From IMG/VR virus record IMGVR_UViG_3300016654_000295, positions 1-38,122 of that record: a DNA stretch of 38,122 bases; one strand, given 5' to 3'. Under the pieces are notes generated by a model. That model did no database searches and had not been told where the DNA came from. It was given only the letters and a program-made list of their open reading frames with translations. A program made the position numbers and the translations under genes. This document shows positions 1 to 38,122 of this stretch, in pieces. Each line of letters opens with the position of its first letter. Positions within the stretch are counted from its first letter, which is position 1. This DNA is from a virus (Duplodnaviria; Caudoviricetes).

Positions 1-717
1 ATGGAAGAATTTTCTGTACGGCATCGACGCTTTGTAGCCAACTACTTCGCTGGCAAGGTCAAAGAGCTTCGTTTTCAACTTGCAATTGTGGTTGCTGGCT
101 GTGACAAATCGCTTAGTACGTTCACAAGCGGGGGGGAGGTTTCGAGAGATAATCATCAAGCGGTCCTATACGGTTTCTCGGCATTTACAAATGTTATCCA
201 GACGTTGAAAGACGCAGTCAAGACGGTGACCAATGAACAGTTAGATTGGTCAAAAATAGAGCGACTTCGGCATGGTTCGTTTATGCGAAATGTCCGTAAT
301 GCTGCGACCCATGATGGAAACCCTGTCATCAGTGGATGGGCCGATGGACGTTATTTCGTGCCATCAAAGATCGTTCGAATAGATGGGTTTGGTAAGACCA
401 TAGAAATTCCAGCTCCTGCGGAAGATGTCAGAGCTATATGTTTGGATTTTGCTGAAGATTTTTGTCTTCTATTACGGGAGACATTGATAGCTGCGGGGGG
501 TATCGAGCACCTGAAAGGATCGAAATTTAGTATCGAAGAGGTGGAAGATGCATTTGCAAACTCCACGTTCATTCCCCCTTTTGCTAAGGAGCTTTTCGCT
601 CAAAATCGAGAAAAAATCGAAGCTGATCTCAAAGATTTACAGCATGATCCGATTGCCGATGCGGTCAAAGAATTAGGTGAAGTTATCCAATATTGCGATT
701 CGGTAAAGGGTGATTGA
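1..717 (+). CDS. Hypothetical cargo protein, possible HEPN-like RNase
   Basis: 238-aa AT-rich ORF convergent on the integrase; RNAATH matches Rx4H. Start lies at the window edge. Confidence 0.6.
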   Translation: MEEFSVRHRRFVANYFAGKVKELRFQLAIVVAGCDKSLSTFTSGGEVSRDNHQAVLYGFSAFTNVIQTLKDAVKTVTNEQLDWSKIERLRHGSFMRNVRNAATHDGNPVISGWADGRYFVPSKIVRIDGFGKTIEIPAPAEDVRAICLDFAEDFCLLLRETLIAAGGIEHLKGSKFSIEEVEDAFANSTFIPPFAKELFAQNREKIEADLKDLQHDPIADAVKELGEVIQYCDSVKGD

Positions 718-725
718 CGTCTGCG

Positions 726-754
726 ATGGCGGGGGCTAACCCCCCGTCATTTTG
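726..754. terminator. Intrinsic terminator between convergent genes
   Basis: ATGGCGGGGG-CTAA-CCCCCGTCAT hairpin followed by a short T run on +. Confidence 0.6.
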
Positions 755-1811
755 TGGGGCTTACAATTTCACCCACGCGGCGGTAGACCTTCTTGGTCAT
801 TTCTTCGGTGCTGTGGCCGAGCAAGCGGCTCGCGTGCGTCAGCTCGATCTCGCTGGCGGCTTTCGGTCGGATGTCCTTGAACTGGAATTGGCGGATCAGT
901 ACGGCCAGGGCTGCGTCGCCGTCGGCACCGGCCTTGATCGCGGCCTTCTCGCGGGCTTCGTCCCAGCGATTGCGCAACATCTGCTGGCTCATCCGTAGTC
1001 CGGATGTATTAGTGATCAGTTTCGATGTTTTTATGCCGTTGAGTGCTCGGCGCTCCTGTAGGTCGTTGATAAACGCACTCAGCCCTGACTCCACGCCATC
1101 TTCTTCCAGGCGCAGTCGCAGTTTCTTCGCGCTTTTTCCCTGTTTGACCATCAAGAACCCGGCGTTCAAATCAGTGGTTGCCACTTTCAGTACGTCGGCG
1201 GGGCGCTGGCCAGTCAAGTACGCCAGGTCCATAGCATCCTTGAGTTCCTGCACTGCCGCTTCGTACACCGCATTCCATACGATATCGCCGGCGTAATAAT
1301 CACGTGGTGTTTCCTTGTTGCGTCGAACGCCAAAGCAAGGGTTGGCGTTGCTGGTTAACCCCCACTCGCGCGCGATTGTGAACATATGCGACAGCAGTGC
1401 GATTTCGCGATTTGCCCTGACTTTTGCAGTCCTGGCGTCCCGATACTGCGCAACCACCTGGGGCGTTATCGAATCAATCGGGGCTTTCTCAAACGCTTTT
1501 CTGAGTTGTTTGAGTTCTTTCATATTGTCGGACTGGGTGCGCAGCCCTTTGGTGGGGATGATTTCCTTCAGGTACCTGTCGAACAAAAAGCCCAGCAAGT
1601 GGCTGGGCTTCGGTGGGGCTCTTCGCTCCAGCCTTGCCCATTCCACTTTCGCCTGGTCCAGGTCGCCGCCAAGTGGGATTTCCTTTCGCTTGCCGTTGGC
1701 GTCCCTACCGTTGTAGTAGTACCCAACCCAGATCGTGCCGTTCTTGCGCGGCTGACATCGTCGGATCATGCGCGGGGGTAGATCTCGGTTGGCTATCGAT
1801 TTCTGGCGCAT
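747..1811 (-). CDS. int: Phage integrase, tyrosine recombinase
   Basis: YLTGQR box I, FKDIR and LLGHS...VY box II, N-terminal arm-binding-type region. Confidence 0.95.
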   Translation of the reverse strand: MRQKSIANRDLPPRMIRRCQPRKNGTIWVGYYYNGRDANGKRKEIPLGGDLDQAKVEWARLERRAPPKPSHLLGFLFDRYLKEIIPTKGLRTQSDNMKELKQLRKAFEKAPIDSITPQVVAQYRDARTAKVRANREIALLSHMFTIAREWGLTSNANPCFGVRRNKETPRDYYAGDIVWNAVYEAAVQELKDAMDLAYLTGQRPADVLKVATTDLNAGFLMVKQGKSAKKLRLRLEEDGVESGLSAFINDLQERRALNGIKTSKLITNTSGLRMSQQMLRNRWDEAREKAAIKAGADGDAALAVLIRQFQFKDIRPKAASEIELTHASRLLGHSTEEMTKKVYRRVGEIVSPTK

Positions 1812-1814
1812 TGA

Positions 1815-2075
1815 TCAGCTCACGTTCGCCAGGTCGAGCGTCCAGGTTTCGGCCGCTGGGTTCACCGCAGAAGGGGTAACGCCCGCCAGTCTCATTCGGG
1901 CATACACTCGGCCCACGATTGGGCGGCGAGCACCAGTCAGAACATGTTCCCAGTTGTTGTCGGTCAACCACTGGATTTGCTTGGACGGGATCTGATAGCC
2001 GGTGATGGTGGCCAGCTCTTCGTCGGCCAGGGTCTCGCTTTGGAATTCCATCTTGTTATGGGTGGTGTTGTTCAT
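1815..2075 (-). CDS. DUF4224 family excisionase-like protein
   Basis: LADEELATITGY...QIQWL...RPIVGR pattern directly upstream of int; GAGGG RBS before ATG at 2075. Confidence 0.8.
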   Translation of the reverse strand: MNNTTHNKMEFQSETLADEELATITGYQIPSKQIQWLTDNNWEHVLTGARRPIVGRVYARMRLAGVTPSAVNPAAETWTLDLANVS

Positions 2076-2085
2076 GGCAAGTCCC

Positions 2086-2967
2086 TCATTCGCCACAGAA
2101 GCAGACGATCGCTTCGTCGTGGTCGGCGAACATGTCGAACTGGGTGTCGGAGTAGTCGATCATTTGCTGATAGCTGGGACGGTCGAACCGAAAGCGGGCG
2201 CCGTCGCCGGTGAACCTGCCGCCAGAAACCACCTCGCTTTCCATCCTGGCCCACCATTCCGCCTTGGGCCGGTCGCTGGCGATGATCGAGTAGACCTGTT
2301 TGGCGCCCTTGAGGAAGCAAAGGTCGCAGTTGCCTTCCAGAGTGCGGCCGTTGATTGTCGCCAACATCAGATCAAATGGTTGGCTGGACCAGAAGTCCGT
2401 CACGTCCTGCACGCCGACACCTGCATCCGCCAAGGGCATCACCATCGTGGCCCACTTGCTTTCGCTGGTGCTTTTGCGGTGCCTGATCTTCACGACCCGA
2501 TGCGGCTCGTCGGCGCGTATGCCTATCATCATGTCCACCGGCGCCGTCTCGGTCGAAAGGCCGAGGCTGCGCAGGTACTTGTGAATGATCCTGATTTTGA
2601 GGTCGATTGTGCAGAACCTGGTGACCGGGTTGGGCAAGTACTTACGTTTGTGTATTAGCGCTTCGAACGGCTCGCCTTGGCGGCTGGCAGTGGCGTAATC
2701 CACCACTGCAAAACCGGCGTCATCGTCGCGAAACTCCAGCCATACAATGGGCACTACCCAGCGTTCGGCGCATTCCCGGACAAACTCCAGGGTGGCCGGG
2801 TGTTCCTTCCCGGTATTGGCGAAGGTGACAACCAGATCGCTCAAGTCATCGTTGTTGTCCAGCACCTGGCGCAGCATGTAGGCGCTGGTACGGCCGCCGG
2901 AAAAACTGACTACGGTGGGCCCAGACAGTGAGTAATGCGTCTTTGGGTGGGGGGCTGCGCAGCTCAT
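2086..2967 (-). CDS. PAPS-reductase-like (PP-loop) protein with Cys cluster
   Basis: SFSGGRTS PP-loop, FANTGKEH, RFCTIDLK, GIRADE, GNCDLCFLK, C-terminal CFC. Start inferred from ATGA overlap with the upstream gene. Confidence 0.85.
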   Translation of the reverse strand: MSCAAPHPKTHYSLSGPTVVSFSGGRTSAYMLRQVLDNNDDLSDLVVTFANTGKEHPATLEFVRECAERWVVPIVWLEFRDDDAGFAVVDYATASRQGEPFEALIHKRKYLPNPVTRFCTIDLKIRIIHKYLRSLGLSTETAPVDMMIGIRADEPHRVVKIRHRKSTSESKWATMVMPLADAGVGVQDVTDFWSSQPFDLMLATINGRTLEGNCDLCFLKGAKQVYSIIASDRPKAEWWARMESEVVSGGRFTGDGARFRFDRPSYQQMIDYSDTQFDMFADHDEAIVCFCGE

Positions 2968-3509
2968 GCCGTGTGCCTCCGACGGTGATCGCTTTGCATC
3001 AAGGCCATCAGTTGCGAGAAGAACATCATCGATGCGGAATCCGCTGAAAGCGGGACGATGTTTTCCTTCATTGGTTGAACGCCGCGTAGGCAATCCCGGA
3101 TGCCGGGGTGTTCAGGCATCAAGTCGCGCCGCTCAGTGGCCAGGGCCACCATGTCGGCTTGTTTCACGCAGGCCGGGAGGTCGGGCTGGATGCTGAACCG
3201 TTCGCATACGGCGAGCCATATCTGGCGCTCGATCACCTGGTACTCGGGCATCACGGCCTTGAGTGGTCGGGTCATGTCGCCTATGTAGGCTTCGGTTGCG
3301 TCATGCAGTAGCGCCGCCAACTGGTGCTCAGCGGGTACCAGGCTGGCAACGATCATGCTGTGCTGCGCCACGCTGTAGTGCGTCCGGGTGTGTCCGTTGA
3401 AACGGCAGAGACGCGACAGAGCGTGAGCGATATCCACCGGCCTGATCATGGGTGCGGTCGGGCGTAGCAGGTCGAACTGCTGGCCGCTTTGGGTGAGGAT
3501 CCAAGTCAT
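2964..3509 (-). CDS. HD-domain phosphohydrolase (YfdR/YfbR-like)
   Basis: DIAHALSRLCRFNGH, YSVAQHS, LLHDATEAY, VKQADMVALATERRDL. Confidence 0.9.
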   Translation of the reverse strand: MTWILTQSGQQFDLLRPTAPMIRPVDIAHALSRLCRFNGHTRTHYSVAQHSMIVASLVPAEHQLAALLHDATEAYIGDMTRPLKAVMPEYQVIERQIWLAVCERFSIQPDLPACVKQADMVALATERRDLMPEHPGIRDCLRGVQPMKENIVPLSADSASMMFFSQLMALMQSDHRRRHTA

Positions 3510-3856
3510 GCTTCGTCCTCCACGATTGGTTGTGGAGGGTAGGCAGCTACCCACATCTTTGCGGCGAAGGCAGTGAGCTGGCGCCGTTGCTGGGTTGCTT
3601 TGGTCTGCATTAAGTCGCTACCCGGGAACGCTTGCCACGTTTCAGTGGCGATGCGCAGGGTGGTGCCGATGTTGGTCAGTAGTTCGTGATCTTCAATAGT
3701 GCAGGTCGGACGGCTTGTTTGTTGTTTGCGCGCTGCGTGAAGGCCGTTATAAAGACCGCGTGCATAGGCTTTCTTGCTTGCTTTGATCAGGTAGAAGGTG
3801 GTTGCGAGCCAGCCGACCAGCAGGCCGAAGGCGATGATGTAAGTTTCGATTTGCAT
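3506..3856 (-). CDS. Hypothetical protein with N-terminal transmembrane segment
   Basis: GAGG RBS, hydrophobic N-terminus, ATGA coupling to the HD gene. Confidence 0.7.
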   Translation of the reverse strand: MQIETYIIAFGLLVGWLATTFYLIKASKKAYARGLYNGLHAARKQQTSRPTCTIEDHELLTNIGTTLRIATETWQAFPGSDLMQTKATQQRRQLTAFAAKMWVAAYPPQPIVEDEA

Positions 3857-3930
3857 GTGCTGTATGCCTCGATTAGAGCCCGCCGCCGGACAGTTTTGGT
3901 GAGAGGACGGCGGCGGGGTGTTGCAGGTGG

Positions 3931-4740
3931 TTAACCCAGGTTGAAGGTGCCGATAGTCAAGGTCGCGGAACCGCCGACTTCTTTTTGAACGACTTGTTTG
4001 AACTCTTGCGCCAGGTCTTCGCGCAGCTGTGCTTCGCCAATCCAGCGCAGGCGGAGTGCGGGTTTATCGCCGCCAGTCAGTACGGCTACGCGCAAGCGGA
4101 TGGTGCGTGCGGTCAACCCTTCGTAAGGAGCTACGGTGAACAGGAATTCAGCCGGCAGACCTTCTGAGGACTTGGCCTCGATCTGGTCCATCGCCGAACG
4201 GGAAGCGCTCATGTCGCCAACTACGTGTTCGCTCTTGCGTGCTTGCTCGATGCTGATGGAGCGAATCGCTCCGGCAGCCTTGCGCAGATCGATCTCTTTG
4301 TCGTCAGCGTCCAAGGCTTTCAGGTTCGGTGCCCAGTCCTCGATCCAGTCGCTGAGATCCTTCTGGGCGTGCTGGCGTTGTGCGGCGCATTCAAGTGCAA
4401 GGAACGCGGCAGTCTTCTTCAGGCCGAGGGTTGCGGTGTAATCACCATGACCCGGCTCCGCTGCGTCACCGAGGTTGAAGTACACCGTGCAGGCCATGGC
4501 GTCACCGTCTACAAAGCCCACAGCAGCTGGGCCTTTTGCAGCGACTACGTAGTCGGCGAAGTCTTTCAGCGAGTGGGTGGTCAGCGAGCCACGGAAGCGG
4601 CTACGCAGCTCTTGAAACTTTTCGATACTGTGGATCTTGACGTCGGCCGGCAGAGCCAGAACTGGCGTGAAGGTGCCCAACGATTTGGCGTGGGCGAGCA
4701 GGGCAGTGTCTTGAATCAGTTGAATTGCACGAGCTTCCAT
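3931..4740 (-). CDS. yfdQ: DUF2303 (YfdQ-like) protein
   Basis: RSRFRGSLTTHSLKDF, QKDLSDWIEDW and PYEGL motifs; synteny with YfdP- and YfdR-like genes. Confidence 0.8.
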   Translation of the reverse strand: MEARAIQLIQDTALLAHAKSLGTFTPVLALPADVKIHSIEKFQELRSRFRGSLTTHSLKDFADYVVAAKGPAAVGFVDGDAMACTVYFNLGDAAEPGHGDYTATLGLKKTAAFLALECAAQRQHAQKDLSDWIEDWAPNLKALDADDKEIDLRKAAGAIRSISIEQARKSEHVVGDMSASRSAMDQIEAKSSEGLPAEFLFTVAPYEGLTARTIRLRVAVLTGGDKPALRLRWIGEAQLREDLAQEFKQVVQKEVGGSATLTIGTFNLG

Positions 4741-4784
4741 TGGATCTATTCCTGTTTTGGTGAGAGGTATGGAGTGGTGAAGCG

Positions 4785-5135
4785 TTACGACTTGGCGTGA
4801 ATCGGTGCATCGTCGCGGGAGAACAACTGATCGGCGTGAGGTGTCTCAGGGAACAGCGTGAGGCAGCCGCCAGATCCGACATGCATAGGTGTGTCGAGGG
4901 TGGTGTCTTCGCTGCGACTACCGCGCTTGGTCGGTACCTTGTAGGCGAGCTTGTGATTGACGGTCACCTGACTGCTGTCGGCGATCTGTTTCAAGGTGAA
5001 GGTGAGCGTGACGGTGCCGACCTTCTTGTTGTCGACCACGCCCGCCGCGACTTCTGAGAGTGCGTGGCCGATTTGGTTGGCGAAGATGCCGGCATTCAAT
5101 TCGCTAATAAACTCTGCGGTATCAGTGGGTTTCAT
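4785..5135 (-). CDS. YfdP-like phage protein
   Basis: FISELNAGIF...ALSEVAAGV...PTKRG...DTPMHVG pattern; directly upstream of the DUF2303 gene. Confidence 0.75.
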   Translation of the reverse strand: MKPTDTAEFISELNAGIFANQIGHALSEVAAGVVDNKKVGTVTLTFTLKQIADSSQVTVNHKLAYKVPTKRGSRSEDTTLDTPMHVGSGGCLTLFPETPHADQLFSRDDAPIHAKS

Positions 5136-5195
5136 GTGCTGTGCCTCATTGGTGAGTTGCTGTTTGCCCCTGGGCGGCAGGGGCTGCCGTTTGAA

Positions 5196-5438
5196 TCAGG
5201 CCGCTTGCTTCGTCGCTTGGGCGTCGAGGTAGTCGGCCAGGTCGTGCAGGTAAACGACTGGCTTGGCGCGGGCCGAGCAGTGCAGCCGCTTGACCACCAG
5301 GGCGATCCGACCGGCCTTGATTTCGCTCAGCAAGTAGCGGTCGGTGCGGATGTGCGTGAAGTACTGTTCACGCACCGCGGTCAAGCTTGGGCACGGCGTG
5401 GCGAACTGGCGCCGGAGTTGTTCCAGGGTGGTGGTCAC
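5196..5438 (-). CDS. prtN: Pyocin activator PrtN family protein
   Basis: 80 aa with QYFTHI...IKAGRI...VYLHDLADYLD pattern. Confidence 0.75.
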   Translation of the reverse strand: MTTTLEQLRRQFATPCPSLTAVREQYFTHIRTDRYLLSEIKAGRIALVVKRLHCSARAKPVVYLHDLADYLDAQATKQAA

Positions 5439-5809
5439 GCGGATTCCTCCCCATACCCCTCCTTTCGGGGCACCAGCTTGAGGCGGATCAGTTCGGCGAG
5501 ACCTTCTTTGCTCTTGCCCTTGGCCGCTGCCAAGACGTTACCCATTGCGTCCGCAACGACGGCGCCGTAGGGGTATTCCGGGCACTTGACCGGGGTCACA
5601 TAGGCGATCTGGCCGTCAGCGATAACTGCGTCGACGCAGCGGAACACCTCGGCCAGCTCGACCGACACGCACGGCAATGCCTCCAGCAGCGCGACAGCTT
5701 CGGCCGAGGCGCCAATCAGCGTGGCGCGGCTGATCACCGTCGGGTGGTTGAGGAACATTGGCACCAGCTTCAAGGCGCCTACAGCGGAGTTGATGGCGTT
5801 CGGCTTCAT
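5435..5809 (-). CDS. Hypothetical phage protein
   Basis: 124-aa ORF with 4-nt overlaps to both neighbours. Confidence 0.75.
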   Translation of the reverse strand: MKPNAINSAVGALKLVPMFLNHPTVISRATLIGASAEAVALLEALPCVSVELAEVFRCVDAVIADGQIAYVTPVKCPEYPYGAVVADAMGNVLAAAKGKSKEGLAELIRLKLVPRKEGYGEESA

Positions 5810-6081
5810 GCTGCGGCGTCCTTCTTGGTGATGGTGATATCCAGCTTTTTAGCGATCCACTCGACCCCCGCTTCCTTCACCATCACGACGGCGTAATGCA
5901 CGGGCTTGCCGATCGTTGGGTTCCAGCGCACGCGAGCGTCCGAAAACAGGTAGCCGCGTTCGCGGTGAGCGCTGGCCAGGTCGCCTGATGAATTGATCAC
6001 GCCGAGTTCCCGCAACCTGGTGCGGAAGGCGCGGGGCTTGAGCCCGAGCAAAGCGGCGGTTTGATCCAGGGTGCGGTTCAT
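5806..6081 (-). CDS. Phage antirepressor KilAC (ANT)-like DNA-binding protein
   Basis: TAALLGLKPRAFRTRLRELG...ERGYLF...GVEWIAKKL pattern. Confidence 0.7.
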   Translation of the reverse strand: MNRTLDQTAALLGLKPRAFRTRLRELGVINSSGDLASAHRERGYLFSDARVRWNPTIGKPVHYAVVMVKEAGVEWIAKKLDITITKKDAAA

Positions 6082-6091
6082 GGCTGCGACC

Positions 6092-6673
6092 TCAGGCGGT
6101 TATATGTTCGGATTGCTGCTGGCTGCGGCGAACCATGAGGAACACCTCATCCAGCGAACGCAGGAACTCTTCCACCGTGCCGTAGTTGGTCAGCGTCAGA
6201 TCATCCTTATGAGCTGCAATCCCAGCCTCGCTGATATGCGGGTTTACGCCTTGTGCGTCGGGCCGAAAAATATGGATGACCGTGCCGCCGCGCCGACGAA
6301 TCAGGTGTGCTTCGTTTTCGAAGCGCACGTCGCTAATGACGAAGCCCAGCACCGCGCCCAGTGCCTTCGTCATGTAGTCGAGGTTCTGTTCGGCGAGCTT
6401 CACCCAGACATCTGGGTGCACGGTGTTGCGTGCCCACTCGGTGCCCATCGACTGCATCAGTTGACGGGGCGAGCAGTCCAGCCAAGCTAGTGGCTGCTCC
6501 TTGCGGTCGCCTTCAAAGTCGGTAGGGTCAAGGTTGAAGATCGCCATCAGGCCATCGCGGAGCGGATCGGCGAAGGCGTAGTGCTCCAGCAGGTAAGTAC
6601 CAACCAAGTGTTCGGCGGCGGTCGATTTGCCGGAGCGGGCGCGGCCGGTGAGGCCAATGAGGATCGGCTTCAT
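6092..6673 (-). CDS. Deoxynucleoside monophosphate kinase (T4 gp1-like)
   Basis: GLTGRARSGKST P-loop, FADPLR, PRQLMQSMGTEWAR, ISDVRFENE, HISE. Confidence 0.9.
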   Translation of the reverse strand: MKPILIGLTGRARSGKSTAAEHLVGTYLLEHYAFADPLRDGLMAIFNLDPTDFEGDRKEQPLAWLDCSPRQLMQSMGTEWARNTVHPDVWVKLAEQNLDYMTKALGAVLGFVISDVRFENEAHLIRRRGGTVIHIFRPDAQGVNPHISEAGIAAHKDDLTLTNYGTVEEFLRSLDEVFLMVRRSQQQSEHITA

Positions 6674-7005
6674 GCTGCGGCATCCATGTCGAGGTAGCTT
6701 TGGGTCCAGGCCAGTAGGTCTATTAGCTCTTGACGGGCCAACTCTTCGGTTATGCGCTCTGGAAAACGGTGGGTGGATGTGAATGCGGCAGACTTATGCG
6801 GATGTTTTGGGCGGTCCTTGGCATCGTAGTCGTAATTTGTCGGGCGCAGCGTCACGTCGATGTCGCCAACGTGGCCGGAGAGACCGTAGAAGGCATGCCA
6901 ATTGCCCTGAGCGTTGATCAAGAGGCAAGTGGACAGGATCTGCAGCATCAACTCTTCGGTGGTGGGTTTAGTGCTGGGGGTGTTGCTGTGCTGTGTCGTT
7001 TGCAT
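6670..7005 (-). CDS. Hypothetical protein, first gene of leftward early operon
   Basis: 111-aa ORF just downstream of the predicted PL; ATGA overlap with the kinase gene. Confidence 0.75.
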   Translation of the reverse strand: MQTTQHSNTPSTKPTTEELMLQILSTCLLINAQGNWHAFYGLSGHVGDIDVTLRPTNYDYDAKDRPKHPHKSAAFTSTHRFPERITEELARQELIDLLAWTQSYLDMDAAA

Positions 7006-7038
7006 GGTTCGTACTCTTTGGTGAGAGGAGTACGAGCG

Positions 7039-7098
7039 AGACTATACATACGTTTTGATATGGTCAATACGTTAGCGAATAAATATACGTTTTAGGAT
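7039..7098 (-). promoter_or_regulatory. Leftward early promoter (PL-like) with three operator-like sites
   Basis: Minus-strand TTGACC-N17-TAGTCT (7067-7039). Sites ATACGTTTTGATAT (7048), ATACGTTAGCGAAT (7067) and ATACGTTTTAGGAT (7085) resemble ATAC-N6-GTAT. Confidence 0.65.
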
Positions 7099-7206
7099 GA
7101 TTGAGGCGATGCCACTTTCGGGGAGGGCGTTACAGCTGGCGCTCAGTGGCTGAGGCGGGCTGTCAGATAGATCCTGGCGATCTGGGGTGAATAGTGCGCC
7201 GTAGGC

Positions 7207-7707
7207 TTATTTTGGAGGCCCTACGAATAGCAGTTTCACTTCGGACAGACGATAGGTGCTAAGCGTCTCAATAAGGTCGGGATGATCGTCGTAGATCTCG
7301 AAAACGTATTGATGGATGAAGCCTTGGATAGCCTGAGCGAGCAGCTTTTCTTGCTCAAGCGACGTGAAAGTTTTCGTGCCGACATCATCGACAACCCTTA
7401 TTTCCAGTTTAGTTCTTACCTTGGCGGGCTTGCTGGGCGGGCGTTTTGTAGCGATGGGGGGGCTATCGTTGCCTGTGCTGATCGGCTCTCTCGGTGAGGG
7501 GGCGGAGTCCTGTCTGCCGGTCCATAGCCAGGTTGCAGTGACAGATAGCGCCTTGGCTATTTTCTCGATGTTCTGCTGTCGGGGGCTCTGCGACTCGCCC
7601 GACATTATGCGGTGAATGGTCGGTTGCGGAACGCCTGAGAGGCGCCCGAGTTCCGTTTGCGATAGACCTAGCTCGGTCATTCGGTCGGCTATTCGTTTGC
7701 GAAGCAT
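7207..7707 (-). CDS. cI: CI-like repressor, XRE helix-turn-helix, no S24 peptidase domain recognisable
   Basis: LSQTELGRLSGVPQPTIHRIMSG HTH; divergent from cro. Start moved to 7707 because the longer ORF overlaps cro and the promoters. Confidence 0.85.
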   Translation of the reverse strand: MLRKRIADRMTELGLSQTELGRLSGVPQPTIHRIMSGESQSPRQQNIEKIAKALSVTATWLWTGRQDSAPSPREPISTGNDSPPIATKRPPSKPAKVRTKLEIRVVDDVGTKTFTSLEQEKLLAQAIQGFIHQYVFEIYDDHPDLIETLSTYRLSEVKLLFVGPPK

Positions 7708-7726
7708 CTGGGCACCCTGATTAAAA

Positions 7727-7773
7727 ATACACGACCGTATTCTATTGCATGGGTGTATACGTGTGCGTATGAT
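7727..7773 (+). promoter_or_regulatory. Rightward early promoter (PR-like) with operators
   Basis: TTGCAT-N17-TATGAT (7745-7773); palindromic ATAC-N6-GTAT at 7727-7740 and 7757-7770. Confidence 0.7.
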
Positions 7774-7803
7774 CCAAAACGAATAAACGCATTGGCAGCC
7801 ACG

Positions 7804-7998
7804 ATGAATATCCAAGAAATGCTGAAAGAGCTTCTTAGCCGAGGGCATACCCAGCGCGGTATTGCCGTCCAGATAGGCACCACGCAGCCAACCATTTTTC
7901 GGGCTGTCAATGGTGCGGATGTTAGATACGAATTAGGCAAGGCAATTGAGAATTTCTATACGCAAGAGATCGAGTCAGCTCGACTGAAACGCGCATAG
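7804..7998 (+). CDS. cro: Cro-like HTH protein
   Basis: 64 aa, TQRGIAVQIGTTQPTIFRA HTH, divergent from cI. Confidence 0.85.
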   Translation: MNIQEMLKELLSRGHTQRGIAVQIGTTQPTIFRAVNGADVRYELGKAIENFYTQEIESARLKRA

Positions 7999-8006
7999 AA
8001 GGTGCC

Positions 8007-8233
8007 GGACTGGGGCCTCTCACCAAAGATCCCCCAGCCCAGCGGTGGCGATACCAGCACATACATACCGCCACTTGTAACACCGGCCTGAAACCTCTCA
8101 CCAAAGAAATGCCAGGCCGGTTGCAGCGAGATACATAGGAAGCGTGTAAGTCGCTACATAGCGCGTCGGTCCGGGACCTCTCACCAAGAAATCCCCCGGA
8201 CCGACTGGAACGATGAACAGCACATGCACATCG
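8007..8233. ncRNA. Putative structured RNA/DNA element: array of six hairpins with alternating loop motifs
   Basis: Three inverted repeats with different stems enclose CCTCTCACCAA (8016, 8094, 8177). They alternate with three smaller hairpins, two of which enclose CAGCACAT. Function and strand unknown. Confidence 0.6.
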
Positions 8234-8298
8234 GTCGTGGTCGTAGGATAGGGCGTGCCCCTTTCTGTGGCTAGACCGTAAACGAGGAATTTACGGTT

Positions 8299-8787
8299 AT
8301 GAGTCGAACAGAACAGTCACCGGCCACTGCGCCGGTTCTTCCACTTCGCAAAGCAATCTATCGAGCGGCGCATGATTACCACGGCGGGGTCACCGCTCTG
8401 GCGCTCGATATGGTGATGGATTACGACAGCCTGCAAAAGAAGGTCAAACACGACTTTGAACAGCGCTGGCTCGATCCTGATGAGCTTGAAGAGTTGATAC
8501 GCCTGACGGGCAATCCGTTGTTGTTGGATGCGCTCATGCGGCCCGCTGGTATGGTCTGGTACAAACCCGAAGCAGCCGCCCCGACGAAGACCGCGCTCTT
8601 GGCGGTCAGTAAGGTGCTGCATGAGACGGGACTTTTTGTATCCAGCATGCACGATGGTGCTTCCGATAATGTCTGGGAGCTGCACGAAGTGCAGCTGCTG
8701 GAGAAGCACGGCACCGATGTTATTCGTGCGGTGCTGGGCATTATGGCCGGTGCCCGTGCCGCGATGGAGGCCCGCCAGCATGGTTGA
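8299..8787 (+). CDS. Phage regulatory CII family protein
   Basis: AAHDYHGGVTALA...LQKKV...LIRLTGNPLLLDAL pattern; position after cro; GAGGA RBS. Confidence 0.8.
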   Translation: MSRTEQSPATAPVLPLRKAIYRAAHDYHGGVTALALDMVMDYDSLQKKVKHDFEQRWLDPDELEELIRLTGNPLLLDALMRPAGMVWYKPEAAAPTKTALLAVSKVLHETGLFVSSMHDGASDNVWELHEVQLLEKHGTDVIRAVLGIMAGARAAMEARQHG

Positions 8788-8983
8788 CATCGTAGATACC
8801 GCAAACGACCAGGTCGACTACTTCCTGCAGGTCGCACTGGAGCGCCGTCAGCGCCCAACTTGCGCCGTCAGCGCCCAATTCTGTGAGGATTGCGACGAAC
8901 CTATCCCGTTACTTCGCCAACAGACGATTCAGGGTTGTGCTACCTGCGTCAGTTGCCAGGGGTTGCGGGAGCGGCGGCGATGA
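8780..8983 (+). CDS. TraR/DksA C4-type zinc finger (PtrB-like)
   Basis: MVDIVDTA N-terminus, CEDC...CVSCQ; GGAGG RBS. Confidence 0.9.
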   Translation: MVDIVDTANDQVDYFLQVALERRQRPTCAVSAQFCEDCDEPIPLLRQQTIQGCATCVSCQGLRERRR

Positions 8984-11670
8984 GTGAGCAATCCACCAGC
9001 ACAGCGATATCGTCCTGGGCTCGCCGCTACATCGAAACCTTTAACCTTGCCCTGGTCCCGATTGACCCGGGCGAAAAGGCACCGAAGGGCTTGGGCTGGA
9101 ACAAGCCGGGCGGTTACATCACCGACCCGGCTGCAGCCGAAACATTCTGGCAACGCAACCCCAACCACAACCTGGGCGTAGTGCTCGGGCCAAGCCGCGT
9201 CTGCTCGTTGGACGTCGACGATGTGCAGTGGACACGGTTTGTGTTGTTCGACCAGATGGGCCTCGATCTGGATGCCATGGCGGTGGTCTATCCGACCATC
9301 GTGGGCAATCCGTTGCGGTTCCGCGTGCTGTTCAAAATGCCGGATGACATTGATCTGACGCGCCACTCCCTTTCCTGGCCCAATGAGAAAGACCCCGATG
9401 GGTCGATTCACAAGGCGTTGATGGCTCGGGCGAAGGCGTCGAAAGAGCAGGGGGATGCTGCTGGTGAGGCGGCAGCGAAAGCCGAGGCTGAGGAATACAA
9501 GCGCTTCACGGTGTTTGAGCTGCGCGCCGGACTGGTGCAGGACGTATTCCCGCCATCTATCCATCCGGGTACTGGCAAGCCGTACACCTGGCGCACTCCG
9601 CCGAATGCAGCCGATGGTCTGCCGGTGCTTACCACCGAGCTGCTGAACATTTGGCAGAATTGGGATGTCTTCAAACGCAACGCTGAGGCCGCGTGCCCTT
9701 GGGCGCCGAAACCGAAGAAGCCCGCCGCGAAACCTATCAAGCGTGCTCCACCTGCTGACGGCAAACCCTCGGTGATTGATGAGTTCAACCGGTGCCACGA
9801 TGTGGAAGAGCTGTTGCGTGCCCACGATTACATCAAGCGCGGTAACAAATGGCTGTATCCCCACAGCAGCACTGGGCTGCCAGGTGTGACGGTCACCGAC
9901 CGCAAGGTCTATTCGCACCACGGCGCGGATCCGCTGGCCAATGGTCACCAGAATGACGCCTTTGAGGTGTTTTGCCTGCTGGATCACGATGGTGACCAGT
10001 CGAAGGCGGTGAAGGACGCCGCTCGGATGTTGGGGATGCAGCATTCCACGCGCCCAGCCCCACAAGATCTTCCCCCGGCCCCATCGGCGGATGCGGGCGA
10101 GCTGGACTCAGTCGCCACGCCCAGTGAGGCCGCTCCTGCTGCTGACGGGGGTGCGGGGGAACAGCTGACCTATGAGCAAGTACTCCGGCGGTACGTGTTG
10201 GTCGAGGGCACCACGCAGGTGTGGGACCTCGACAAAGCCCGGGTGATGAAGAAAACCGCGTTTGAGGCCCGTGTCGGTAAGCCGTTGGCGAAACAGTGGA
10301 TGGACGACACCCTCAAAAAGCTGATCTCTGATGACAAGGTTAAGGAGATCGAACAGGCCCGAAAGATGGCGGGCAAGAAGGGCGGTGCGCTGAACCTGGA
10401 GCCGATTGAGCGCTACGTATATATCGATGGGACCAAGGATGTTTGGGACCGTGAAAAAAAGCGACGCGTTGCCGAGGGTGCGGTAAAGATGGCCCTCGGC
10501 GATATGTACGGCATGTGGTTGAACAGTCCGGAACGGCGCGTGGTCGACGTGGAGAACATCGTGTTCGACCCGACGATGACCAAGGATCCCAACGTCTATA
10601 TCAACACCTTCGACGGATTGCCGATGGAGCCCAACCGCGATGACGCGGCGTGCGAGAACCTGCGGTGGTTGATTTCGTTCCTGTGCAACCATGATCAGTC
10701 GTCGCGGGATTGGCTAGTGAAGTGGTTGGCTTACCCGTTGCAGCACCTGGGTGCCAAGATGGATACGGCGGTGCTGGCTCACTCGACCATGGAGGGCTCG
10801 GGCAAAAGCCTGCTGTTCGCCGATGCGTTCGGGCTGCTTTACGGTCAGTACGCCGCCACGGTCGGGCAGACTCAGCTCGAAAGCAACTTCAACGCGTGGC
10901 AAAGCCGCAAGCTGTGGTCAGTGTTTGAGGAAGTCGTAAGCCGCGACCAGCGTTACAACCAGGTCGGCAAGATCAAGCACCTGGTCACCGGCAAGACGGT
11001 GCGGATGGAGTCGAAGTTCATCAACGGTTGGGAGGAAGCCAACCACATGAATGCTGCGTTCCTCAGCAACGAGATTATGCCCTGGCCGATCGCGCCCAGT
11101 GATCGGCGCATGTTAGTGCTGTGGCCGATGGAGACACTGCCGGTTGAGCGTCAAAAGGCCGTGGGCCGTGAGCTGCTGAATGGTGGTGTCGAGGCGCTGT
11201 ACGCATGGTTGTTGTCCATTAACCTGGGGGACTTTGACCAGCGCACCAGGCCACCCAGCACTGATGCGCGCGAGCGGTTGGTAGCGTTGAGTCGGGCCAG
11301 CTGGCAGACTTTCCTGTTCCTCTGGCAATACGGCGAGCTTGGGCGCGATATGTGGGGCGCCTGTTTGTCGACCGACCTCTATGCGATGTTTCTGGAGTGG
11401 TGTCATCGCAACAAAGAGCATGTGATGAGTCAGACGAAGTTCTCATTGTTCATCAGCTCGGAGGTGGATAAGACCCGCGCCATCCCCTGGACTGACGGCA
11501 GCAATCGCAAGTTCGGGGCGTTCTTCTTTCCGCGTGATGACCAGGCTTCCCAGCCCCCATCAGTCAGTTCGGCCGACCTGGGCAAGGCGGTGGTTGCTTG
11601 GCGGGCGGCTGCGCGCCTGGCGGGGTGGAACGTCGACAATTGGGACCATATCAAGGCGGCTGCAGCATGA
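8980..11670 (+). CDS. Bifunctional DNA primase/polymerase fused to SF3-type helicase (DUF5906-like)
   Basis: N-terminal KAP...W, NLGV...LDVD, PPSIHPGTGKPYTW; C-terminal GSGKS Walker A, VFEE Walker B, FLSN, DRR. Confidence 0.9.
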   Translation: MSEQSTSTAISSWARRYIETFNLALVPIDPGEKAPKGLGWNKPGGYITDPAAAETFWQRNPNHNLGVVLGPSRVCSLDVDDVQWTRFVLFDQMGLDLDAMAVVYPTIVGNPLRFRVLFKMPDDIDLTRHSLSWPNEKDPDGSIHKALMARAKASKEQGDAAGEAAAKAEAEEYKRFTVFELRAGLVQDVFPPSIHPGTGKPYTWRTPPNAADGLPVLTTELLNIWQNWDVFKRNAEAACPWAPKPKKPAAKPIKRAPPADGKPSVIDEFNRCHDVEELLRAHDYIKRGNKWLYPHSSTGLPGVTVTDRKVYSHHGADPLANGHQNDAFEVFCLLDHDGDQSKAVKDAARMLGMQHSTRPAPQDLPPAPSADAGELDSVATPSEAAPAADGGAGEQLTYEQVLRRYVLVEGTTQVWDLDKARVMKKTAFEARVGKPLAKQWMDDTLKKLISDDKVKEIEQARKMAGKKGGALNLEPIERYVYIDGTKDVWDREKKRRVAEGAVKMALGDMYGMWLNSPERRVVDVENIVFDPTMTKDPNVYINTFDGLPMEPNRDDAACENLRWLISFLCNHDQSSRDWLVKWLAYPLQHLGAKMDTAVLAHSTMEGSGKSLLFADAFGLLYGQYAATVGQTQLESNFNAWQSRKLWSVFEEVVSRDQRYNQVGKIKHLVTGKTVRMESKFINGWEEANHMNAAFLSNEIMPWPIAPSDRRMLVLWPMETLPVERQKAVGRELLNGGVEALYAWLLSINLGDFDQRTRPPSTDARERLVALSRASWQTFLFLWQYGELGRDMWGACLSTDLYAMFLEWCHRNKEHVMSQTKFSLFISSEVDKTRAIPWTDGSNRKFGAFFFPRDDQASQPPSVSSADLGKAVVAWRAAARLAGWNVDNWDHIKAAAA

Positions 11671-11683
11671 GTCCGACAAAAAG

Positions 11684-11971
11684 TGTGTTGGGTGTGTTGG
11701 GTGTGTGTTGGGTTGGTTTTCGATACCCCACACAGTTTGAAGCCTTCTATTTCGCGGCTTTCCGCCTTGTGTGTTGGGTGTGTTGGGTTTGGCGTCGCGC
11801 ACGCGCATGGGCGACGTTATTTGAATCCATGGCAGCAACATTTTTTTCTCATGCGAGAACCGTTAAACCCAACACACCCAACACACTCAACACATTTGAT
11901 TTAAAGCTATTGAATTTAAAGGGTTTTAGGTGTGTTGGGTTTGTGTTGGGTATGGCGTTTTTTGTGTCGGG
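11684..11971. repeat. TGTGTTGGG iteron cluster, putative replication origin
   Basis: Direct copies at 11684, 11693, 11704, 11770, 11779, 11931, 11942 (variant 11963); inverted copies at 11868, 11877 (variant 11886); AT-rich spacer ~11895-11920; directly after the primase-helicase. Confidence 0.75.
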
Positions 11972-11998
11972 TTGGGTTTTGAGCGTGGGAGCGGGGCG

Positions 11999-12481
11999 AT
12001 GATCGAAGAAATGGAAACTCTGTTGAAGCATTGGGGCGAGCAAACGCGGCGCTGTGGCTCTGCCGGTGGTTTGGGCAGCCCGATGGCCACGATCATGGAG
12101 TGGGGTGGATGCGCGCCGCGTGGCACGCCTGGGTCGCGGATCCTTCTTGATGGCGGCGCTGGCATTGATGCTGTTGCGCAAGAAGTCGCGGCGGCGCTGG
12201 CTGAGGTGAGCCGTCAAGATGAACGCGGTCAAATGCTGGAGCGTCTGGCGGTGCTACGTTATACCGATGACTCGGCGCCGACGTGGTTGATGCAATTGCA
12301 CCAGGTCGGGTCTCAGTCCCGAGCGAAGCAGACCTACTATGACTTGGTGCATAGCCTGCACCTGCGACTTCTACAGGCGTTGGCTGATCGGTCTGGGGCT
12401 CGTAAATGGCTTACCGCTGGTCAGGGAGCTTTGCCTCAAAGTCTCCTCAAAGCTGCGTCAAAGTTGCGTCGAGTCAGTTAA
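11999..12481 (+). CDS. PA0613-like putative late regulator / Q-like antiterminator
   Basis: LLKHWGEQ...GGLGSPMATIMEWGG pattern; sits in the Q position before a terminator and the holin. Confidence 0.65.
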   Translation: MIEEMETLLKHWGEQTRRCGSAGGLGSPMATIMEWGGCAPRGTPGSRILLDGGAGIDAVAQEVAAALAEVSRQDERGQMLERLAVLRYTDDSAPTWLMQLHQVGSQSRAKQTYYDLVHSLHLRLLQALADRSGARKWLTAGQGALPQSLLKAASKLRRVS

Positions 12482-12608
12482 CCGAAATTGCCCCCTTTTC
12501 GGTTCCGTACTCAGGGGGTAAAAAGTCCCCACGATATGGAATTTGCGCCTTGGCGCTGACCTCGCACGTGCTGTGCAGCTTCACCCGGTTTCCCTAGACC
12601 GGTCACTT

Positions 12609-12636
12609 AACCCCGCTTCGGCGGGGTTTTCTTTTT
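12609..12636 (+). terminator. Intrinsic terminator before late genes (tR'-like)
   Basis: AACCCCGC-TTCG-GCGGGGTT followed by TTCTTTTT. Confidence 0.85.
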
Positions 12637-12670
12637 CTGCCCGATGGGTGTCTGCAATGGAGTTATCAGC

Positions 12671-13036
12671 ATGGGCGAGCCAGCGAGCACGGCTGCAACT
12701 GTTGTCGTGGCCGGCGGTGCCGGTGCTGCTGTAACGGGTTTGTTTACCGGAATTGATGCACTCGCCGTGATCGGTGCACTTGCCGGTGCGCTGGTGTTCT
12801 TCACCACCACCGAAGAGTTGCCGGTCTGGAAACGGGTGGTGTTCCTTTTGGTGTCCTTCGTCATGGGCTATCTGTTCGCCCCAAGCCTCGGCGAGTTGGA
12901 GTTGTGGGGCATTCGGCCGTTCAAGCACTCCGGGCCAGCTGCATTCGGTGCGTCGGTGCTGGTGGTCACGGTCGCACTCGCCATCATCAAGCGACGCGGT
13001 ATCGATGCCGAACCGCATGGGAGGCAGGATGGATAG
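12671..13036 (+). CDS. Putative holin
   Basis: Several hydrophobic segments, IGALAGALVFF, charged C-terminus; GGAG RBS. Confidence 0.75.
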   Translation: MGEPASTAATVVVAGGAGAAVTGLFTGIDALAVIGALAGALVFFTTTEELPVWKRVVFLLVSFVMGYLFAPSLGELELWGIRPFKHSGPAAFGASVLVVTVALAIIKRRGIDAEPHGRQDG

Positions 13037-13319
13037 TCATGTGATTCAGGAAGTGCTAACCCAGTTCACGTTCTGGCTGTGCGTGGCACTGTTCGTCCGG
13101 CTGTTCACCTTCCGGCGCCGTGGTGCCCGTTTCCGCAGAGACATGAGTTGCCTTGCCTGGTTGGTGATGGTCGCGTCCGGCGCAGTCATCGTCTACATCG
13201 GCAAGGGTCAGTTGATCATGCCGCGTAACTCGTGGCCGTTGGTGCTGCTGCTGGCGGTGTTCGTTGGGTCGGTGTGCCAGAGTTCGGGCAACCTGGCCCG
13301 GGTGTGGAGAGTGGGCTGA
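13029..13319 (+). CDS. Second holin-like membrane protein (DUF754-like)
   Basis: RLFTFRRRGARFRR...LAWL...GNLARV, three hydrophobic segments. Confidence 0.75.
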   Translation: MDSHVIQEVLTQFTFWLCVALFVRLFTFRRRGARFRRDMSCLAWLVMVASGAVIVYIGKGQLIMPRNSWPLVLLLAVFVGSVCQSSGNLARVWRVG

Positions 13320-13687
13320 TGAGTAAGGTGTCTGATGACCGGCGCGGCAGCAGCACCGAACGTGGTTACGGGTACAAATGGCAGAAGTCCCGCGACGGGC
13401 ACCTGCGTGAGAATCCCTATTGCACGATGTGCTCGACCGACCAACGTCCTGTCGCCGCCAGCGTTGTCGACCACAAGGTTGCGCCCAAGCTCAAGGACGC
13501 CAAGGACAGCGGTGATCCGGAGCGTCTCAAGGCTGCCTGGAAGTTGTTCTGGAATCCAGCAAACTGGGCAAGCCTCTGTAAGTTCTGCCACGACTCGACC
13601 AAGCAGCGGATGGAGCGGACCGGCACGGTCCCTGGCTGCAACCCTGACGGCCGCCCGGTGGACCCTGGGCATCACTGGAATCGATGA
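13319..13687 (+). CDS. Packaging-associated HNH endonuclease (HK97 gp74-like)
   Basis: RGYGYKWQ, PYCTMC, VVDHK, NWASLCKFCHDS; upstream of terS. Confidence 0.9.
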   Translation: MSKVSDDRRGSSTERGYGYKWQKSRDGHLRENPYCTMCSTDQRPVAASVVDHKVAPKLKDAKDSGDPERLKAAWKLFWNPANWASLCKFCHDSTKQRMERTGTVPGCNPDGRPVDPGHHWNR

Positions 13688-13724
13688 CCTTGGGGCGAAA
13701 ATGCACCAAAAAAGCGCATCCCGG

Positions 13725-13820
13725 AGGGTAGGGGGGGTGAAAAACCTTTTTCGAAATTTCTTCTAGACCGCTCGCCCCCCGTCGTGTGCAACGTCGGGAT
13801 AAATGAGGGAGGGGGGGTAT
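13725..13820. other. Candidate cos region
   Basis: Non-coding gap between HNH and terS with G-runs and GACCGCTCGCCCCCC (13766-13780), the usual location of 3'-overhang cos sites; exact cut unknown. Confidence 0.45.
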
Positions 13821-13838
13821 CAATAGGCAGGGGTATTT

Positions 13839-14372
13839 ATGGCCGGAAACGGAAACTCAGGTCGCCCCGGAACGCCGGCGGCGCTGAAATTATTGCAAGG
13901 AAATCGCGGGCGTGAAAATGTCAGCGATCTGTTGGCCCAAGTCGCGGCACCGCCAGTTCCAGTTGGCGCTCCACCTATGCCGGACGTGCTTTCTGCTGAT
14001 GCGGTCGCCGAGTGGGAGCAGTTGGTACCGGCGCTGATCTCCCTGGGCATCATTTCTAAATTGGATTCGATGGCGCTGGCGACCTACTGCCAGGCGACCG
14101 CCGATTGGCGCCGGTACCAGCGGCTGATCACGAAGCGCAACGACGCCTCCGATGATGACCTGGGCGGCGACATCCAGACGTTCAAAACCGGCGCGCAGCA
14201 AATGCACGTCCTTCGCCAGCTCGCGAATGACGCCGAAAAGCGCGCCAACGCCGCCGGCGCCCAGTTCGGCCTGTCGCCTATGTCCCGGCGCAATCTGAAA
14301 ACGTCGCCGGCGCCGCAAGGTGAGCTATTCCCCAATGAGCAACGAGACGCCGCAGACAAGTACTTCAACTGA
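13839..14372 (+). CDS. terS: Terminase small subunit, P27 family
   Basis: PAALKLLQGNRGR, LATYCQA, FGLSPMSR. Confidence 0.9.
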   Translation: MAGNGNSGRPGTPAALKLLQGNRGRENVSDLLAQVAAPPVPVGAPPMPDVLSADAVAEWEQLVPALISLGIISKLDSMALATYCQATADWRRYQRLITKRNDASDDDLGGDIQTFKTGAQQMHVLRQLANDAEKRANAAGAQFGLSPMSRRNLKTSPAPQGELFPNEQRDAADKYFN

Positions 14373-16158
14373 TGATCGCGTCAGCGCATTTGCCCTGGCG
14401 GTATTGGCGGGCGATATCGTCGCCGGTCCCGATGTCCGCAATGCCTGCAAGCGGCATTTGCAGGACCTGAAACATGGGCCAGCGCGTGGCTTGATCTGGG
14501 ATCTGGGAAAGGCCAACCGAGCCATAGGTTTTTTCGAAGAGGTGCTTTGCCTCAACGGCGGCGACTACGAAGGCATGCCGTTCACGCTGGCCCCGTGGCA
14601 ATCCTTTGTCATCGGCAGCCTGTTCGGCTGGATGACGGTGGACGGGTTCCGCCGCTTCCGATTGGGCTACATCGAAACCGGTAAGGGCTCAGGAAAAAGC
14701 CCGCTGGTTGCTGGTATTGGCCTTTATGGCTTGGTGTCGGATGGCGAGCAACGAGCCGAGATCTATGCCGCTGCGACCAAGCGTGATCAGGCAATGATCC
14801 TGTTTCGTGACGCCGTGTCGATGGTCGACATGTCCACCAAACTCCGATCGCGGCTGGTGCAGTCGGGCCGGGACGAAAAGGTGTGGAACCTGTTCTACCC
14901 CAACACCAATTCGTTCTTCCGGCCGATCAGTGCCGACGAAGGCAAGTCAGGCCCACGGCCTCACATCGGCCTGCTTGATGAGGTGCACGAACACAAAACC
15001 GCTGCCACCGTAAACATGATGCGCGCGGGTACCAAGAACCGCCGCAAGGCCATGGTGGTGATGATCACCAACAGTGGCTCCGACAAGAAAACGGTGTGTG
15101 GTCAGTACCATGACCTGGGCGTGCGCATCTGCGCCGGCATCGAAGATGACGACAGCTTCTTTGCCTTCATCTGTTCGCTCGACGAGGGCGATGATCCATT
15201 CAAAGACGAAAGCTGCTGGGCGAAGGTCAACCCCTCGCTCGATCACATCGCAGAAGGCCAGGCCGACGGCATCCCAGGTCGCAAGTACTTGCGTGAGCAG
15301 GTCAAAGCTGCCCGAGGGCTGCCGGCTCAAGAGTCCGTGGTGCGGCGCCTCAACTTCTGTGAGTGGACCCAGGCTGACGCCCCGTGGATTTCCTGGGCTG
15401 TTTGGAAGCAGGCAGAAGAGCGCGTGCCTATGCGGATGTTGCGCAACCGGCGCTGTGTCGGCGGGTTGGACTTGGCGAGCACCACGGATCTGACCGCGTT
15501 CGTTCTGTTGTTCTGGCCCGCGCCGCACGATCCGCACTGGCGGGTACTGCCGTACTTCTGGATCCCGGACGACGATCTGCAAGGCCGAGAGGATCGCGAC
15601 AAGGTGCCTTACGCAATGTGGGTTAAGGCGGGGCACCTTGAAACAACACCAGGGCGGGCCATCAGCAAGCTCCATGTGCTGCGGCGCCTGGTCACGATCA
15701 CCGCGTACTTCGGTGTGGAGCGCATCGCCTACGACCGTTGGCGGATCGAAGACCTCCTGCAACTGATGTCGGAATACGACATCACGCTGCCCGAGATGGT
15801 GGGCTTCGGCCAAGGTTTCAAGGACATGGGCCCCGCCGTTGACGAGTTTGAACGGCGCCTGCTTGGCCTCGCTCCCGAGACTGAGGGTGACGGTGTGATC
15901 GACCTCGATCCGAGCGAATGGGAGTTGGTAGAAAGCGAAACAGTCGAAACCCTGCGACATGACGGTAACCCCGTAATGACTTGGAACGCCGGCAACGCGG
16001 TAATCGTTTCTGACCCAGCCAACAACCGCAAAGCCGACAAGGCCAAGGCGACGGGCCGTATCGACGGCATTGTCGCTGCCATCATGGCCACTGGCATAAG
16101 CGGTAAAGCCGCCGGCGCCGGTGGCACATCCATTTACGACGAAGGGGTCGGTATATGA
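14335..16158 (+). CDS. terL: Terminase large subunit
   Basis: GKGSGKS Walker A, LLDEVHEH Walker B, GLDLASTTDL, RIDGIVA; start uncertain. Confidence 0.95.
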   Translation: MSNETPQTSTSTDDRVSAFALAVLAGDIVAGPDVRNACKRHLQDLKHGPARGLIWDLGKANRAIGFFEEVLCLNGGDYEGMPFTLAPWQSFVIGSLFGWMTVDGFRRFRLGYIETGKGSGKSPLVAGIGLYGLVSDGEQRAEIYAAATKRDQAMILFRDAVSMVDMSTKLRSRLVQSGRDEKVWNLFYPNTNSFFRPISADEGKSGPRPHIGLLDEVHEHKTAATVNMMRAGTKNRRKAMVVMITNSGSDKKTVCGQYHDLGVRICAGIEDDDSFFAFICSLDEGDDPFKDESCWAKVNPSLDHIAEGQADGIPGRKYLREQVKAARGLPAQESVVRRLNFCEWTQADAPWISWAVWKQAEERVPMRMLRNRRCVGGLDLASTTDLTAFVLLFWPAPHDPHWRVLPYFWIPDDDLQGREDRDKVPYAMWVKAGHLETTPGRAISKLHVLRRLVTITAYFGVERIAYDRWRIEDLLQLMSEYDITLPEMVGFGQGFKDMGPAVDEFERRLLGLAPETEGDGVIDLDPSEWELVESETVETLRHDGNPVMTWNAGNAVIVSDPANNRKADKAKATGRIDGIVAAIMATGISGKAAGAGGTSIYDEGVGI

Positions 16159-16328
16159 AATTGGTCATCGTGTCCTGGCTGGCCGGCCTGCTGGGCTTCT
16201 GCCTGCTGGTCGGCGGCGTGGCGATGGTTCACGTCCCCGCTGCGTGTGTTGTCGCGGGCGTCGGGCTTATGGCCTGGTCCTGGCTGGCGGATCGCGCAGC
16301 TGCCGCCATGAAACCCAAAGGAGGCTGA
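16155..16328 (+). CDS. Small two-TM membrane protein between terL and portal
   Basis: 57-aa ORF read manually (MKLVIVSWLAGLLGFCLLVGGVAMVHVPAACVVAGVGLMAWSWLADRAAAAMKPKGG); ATGA overlap with terL. Confidence 0.75.
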   Translation: MKLVIVSWLAGLLGFCLLVGGVAMVHVPAACVVAGVGLMAWSWLADRAAAAMKPKGG

Positions 16329-16330
16329 GC

Positions 16331-17602
16331 ATGTTCTTTTCAAGCGTGCTCGGCGAAGGGCGCGGCAACCTCACGGAAACGGGGGGCGGCTTCTGGCGCG
16401 GTCTGATCGGCAGTGGCCGCAACAGCTCCGGCGTAAAGGTCACGCCGGAATCGGCGCTGGGCCTGCCAATCCTGCAGAACTGCGTCACGCTGCTTGCCGA
16501 AACCATGGGGCAGTTGCCCTGTGAGATGTACAAGCGCATGGACAAGGGCCAGCGTGAGCCGGCGATCAACCATCCTGCGTATGACGTGCTTCGGTACCAG
16601 CCGAACGGCTTCCAGACTCCGTATGAGTTCATGGAGTGCATGCAAGGTGCCGCCGGCTTGCGGGGCAACGGTTACTGCTTCATCGACCGTCGTGAAGACG
16701 GGAACGTCGTGGCGCTTTGGCCGCTGTGCAATGACAAGGTGCAGGTGCTCAAGGGCGGCGACATGCTGCCGTACTACCGGATCGCTGGCGGAGAAGCGCT
16801 ACCGATGCGCATGATTCACCACGTGCGGTGGTTCAGCACAAACCACTACGTGGGGCTGTCGCCGATTGAGGTGCATGCCGAATCGTTGGGGCTGGCCCAG
16901 GCTGTCAGGCAGTACACGGGCAAGAGCTTCGCCAACGGTGTGACGGTCTCCGGTGTGATTGAACGACCACGTGAAGCTCCCGCGATCAAGGATCAGGGCA
17001 GCATTGATAAAATCGTTGACCAGTGGGGCCAGAAGTTCGGCGGCATGGATAACGCCAAGAAGGTGGCCTTGTTGCAAGAGGGCATGACCTTCAAGCCCGT
17101 GTCCATGAACAACGTCGATGCCGAGGTGCTGGGGATTCTCAAAACCACCGGTACCGATATCGCCCGGATCTACAAGATCCCGTTGCCCATGGTCAACGAC
17201 CTGGAGAAGTCCAACTACAACACCCTTGAGCAACTGATGATTCAGTTTGTGGTGTTTGCGCTGTTGCCCTGGGTCAAGCGTCATGAGCAGTCAATGATGC
17301 GTGACTTCCTGCTGCCCGGTGACCGACGCAACTACTTCATCGAGTTCAACCTGTCTGGGTTGCTGCGTGGTGATCAGAAGAGCCGTTATGAAGCCTATGC
17401 CATTGGACGGCAGTGGGGCTGGCTCAGTGTCAATGACATTCGACGGCTGGAGAACATGCCGCCGGTACCGGGCGGTGAGATCTACCTGCAACCACTTAAC
17501 ATGGTTGATGCAGGCAAGGGGGGTGCCGACCTGACCAACCCCGCCGTGCGCGCGCATCTCGAAATGCAGCACGCTGAAATTGAGAGGATTCTGGCGCAAT
17601 GA
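16331..17602 (+). CDS. Portal protein, HK97 family
   Basis: PNGFQT, GLSPI, IARIYKIP, SVNDIRRLENMPP; GGAGG RBS. Confidence 0.95.
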   Translation: MFFSSVLGEGRGNLTETGGGFWRGLIGSGRNSSGVKVTPESALGLPILQNCVTLLAETMGQLPCEMYKRMDKGQREPAINHPAYDVLRYQPNGFQTPYEFMECMQGAAGLRGNGYCFIDRREDGNVVALWPLCNDKVQVLKGGDMLPYYRIAGGEALPMRMIHHVRWFSTNHYVGLSPIEVHAESLGLAQAVRQYTGKSFANGVTVSGVIERPREAPAIKDQGSIDKIVDQWGQKFGGMDNAKKVALLQEGMTFKPVSMNNVDAEVLGILKTTGTDIARIYKIPLPMVNDLEKSNYNTLEQLMIQFVVFALLPWVKRHEQSMMRDFLLPGDRRNYFIEFNLSGLLRGDQKSRYEAYAIGRQWGWLSVNDIRRLENMPPVPGGEIYLQPLNMVDAGKGGADLTNPAVRAHLEMQHAEIERILAQ

Positions 17603-18543
17603 AAAACTACCTGCGAGCCTCCAGCCTGCTGTTCAATCAGCCGCTGTTGGTTATGCCTGATATGTTGGACCTCGGCGTACGCTGGGCCAACCAGGTGATG
17701 AGCTTGAACATCGTCAACATCGGCGCCCCGGGTGCTGCCGGCCTCTGGTCGGATGACGGTATGGACCGCATCGCCCAGCGCGAAGAAGAGCGCCGCACTG
17801 CGATTGCCCGCACCGGTATCGAGGTGATTCCGGTCAGCGGTGTGTTGGTGAGTCGCGGCAGCCATATCGGCATGTGCGAGACGATGACCAGCTATGAGCA
17901 ACTGCGGGCGCAGATCCGAAACGCCATTGCTGACCCAATGGTCGAGCGCATCGTGCTGGACATCGATAGCCCAGGCGGTTCTGCCGTTGGCGCTTTTGAG
18001 CTGGCGGCAGATATCCGGGCAATGGCCCAGCTGAAGCCCATCACCGGTATCGTCAACTTCATGGCTTACAGCGGCGGCTACCTACTCGGTTCGGCCTGTA
18101 GCGAGCTGGTAGTGAGCCAGACGAGTGGCGTTGGCTCCATCGGCGTCATCGCCAGCCATATGGACCGCTCCAAGATGGAAGAGGGCATGGGCGTCAAGGT
18201 AACCACGGTGTTTGCCGGTGCCCACAAAAACGACCTTAGCCCTCACGAACCCTTGAGTGATCAGTCGCTTAAGTACCTCAACGACGTTGTGCAAGAGAGC
18301 TATCAGCTCTTCGTCAATGCCGTTGCTGAGTACCGGGGGTTGTCTGTACAGCAAGTGATGGCGACTGAGGCGGGGTTGTATCGCGGGCAGGCGGGCATCA
18401 GTGCCGGCTTGGCCGACCGCATGCAGAGCCCGCAACAGGCTGTTGATGACCTCTCCCATTCCGTTGCGGTAAGTCGGGCGAACCGCCAGGGCAGCCGTAT
18501 CGCCGTTCGTGCTTCTGCACTGAATCTTCAAACACTGATCTGA
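17599..18543 (+). CDS. Prohead protease, S49 family
   Basis: LDIDSPGGS, AYSGGY, VGSIGV. Confidence 0.9.
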   Translation: MKNYLRASSLLFNQPLLVMPDMLDLGVRWANQVMSLNIVNIGAPGAAGLWSDDGMDRIAQREEERRTAIARTGIEVIPVSGVLVSRGSHIGMCETMTSYEQLRAQIRNAIADPMVERIVLDIDSPGGSAVGAFELAADIRAMAQLKPITGIVNFMAYSGGYLLGSACSELVVSQTSGVGSIGVIASHMDRSKMEEGMGVKVTTVFAGAHKNDLSPHEPLSDQSLKYLNDVVQESYQLFVNAVAEYRGLSVQQVMATEAGLYRGQAGISAGLADRMQSPQQAVDDLSHSVAVSRANRQGSRIAVRASALNLQTLI

Positions 18544-18565
18544 CCGCGTTCGCGGCAGTCGTCGA

Positions 18566-18588
18566 AGCCCGCCCTGTGCGGGTTTTTT
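18566..18588 (+). terminator. Intrinsic terminator-like hairpin before capsid gene
   Basis: AGCCCGC-CCTGT-GCGGGTT plus T run. Confidence 0.6.
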
Positions 18589-18605
18589 AATGCCCAGGAG
18601 GCACC

Positions 18606-19916
18606 ATGTCCCTTGTACTTCAAATGCGTAGCGAACGCGCCCAACTGGTGACCCAGGTCCAGGCCCTTGCCCAGATCGAGGCCGGTGGCGCTAGTCTTAC
18701 CGTCGAGCAGCTCGCGCAGTTTGCGCAGCTGGAAACCCAGATCAACGAAATGACCGCGAAGATCACTCGCGCCGAGAGCGCCGAGCGAATCGCGGCAGCA
18801 GCTGCGGTGCCTGTCGAGGAAAGCGCGCAGGGTAACAAAGGCTCCCCCACCCATATCAGCACTCATAGCGAGCCGACCAAACCGGGTGTCGCGATGGCGC
18901 AAATGGTGCGCCTGATGGTCCAGGCCGGCGGCAATCAGCAGGTCGCAGCTGAAATGGCCAAGACGGGCGGTTACGGCGCCGATGTGCATATGGCGCTTTC
19001 CACTGTTACCCCGGGTTCCGGCGGTGTGCTGGTTCCGGAGAATTTCAGCACCAGCGTCATTGAATCGCTGCGCCCTAAGTCCGTGGTGCGCAAGATGGGC
19101 GCCATCAGCCTGCCCTTGAACAACGGCAACCTGACCATGCCCCGCGTGCTGGGCAACACTCAGGTGACCTACCTGGGCACCGAGGAAGACATTGCGATCA
19201 CCGATATGCAGTTCGGTGACCTCAAGCTGTCCGCCAAGAAGGCGGCTGCGATCGTGCCAATCTCCAATGACCTGTTGGCGTATGCGGGCGTTAACCCGCG
19301 CATCGACTCCCAGGTCAGCAGCGATCTGGCGGTCAGCATGGGTCTGTCGGAAGATCTTCACTTCATCCGTGGTGCTGGTACCGGCTCGTTGCCGAAGGGC
19401 CTACGCTACTGGGCCCTGCCTGGCAATGTGATGGGTGCGCCTGCTGGTGCAACGCTTGCCATCGTTGACCTGTACCTAGGCGGCATGATGCTTCGCCTTG
19501 AAGGCGCCAACGTGGATCTGGCTGGTTGTGGCTGGATCATGGCGCCACGCACCATCCGTTGGCTGCAATCGCTGCGCGACGGCAACGGCAACAAGGCTTA
19601 CCCAGAAATCGACGGCGGTATGTTGAAGGGCTATCCAGTGGCACTGACCACTCAAGTGCCGGTCAACCTGGGCGCCGGCGGTAACGAGTCGGAGATTTAC
19701 TTCGTGAACTTCGCCGATTGCTACATCGGTGAAGACACCACACTGGCGATTGCGATCAGCACCGAAGCTTCCTACAAGGACGGCGCAGGTAACACCGTCA
19801 GCGCGTTCCAGCGTGATCAGACCCTGATCCGCGTGATCAGCAAGCACGATTTCGGCCCGCGTCACGTCGAGTCGATTTCCGTAGGCACCGGTATTACTTG
19901 GGGTGCCGGTATGTAA
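18606..19916 (+). CDS. Major capsid protein, HK97 fold
   Basis: Coiled-coil delta domain, GGVLVPE, LRDGNG, LKGYPV, SAFQRDQT. Confidence 0.95.
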   Translation: MSLVLQMRSERAQLVTQVQALAQIEAGGASLTVEQLAQFAQLETQINEMTAKITRAESAERIAAAAAVPVEESAQGNKGSPTHISTHSEPTKPGVAMAQMVRLMVQAGGNQQVAAEMAKTGGYGADVHMALSTVTPGSGGVLVPENFSTSVIESLRPKSVVRKMGAISLPLNNGNLTMPRVLGNTQVTYLGTEEDIAITDMQFGDLKLSAKKAAAIVPISNDLLAYAGVNPRIDSQVSSDLAVSMGLSEDLHFIRGAGTGSLPKGLRYWALPGNVMGAPAGATLAIVDLYLGGMMLRLEGANVDLAGCGWIMAPRTIRWLQSLRDGNGNKAYPEIDGGMLKGYPVALTTQVPVNLGAGGNESEIYFVNFADCYIGEDTTLAIAISTEASYKDGAGNTVSAFQRDQTLIRVISKHDFGPRHVESISVGTGITWGAGM

Positions 19917-19965
19917 TTCCCTGGCCCTGCCTTTGGTGGGGCCAACTACTTGAGCAGGTAAGAAT

Positions 19966-20295
19966 ATGACCGATATGAAAATCGTCACCTTCAAGAAGGA
20001 ATGGCGAGGCTACGCGATCGGGGAAACCGCCGGCTTTGATCCTGCTGCTGCGGATGCTCTGATCGACGCGGGCCGTGCAAGACTTTATGTGGAAAAAGCG
20101 TCCACTGAAAAGGTAGTCACACCGCCTGCCGGCAAGAAGGGTGCCGGCAAAAAGAATTCGGCCCAAAAGCCCGCTGATCAGCAGCCAGTAAATCCGCCGG
20201 AAGAAGAGCCGCCAGAGCAAACACCGCCGGAAAATCCGCAGGAAGAGCTGGAGGAAGAGGAAGAGGAAGTCGAAGATCTCGACGAGAAGCCATAA
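19966..20295 (+). CDS. Hypothetical virion-associated protein with basic linker and acidic tail
   Basis: GETAGF...ADALIDAGRA pattern typical of post-capsid genes. Confidence 0.7.
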   Translation: MTDMKIVTFKKEWRGYAIGETAGFDPAAADALIDAGRARLYVEKASTEKVVTPPAGKKGAGKKNSAQKPADQQPVNPPEEEPPEQTPPENPQEELEEEEEEVEDLDEKP

Positions 20296-20298
20296 GTC

Positions 20299-20850
20299 AT
20301 GGCCCGTCGAATTGAGTACTTCGGTGATCCGGTCCTGACGCTTGAACAAGTGGCGTTCCAGTGTCGTGTTGAGCCGGAGGACATGGCGCCGGAGCTGATC
20401 GAACAAATCATCATTCCCGGCGTCACCGCTCAGTGCGAGTCAAAAACGGGCGCTGCCATCCGGGGTGCTGTTTATGAGGAAGAGTGGCCAGCGGATCGGC
20501 AGAGCGGGCATGCGCTCGATGTAGGCCAGGCGAGCGATGTTGTCACGGTGTTCTCCCAGCAGGCCGATGGAAGCTGGGTAGAGCAGGTCGGGCCCTTTGA
20601 CCTGCGCCAGGACCAGCGGGAAAGCTTCCTGCACTTCCCCGCAGTTCGACCTGCGGGCCGGCTCCGCATCCGCTACAGGGCTGGGTTAGATATTGACCTT
20701 CACCCCGGCGTGCGCAATTGGCTGTTGATGGCAGCTGCGACAATTTATCGGTACCCGGAAGTGTTCCTTGTGGGGCACACGCTGGCCGAGTTGCCATCAA
20801 CGTTCCTTGATCATCTGGTGGCAGAGATCACAGTGCCGCCGAGGTTCTGA
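20299..20850 (+). CDS. Head-tail connector (gp6-like)
   Basis: PVLTLEQVAFQCRV, WLLMAAATIYRYPE; synteny. Confidence 0.8.
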   Translation: MARRIEYFGDPVLTLEQVAFQCRVEPEDMAPELIEQIIIPGVTAQCESKTGAAIRGAVYEEEWPADRQSGHALDVGQASDVVTVFSQQADGSWVEQVGPFDLRQDQRESFLHFPAVRPAGRLRIRYRAGLDIDLHPGVRNWLLMAAATIYRYPEVFLVGHTLAELPSTFLDHLVAEITVPPRF

Positions 20851-20852
20851 CT

Positions 20853-21215
20853 ATGGCAATGCTTGAACCCAGTGCCGGCGAGCTGGACCGGCGGATCACG
20901 CTGCGGTTGCGGTCTGACATCCCGGCGTCGGATCTGGGGCTCGACTCACTGTTCACCGATCAGAAAAAACGGTGGGCAAAAATCGAGCCGGTCGGGGCTG
21001 CGGTCTACGCCAACGGAGTTCAGACCGATGTGAAGATCACCCACCGTGTAACCCTTTACTACCTCAAAGGCATGAGCGATGCACATGAGGTCGTGCACGG
21101 TGGTTCGATTTACCGGGTGCGTCGGGTCGCCGATATGAACGGTGGTCACCGCTTCACGTTGCTGGAGGTCGAAGAGCTGGGCGCGGTCCAGGCGGGAGGC
21201 AGTATCTATGGCTAA
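20853..21215 (+). CDS. Head closure / head-tail adaptor
   Basis: AGELDRRITL, WAKIEP, THRVTL. Confidence 0.85.
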   Translation: MAMLEPSAGELDRRITLRLRSDIPASDLGLDSLFTDQKKRWAKIEPVGAAVYANGVQTDVKITHRVTLYYLKGMSDAHEVVHGGSIYRVRRVADMNGGHRFTLLEVEELGAVQAGGSIYG

Positions 21216-21729
21216 CTCAGTTGGCGTTGACGGTTACATTCATATTGAGGGCTTCGAAAAGTTCGAACGCGAAGCCTTCGACAAGAAGAAAATCCGTGCA
21301 GCCATGCGCAAGGCCGGCAAGCTGGTGCGGCAACGGGCGCAGATGAACATCGCCCTGGCCCGGGGCCAAGACAGCTACCCCTTGAATCGAACCGGCGAAT
21401 TGCTGGGTTCGATCAACTTCAAGGTGTCCCGCTCCGGTTTCATGGTCAAGGTCGCGCCGTACAAGACCGGCGCCATGAAAGATTATTACCCGGCGTATCT
21501 GCACTACGGTGTGCGCCAGGGCAGCCGTATCAAGAAGTTGGCACCGGGAGAAGGGCGCGGCAAAAGCAACCGTCGTCGAAGTGGTGCTCGGGCGGCGTTG
21601 GTCGCAGAGCGCAAGAGCAAAGGATGGCGGATCGAACCACGAGCCAACTACATGAGCGATGCCCTGCAGGATTCCGGCACGGATGTTCGAGCAATCTTGA
21701 GCCGGGCCTTTGCGGATGCTCTCGGGTAG
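21208..21729 (+). CDS. Neck protein (HK97 gp10-like)
   Basis: RTGELLGSI, YLHYG, PRANYMSDAL; synteny. Confidence 0.75.
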   Translation: MANSVGVDGYIHIEGFEKFEREAFDKKKIRAAMRKAGKLVRQRAQMNIALARGQDSYPLNRTGELLGSINFKVSRSGFMVKVAPYKTGAMKDYYPAYLHYGVRQGSRIKKLAPGEGRGKSNRRRSGARAALVAERKSKGWRIEPRANYMSDALQDSGTDVRAILSRAFADALG

Positions 21730-21785
21730 GGAACTCAACCCAATAGATAGGCCGCCCAGACGGCTCTCTAAACCTGGACTTTTCT

Positions 21786-22376
21786 ATGCGAGTTACCCCA
21801 ATCGTTGCACAGCTGAGGCAGTACTGCCCAGGTTTTGCTGGGCGGGTTGCGGGCGGCATTGATTTCGAGGCCGTGGCGGCAAGCGCCAAGCTCAGTCGGC
21901 CTTCTGCCTACGTGATTCCCATCGGCGATAAGGCGGGTGCGAACACGATCCAAACCGGCGTCCAGCAGGATATCAGCGACAAGTTCGACGTGGTGCTAGT
22001 CCTCGACACCCAGGACGAACGCGGCCAGGAAGCTGCCGACCTGGTGCACGTTTTCCGCGCCGAGTTATGGCGCGCGCTGATCGGCTGGAAGCCTGGGCCG
22101 GAATACGACCTGATCGAGTACGAAGGCGGTGAGCTGATCTCGATCAACCGCAACCGCACGATCTACCGGTTTACGTTCGCCTCTGACTTCCAGCTGGGTC
22201 GCAACACGTCGGCAGAGCCCGCCGAGACCTGGCACGAGTATGAGCTTGACGGTTTGCCACCGTTCACCGGCATGACTATCAACATGGACTGCATCGACCC
22301 GGCAGACCCCAACTTGCAATCCCCCGGCCCGGATGGGCGTATCGAAGCGAAATTCTCAGGAGACGTAACACCATGA
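21786..22376 (+). CDS. Tail terminator-like protein
   Basis: PSAYVIP, RAELWRALIGW; position before sheath. Confidence 0.7.
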   Translation: MRVTPIVAQLRQYCPGFAGRVAGGIDFEAVAASAKLSRPSAYVIPIGDKAGANTIQTGVQQDISDKFDVVLVLDTQDERGQEAADLVHVFRAELWRALIGWKPGPEYDLIEYEGGELISINRNRTIYRFTFASDFQLGRNTSAEPAETWHEYELDGLPPFTGMTINMDCIDPADPNLQSPGPDGRIEAKFSGDVTP

Positions 22377-22555
22377 CCAAGCGTATCACCGTGGTGCCGG
22401 CCGTTGGCCGGGCCGTACCTGATCCTGAGGCGGGCGACCTGTTGCCGGCTGCGGGTCGGGAAGTTCAAGACAACGCCTGGTGGCGCCGCCGGCTGGCGGA
22501 TGGCGACGTGACAACCAAGGCCGCGAAGGCGGCGAAACAAGAGGGGGCACAATAA
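22373..22555 (+). CDS. DUF2635 family protein
   Basis: GRAVPDP...WWRRRLADGDV. Confidence 0.85.
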   Translation: MTKRITVVPAVGRAVPDPEAGDLLPAAGREVQDNAWWRRRLADGDVTTKAAKAAKQEGAQ

Positions 22556-24051
22556 TGTCCATCGGATTCAGCAACATCCCGGCAGACCTGCGCGTGCCGC
22601 TGTTTTACGCGGAGATGGACAACTCGGCCGCCAACAGCGCGTCGTCGACCATGCGCCGGTTGATCGTCGGCCAGGTCAACGACAATGCCACCAGCGACGA
22701 TATTGGCTCTTTGGTGCTGGTGCCCAGTGTGGCGCTTGCCAAGACTATTGGCGGTCAAGGTTCGATGCTGGCTGCCATGTACGAGGCATGGCGCAAGACC
22801 GACCCGGTGGGTGAGGTCTGGTGTCTGCCACTGCTGGCAACCGTGGGTGCGGTATCCAGCGCGACCGTTACCCTAACCGGTGTTGCCACAGAGGCGGGTT
22901 TGCTGAACCTGTACGTCGGCGGTGTGCGTGTGCAGGCCACCGTGGTGGGCGCGGCAACCGCTGCGCAGGCAGCCTCAGCGCTCGCTGTGCGCATCAATGC
23001 CACGCCAGACTTGCCGGTGACTGCCGCTGCGGTAGAAGCCGTTGTCACGCTCACCTGCAAATGGAAGGGGGAGAGCGGTAACGACATCAGCCTGCAGCTC
23101 AACCGGCTGGGTAAGACCAATGGTGAGGTTCTCCCGGCCGGGCTGACCGCCACGGTCACTGTAATGGCTGGCGGCGTTGGAGCACCTGACCAGGTGGACG
23201 CTCTGGCCGCCCTGGGTGATGAGCCCTTCGAATTCATCTGCATGCCCTGGTCCGACACCACCAGCCTCAACGCCTGGAAGGCCGCAATGGACGACAGCGT
23301 GGGCCGCTGGAGCTGGGCTAAACAGTTGTTCGGCCACGTATACAACGCCAAGCGCGGCACCCTCGGTACTCTGGTCGCGGCGGGCATGGCTCGCAATGAT
23401 CAACACATGACCATCCAGGCTATGGAGGTGGGCGTACCGCAACCGTTTTGGGTGCAGGCCGCATCACTGGCCGCTCGGACATCAGTGTTTATCTCGGCCG
23501 ATGCCAGCCGGCCAACGCAAAGCGGGAGTTTGCCGGGGCTGGATCCGGCCCCGGCCAGCGAGCGGTTTACCCTGACCGAGCGCCAATCGCTGCTCAGCTA
23601 TGGCATTGCAACGGCTTACTTTGAGGGCGGTTATGTGCGCATTCAGCGTGCGATCACCACCTACCAGAAGAACGCTTACGGCCAGCCGGACAACTCCTAC
23701 CTGGACAGCGAGACGATGCACCAATCGGCGTTCATCATCCGCCGGCTGCAAGGTGTGATCACCAGCAAGTACGGGCGCCACAAGCTTGCCAACGACGGCA
23801 CCCGCTTCGGCGCCGGCGCGCCCATCGTGACGCCGAGCACAATCCGGGGTGAACTGATCGCCCAGTACGCCAAGCTGGAGTTGGAAGGCCACGTCGAAAA
23901 CGCTGAGCTGTTCGCCCAACACTTGATCGTTGAGCGCGACGGCAACGACCCGAGCCGGGTCAACGTGCTGTTCCCGCCGGACTATATCAACGGTCTGCGC
24001 GTCTTCGCGTTGCTCAACCAGTTCCGCCTGCAGTACGACGCTGCGGCTTAA
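22555..24051 (+). CDS. Contractile tail sheath (Mu gpL-like)
   Basis: RVPLFYAEMDNSAAN, GQGSMLAAM, RAITTYQKN, DYINGLRVFA. Confidence 0.95.
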   Translation: MSIGFSNIPADLRVPLFYAEMDNSAANSASSTMRRLIVGQVNDNATSDDIGSLVLVPSVALAKTIGGQGSMLAAMYEAWRKTDPVGEVWCLPLLATVGAVSSATVTLTGVATEAGLLNLYVGGVRVQATVVGAATAAQAASALAVRINATPDLPVTAAAVEAVVTLTCKWKGESGNDISLQLNRLGKTNGEVLPAGLTATVTVMAGGVGAPDQVDALAALGDEPFEFICMPWSDTTSLNAWKAAMDDSVGRWSWAKQLFGHVYNAKRGTLGTLVAAGMARNDQHMTIQAMEVGVPQPFWVQAASLAARTSVFISADASRPTQSGSLPGLDPAPASERFTLTERQSLLSYGIATAYFEGGYVRIQRAITTYQKNAYGQPDNSYLDSETMHQSAFIIRRLQGVITSKYGRHKLANDGTRFGAGAPIVTPSTIRGELIAQYAKLELEGHVENAELFAQHLIVERDGNDPSRVNVLFPPDYINGLRVFALLNQFRLQYDAAA

Positions 24052-24070
24052 CGTCGACCTTGAACACCCA

Positions 24071-24093
24071 GCCCGCCACGCGCGGGCATTTTT
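24071..24093 (+). terminator. Terminator-like hairpin between sheath and tube
   Basis: GCCCGC-CACGC-GCGGGC-ATTTTT. Confidence 0.5.
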
Positions 24094-24110
24094 ATGCGCG
24101 GAGATAAACC

Positions 24111-24458
24111 ATGGGGCAAAAAGTAGCGGGCACGGCCTACGTCAAAGTAGACGGTTCCCAGTTGACGATCACCGGCGGCTGCGAAGCGCCGTTGATGGAG
24201 GTCAAGCGCGAGACGGTGGTACCGGGCTTCTACAAGGAAGAAGACTTGGCGCCGTGGGTCAAGGTCACTGCGGTGCATACCTCTGACCTGGACATCAAGA
24301 AACTGGTCAATGGTACGGACATGACGGTGACTGTCGAGTTCAAGAACGGCAAGGTCTACGTGTTGGCTGGCGCCTACCTCGTCGACGAGCCTAGTTCCAA
24401 GGGTGACGACGGCACCATTGAGCTGCAATTTGATGGCATCAAGGGGACTTGGCAATGA
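24111..24458 (+). CDS. Tail tube protein (Mu gpM-like)
   Basis: KVAGTAYVKVDG, NGKVYVLAGA; follows sheath. Confidence 0.9.
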   Translation: MGQKVAGTAYVKVDGSQLTITGGCEAPLMEVKRETVVPGFYKEEDLAPWVKVTAVHTSDLDIKKLVNGTDMTVTVEFKNGKVYVLAGAYLVDEPSSKGDDGTIELQFDGIKGTWQ

Positions 24459-24751
24459 GTGATCCAATCAAGCTGGAGCAGCCTATTGAGGCTCATGGCG
24501 AGCAGCTCACCGAGCTGACTTTGCGTCGACCTACGGTGCAGGAAGTCAGGGCAATCAAGGCGATGCCTTACAAGCTCGACAAGAATGAAGATGTTTCCTT
24601 GGACATGGATGTTGTTGCCAAATACATCGCGGTTTGTGCGGGTATTCCACCGTCGTCGGTCAACCAACTGGACCTCTCAGACCTCAACTCTTTGGCTTGG
24701 GTGGTCTTTAGTTTTTTCACGACGTCGGCGTCACCTCAGCCGAAGACCTGA
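24455..24751 (+). CDS. Tail assembly chaperone
   Basis: LEQPIEAHGE...LRRPT...LDLSD; position before tape measure. Confidence 0.85.
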   Translation: MSDPIKLEQPIEAHGEQLTELTLRRPTVQEVRAIKAMPYKLDKNEDVSLDMDVVAKYIAVCAGIPPSSVNQLDLSDLNSLAWVVFSFFTTSASPQPKT

Positions 24752-24882
24752 TAGCCGTTAGTTACGACCTGGCCTGGTACTGGAGGGTCGACCCCGAACA
24801 GATGATGTCCAGATCGCTGGACCTCATCATCGAGTCGCAGGACCAGGCGCTGCGCATAAACGCATACCGGCAGGAACAATAA
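24712..24882 (+). other. -1 frameshift site and extended chaperone frame
   Basis: T TTT TTC at 24712-24718; -1 frame open to TAA at 24880-24882, overlapping the tape measure ATG. Confidence 0.8.
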
Positions 24883-27005
24883 TGGCGGACAAATTTCAGC
24901 TCAAGGCGTTAATCACTGGCGTCGACAAGTTGTCGCCAAAGTTAGCTGGCATCCAGAAGAACGTGGGCTCGTTCAGGAAAAACCTAGAAAAAACCGGCCT
25001 TGGGAAAATTGGCATCCAGGATCTAGTGACTGGCGGGGCAATGGCTGCGCCGTTTGCTGTCGGGATCAAATCAGCTGTTGCCTTTGAATCCGAGATGGCG
25101 AACGTCAACAAGGTTGTCGACTTCAAAACCCCTGAGCAATTCAAGCAAATGGGTGATGACATATCCCGAATGTCTGAAGTACTGCCAATGGCTGCCGGCG
25201 ATATCGCCAAGATTGTTGCAGCCGGTGGCCAGGCGGGCTTTGCACAAAGCGAACTGCTGGGGTTCGCGGAGGCAGCGGTCAAGATGGGCATTGCCTTTGA
25301 TCAGACCGCAGAGCAAAGCGGCGACATGATGGCAACGTGGCGGACATCATTCAAGATGACCCAGGGCGAAGTGACTGATCTCGCTGATCGGATCAACTAC
25401 CTGGGCAACACTGGGCCGGCAAACACTAAGAAAATCTCTGACATCGTAACCCGGATCGGCCCTCTCGGTGAGATTGCCGGTCTCGCATCAGGTCAGATCG
25501 CGGCGCTGGGTGCAACGATGGCAGGGGTGGGGGTCGAACAGGAAGTTGCGGCTACTGGCATCAAGAATTTTATGTTGTCGATGACAAAAGGAGCGTCGGC
25601 GACCAAGGCTCAATCGCAGGCGTTCAAGTCCATTCGCCTTGATTCCAAGCAGGTCGCGAAGTCGATGCAGACGGATGCGCAGGGCACGATCCTGAATATC
25701 CTTGAACGTATCGGCAAGGTCGATGCTGCTTCACGTGTTGGGTTGTTGACTCAGTTGTTCGGTTCTGAGTCGGTAACCTCGATTGCGTCGCTGCTCACAA
25801 ATCTTGATTTGCTCAAAGGCAACTTGAACAAAGTGGGGGACTCAACTCTGTATGCGGGTTCTATGCAGAAGGAGTATGCCTCCCGCGCTGCAACCACAGA
25901 GAACAATCTCGGGCTTCTGCGCAATGCTACAAGTAACGTCTCAAAGGCGATTGGCAATGCTCTTCTGCCTGCACTCAACGGCGTAGTCGATGTCGTGCGG
26001 CCATTGGTGGTTCAGTTTTCGAAGTTGATAGAGGCCAATCCCGATGTCGTCCGTGGTGTCGCCGCAGCGGGCATTGCGTTTACCGCGCTACGGCTTGGGA
26101 TCGTCTCGACCATCGTGGCGACCAAACTGTTGTCGTTCGCCATGAAAGCCAACCCCATAGGACTTGCCGCCACCGGCATTGCCCTGGCGGCGGGGCTGAT
26201 TGTGTCGAACTGGTCCGCCATTGCGCCATACTTCAACGCGATGTGGGACAAGATCCGAGGTCCTACGCTGGCCGCGTGGGATGTGTTCAAAACCTTCGCT
26301 TCGTATACGCCGATTGGACTCATTGTCGCCAACTGGGGACCGCTGACGGAGTTCTTCAAGGCGTTGTGGGGCGTGGTGATTGCTTTGTCGACACCGGTGA
26401 TGGACTTTCTTAAGGCCATGTTTGATTGGTCACCCCTTGGCTACATCGTCAAAAATTGGGAGCCGATCAGCGCTTGGTTCCAGAGCCTCTGGGAAAAACT
26501 GCGACCGATCATTGAGCCGATGATGAAGTTCTTCGGCGGTGGTGAGGGCGGTGACGGTCTAATTAAAACCGCCACGGCTAAGGCTAATAATTTTGCCGAG
26601 GCGCAGCGGTTACGCAATGCGGGAGAGGGCGGTGGCACTGGTGAGTTCCTGCAGGCGAATGCCGCAGAGATAGTTCGCAATCAGCAGGCACTGCGCAACG
26701 TCACCCAGGGCGGCGCGGATGTTTCGAAGTTGCTGCGCCGCCCTGATCAGTCCACACCTGGCAGCGTACTCACGGCCGGGTCGCCGGTCTCGCTGTTGGC
26801 CCGGCCGGGGCAATTGGCAGCACCAGGGAGCGTGCCGCAGCAAGCCGCCCAGAACAACCGCACGCAGTTGAACGGTGAAATGAACATCCGCTTCACCGAC
26901 GCGCCGCCCGGGTTACGGGTGGATCCACCGAAAACCAATCAACCCGGCCTGAGCGTCAAGCCCAGCGTGGGATATCGCACCGTGGGCTCTGGAGGATCGC
27001 AGTGA
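24882..27005 (+). CDS. Tail tape measure protein, TP901-like core
   Basis: FESEMANVNKV, EVAATGIKN, ANPIG and Trp-spaced repeats. Confidence 0.95.
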   Translation: MADKFQLKALITGVDKLSPKLAGIQKNVGSFRKNLEKTGLGKIGIQDLVTGGAMAAPFAVGIKSAVAFESEMANVNKVVDFKTPEQFKQMGDDISRMSEVLPMAAGDIAKIVAAGGQAGFAQSELLGFAEAAVKMGIAFDQTAEQSGDMMATWRTSFKMTQGEVTDLADRINYLGNTGPANTKKISDIVTRIGPLGEIAGLASGQIAALGATMAGVGVEQEVAATGIKNFMLSMTKGASATKAQSQAFKSIRLDSKQVAKSMQTDAQGTILNILERIGKVDAASRVGLLTQLFGSESVTSIASLLTNLDLLKGNLNKVGDSTLYAGSMQKEYASRAATTENNLGLLRNATSNVSKAIGNALLPALNGVVDVVRPLVVQFSKLIEANPDVVRGVAAAGIAFTALRLGIVSTIVATKLLSFAMKANPIGLAATGIALAAGLIVSNWSAIAPYFNAMWDKIRGPTLAAWDVFKTFASYTPIGLIVANWGPLTEFFKALWGVVIALSTPVMDFLKAMFDWSPLGYIVKNWEPISAWFQSLWEKLRPIIEPMMKFFGGGEGGDGLIKTATAKANNFAEAQRLRNAGEGGGTGEFLQANAAEIVRNQQALRNVTQGGADVSKLLRRPDQSTPGSVLTAGSPVSLLARPGQLAAPGSVPQQAAQNNRTQLNGEMNIRFTDAPPGLRVDPPKTNQPGLSVKPSVGYRTVGSGGSQ

Positions 27006-28312
27006 CAAAGACCTGGCGCGATGACATGCTGCCTGCGTCGTTCAGGGGAATCAAATTCCTGATCGAGCAGGCAGCGGTACCGGTTGGCCGCAAAGGCCAG
27101 TTGCACGAATACCCCCAGCGTGACGAGCCGTTCTTTGAGTCCCTGGGCAAGCAATCCCAGGTGCACAAGGTGAGCGCCTACGTCATTGGTGATGACTGTT
27201 TTGAGCGGCGGGATAAGCTGCTGGAAGCGCTTGAGAAAGAAGGCCCGGGTGAGCTGGTGCACCCCTGGCTCGGCCGGATGTTGGTCGATGTCGGCGAGTG
27301 CGACCTAACCCATAGCCGTACTGAGGGGGGCATGGCTCGCCTTGAGCTGACTTTCTACCCCAGCAAGCCCCGCAAGTTTCCCACCGGGACTGCGAACACC
27401 CAGCAACAAGTGGTCAAGTCATCGGAGAGCCTGCTGAGTTCGGCGCTTCGCCGTTACAAGGCAGCGATGGCGGTAGTGGACAAGGCCAGGATCAACCTGA
27501 TCGGCTTGCGCAACGGTTTGTCGAATGTCTACACGATCATTCAGCGGCAGTTCGCACCGTTCCTGGGGATCTTCACCAACCTCAGCGGTTTTATCCAGTC
27601 GCTGGTGAATTCGCCTTCGGCGCTCAGTGCGTTGTTTTCCAGCTACTTCAGCGACTTCTCTACCTCGGGCTTGTTCCGTACCGGCGTGAACCGCACCAGC
27701 AGCTCCACCGGGCAGACCGGCAATGCAGCTGGCGCGGTGACAGCCCCCAGCTACCGCAGCTCCGTCGCGGTGGCGTCACAGCATGCTGAGGCCGTGACCA
27801 GTATCAACAACGTTCCGCAGGCCAGTGGAGCTGATACCACCGCAGCGGCACAGGCGGTAGCGAACCTGGTGCAGGATTCGCTGCTGGTACAGGTGGCGTT
27901 GATCATCAGCGAGATGCCGGTGGCCACGCAGCCGGTGTCGGTGGAATCCACGCCGTCGATTGATCACCAGGCCGTGCAGCCAGTCGAGCGTCCTGAGGTT
28001 CCAGTGGCTGACGACGTGATTGAGTTGCGGGACGCCTTGAGTGAGGCCATCTGGGAAGCGTCCCTCAAGGCTGACCCGGAGCATTACCAGGCGCTCAACA
28101 CGCTGCGCCAGGCGCTGATCAAGCACCTGACGGCTGTAGCGGCTTCAGGCGTTCGCCTGGTGGACATCACGCCCGCTGAAACCCTGCCCGCGTTGGTGTT
28201 GGCCTACCGCCGCTTCGGTGACGCCACTCGTGCCGGCGAGGTAGTACAGCGCAACCGCATTCAACACCCGGGCTTCGTGCCAGCGGTACCGCTGAAAATC
28301 GCTCAGGAGTAA
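27002..28312 (+). CDS. DNA circularisation protein (Mu gpN-like)
   Basis: PASFRGIKF, HEYPQRD, GELVHPWLG, RNRIQHPGFVP. Confidence 0.9.
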   Translation: MTKTWRDDMLPASFRGIKFLIEQAAVPVGRKGQLHEYPQRDEPFFESLGKQSQVHKVSAYVIGDDCFERRDKLLEALEKEGPGELVHPWLGRMLVDVGECDLTHSRTEGGMARLELTFYPSKPRKFPTGTANTQQQVVKSSESLLSSALRRYKAAMAVVDKARINLIGLRNGLSNVYTIIQRQFAPFLGIFTNLSGFIQSLVNSPSALSALFSSYFSDFSTSGLFRTGVNRTSSSTGQTGNAAGAVTAPSYRSSVAVASQHAEAVTSINNVPQASGADTTAAAQAVANLVQDSLLVQVALIISEMPVATQPVSVESTPSIDHQAVQPVERPEVPVADDVIELRDALSEAIWEASLKADPEHYQALNTLRQALIKHLTAVAASGVRLVDITPAETLPALVLAYRRFGDATRAGEVVQRNRIQHPGFVPAVPLKIAQE

Positions 28313-28315
28313 CCC

Positions 28316-29431
28316 ATGCTTGATACCGCAAACGCCGTCAGCCTGACCGTTGACGGCCTGGACTATGGCGGCTGGAAATCGGTTGAGATCTCGGCGGGGT
28401 TGGACCGCCAGGCCCGTGACTTCAACCTGAGCATCACATGGCGCTGGCCTGGGCAAACCTTCTCGATCCCCATCCGCCAGGGCGCCAAGTGCCAGGTGCG
28501 CATTGGTGGGGACCTGATCCTCACCGGGTGGGTGTTCTCCACACCGATCAGCTACGACGATAAGCAGATCACTTTGTCGATCGCTGGTCGTTCATTGACC
28601 GCCGACCTGGTGGACTGCGCGGCGGTGAACAAGCCGGGGCAATGGAAAAACCAAGGCGTGCTCAGCATCGTGAAAGCACTGGCCGCGCCCTATGGGCTGG
28701 CCGTGCGCAGCGAGATTCCGGAAACCGGCAAGCTGTCAGACCACACCATCGAACCCGGCGAAACGGCCTTTGAATCCATCGACCGGTTACTGACCCTGTT
28801 CCGGGTGTTCTCCACCGATGACGCCAAGGGCATGGTGGTACTTGCCAAACCCGGAAGCGAGGGCAGGGCAGTGGACGCCCTGCAGCTCGGCAAGAACGTG
28901 CTAACTGGCAACGCGCAGTTGGACTTTTCCGGCGTGTTCTCCGAATACCAGGTACTCGGCCAGCGCAGCGGAACCGATGAAGACTTCGGCGAAAAGGCCG
29001 CTGAGGTATCAGCCTCAGTCAGTGACGATCGGACCACTCGCAAGCGCGTGTTGATCATTCACGAAAGCGGGCAGATGACCAGTACGCTGGCCCAAAGCAG
29101 GGCCAACTGGGAGCGCGGCCAGCGCATGGGCAAGGCTTTGAGCACCACTTACAAGGTGCAAGGCTGGAGGCAGTCGAACGGTGCGTTGTGGCGTCACAAC
29201 ATGCTCGTGCGTGTCGTCGACCCGGTGATCGGCTTTGACCGAGACATGCTGATTGCCGAGGTCACTTATTCCCTGGGATCCGAAGGCACGATCACCACCA
29301 TGGTGGTGGGCCCGCCAGATGGGTTCGAACCTGAACCCTTTGACCCGCACAAGAACAGAAAACTTAAGAAGGGCGGCAAGGCCGACAACTTCGAATACCT
29401 GCTGCCCGCTGATTGGAAACCCACCGAATGA
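28316..29431 (+). CDS. Baseplate hub (Mu gpP/gp44-like)
   Basis: YGGWKSVEI, GRSLTADLVDC, VQGWRQ. Confidence 0.9.
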   Translation: MLDTANAVSLTVDGLDYGGWKSVEISAGLDRQARDFNLSITWRWPGQTFSIPIRQGAKCQVRIGGDLILTGWVFSTPISYDDKQITLSIAGRSLTADLVDCAAVNKPGQWKNQGVLSIVKALAAPYGLAVRSEIPETGKLSDHTIEPGETAFESIDRLLTLFRVFSTDDAKGMVVLAKPGSEGRAVDALQLGKNVLTGNAQLDFSGVFSEYQVLGQRSGTDEDFGEKAAEVSASVSDDRTTRKRVLIIHESGQMTSTLAQSRANWERGQRMGKALSTTYKVQGWRQSNGALWRHNMLVRVVDPVIGFDRDMLIAEVTYSLGSEGTITTMVVGPPDGFEPEPFDPHKNRKLKKGGKADNFEYLLPADWKPTE

Positions 29432-29940
29432 GCCTACTCAACCGAATGCTGGTGCGCGGTACCGTGGTCCTGGTGGATTCGGCCAGGAAGCTTCAATCCC
29501 TGCAAATGCGCCTTACGGCAGGAGAGATCAAGGATAGCCTCGAGCACTTCGAACCTTACGGGTTCACCAGCAGCCCGTTGGCCGGGGCCGAGGGCATTGC
29601 TGCGTTCATCGGCGGCGATCGTTCCCACGGCGTTCTGCTGGTGGTCGCCGATCGCCGGTACCGGATTCAAGAGCTGAAACCGGGCGAGGTGGCCATCTAT
29701 ACGGACGAAGGCGACAAGGTGCACTTCAAGCGTGGCCGCATCATTGATATCGAAACCGAAACTCTGAACATCAAAGCGGGCACGGCGGTGAACATCGATA
29801 CACCGGTGATCAATCAGACCGGCCAAATCATCTCGGAAGGCGACCAAGTAGCGGGTGGTGTCAGCCAGATCAATCACCCTCACGGCGGTGTTTCGCGGGG
29901 CAATGAGCAGTCCGACCCACCGGTAGGGGGTGGAGGATGA
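29428..29940 (+). CDS. Baseplate spike (Mu gp45-like)
   Basis: EHFEPYGFTS, GGDRSHG, GEVAIY, C-terminal HPH metal-binding motif. Confidence 0.9.
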   Translation: MSLLNRMLVRGTVVLVDSARKLQSLQMRLTAGEIKDSLEHFEPYGFTSSPLAGAEGIAAFIGGDRSHGVLLVVADRRYRIQELKPGEVAIYTDEGDKVHFKRGRIIDIETETLNIKAGTAVNIDTPVINQTGQIISEGDQVAGGVSQINHPHGGVSRGNEQSDPPVGGGG

Positions 29941-30335
29941 TAATCGAGCCCAGCCTTGAAACCTCACTTGTGCGCGCCGTGGTGATCAGCTTGTTCACCT
30001 GGCGACGCGCTGGCACCGATGACCCAGTGGATGACGACGAACGCTTCGGCTGGTGGGGTGATAGCTATCCCAGCATTGCCGACGATCGGATCGGTTCCCG
30101 TCTGTGGTTGCTGCGCCGGGTAAAGCTCACGGCGGATACCCAGCGAGACGCAGAGTTCTATGCCCGCGAGGCGCTGCAATGGCTTCTTGATGATAGCCAA
30201 GTGCTGGAGGTGGAAGTGATCACCGAGCGTGCGGATAGCTACCGCCTGAACTTGCAAGTGATCCTCACCGTTCTGACGGGCGCCCGCCTGAAAATCAACT
30301 CAAGCCAACTGTGGCAGGTGATCTATGCCGTTTGA
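29937..30335 (+). CDS. Baseplate protein gp46-like
   Basis: AVVISLFTWRRA, GWWGD, GSRLWLL. Confidence 0.9.
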   Translation: MIIEPSLETSLVRAVVISLFTWRRAGTDDPVDDDERFGWWGDSYPSIADDRIGSRLWLLRRVKLTADTQRDAEFYAREALQWLLDDSQVLEVEVITERADSYRLNLQVILTVLTGARLKINSSQLWQVIYAV

Positions 30336-31365
30336 AACTCCGTCACTTCCCGTACTGGTCAGCCGCACGCAGAGCGATCTTACTGGTGACGCGCTGCGGC
30401 GCTCTGATGCTCAGGTGCTGGCCAGAGCATTAAGTGGTACGGCCTATGGCTTGTATGGATACCTGGATTGGATCGTCGACCAGATCCTGCCGGACACTGC
30501 TGACGAAGAGACGCTGGAGCGCATTGCCAGCCTGCGGCTGAACCAGCCTCGTAAGGCAGCTCAGCCGTCGTCAGGTCAGGCTGGCTTCACGGCTGCCGCC
30601 TTGGCCGCAGTGGACGTCGATACTGTGCTTCAGGCCGGCGATGGCAGGACCTACAAGGTCACTGTAGGCAAGACCACTATTGCCGGTACCAACGCTGTCA
30701 GCATTGAGGCCGTAGACGCGGGCGTGCTGGGCAATGCTGACGCCGGACTGGTGCTGACTCCCGTCCAGCCTATTGAAGGTGTGGCGACAACGTTTACGGT
30801 ATTGCCGCCCGGACTGATTGGCGGCATTGCGCTAGAAAGCGTGGAGTCGCTGCGCGCGCGCGTGGTTCGCTCCTATCGTGTCATTCCCCACGGAGGCTCG
30901 AAGGACGATTACGAGACCTGGGCTTTGGAGTGTCCTGGCGTGACCCGGGCATGGTGCCGGCGCAATTATCTCGGGCCCGGAACCGTTGGGGTGTTTTTCA
31001 TGCGCGATGGTGATGCAGACCCTATTCCCGATCCGTCCCAGTTGGCCGAAGTGTGGAACTACATTGATCCGCTACGCCCTGTAACTGCCGAACTTTATGT
31101 GCTGGCGCCCGTACCGGTACCTGTGACATACCGCATTCGGCTGACGCCGGATACAAACGCAGTCCGTGCCGATGTTGAGGCTCAGTTGGTCGACTTGCAC
31201 AGCCGTGAGGCGGGGCTCGGAGAAACACTGTTGCTGACCCACATCGCCGAAGCAATCAGCAGTTCGACCGGAGAGACAGATCACAAACTTATGTCGCCCG
31301 TGGCCGACGTTACTGTCGCCCCTAATCAGTTGCTGACATTTGGGGGGTGCATATGGGTGGCCTGA
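30325..31365 (+). CDS. Baseplate wedge J/gp47-like
   Basis: QILPDTADEE, PHGGSKDDYETWA, GPGTVGV. Confidence 0.9.
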   Translation: MPFETPSLPVLVSRTQSDLTGDALRRSDAQVLARALSGTAYGLYGYLDWIVDQILPDTADEETLERIASLRLNQPRKAAQPSSGQAGFTAAALAAVDVDTVLQAGDGRTYKVTVGKTTIAGTNAVSIEAVDAGVLGNADAGLVLTPVQPIEGVATTFTVLPPGLIGGIALESVESLRARVVRSYRVIPHGGSKDDYETWALECPGVTRAWCRRNYLGPGTVGVFFMRDGDADPIPDPSQLAEVWNYIDPLRPVTAELYVLAPVPVPVTYRIRLTPDTNAVRADVEAQLVDLHSREAGLGETLLLTHIAEAISSSTGETDHKLMSPVADVTVAPNQLLTFGGCIWVA

Positions 31366-31961
31366 GAGACGCCGCACAGTACCGCGCTCAGCTTCGAACT
31401 CTACTGCCTGCGGGGCCGGCTTGGGATCCTGAGCTGGTTCCGGAGCTGGAAACGATCCTAGCCGGTGCCGCCATGGAGCTGGCGCGGGTCGATGCGCGAG
31501 CGTTCGATTTGATTAACGAGATGGATCCGGCGGGGGTCAGCGAGCTGGTACCTGAATGGGAGCAGGTTATGGGTCTGCCTGATCCCTGTCTTGGTTCGAA
31601 TCCAGCTTTCGAGGACCGCCGTTTGGCGGTACGGCAGCGTCTTATCGCAGTAGGAGGCCAGAGTCGCGCTTACTTTATTGACATCGCGGTGCGACAGGGT
31701 TATCCCGAGTCCACCATCACGGAGCATCGTGCCCCTCGCTTCGGTCGTTCCCGCTTCGGGAGTGCGCACTTTGGTACGTGGGCTGTGCAGTTTATGTGGA
31801 CGCTCAACTCTGGGCCGCGCCGGCGCCTGGGGCGTCGTTTTGGCGTCAGCTTTTGGGGGGAGCGTTTTGGCGCGAACCCCAGTGGCGCATTGGAGTGCGT
31901 CATCAGGCGAAGCGCACCGGCTCACACACTGGAATTTATAAATTATGGGGATGACAACTGA
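31353..31961 (+). CDS. Baseplate protein gp48/YmfQ (DUF2313)-like
   Basis: LLPAGPAW, WEQVMGLPD, GGQSRAYF, PAHT. Confidence 0.9.
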   Translation: MGGLRDAAQYRAQLRTLLPAGPAWDPELVPELETILAGAAMELARVDARAFDLINEMDPAGVSELVPEWEQVMGLPDPCLGSNPAFEDRRLAVRQRLIAVGGQSRAYFIDIAVRQGYPESTITEHRAPRFGRSRFGSAHFGTWAVQFMWTLNSGPRRRLGRRFGVSFWGERFGANPSGALECVIRRSAPAHTLEFINYGDDN

Positions 31962-33238
31962 TGGACTTTCCTAAAAGCGTTCCCAACGTTGGGTTGGTTA
32001 ACGGCAAATTTGCAGATGAGAACCAGGGGACGGGCCAGCCAGGCTCTTTGATTCCCGCAGTTTGGGGGAACTCCGTAACCGATGAAATATTGAATGTTGT
32101 TGCGGAGGCGGGTGAGGCGCCGGCCGAGGCGGACAACACTCAGTTGAAACGCTCAATTATCAAACTGATTACAGACCGACTCAAAGCCGCAAGTGAGACT
32201 GTTTTCGGCGTGCTAAAGCTGGCTTCACAGACCGAAGTTAATGCCGGTGCAGACGATAGTAAAGCCGTTACGCCGAAGAAGTACAAAGCAGGGATTTTCG
32301 CAGCGCTTGGCTTCACCCCCATTCAGCAGGGCGGTGGCATTGGCCAGCTATTGAACAAAATCTATATCGGCTTTGACGGGTCGCGCGTAAAGGTTACCGT
32401 TGATAATACGGATATCGGAAACATTGTTACGGATATTGATGTTGCAACGGAAGCGATCGTAGGTGTTTCCAAAGTTGCAACTCAAGCGGAAGTTACAGCG
32501 GGGGCAGATGACAGAAATTTTGTCACATCGAAAAAGCTCAAGGCTAGATTGACAGATATTGTGGCGCAGGCGACAGAGCTGATCCTCGGCGGCGCCAAAG
32601 TTGCTACGCAAGCACAGACGAATGCAGGTGCAGACGATTCAACATTCGTTACGCCAAAAAAATATAAGTCTGGAATTCTGGCAGCACTCGGTTTTACACC
32701 AATTCAGCAAGGCGGCGGAATAGGCCAGCTAGGCAACAAGCTCTACATCGGCTTTAGTGGCGCCAGAGTCAAAATCACCGTGGACAGCGCGGACCTAGGC
32801 AATATCGTGACCGATAATGATACAGCCTCTGAAGCGGTCGCTGGTGTTGCGAGAAGGGCAAGCCAGGCAGAGGTAGATGCCGGGTCGACAGGCACAGCAT
32901 ATGTGGCTCCTTCCGCTATGCGCTGGGGGTTTCAATTCATCGTAGGATTAAACGGTGCCATTGTATTTCCAACCTGGATGGGTGGATTCATTCTGCAATG
33001 GGGCGCGCTTAACCTGAATGACGGCACATCTGCTCAGGTAACATTCCCAGTTCAGTTTGTGTCTAGCCGATTGGCAACGTGGAGCGCTGTGAATATGAAT
33101 ATCGCCTCGTGGGCTGGGACGGTGCCAGGCACCAGTACTTCCGGTGGCACCAACACTCTCGCCAATATGATTGTGGCTTATAACGATAACGGCGGGATCA
33201 CAGGTGTTCCTGTGGCCTGGTTCGCCCTGGGCAAGTAG
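31961..33238 (+). CDS. Tail fibre protein with internal 127-aa duplication
   Basis: GSLIPAVWGNSVTDEILNV N-terminus, repeated ATQAEV...VTPKK modules, GGFILQWG C-terminal domain. Confidence 0.9.
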   Translation: MDFPKSVPNVGLVNGKFADENQGTGQPGSLIPAVWGNSVTDEILNVVAEAGEAPAEADNTQLKRSIIKLITDRLKAASETVFGVLKLASQTEVNAGADDSKAVTPKKYKAGIFAALGFTPIQQGGGIGQLLNKIYIGFDGSRVKVTVDNTDIGNIVTDIDVATEAIVGVSKVATQAEVTAGADDRNFVTSKKLKARLTDIVAQATELILGGAKVATQAQTNAGADDSTFVTPKKYKSGILAALGFTPIQQGGGIGQLGNKLYIGFSGARVKITVDSADLGNIVTDNDTASEAVAGVARRASQAEVDAGSTGTAYVAPSAMRWGFQFIVGLNGAIVFPTWMGGFILQWGALNLNDGTSAQVTFPVQFVSSRLATWSAVNMNIASWAGTVPGTSTSGGTNTLANMIVAYNDNGGITGVPVAWFALGK

Positions 33239-33246
33239 GAGTTCTC

Positions 33247-33681
33247 ATGTCAAAGAAATATGCATTGTTTGGTAATGATGGCGTTCGTATTACTCAATTG
33301 ATCGAGGGCGTGCACGTTATCCCCGAGGAGGCGGTGCTAATTAGCGAAGAGCTGTTCTCGAGAATGATTCAAGAGTGCGATGGGATATGGACACTTGGCA
33401 GTGATGGGGAAATCACCAAGGAACCATTGCCTGAAATTGTTCCTGATTACGCCGGCATCGAACGCAGACGGAGGGATAGGCAGATTGAAAGTGTTAAATG
33501 GGTCAGGGAGCGCCACCGGGATGAGTTGGATTTGGGGGTAAACACCACTCTCACGGCTCCTCAATTTTCCGAGTTGTTGGTATATATCCAAAGTTTGCGA
33601 GACTGGCCAGAGTCGAAAGACTTCCCTGCACAAGAGAAGCGGCCATCTGAGCCCAACTGGATCGCCAGCCAGGTTCTATAG
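33247..33681 (+). CDS. Tail fibre assembly chaperone
   Basis: WVRERHRDE...YIQSLRDWP...FP...RP. Confidence 0.85.
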   Translation: MSKKYALFGNDGVRITQLIEGVHVIPEEAVLISEELFSRMIQECDGIWTLGSDGEITKEPLPEIVPDYAGIERRRRDRQIESVKWVRERHRDELDLGVNTTLTAPQFSELLVYIQSLRDWPESKDFPAQEKRPSEPNWIASQVL

Positions 33682-33705
33682 CGATAAGGAACCAATGTCG
33701 TCGTC

Positions 33706-33730
33706 ACCCGCCGTGCGCGGGTATTTTTTT
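33706..33730 (+). terminator. Terminator-like hairpin before endolysin
   Basis: ACCCGC-CGTGC-GCGGGT-ATTTTTTT. Confidence 0.6.
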
Positions 33731-33744
33731 GCCTGGAGAAAGGT

Positions 33745-34170
33745 ATGAGCGCAACCGAAAAAGATCGAGATATCTTGTCACGCACGCTGTGGGGCGAGGC
33801 GCGCGGTGAGGGCCTTGCAGGGCAGATCGCCGTAGCCTGGACCATCCGCAATCGTGTATTCGACGACAAAGCCAAGTCGTGGTGGGGGGAGGGCTACGCA
33901 GGGGTTTGCCTTAAGCCATGGCAGTTCAGCTGCTGGAACCAGAACGACCCGAACTACGCCTATTTGAGCGGCGCCCAAGCGATCCCTGCCGCGCAGTTTG
34001 CCCAGGCACAGCGCGCGGCTGACCAGGTGATCGCCGGTAAAGTGGCTGACCCTACCGGGGGCGCTACGCACTACTACGCGACCACGATGCCCAAGGCTCC
34101 TAGCTGGGCGGCGAAGGCCACGCAGACGCTTCGCCTCGGGCATCACGTATTTTTCAAGGACGTGCCGTGA
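33745..34170 (+). CDS. Endolysin, SleB/Hydrolase_2 cell wall hydrolase
   Basis: TLWGEARGE, QFSCWN, DPTGGATHYY, GHHVFF. Confidence 0.9.
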   Translation: MSATEKDRDILSRTLWGEARGEGLAGQIAVAWTIRNRVFDDKAKSWWGEGYAGVCLKPWQFSCWNQNDPNYAYLSGAQAIPAAQFAQAQRAADQVIAGKVADPTGGATHYYATTMPKAPSWAAKATQTLRLGHHVFFKDVP

Positions 34171-34691
34171 TGACGCCTGGCCAAATTCTCACAGCGATCC
34201 TGTTAGCGATGGTAATCGCCGCGGGCGGTACCTGGAAGGTTCAGGACTGGCGGTATGGCGGAAAGCTGGCGGACCAGGCCAACCAGTACCAGAGAGATCT
34301 GGGCCTCATTAGTTCGGCGGCGGCCAAGCAGGCCCGTGACGCCACCGACAAACGTCTGACCCTGGAGCAGGAGCTCGCCGGCCAGGACCAACAACACACC
34401 CGAGAACTCTCCGATGCTCTACGCAGCCAAGCTCTTCTGCGCGATCGCCTTGCTACTGCTGATGTTCGGCTGTCAGTCCTTCTCGACGCAACGGATTCAG
34501 CCAGTAGCTGCAGCGTGTATTCCGCCCCCGGCGCCGTCAGCGTGGTTCATGCAGCCCGTCGAGCCCAACTTGACCCAGCGCATGCTCAACGAATTGTCGC
34601 CATCACCGAAACAGGTGACCAAGGATTGATAGCGCTCCGGGCTTGTCAATCTTACGTCCGGAGTATTTCAACCGAAGGTGGAACCAAGTAA
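34167..34691 (+). CDS. Rz: Inner-membrane spanin Rz
   Basis: N-terminal TM, coiled coil, GDQGLIALRACQSYV. Confidence 0.9.
   Translation: MMTPGQILTAILLAMVIAAGGTWKVQDWRYGGKLADQANQYQRDLGLISSAAAKQARDATDKRLTLEQELAGQDQQHTRELSDALRSQALLRDRLATADVRLSVLLDATDSASSCSVYSAPGAVSVVHAARRAQLDPAHAQRIVAITETGDQGLIALRACQSYVRSISTEGGTK
34414..34629 (+). CDS. Rz1: Outer-membrane spanin Rz1, nested in Rz
   Basis: Signal peptide with LMFG-C lipobox-like site, Pro-rich PPPAPSAWFM, alternative frame fully inside Rz. Confidence 0.8.
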   Translation: MLYAAKLFCAIALLLLMFGCQSFSTQRIQPVAAACIPPPAPSAWFMQPVEPNLTQRMLNELSPSPKQVTKD

Positions 34692-34705
34692 TGATTACAG
34701 TGCTT

Positions 34706-35533
34706 CTAAAATCCTTTTTTTTCCTCAGCTAGTGCTGCTTTCCGATCAATGCCGTAGCGCCGGATTTTTTTAATTACAAAGGCGCCCGGCTTGAAAGGCT
34801 CTCCCAACATCATTCCATAGTTTGACTCACTGATTAGCGCTCCGCTCAAAGTAAAACTATTATTGAGAATAAAGATGTGGGTAGGCTTAATTAGCATTTC
34901 AATGCCATTGAACAATATTCGACCCCGATTGATTATGACTTTGTTTGGCGGGGAAAATATTATTTCCACCAAGATCTCTCTTGCTGCGGATCGAATCGTT
35001 AGCGTTGTGCCAATTAGTTGAACGTCCCAAGGGTCAATGGAAAATACAAGTTGATTTTTTACTATTTGCATAATGCAAATATTGTTCTCGTCAAGTAGAA
35101 GCATGTTTAGAAGCACATGGCCGTCTTCAAAGTGAAAGCCTATAAGTACGGTTCCGTCTATCACAAGCGCAGCTATACCTCTTTGTAAGTCGCCAGTTTT
35201 TATCGTATTGCTTCCAATAACTATTTCCGCAAAATCTCCTCTGAAGTGAAGGCTGTAGGGAGGTGTCACTCCCTCTCTAAGGTTGAATGGATTGTCATTG
35301 TTGCTTTTAACTTCCTCTATAGGAAGGAGCTTCCCTGTCTTCTCACGATGATGGCGGTCACATAAAAGCGTTATTTCCTCCGCAACATGGCGCTTTACGA
35401 TGGCCCACTCTTCCATGTGTTCATATTCATAGAGCGGTAGCCCGCAAATCACGCACCCGAACCCACAGCGTTGTCTAACTAGGCGCTTAATGGGTTCCGG
35501 AATGTCACGTTGTTGAGGTTGTTCGGCTGTCAT
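34706..35533 (-). CDS. HNH-like nuclease domain protein with beta-rich C-terminal domain (moron)
   Basis: VRQRCGFGCVICG...EYEH...LLCDRHH; AT-rich; AAGGAG RBS before ATG at 35533. Confidence 0.8.
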   Translation of the reverse strand: MTAEQPQQRDIPEPIKRLVRQRCGFGCVICGLPLYEYEHMEEWAIVKRHVAEEITLLCDRHHREKTGKLLPIEEVKSNNDNPFNLREGVTPPYSLHFRGDFAEIVIGSNTIKTGDLQRGIAALVIDGTVLIGFHFEDGHVLLNMLLLDENNICIMQIVKNQLVFSIDPWDVQLIGTTLTIRSAAREILVEIIFSPPNKVIINRGRILFNGIEMLIKPTHIFILNNSFTLSGALISESNYGMMLGEPFKPGAFVIKKIRRYGIDRKAALAEEKKGF

Positions 35534-35700
35534 CGTCTGCTCCTTGTGAATTAAGAATCTGTTTGTCAGATTGTATTTCGTTGATTTGGACAACCTCAAA
35601 ATGACCACAAAATCCGGTCCAACGATCATAACTGTAGCATCGGCTAGCCATCGGGCCAGGAGAGATAAGGTTACCCTTGAGCTCCGAGATCCAATGCTCT

Positions 35701-35750
35701 GGCCGAGTAGCCGGCGGAACGGCAAAATTCGATTCCGACCTCGGCCTCCA
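35701..35750 (+). other. tRNA-Cys-like fragment / putative attR core
   Basis: TTCGATTCCGACCTCGGCCTCCA is a T-loop, acceptor strand, U73 and CCA. GGCCGAG at 35701 pairs with CTCGGCC. No anticodon arm. Cys identity from U73 and my recollection of Pseudomonas tRNA-Cys. Confidence 0.75.
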
Positions 35751-35757
35751 CTCTTAG

Positions 35758-35790
35758 AAACCCCGTAAATTAACGTCTACGGGGTTTTTT
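35758..35790. terminator. Intrinsic terminator after tRNA fragment
   Basis: AAACCCCGTA...TACGGGGTTT plus T run. Confidence 0.8.
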
Positions 35791-35812
35791 ATTGCGTGCG
35801 ATTTGGGAGCGG

Positions 35813-35841
35813 TTCCGCAATTTTCGAAAACCCTTCCGCAA
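35813..35841. repeat. TTCCGCAA direct repeat, candidate integrase arm-type sites
   Basis: Copies at 35813 and 35834; inverted GCGGAA at 35714. Confidence 0.45.
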
Positions 35842-36004
35842 CCCCTACGATTCATGTGTCAGGCGAAGCTGTATTTGCCGGTAGACCGCTGCTCGTTTTC
35901 GTGGCGACTAAATGGGCGGAAATGGTGGACTGACCCCTATTTACCCTGCTTGCGTTGACATTGGCGTGCGAGCGGCAGCCGATGCCGCCGCAAGGCGTGT
36001 CGAA

Positions 36005-36179
36005 GCCAATCAGGCAGGCAATCCGCGCAGTCCTGGTGCTTGCCGACGTGCTCAAGCGCGCTGATAAGAAAGCGGAAGACTTGGCGGCAGATGCTAATCA
36101 AAGCCGGAGTAGAGGAGTGACGTGCGCAAAGGCATATGATGAGATTGCAGATACAAAAAATGCTAATGTGCCACCATAA
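36005..36179 (+). pseudogene. C-terminal remnant of a DUF2514-type Rz spanin
   Basis: VLADVLKRADKKAEDLA...RGVTCAKAYD resembles the Rz C-terminus; no N-terminal TM. Confidence 0.65.
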
Positions 36180-36202
36180 AAAATCAGTGGCGGGTAGGGA
36201 AC

Positions 36203-37345
36203 GTGGTCAAGGAGTTCGAGTTCATTAACTTTTTCAGAGCAATTGCTGCTCTGTGGGTGCTGGTTGCGCATTGCATGATCTGGGGGGGCTGGTACGGCAT
36301 ACCACTCCCTTCTCCTAAAATTGCAGTGAACCTGTTTATGCTTATATCGGGTTTTTTAATGATGGCTAACGCTACCGCCCGAAGAAACGTAGAACCGTTC
36401 AGTGATCGCAGTAGTTGGTATAAATTCTGGATTAGACGGTACTTCCGACTAGCTCCTGCATACTATCTGTCTCTTGTTGTAGCTGTTATTGCAGGTTCGT
36501 ACTTTTTGTCAGGTTATGGCGAGCTCCAAAAATTGAACCCTGCCGTATGGGGCGGGGGGACAGTATATGATCCGGCTAAGATAAATTACTCGATAGAGAA
36601 TTTGATTCTACACGTGACGTTTTTATTTGGTCTGCATCCCGAATATTCTTTTTCAACTTTTCTCCCTGATTGGAGTTTGAGTTTGGAGATGCAGTTTTAT
36701 GCTGTGTTCCCTTTGCTGTTTCTTGTTTTTTCAAGAACGGGCGTTGCAAAAGCTTCGTTGTTGGTTGGTATTCCTATGATCTTTATAGGGGTGTGGGTGA
36801 ATACAAAATTCCACTATATTGAGCCATCACTACTTATTCTGCGCCTGCATTATTTTTTGGCGGGCATGGTTTTATTTGCCGCGATGAACGCGGCTATAGC
36901 AGTGAAGCGACAGTTGTGTCTTTTTATATGCGCGCTATTGCTTGTTTTTATTGGCTCAAAAAAAGAGCACGATTATTTTGTCTTGCCAGGTTTTCTTGCG
37001 CTAATGTTTGTGCTGGGGAAGGTAGAGCAAGCAGGGAATTTACCTAATAATATTGAAAAAGTATTCAATAGTAAGATTGTTCATTTCGCATCAGAGACCT
37101 CATATGGGCTTTATTTGTTTCATGGTTTCTTTATATCATTGAGTGGGTTGGTAATATCAGGGTCGCCTTATCTCTTAGAATTTTCGCCTGGGGTGCGAGT
37201 TGGTTTAATGGTCCCTTTTGTCCTGATTTTATCCTACCTTACTGCGTATATTGTAAACGTTACTATAGAAAAGCCTGGAATAAATATAGGTCGTCAGTTT
37301 GCGCGGAAGTTTGCTGCTAAGACGTTGCCGGCAAAACCTGCGTGA
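36203..37345 (+). CDS. Acyltransferase-3 family membrane protein (OafA/Oac-like)
   Basis: FRAIAALWVLVAH, FMLISGFLM, RRYFRLAPAY, WSLSLEMQFY, SYGLYLFH. Confidence 0.92.
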   Translation: MVKEFEFINFFRAIAALWVLVAHCMIWGGWYGIPLPSPKIAVNLFMLISGFLMMANATARRNVEPFSDRSSWYKFWIRRYFRLAPAYYLSLVVAVIAGSYFLSGYGELQKLNPAVWGGGTVYDPAKINYSIENLILHVTFLFGLHPEYSFSTFLPDWSLSLEMQFYAVFPLLFLVFSRTGVAKASLLVGIPMIFIGVWVNTKFHYIEPSLLILRLHYFLAGMVLFAAMNAAIAVKRQLCLFICALLLVFIGSKKEHDYFVLPGFLALMFVLGKVEQAGNLPNNIEKVFNSKIVHFASETSYGLYLFHGFFISLSGLVISGSPYLLEFSPGVRVGLMVPFVLILSYLTAYIVNVTIEKPGINIGRQFARKFAAKTLPAKPA

Positions 37346-37387
37346 TAGTTCTATTTTCCGTATAAAAAACGCATGTGAGAGGCTGAT

Positions 37388-38122
37388 ATGAAAAGATTTG
37401 CTCAAGCTATTGAAGAATCTCTCGAATCTGAAAATTGGAACGCTGCGCTTTTTGTAGCACTTACACTACCAGATATTTGCTGTCGGATGGAAACAGGGCG
37501 TAAAGTAAATAAACATACTTACGCCGCATGGTTTGAGAAGTACTTGGGGTGTTTCTATACTGAGGGAGATACCGTTTTCTTAGCAGGCTATGATTGTTAT
37601 GCATTAAGGTGCGCGTTGCTCCATGAGGGAGTTGCAGACCTAGCCGAGCAAGACGCAAGAACCAAAGCTATAGCTCGATTTCATTTCACTATAGCTACTT
37701 GCGATATGGTTCTCGATGACGATGTGTTGCAACTGGATGTGAGAGATTTTTGTAGGTATGTGATTTTCGGAGTGTTCGAATGGCTTAAGGAATTCCAAAC
37801 AAATGATTCAGATCACATAGCCAAATTGGACACGCTTTTATTTGTGCACGTAGGAGACAGTCTTGTAAAAAACGTTATCGTCGCAGGGGAAGATCGATTC
37901 CCCAATGTCGATGGCGATACACATGCGCTGCTTAACGGTATGTATGAGGCGGGGTCAAGTGAAATTGAAATGGAAAATCTTCTTTTGTCGAAAGGATATC
38001 CGAAAGTATATGTGAGCGAAAAAGTCACGACGCATATTGCACGACTCTTGATCACGGTTAGGGGAAGAGAGATTCATGGTCGACGCCTTCAGGCACTGAC
38101 AAACCCTCAAACTGAAGAGTAA
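37388..38122 (+). CDS. Hypothetical protein, HEPN-like N-terminal domain
   Basis: ALTLPDIC...YAAWF...YALRCALLHEG (Rx4H); AT-rich. Confidence 0.65.
   Translation: MKRFAQAIEESLESENWNAALFVALTLPDICCRMETGRKVNKHTYAAWFEKYLGCFYTEGDTVFLAGYDCYALRCALLHEGVADLAEQDARTKAIARFHFTIATCDMVLDDDVLQLDVRDFCRYVIFGVFEWLKEFQTNDSDHIAKLDTLLFVHVGDSLVKNVIVAGEDRFPNVDGDTHALLNGMYEAGSSEIEMENLLLSKGYPKVYVSEKVTTHIARLLITVRGREIHGRRLQALTNPQTEE

What the first reader, a model, noticed from the sequence alone, without database searches (positions are those of the whole stretch)
3855..7037. The same two motifs sit next to four start codons of the leftward operon and flip orientation at the cI/cro switch
Seen on the minus strand: CCTCTCACCAAA at 7017-7028, 4756-4767 and 3895-3906, plus a shorter CTCACCAA at 5149-5156. 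Each is intergenic, inside an inverted repeat and within ~50 nt upstream of an ATG. In three cases ACAGCAC follows downstream (6988-6994, 5134-5142, 3855-3863), twice running into the start codon (ACAGCACATG). At 7007-7037 the likely RBS is in the stem. All seven copies read in the sense of the local early transcript. Inference: a bipartite cis-site network linked to the 8007-8233 array, controlling translation or termination. Candidate readers are the 6670-7005 protein (lambda N position), the CI C-terminal domain, the PrtN-like protein or an antisense RNA.
Basis: partly seen in the sequence, partly recalled or inferred. Interest (0 to 1): 0.85.

Follow-up and report, generated by a model that had tools for sequence, protein, structure and literature searches.

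The report
Prophage antisense RNAs address early genes
Four early genes of this Pseudomonas-type prophage carry the same short sequence tags at their starts, and the complements of those tags sit in the hairpin loops of two predicted phage RNAs, which likely pair with the tags to silence these genes and so would add an RNA layer to the phage's choice between dormancy and lysis.

Summary
The motifs are real. Motif A occurs 6 times in the window against 0.65 expected. In 61 relatives, 150 of 155 left-operon copies lie just upstream of a start codon and none on the other strand. A's core changes in concert between the cro-cII hairpins and the first leader (112 of 113 loci), while the proposed protein readers do not track it. 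A conserved leftward promoter begins right at the array, so its complement is predicted to be transcribed, and the cro-proximal hairpin tolerates G-U only on that strand (30 vs 5). Best reading: a c4/CI-like antisense brake on early-left translation. The scan reached this reading before on other genomes (8 notes). Added here: the late-promoter leader (12540-12636) carries the exact complement of motif B in 113 of 116 phages and covaries in two lineages; promoter-proximal array units favour the sense strand (13 vs 2), suggesting a decoy role. No transcript was shown; a loop-target wobble test gave no support (11 vs 13). No Rfam family or paper matched.

The parts
7007..7037 (-). First left leader hairpin; motif A in the loop (7017-7028; 14-nt exact match to array loops), ribosome site partly in the stem
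6988..6995 (-). Motif B in codons 4-6 of the first left gene
6670..7005 (-). First left gene; a fusion of the first codons of the conserved 63-69 aa small protein (phrog_13491) to the next gene
5133..5156 (-). Short motif A (5149-5156) and motif B running into the start codon of the YfdP-like gene 4785-5135
4756..4767 (-). Motif A, unstructured, 16 nt before the DUF2303 (YfdQ) start at 4740; no motif B
3879..3917 (-). 10-bp GC hairpin with motif A (3895-3906) in the loop
3854..3863 (-). Motif B running into the start codon of gene 3506-3856
7207..7707 (-). cI-like HTH repressor
7801..7998 (+). cro-like HTH gene
8004..8074 (.). Array unit 1: A hairpin 8004-8043 (G-U tolerated on the minus strand in relatives) and B hairpin 8045-8074
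8082..8160 (.). Array unit 2: A hairpin and a second hairpin with a degenerate B loop
8165..8233 (.). Array unit 3: A hairpin 8165-8205 (G-U tolerated on the plus strand in relatives) and B hairpin 8211-8233
8003..8238 (-). Predicted antisense RNA (about 236 nt if it ends after unit 1): six hairpins with A' and B' loops; start inferred 7 nt after the -10 box
8245..8273 (-). Leftward sigma70-type promoter: -35 at 8268-8273, -10 at 8245-8250 (pE/pRE position)
8275..8297 (.). Inverted repeat (8-7-8) next to the -35 box; candidate CII site, also covers the cII ribosome site
8299..8787 (+). CII of the CP76 (phage 186) family
   Evidence: PF06892, E 4.7e-18
11984..12481 (+). Gene in the late-regulator (Q) position; phrog_4300, function inferred from position only
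12514..12535 (+). Conserved late-promoter-like element
12540..12636 (+). Late leader RNA (about 95 nt): hairpins, B' (complement of motif B, core 12568-12575) and an intrinsic terminator at 12609-12636

Best explanation
Motifs A and B mark the start regions of four early-left genes, and they are likely pairing sites for phage antisense RNAs that would block translation of those genes. The main RNA is predicted to start at a conserved leftward promoter just upstream of cII, probably switched on by CII as in phage 186, and to read the cro-cII array backwards so that its loops show A' and B'. A' would give first, phage-specific loop contact upstream of the ribosome site; B' would cover the spacer and start codon (or codons 4-6), and loss of translation of the first small gene would likely be polar on the operon (antirepressor-domain, excisionase-like, YfdP/Q genes). 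A second RNA, the short leader between the late promoter and its terminator, carries B' alone and would likely hold the same genes down in the lysogen. Shown: motifs, positions, conservation, concerted change, promoter-like boxes, stem wobble bias. Inferred: transcription, pairing, repression, CII control, timing.
For: Position: 150 of 155 left-operon copies of the A core lie within 60 nt of an SD+ATG frame, 0 on the other strand, against 388 of 2440 random places (61 loci). Concerted change: first-leader and array cores share at least 6 nt in 112 of 113 loci over at least six core types; exact array-to-leader match averages 11.6 nt within a phage against 8.1 across phages (60 permutations at most 8.7; up to 15 nt for A, 16 for B). 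Promoter: TAnnnT at 17 bp in 75 of 96 haplotypes, a TA-led hexamer at 18 bp in 20, 1 miss, with a variable spacer. Strand: cro-proximal/single hairpin 30 A-C against 5 G-T cells and no other mismatch on plus (29 stems); copies right of the promoter, which the leftward RNA cannot hold, show the reverse (12 G-T, 1 A-C); cUUCGg loops on minus in L190 and L262. The four motif-bearing starts rank 1-4 of 121 ORF starts for duplex energy (partly by construction). Proteins do not track the core. Late leader: B' in 134 of 140 leaders and 113 of 116 sampled by promoter pattern; it changes with B in the PG1 and L245 lineages; terminator 15 G-T, 0 A-C on plus.
Against: No transcript of either RNA was shown. 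The wobble test between array loops and targets gave 11 antisense-compatible against 13 reverse transitions. Promoter-proximal hairpins of multi-unit arrays favour the plus strand (13 G-T, 2 A-C) and B hairpins show no bias (27:32 and 15:22). A leftward promoter is expected here anyway for cI establishment, so it does not prove a role for the loops. The U run after unit 1 is weak in this window. In P. aeruginosa-type phages the shared core is only 6-7 nt and internal sites often mismatch. Late B' stems lean to minus (1 G-T, 6 A-C; minus folds better in 75 of 104), and late B' mismatches B at its edge in the L225 and L175/L176 groups. Counts are of related loci, some the same contig fetched twice, so they overstate independent events.
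Confidence: 0.62

Rival explanations
1. All A/B copies are sense-strand binding sites for a phage RNA-binding protein (N/nut-like antitermination or translational control); the array is nutR-like or a sponge, and the minus-strand bias of hairpin 1 only reflects a terminator for the leftward transcript.
For: All seven copies are in the sense of the local early transcript, at nutL/nutR-like places; unit-3 and right-of-promoter hairpins favour plus; a small protein sits in the N position in 164 of 167 records; wobble test neutral.
Against: No tested universal protein tracks the core: PrtN-like and KilAC-like 100%, CII 97-99%, Q-position 99%, small protein 97-98% identical across cores; very different small proteins share one core (L190 vs L191/L194); this window lacks the small protein; matches of 12-16 nt exceed a usual loop motif; the late leader holds the complement, not the motif.
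Confidence: 0.17
2. Antisense pairing is real but activates or antiterminates: A' opens the first-leader hairpin that hides the ribosome site, as IsrK does for orf45.
For: The 7005 ribosome site is partly in the stem whose loop holds A; IsrK precedent (PMC4825925, passage).
Against: B' covers the spacer and start codon at two genes and codons 4-6 at the first; two A sites are unstructured; a CII-type promoter points to the lysogenic branch.
Confidence: 0.09
3. RNA-only, put-like antitermination elements read by host RNA polymerase, or plain C/A-rich translation enhancers copied by duplication.
For: Two-hairpin unit right after cro and a hairpin at the 5' end of the left transcript; both motifs are C/A-rich.
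Against: A host reader does not explain at least four different cores among closely related P. aeruginosa-type phages, changed in concert, nor the late complement.
Confidence: 0.07
4. The motifs are double-stranded DNA operators (CII, CI or PrtN-like protein) and orientation is incidental.
For: Short repeated words near promoters and starts; B occurs in both orientations in the genome.
Against: Strict strand rule in the left operon (155 to 0), display in loops of stems with compensatory changes, identical proteins with different cores.
Confidence: 0.05

Closest known systems
c4 antisense RNA of P1/P7 (Rfam C4, RF01695) and its a1b1/a2b2 targets
   Same: Two loop elements pairing with a bipartite target at the start of a small first gene upstream of an antirepressor; phage-specific sequences (mechanism recalled, not read here).
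   Different: No Rfam match; loop sequences differ from the C4 alignment rows seen; encoded antisense in the cro-cII gap rather than in the target operon; four or more targets; 1-4 loop units.
CI RNA of P4-like phages (seqA/seqC targets)
   Same: Short antisense RNA enforcing lysogeny by pairing with two sequences (PMC4825925, passage).
   Different: CI is processed from the transcript it controls and flanked by its targets; here the RNA is in another unit and its targets are translation starts kilobases away.
StxS of Shiga-toxin phages (pR'-tR' leader sRNA)
   Same: Short RNA between the late promoter and its terminator with a regulatory seed (PMC7547250, abstract and introduction start).
   Different: StxS targets stx1AB and host rpoS; the leader here is complementary to the phage's own early-gene starts. 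Hfq binding untested.
Phage 186 CII/pE and lambda pRE, paQ, OOP
   Same: CP76-family CII next to a leftward promoter; 186 CII activates pE for cI expression (PMC8538670, passages); lambda aQ and OOP are antisense RNAs of the switch (PMC12197685, passages).
   Different: aQ and OOP act in cis on one gene; here the 5' part of the pE-like transcript is a structured multi-target trans regulator.
Lambda N/nut and HK022 put (recalled)
   Same: Paired elements after the leftward promoter and after cro; phage-specific loops.
   Different: Extra copies at internal start codons; no N-like protein tracking the loop; complement on other RNAs.

Membership tests
C4 antisense RNA (RF01695) | Match to the C4 or c4-2 covariance model | tested here: not met
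   No hit to E 5 in window 1-13500; none at gathering in L164, L205, L190
C4 / P4 CI antisense RNAs | Two loop elements complementary to bipartite targets in the phage's own early mRNA | tested here: met
   (complementarity only)
C4 / P4 CI antisense RNAs | Encoded in sense within the operon it controls, between its targets | tested here: not met
   Array lies in the cro-cII gap, targets 1-4 kb away in the left operon; feature as described
C4 / P4 CI antisense RNAs | Mature RNA made by processing (RNase P, recalled) | not testable with these tools
   Only a hint: ACC follows the minus-strand hairpin in 23 of 36 single-unit hairpins
C4 / P4 CI antisense RNAs | Represses translation or causes termination in vivo | not testable with these tools
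   needs reporters
Lambda N/nut antitermination | Phage-specific N protein that tracks the loop sequence | tested here: not met
   the small protein has no Pfam family and only unnamed Atlas neighbours
Lambda N/nut antitermination | boxA next to the hairpin | not tested
   no dedicated scan run
HK022 put | Element read by host polymerase, hence not phage-specific in sequence | tested here: not met
   several concerted cores among close relatives
StxS-like late-leader sRNA | Short unit between late promoter and intrinsic terminator | tested here: met
   (U run in 111 of 138)
StxS-like late-leader sRNA | Expressed in lysogens, Hfq-bound, regulates in trans | not testable with these tools
   no stranded reads
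186-type CII/pE | CP76-family CII with an inverted repeat upstream of a leftward promoter | tested here: met
186-type CII/pE | CII activates the promoter | not testable with these tools
   inferred from family and layout

The most novel reading that the evidence does not exclude
A three-RNA toggle runs beside the protein switch: the CII-driven antisense leader (A'+B') and the always-on late leader (B') silence early-left genes, while sense copies of the same loops on the rightward lytic transcript (1-4 units, some right of the promoter) act as decoys that soak up both RNAs once cro-cII is transcribed. The A core is a swappable address that gives each phage a second, repressor-independent immunity type.
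Probability: 0.25. Interest if true: 0.88.

Novelty: new variant of a known kind. Interest (0 to 1): 0.7.

Why it matters
If true, a widespread group of Pseudomonas temperate phages, including ones of P. aeruginosa, couples the lysis-lysogeny decision to a multi-target RNA circuit that no Rfam family or paper found here describes. It would give a function to the usually ignored 5' part of the establishment transcript and to the late-promoter leader, link late and early control directly, and supply natural orthogonal RNA-target pairs that can be tested with simple reporters.

Tried and rejected
Rfam: nothing relevant. Generic promoter scan found no promoter in 3000-9000; the promoter rests on conservation, and its -35 box was part of my anchor, so only the -10 result is independent. 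Loop-versus-target wobble test: no support (83 pairs with at most 2 mismatches, some probably chance sites). First automatic stem count gave 76 A-C vs 21 G-T for first-leader hairpins; this came from one conserved mismatch and flank extension, and a fixed-register recount gave 14 G-T, 7 A-C, 8 other. The left-internal fixed-register count caught only 5 stems and is uninformative. RNA runs, for relative L167 not this window: 7 contig sets and 1 raw-read run (0 reads). One contig (X10) ends at L167:6929, 1 nt from the predicted start, and runs left through cro into cI; a minor X9 contig ends at 6938; six main contigs run across the site. Contigs show no strand or start: a weak hint only. GTDB pattern scan was too loose: of 120 loci, 19 had the full layout (17 labelled Pseudomonas or Aquipseudomonas, 2 unplaced MAGs). 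An apparent third late covariation (L399) was a match inside a gene and was dropped. The late-promoter scan gave no phages lacking the system, so co-occurrence could not be tested. L154-L162, mostly distant DUF2303 loci, lacked the motifs. Eight paper searches found no description; most subscription papers are outside the library. No fold or complex prediction was run.
Full report
Setting. The window is a 38-kb lambdoid (pro)phage contig. Its closest named relatives are Pseudomonas phages. Region 700-12500 holds integrase, an early-left operon (PAPS-reductase-like, HD hydrolase, DUF2303/YfdQ, YfdP-like, PrtN-like/excisionase, KilAC-like, dNMP kinase), cI, cro, a CP76-family CII, TraR/DksA, primase and a gene in the Q position.

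Observation. All coordinates check to within a base. Motif A has 6 exact 11-mer copies against 0.65 expected. B alone is not above chance in the window. Two of the four left A sites are in strong hairpins and two are not. The 8004-8233 array is three units of an A hairpin plus a second hairpin (B loop in units 1 and 3); it folds on both strands, better on minus (z -5.8 against -3.8).

Conservation. In 80 relatives found with CII the A/B pair follows the cro stop in nearly all, as one or three units, whatever the cI/cro type. The layout extends to P. aeruginosa phage Lodos and Stutzerimonas phages PG1 and pAN and to further groups. In 61 loci with enough left arm, 150 of 155 matches of the A core on the mRNA strand lie within 60 nt upstream of an SD+ATG frame, none lies on the other strand, and random places pass 388 of 2440 times. 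The core varies by lineage (CTCTCAC, CTCTAC, CTCTGAC, CTCTAAC, CTCTATT, CTTACC, CCTACC) and the first leader shares at least 6 nt of core with the phage's own array in 112 of 113 loci. Exact matches within a phage average 11.6 nt for A against 8.1 across phages (lineage structure inflates the contrast). In pAN and PG1 different array loops match different leaders. Loci are related and some contigs were fetched more than once, so these counts are not independent events.

Who reads the motif. A host factor does not explain concerted, phage-specific cores. Among proteins present in most of 105 full loci, none tracks the core: PrtN-like and KilAC-like proteins are 100% identical, CII 97-99%, the Q-position protein 99% and the small N-position protein 97-98% identical across different cores. 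This window's cI form has homologues in 6 of 105 loci. The small protein (phrog_13491; no Pfam family) is the first gene in 164 of 167 records but is deleted here, leaving the 6670-7005 fusion; this phage may therefore be a variant or defective. A few specificity residues cannot be excluded by identity alone.

Leftward transcript. Of 186 CII-anchored loci 180 have a -35-like box beside an inverted repeat; among 96 haplotypes 75 have TAnnnT 17 bp away, 20 a TA-led hexamer at 18 bp and 1 neither, with a variable spacer. In the window the boxes are 8268-8273 and 8245-8250, so the start falls near 8238, just before the B' hairpin. CII is of the phage 186 family, which activates pE to express cI (PMC8538670, passages seen); activation here is inferred. 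Stems of the single or cro-proximal A hairpin show 30 A-C, 5 G-T and no other mismatch on plus, with 8 compensatory pair types (29 stems), which is G-U on minus. Hairpins to the right of the promoter show the reverse (12 G-T, 1 A-C), a built-in control. Against a simple picture, the promoter-proximal hairpin of multi-unit arrays also favours plus (13 vs 2) and B hairpins are neutral: the array seems selected to fold on both transcripts. A direct wobble test of loop-target pairing was neutral (11 vs 13). With the predicted loops the four motif-bearing starts rank first to fourth of 121 ORF starts, largely by construction. RNA contigs from a relative gave one end 1 nt from the predicted start and six that run across it: no proof.

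Late leader. It carries the exact complement of the B core. This holds in 134 of 140 leaders of my loci (about three of these matches look spurious) and in 113 of 116 leaders sampled by promoter pattern alone, while the flanks diverge. In the PG1 lineage both late B' and two left B sites change together, and in the L245 lineage late B', array B and left B all change; the L225 and L175/L176 groups mismatch at the edge. Predicted duplexes are -24, -20 and -16 kcal/mol with the three B sites and -8 with the B-less YfdQ start. The small B' stem itself leans to minus (1 vs 6), so a sense B copy on an opposite transcript is not excluded. StxS is the precedent for a regulatory pR'-tR' RNA (PMC7547250, abstract and start of introduction).

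Mechanism. Most likely the tags are antisense targets: A' contacts first and sets phage specificity, B' covers the start region, translation of the first small gene and three internal genes falls, and lysogeny is favoured when CII is high; the late leader would keep B-tagged genes low afterwards (0.62). Sense copies on the rightward transcript may act as decoys (novel case, 0.25). Protein reader 0.17, activation 0.09, put-like or enhancer 0.07, DNA operator 0.05.

Comparison and novelty. It works like c4/CI antisense control but fails membership: no Rfam match, different loops (supplement rows of PMC2864571; main-text passages) and different location (PMC4825925 passage). Details of c4, N/nut and put mechanisms are recalled. 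Eight searches of the open library found no description; PMC7067206 and PMC12197685 were seen as passages only; bioRxiv supplements and large predicted-RNA catalogues were not seen and could list the motif. Earlier notes of this scan reached the same antisense reading on other genomes; my reading was noted before I saw them and they are not independent evidence. The late leader had no look-alike among them. Verdict: real, conserved, new variant of a known kind; interest 0.70.

Noticed in passing
window 12514-12636 (+): Late-promoter leader RNA carrying the complement of motif B; not in Rfam or earlier scan notes
   Followed up: yes
window 6670-7005 (-): Internal deletion fuses the start of the near-universal small protein phrog_13491 to the next gene; L018/L019 have a similar fusion to the dNMP kinase
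   Followed up: partly
L190-L198, L259, L261, L270, between promoter and cII: Extra A and B hairpins to the right of the leftward promoter, with sense-strand G-U bias; the inverted repeat stays beside the promoter although cII has moved about 150 nt away
   Followed up: partly
window 8001-8003 and relatives: On the minus strand the single or cro-proximal hairpin (about 12 bp) is usually followed by ACC, resembling a minimal RNase P substrate; speculation
   Followed up: partly
window 7040-7100 and 7750-7790: Repeated ACGTAT boxes around a leftward promoter-like site (about 7063-7040) and near the cI/cro starts; candidate repressor operators
   Followed up: no
window 11680-11960: Direct and inverted GTGTGTTGG repeats just after the primase gene forming long hairpins; candidate replication origin
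   Followed up: no
window 1-717 (+): 238-aa ORF beyond the integrase with no Pfam or PHROG family; possible accessory gene
   Followed up: no
L167:6386-6800: An accessory stretch is inserted between cro and the array in this P. aeruginosa-type group
   Followed up: no

What the first reader, a model, noticed from the sequence alone, without database searches (positions are those of the whole stretch)
8007..8233. Array of alternating hairpins with conserved loops and unrelated stems between cro and cII
Seen: three large hairpins (8007-8040, 8083-8120, 8165-8205) have different stems but enclose the same CCTCTCACCAA(A)GA. They alternate with three smaller hairpins (8045-8074, 8125-8155, 8211-8233), two enclosing CAGCACAT. 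Conserved loops on divergent but paired stems point to selection on structure, not recent duplication. I cannot match this to lambda nut, HK022 put, P4 CI or P1 C4 RNA from memory. Inference: an undescribed regulatory RNA, such as a multivalent protein sponge, an antitermination platform or a precursor processed into small RNAs.
Basis: partly seen in the sequence, partly recalled or inferred. Interest (0 to 1): 0.88.

Follow-up and report, generated by a model that had tools for sequence, protein, structure and literature searches.

The report
Prophage multi-loop antisense RNA array
The hairpin train between two switch genes of this Pseudomonas-type prophage carries loops that match, and change together with, the start regions of four of the phage's own early genes, so it likely encodes an antisense RNA that is predicted to silence those genes alongside the usual repressor protein.

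Summary
The six hairpins are real. Read on the minus strand, the array is complementary to these sites.

A conserved leftward promoter lies next to cII, and its predicted start (8238) is at the base of the first stem. Related phages from Pseudomonas to Halomonas carry 1-3 or more loop units. Loop alleles change together with the target sites: 183 of 210 sites match their own array against 84 after shuffling, and 6 of 6 independent pairs agree.

Best reading (0.7): a likely CII-activated antisense RNA that blocks translation of early-left genes. It would work like P1 C4, but it is not a C4 member (no Rfam hit, no cloverleaf, separate transcript).

The strand is not proven. Wobble pairs favour minus in some tests and not in others, the cII leader folds on plus, and no stranded RNA data were obtained. 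A plus-strand protein decoy remains possible.

The scan noted this element before in at least 8 other genomes; my paper searches found no description.

The parts
8004..8043 (-). A hairpin 1 (3'-most in the predicted RNA), 12-bp stem, loop UUUGGUGAGAGG; followed on the minus strand by ACCUUCU
   Evidence: 14 nt shared with target T1
8045..8074 (-). B hairpin 1, loop AUGUGCUG
8082..8121 (-). A hairpin 2
8125..8155 (.). hairpin C, no B motif, no conserved target found; likely a spacer
8165..8205 (-). A hairpin 3
8210..8238 (-). B hairpin 3 (5'-most); its stem begins at the predicted +1 (8238)
   Evidence: 12 nt shared with T4
8245..8273 (-). predicted leftward sigma-70-type promoter: -35 TAGCCA (8273-8268), 17 nt, -10 TATCCT (8250-8245)
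   Evidence: missed by the generic promoter scan
8275..8297 (.). inverted repeat ACCGTAAA-N7-TTTACGGT: candidate CII site just upstream of the -35, and/or plus-strand hairpin around the cII ribosome-binding site
   Evidence: role inferred
8237..8274 (+). hairpin P in the cII leader, covering the leftward promoter; folds on the plus strand
   Evidence: (plus strand lower in energy in 76 of 79 loci)
6987..7035 (-). target T1: A site in a hairpin loop (7015-7028) before the first leftward gene (ATG 7005); B site (6987-6994) in its first codons
5133..5156 (-). target T2: partial A site (5149-5156) and B site over the ATG of the 116-aa PHROG 204 gene
4738..4768 (-). target T3: A site (4756-4768) just upstream of the ribosome-binding site of the DUF2303 (YfdQ-like) gene; no B site
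3852..3917 (-). target T4: A site in a hairpin loop (hairpin 3879-3917), then GAGG and a B site over the ATG at 3856
7804..7998 (+). cro-like gene
8299..8787 (+). 186-type cII gene (PF06892)
7207..7704 (-). cI-like repressor gene

Best explanation
The array likely encodes a leftward antisense RNA of about 240 nt whose hairpin loops are complementary to four translation-start regions of the phage's leftward early operon and are predicted to pair with them and block their translation. Steps: (1) Shown: the loops and the four sites are complementary, and they change together across relatives. (2) Inferred: a conserved promoter beside the cII start fires leftward from about 8238. It is probably activated by CII bound at the inverted repeat above the -35, by analogy with pE of phage 186, so the RNA would be made when lysogeny is being established. 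(3) Inferred: the variable A loop finds an A site, often itself in a hairpin loop, and the conserved B loop covers the ribosome-binding site or start codon, as the a' and b' loops of P1 C4 do. This would damp the operon that holds the Ant-like, excisionase-like and YfdQ-like genes. (4) Inferred: the rightward cro-cII transcript is the exact complement of the RNA, so lytic transcription would neutralise it, giving an RNA toggle on top of CI and Cro. The three A loops here are an expanded form of a one-unit element and would raise dose or valency.
For: Exact 11-mer 6 times against 0.02 expected, three of them at start regions; shared stretches of 8-14 nt. Allele co-variation: 183 of 210 target A sites in 105 of 115 dereplicated loci carry an allele of their own array; shuffled mean 84, maximum 114. 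On a CII tree of 94 rows, 93 have the same majority allele in array and targets; the array allele changes 14 times and the target allele 13 times; 6 of 6 independent pairs agree, p 0.03. The two bases after the core also match: 95 of 116 against 50. Halomonas phage H4907 (CII 25% identical) has different A and B loops and matching sites. Promoter: anchored on the -35 only, the -10 positions read T, A, T in 84, 84, 83 of 92 loci while most of the spacer varies; a second module away from cII carries its own copy in 10 of 10 loci examined. In 28 single-unit loci wobble pairs favour minus in the A stem (23 to 2) and B stem (61 to 21), and flip to plus (76 to 2) beyond the predicted +1. No residue column in 21 shared ORF families separates two alleles. 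C4 logic of a variable upstream loop and a conserved loop over the ribosome-binding site: PMC5320573, passages. 186 CII activates pE: PMC8538670, passages.
Against: No transcript, strand or end was observed: four raw-read runs gave 0 reads and RNA contigs carry no strand. The wobble test is not decisive over all loci: 77 minus to 25 plus by hairpin, but 23 to 20 by distinct context (18 to 16). The first crude version gave the wrong strand for the target hairpins. Two B-stem pairs counted were chosen from the minus-strand fold. Target mismatches show no bias towards G-U pairing with the minus strand. The cII leader folds on the plus strand, and some relatives carry further A hairpins on the cII side of the promoter with plus-strand wobbles (10 to 1), so plus-strand structure is under selection too. 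There is no canonical terminator at the predicted 3' end. The generic promoter scan found nothing. CII dependence rests on analogy only. Co-variation alone does not separate RNA pairing from a protein reader.
Confidence: 0.7

Rival explanations
1. The plus strand is the working one: a phage or host RNA-binding protein binds the A and B motifs at the start regions to control translation, and the array in the cro-cII transcript is a multivalent decoy that titrates it.
For: The array has the same sense and order (A then B) as the targets, and pR transcription is expected to cross it. Plus-strand loops are more open. The cII leader folds on plus. The wobble test by context is even and target mismatches show no G-U bias.
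Against: It needs a reader whose specificity switched about 14 times, also between phages with nearly identical CII. No column in 21 shared ORF families separates two alleles; the best leave-one-out accuracy is 0.91 with scattered residues (a crude test, covering only about 7 kb each side of cII). It leaves the conserved leftward promoter starting at the stem base unexplained.
Confidence: 0.15
2. The motifs are nut- or put-like antitermination or Rho-control signals: T1 at the start of the leftward operon and the array after cro sit where lambda has nutL and nutR (lambda layout recalled).
For: Positions of T1 and of the array; the C-rich loops resemble Rho-loading sequence (recalled).
Against: T2-T4 lie at internal start codons, with B overlapping the ATG, which fits translation control. 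No N-like protein was identified, and the first leftward gene of the window keeps only the first codons of the first gene of P. aeruginosa-type relatives.
Confidence: 0.08
3. The leftward promoter is only a pE-type promoter for cI, and the hairpins are its structured leader or processing signals; the matches to start regions have no regulatory role.
For: 186 CII drives cI from pE. No clear terminator follows the array, so read-through to cI is plausible and may hold together with the best reading.
Against: It does not explain why loops and distant start regions switch alleles together.
Confidence: 0.05
4. Neutral duplication or DNA-level repeats.
For: Unit number varies from 1 to 3 or more.
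Against: Compensatory stem changes, conservation to Halomonas, strand-specific placement at start codons.
Confidence: 0.02

Closest known systems
C4 antisense RNA of phages P1 and P7 (Rfam RF01695)
   Same: Two loops pair in trans with a bipartite target; the variable loop binds upstream and gives specificity, the conserved loop covers the ribosome-binding site (PMC5320573 passages). The operon targeted here includes a weakly Ant-like gene (E 3.5e-4).
   Different: No match to RF01695. Unbranched tandem hairpins, not a three-stem cloverleaf of about 77 nt. Made from its own predicted promoter in the cro-cII gap, not from the targeted operon (P1 layout recalled). Up to four target sites spread over 3 kb; loop units multiplied.
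CI RNA of satellite phage P4
   Same: Antisense RNA acting on two-part targets in lysogeny control (PMC4825925 and PMC3632133 passages).
   Different: CI is processed from the transcript that carries seqA and seqC and causes termination; here the RNA and its targets are on different predicted transcripts and the sites lie on start codons.
Lambda OOP and P22 sar RNAs
   Same: Small phage antisense RNAs at the lysis-lysogeny switch; this RNA would also be cis-antisense to the cro-cII transcript (PMC12197685 passages).
   Different: OOP pairs with cII mRNA and sar with ant mRNA, one target each; neither is described there as a loop array with several co-evolving sites.
pE promoter of coliphage 186 (and lambda pRE, recalled)
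   Same: Leftward promoter at the cII start with a CII of the same Pfam family.
   Different: CII dependence is untested here; no RNA array is mentioned for pE in the passages read.

Membership tests
C4 antisense RNA (RF01695) | Scores above the Rfam gathering cut-off (45 bits) | tested here: not met
   0 matches in the window even at E<=10; 0 in 7 related loci
C4 antisense RNA (RF01695) | Three-stem P1-P3 cloverleaf of about 77 nt | tested here: not met
   Folds show side-by-side hairpins with no closing stem around an A-B unit; C4 description
C4 antisense RNA (RF01695) | Variable a' loop pairing upstream and conserved b' loop over the ribosome-binding site | tested here: met
   As complementarity and co-variation only; binding not tested
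C4 antisense RNA (RF01695) | RNase P maturation at the 5' side of the closing stem | tested here: inconclusive
   The leftmost hairpin is followed by RCC on the minus strand in 43 of 100 distinct cases against 0 of 100 on plus, but the plus flank is constrained by the next stem; no RNA ends seen
C4 antisense RNA (RF01695) | Encoded in the operon that carries its targets (recalled for P1) | tested here: not met
   Array in the cro-cII gap with its own predicted promoter; targets 1-4 kb away beyond cI
P4 CI RNA | Targets on both sides of the RNA in one transcript (seqA upstream, seqC downstream) | tested here: not met
   No exact A site upstream of the array on the minus strand; P4 layout
P4 CI RNA | Pairing causes premature transcription termination | not testable with these tools
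   Needs transcript mapping
c4-2 RNA motif | Match to the c4-2 alignment | tested here: inconclusive
   No Rfam family matched; that c4-2 is in Rfam is recalled; the paper's supplement could not be read
lambda nut / HK022 put | boxA-boxB with an N protein, or put stems acting in cis on RNA polymerase (recalled) | not tested
   Only positions compared; no Rfam match

The most novel reading that the evidence does not exclude
A modular guide-array RNA forms a second, RNA-only immunity code in a large family of Pseudomonas and Halomonas prophages. One leftward RNA carries several exchangeable loops that silence several early genes at once, its complement in the cro-cII transcript acts as its built-in sponge, and loop alleles define specificity groups that vary independently of the CI/Cro cassette.
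Probability: 0.35. Interest if true: 0.85.

Novelty: new variant of a known kind. Interest (0 to 1): 0.7.

Why it matters
RNA-based immunity is described for P1/P7, P4 and N15. Lambda-like cI-cro-cII switches are usually read as protein circuits with at most a single-target antisense RNA. If the reading holds, a widespread prophage family (17 of 151 sampled genomes of one Pseudomonas genus), including P. aeruginosa temperate phages, adds a multi-target antisense layer tied to CII. Natural loop alleles give ready-made specificity swaps, so the pairing model is directly testable. The one-, two- and three-unit forms let one ask what valency does to the lysis-lysogeny choice and to superinfection.

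Tried and rejected
Rfam: no match at the gathering cut-offs; only mir-6132 at E 2.1, which is chance; C4 not found.

Generic promoter and terminator scan: no promoter and no terminator at the array.

Wobble-pair strand test: the first version was biased by the A/C-rich motif and gave the wrong strand for target hairpins. Stricter versions are even by distinct context.

G-U bias in target mismatches: none seen; the site list includes chance matches.

Hairpin C as an anti-Shine-Dalgarno loop for T3: rejected, since its AGGAA is not kept in relatives and T3 is the same without it. A leader peptide from the ATG in the B motif: rejected, as the frame differs or the ATG is missing in relatives.

U-rich terminator tail: only about half T at positions 4-7 against 26% background in 77 loci, with positions 1-3 fixed by the pattern; not a canonical terminator.

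14 RNA runs hold it. Four raw-read runs laid 0 reads, which is no test. Contigs of four RNA runs cover the array but give no strand, end or level.

Model search in 151 genomes of the class found only the centre genome; the model is built from close relatives and would miss Halomonas-type forms.

Paper searches found no description of this element; one search was swamped by common words and is uninformative.

Full report
Setting. The window is a 38-kb provirus record with integrase, a leftward early operon, cI-like, cro-like and 186-type cII genes, a DksA-like finger, primase, and head, contractile-tail and lysis genes. Its relatives are Pseudomonas phages. The finding lies in the 300-nt gap between cro (ends 7998) and cII (starts 8299).

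Observation. The six hairpins are present as described. Both strands fold better than all 200 shuffles: z -3.1 for plus and -5.9 for minus. No Rfam family matches the window or 7 related loci. In an alignment of 28 single-unit relatives that I picked by hand, 93% of cells pair and 14 of 39 pairs change on both sides against 4.3 in shuffles. Relatedness and my choice of structure inflate that control.

The A motif occurs exactly 6 times in the window against 0.02 expected: three times on plus in the array and three times on minus at 7018, 4757 and 3896, with a partial copy at 5149. All four lie just upstream of start codons of the leftward operon. At three of them the B motif follows, over the ATG or in the first codons. 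T1 and T4 hold the A site in a hairpin loop. The minus strand of the array is therefore complementary to these sites in the right order, and the plus strand is a copy of them.

Relatives. Five scans and six annotated records gave 332 loci. With the window, 320 had enough upstream sequence and fell into 115 groups. The element is in nearly all: a loose promoter pattern tuned on these data is found in 318 of 320, and in the two exceptions the gap is replaced by other sequence. Among the 320, the window's core motif occurs once in 155, twice in 55, three times in 22 and not at all in 88, which mostly carry other alleles. Three loci whose Cro is over 90% identical to the window's have one unit, and many three-unit loci have no detectable Cro match, so unit number and the repressor cassette assort separately. 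A model of the one-unit form finds 17 of 151 sampled genomes of the genus and only the centre genome among 151 of the class.

Loops and targets change together. A-loop alleles include CTCTCAC, CTCTGAC, CTCTAC, CTCTTAC, CTTACCA and CCCACCAC, and each phage's start regions mostly carry its own allele. In 105 of the 115 groups (10 dropped for short flanks or no scored hairpin), 183 of 210 target sites match their own array; 10,000 shuffles give a mean of 84 and a maximum of 114. On a FastTree CII tree of 94 rows (loci with a scored allele of the CTCT class in both array and targets), 93 agree; the array allele changes 14 times and the target allele 13 times; 6 of 6 independent pairs on supported branches go the same way, p 0.03. 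The next two bases also agree in 95 of 116 sites in 58 loci against 50. Halomonas phage H4907, with a CII 25% identical, has different A and B loops and matching sites. This shows a functional link between array and start regions. It does not by itself say whether RNA pairs with RNA or a protein reads both.

Evidence for the minus strand. Anchored only on a -35-like hexamer (92 of 115 groups), the -10 positions read T, A and T in 84, 84 and 83 loci, with eight apparently shifted by one base, while most of the spacer varies. The predicted +1 (8238) is at the base of the first B stem. Ten of 10 relatives examined with a second module carry the same promoter about 150-180 nt from cII. In the 28-locus alignment wobble pairs favour minus in the A stem (23 to 2) and B stem (61 to 21; 18 of the 21 are at the pair outside the predicted RNA) and favour plus beyond +1 (76 to 2). 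No residue column in 21 ORF families shared by at least 14 of 34 allele-typed loci separates two alleles; this test is crude and covers neither host nor late proteins.

Evidence against, or neutral. Over all loci the strict wobble count is 77 to 25 by hairpin but 23 to 20 by distinct context (18 to 16), and the first version was biased. Target mismatches show no G-U bias. The promoter region itself forms a conserved plus-strand hairpin, lower in energy on plus in 76 of 79 loci. A hairpins on the cII side of the promoter in some relatives have plus-strand wobbles, 10 to 1; these may be extra targets in the cII leader (inference). No canonical terminator closes the predicted RNA. RCC after the last stem (43 of 100) hints at RNase P handling, but the control is weak. 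RNA libraries of a P. aeruginosa-type relative (L158) hold the region, but contigs give no strand and the raw runs had no reads.

Mechanism. I commit to a leftward antisense RNA (0.7). It is likely made from a CII-activated promoter, by analogy with pE of phage 186 (PMC8538670 passages). The A loop would find the target and the B loop would cover the start, lowering translation of the early-left operon while lysogeny is set up. The rightward cro-cII transcript is its exact complement and would neutralise it in lytic growth, which could explain structure on both strands. Complementarity, co-variation and promoter conservation are shown; transcription, CII control, pairing and effect are inferred.

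Comparison. It works like P1/P7 C4, where a variable a' loop binds upstream and the b' loop covers the ribosome-binding site (PMC5320573 passages). It fails membership on Rfam score, shape and gene position. P4 CI has targets flanking it in one transcript (PMC4825925 and PMC3632133 passages). OOP and sar have single targets (PMC12197685 passages). For PMC2864571 I saw passages, the supplement list and a few rows of the C4 and c4-a1b1 alignments, which look unlike this element. For PMC5737381 I saw one passage on c4-2; its supplement could not be read and may bear on novelty. Ten paper searches found no description; the library lacks most subscription papers.

Earlier scan notes. After I had recorded my reading, look-ups showed that the scan reported this element in at least 8 other genomes with the same interpretation; nothing was noted for this genome. 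These notes are not independent evidence. Two call the RNA abundant, which I could not test.

Verdict. A real, conserved, apparently undescribed regulatory element; a new variant of phage antisense control. Interest 0.7.

Noticed in passing
window 8237-8274 (+): A covarying plus-strand hairpin spans almost exactly the predicted leftward promoter, also in Halomonas phages; its role (processing site, cII translation control) is unexplained.
   Followed up: partly
L161, L172, L270, L279, L316, L183, L186, L195, L259, L271, about 180 nt before cII: A second set of A hairpins and a B motif lies between the promoter and cII, with plus-strand wobbles; possibly targets in the cII leader.
   Followed up: partly
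window 6670-7005 (-): The first leftward gene looks like the first codons of the P. aeruginosa-type first gene joined to the body of the second gene; the codons kept are those that carry the B site.
   Followed up: no
L019, L020, L199, L203, L206 cro-cII gaps: Multi-unit arrays mix loop extensions (CCAA, CCAC, CCAT); CCAT has no match among the scored targets of L019 and L020 and might aim at related phages.
   Followed up: no
window 7039-7067 (-): Candidate leftward early promoter (TTGACC, 17 nt, TAGTCT) immediately before target hairpin T1.
   Followed up: no
window 36203-37345 (+): O-acetyltransferase / O-antigen acetylase-like accessory gene.
   Followed up: no
window 2086-2964 (-): PAPS-reductase-domain gene in the leftward operon.
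   Followed up: no
L059, just upstream of cII: Sequence from inside the leftward operon abuts the promoter region directly: cI, cro and the array are missing, likely a defective prophage.
   Followed up: partly
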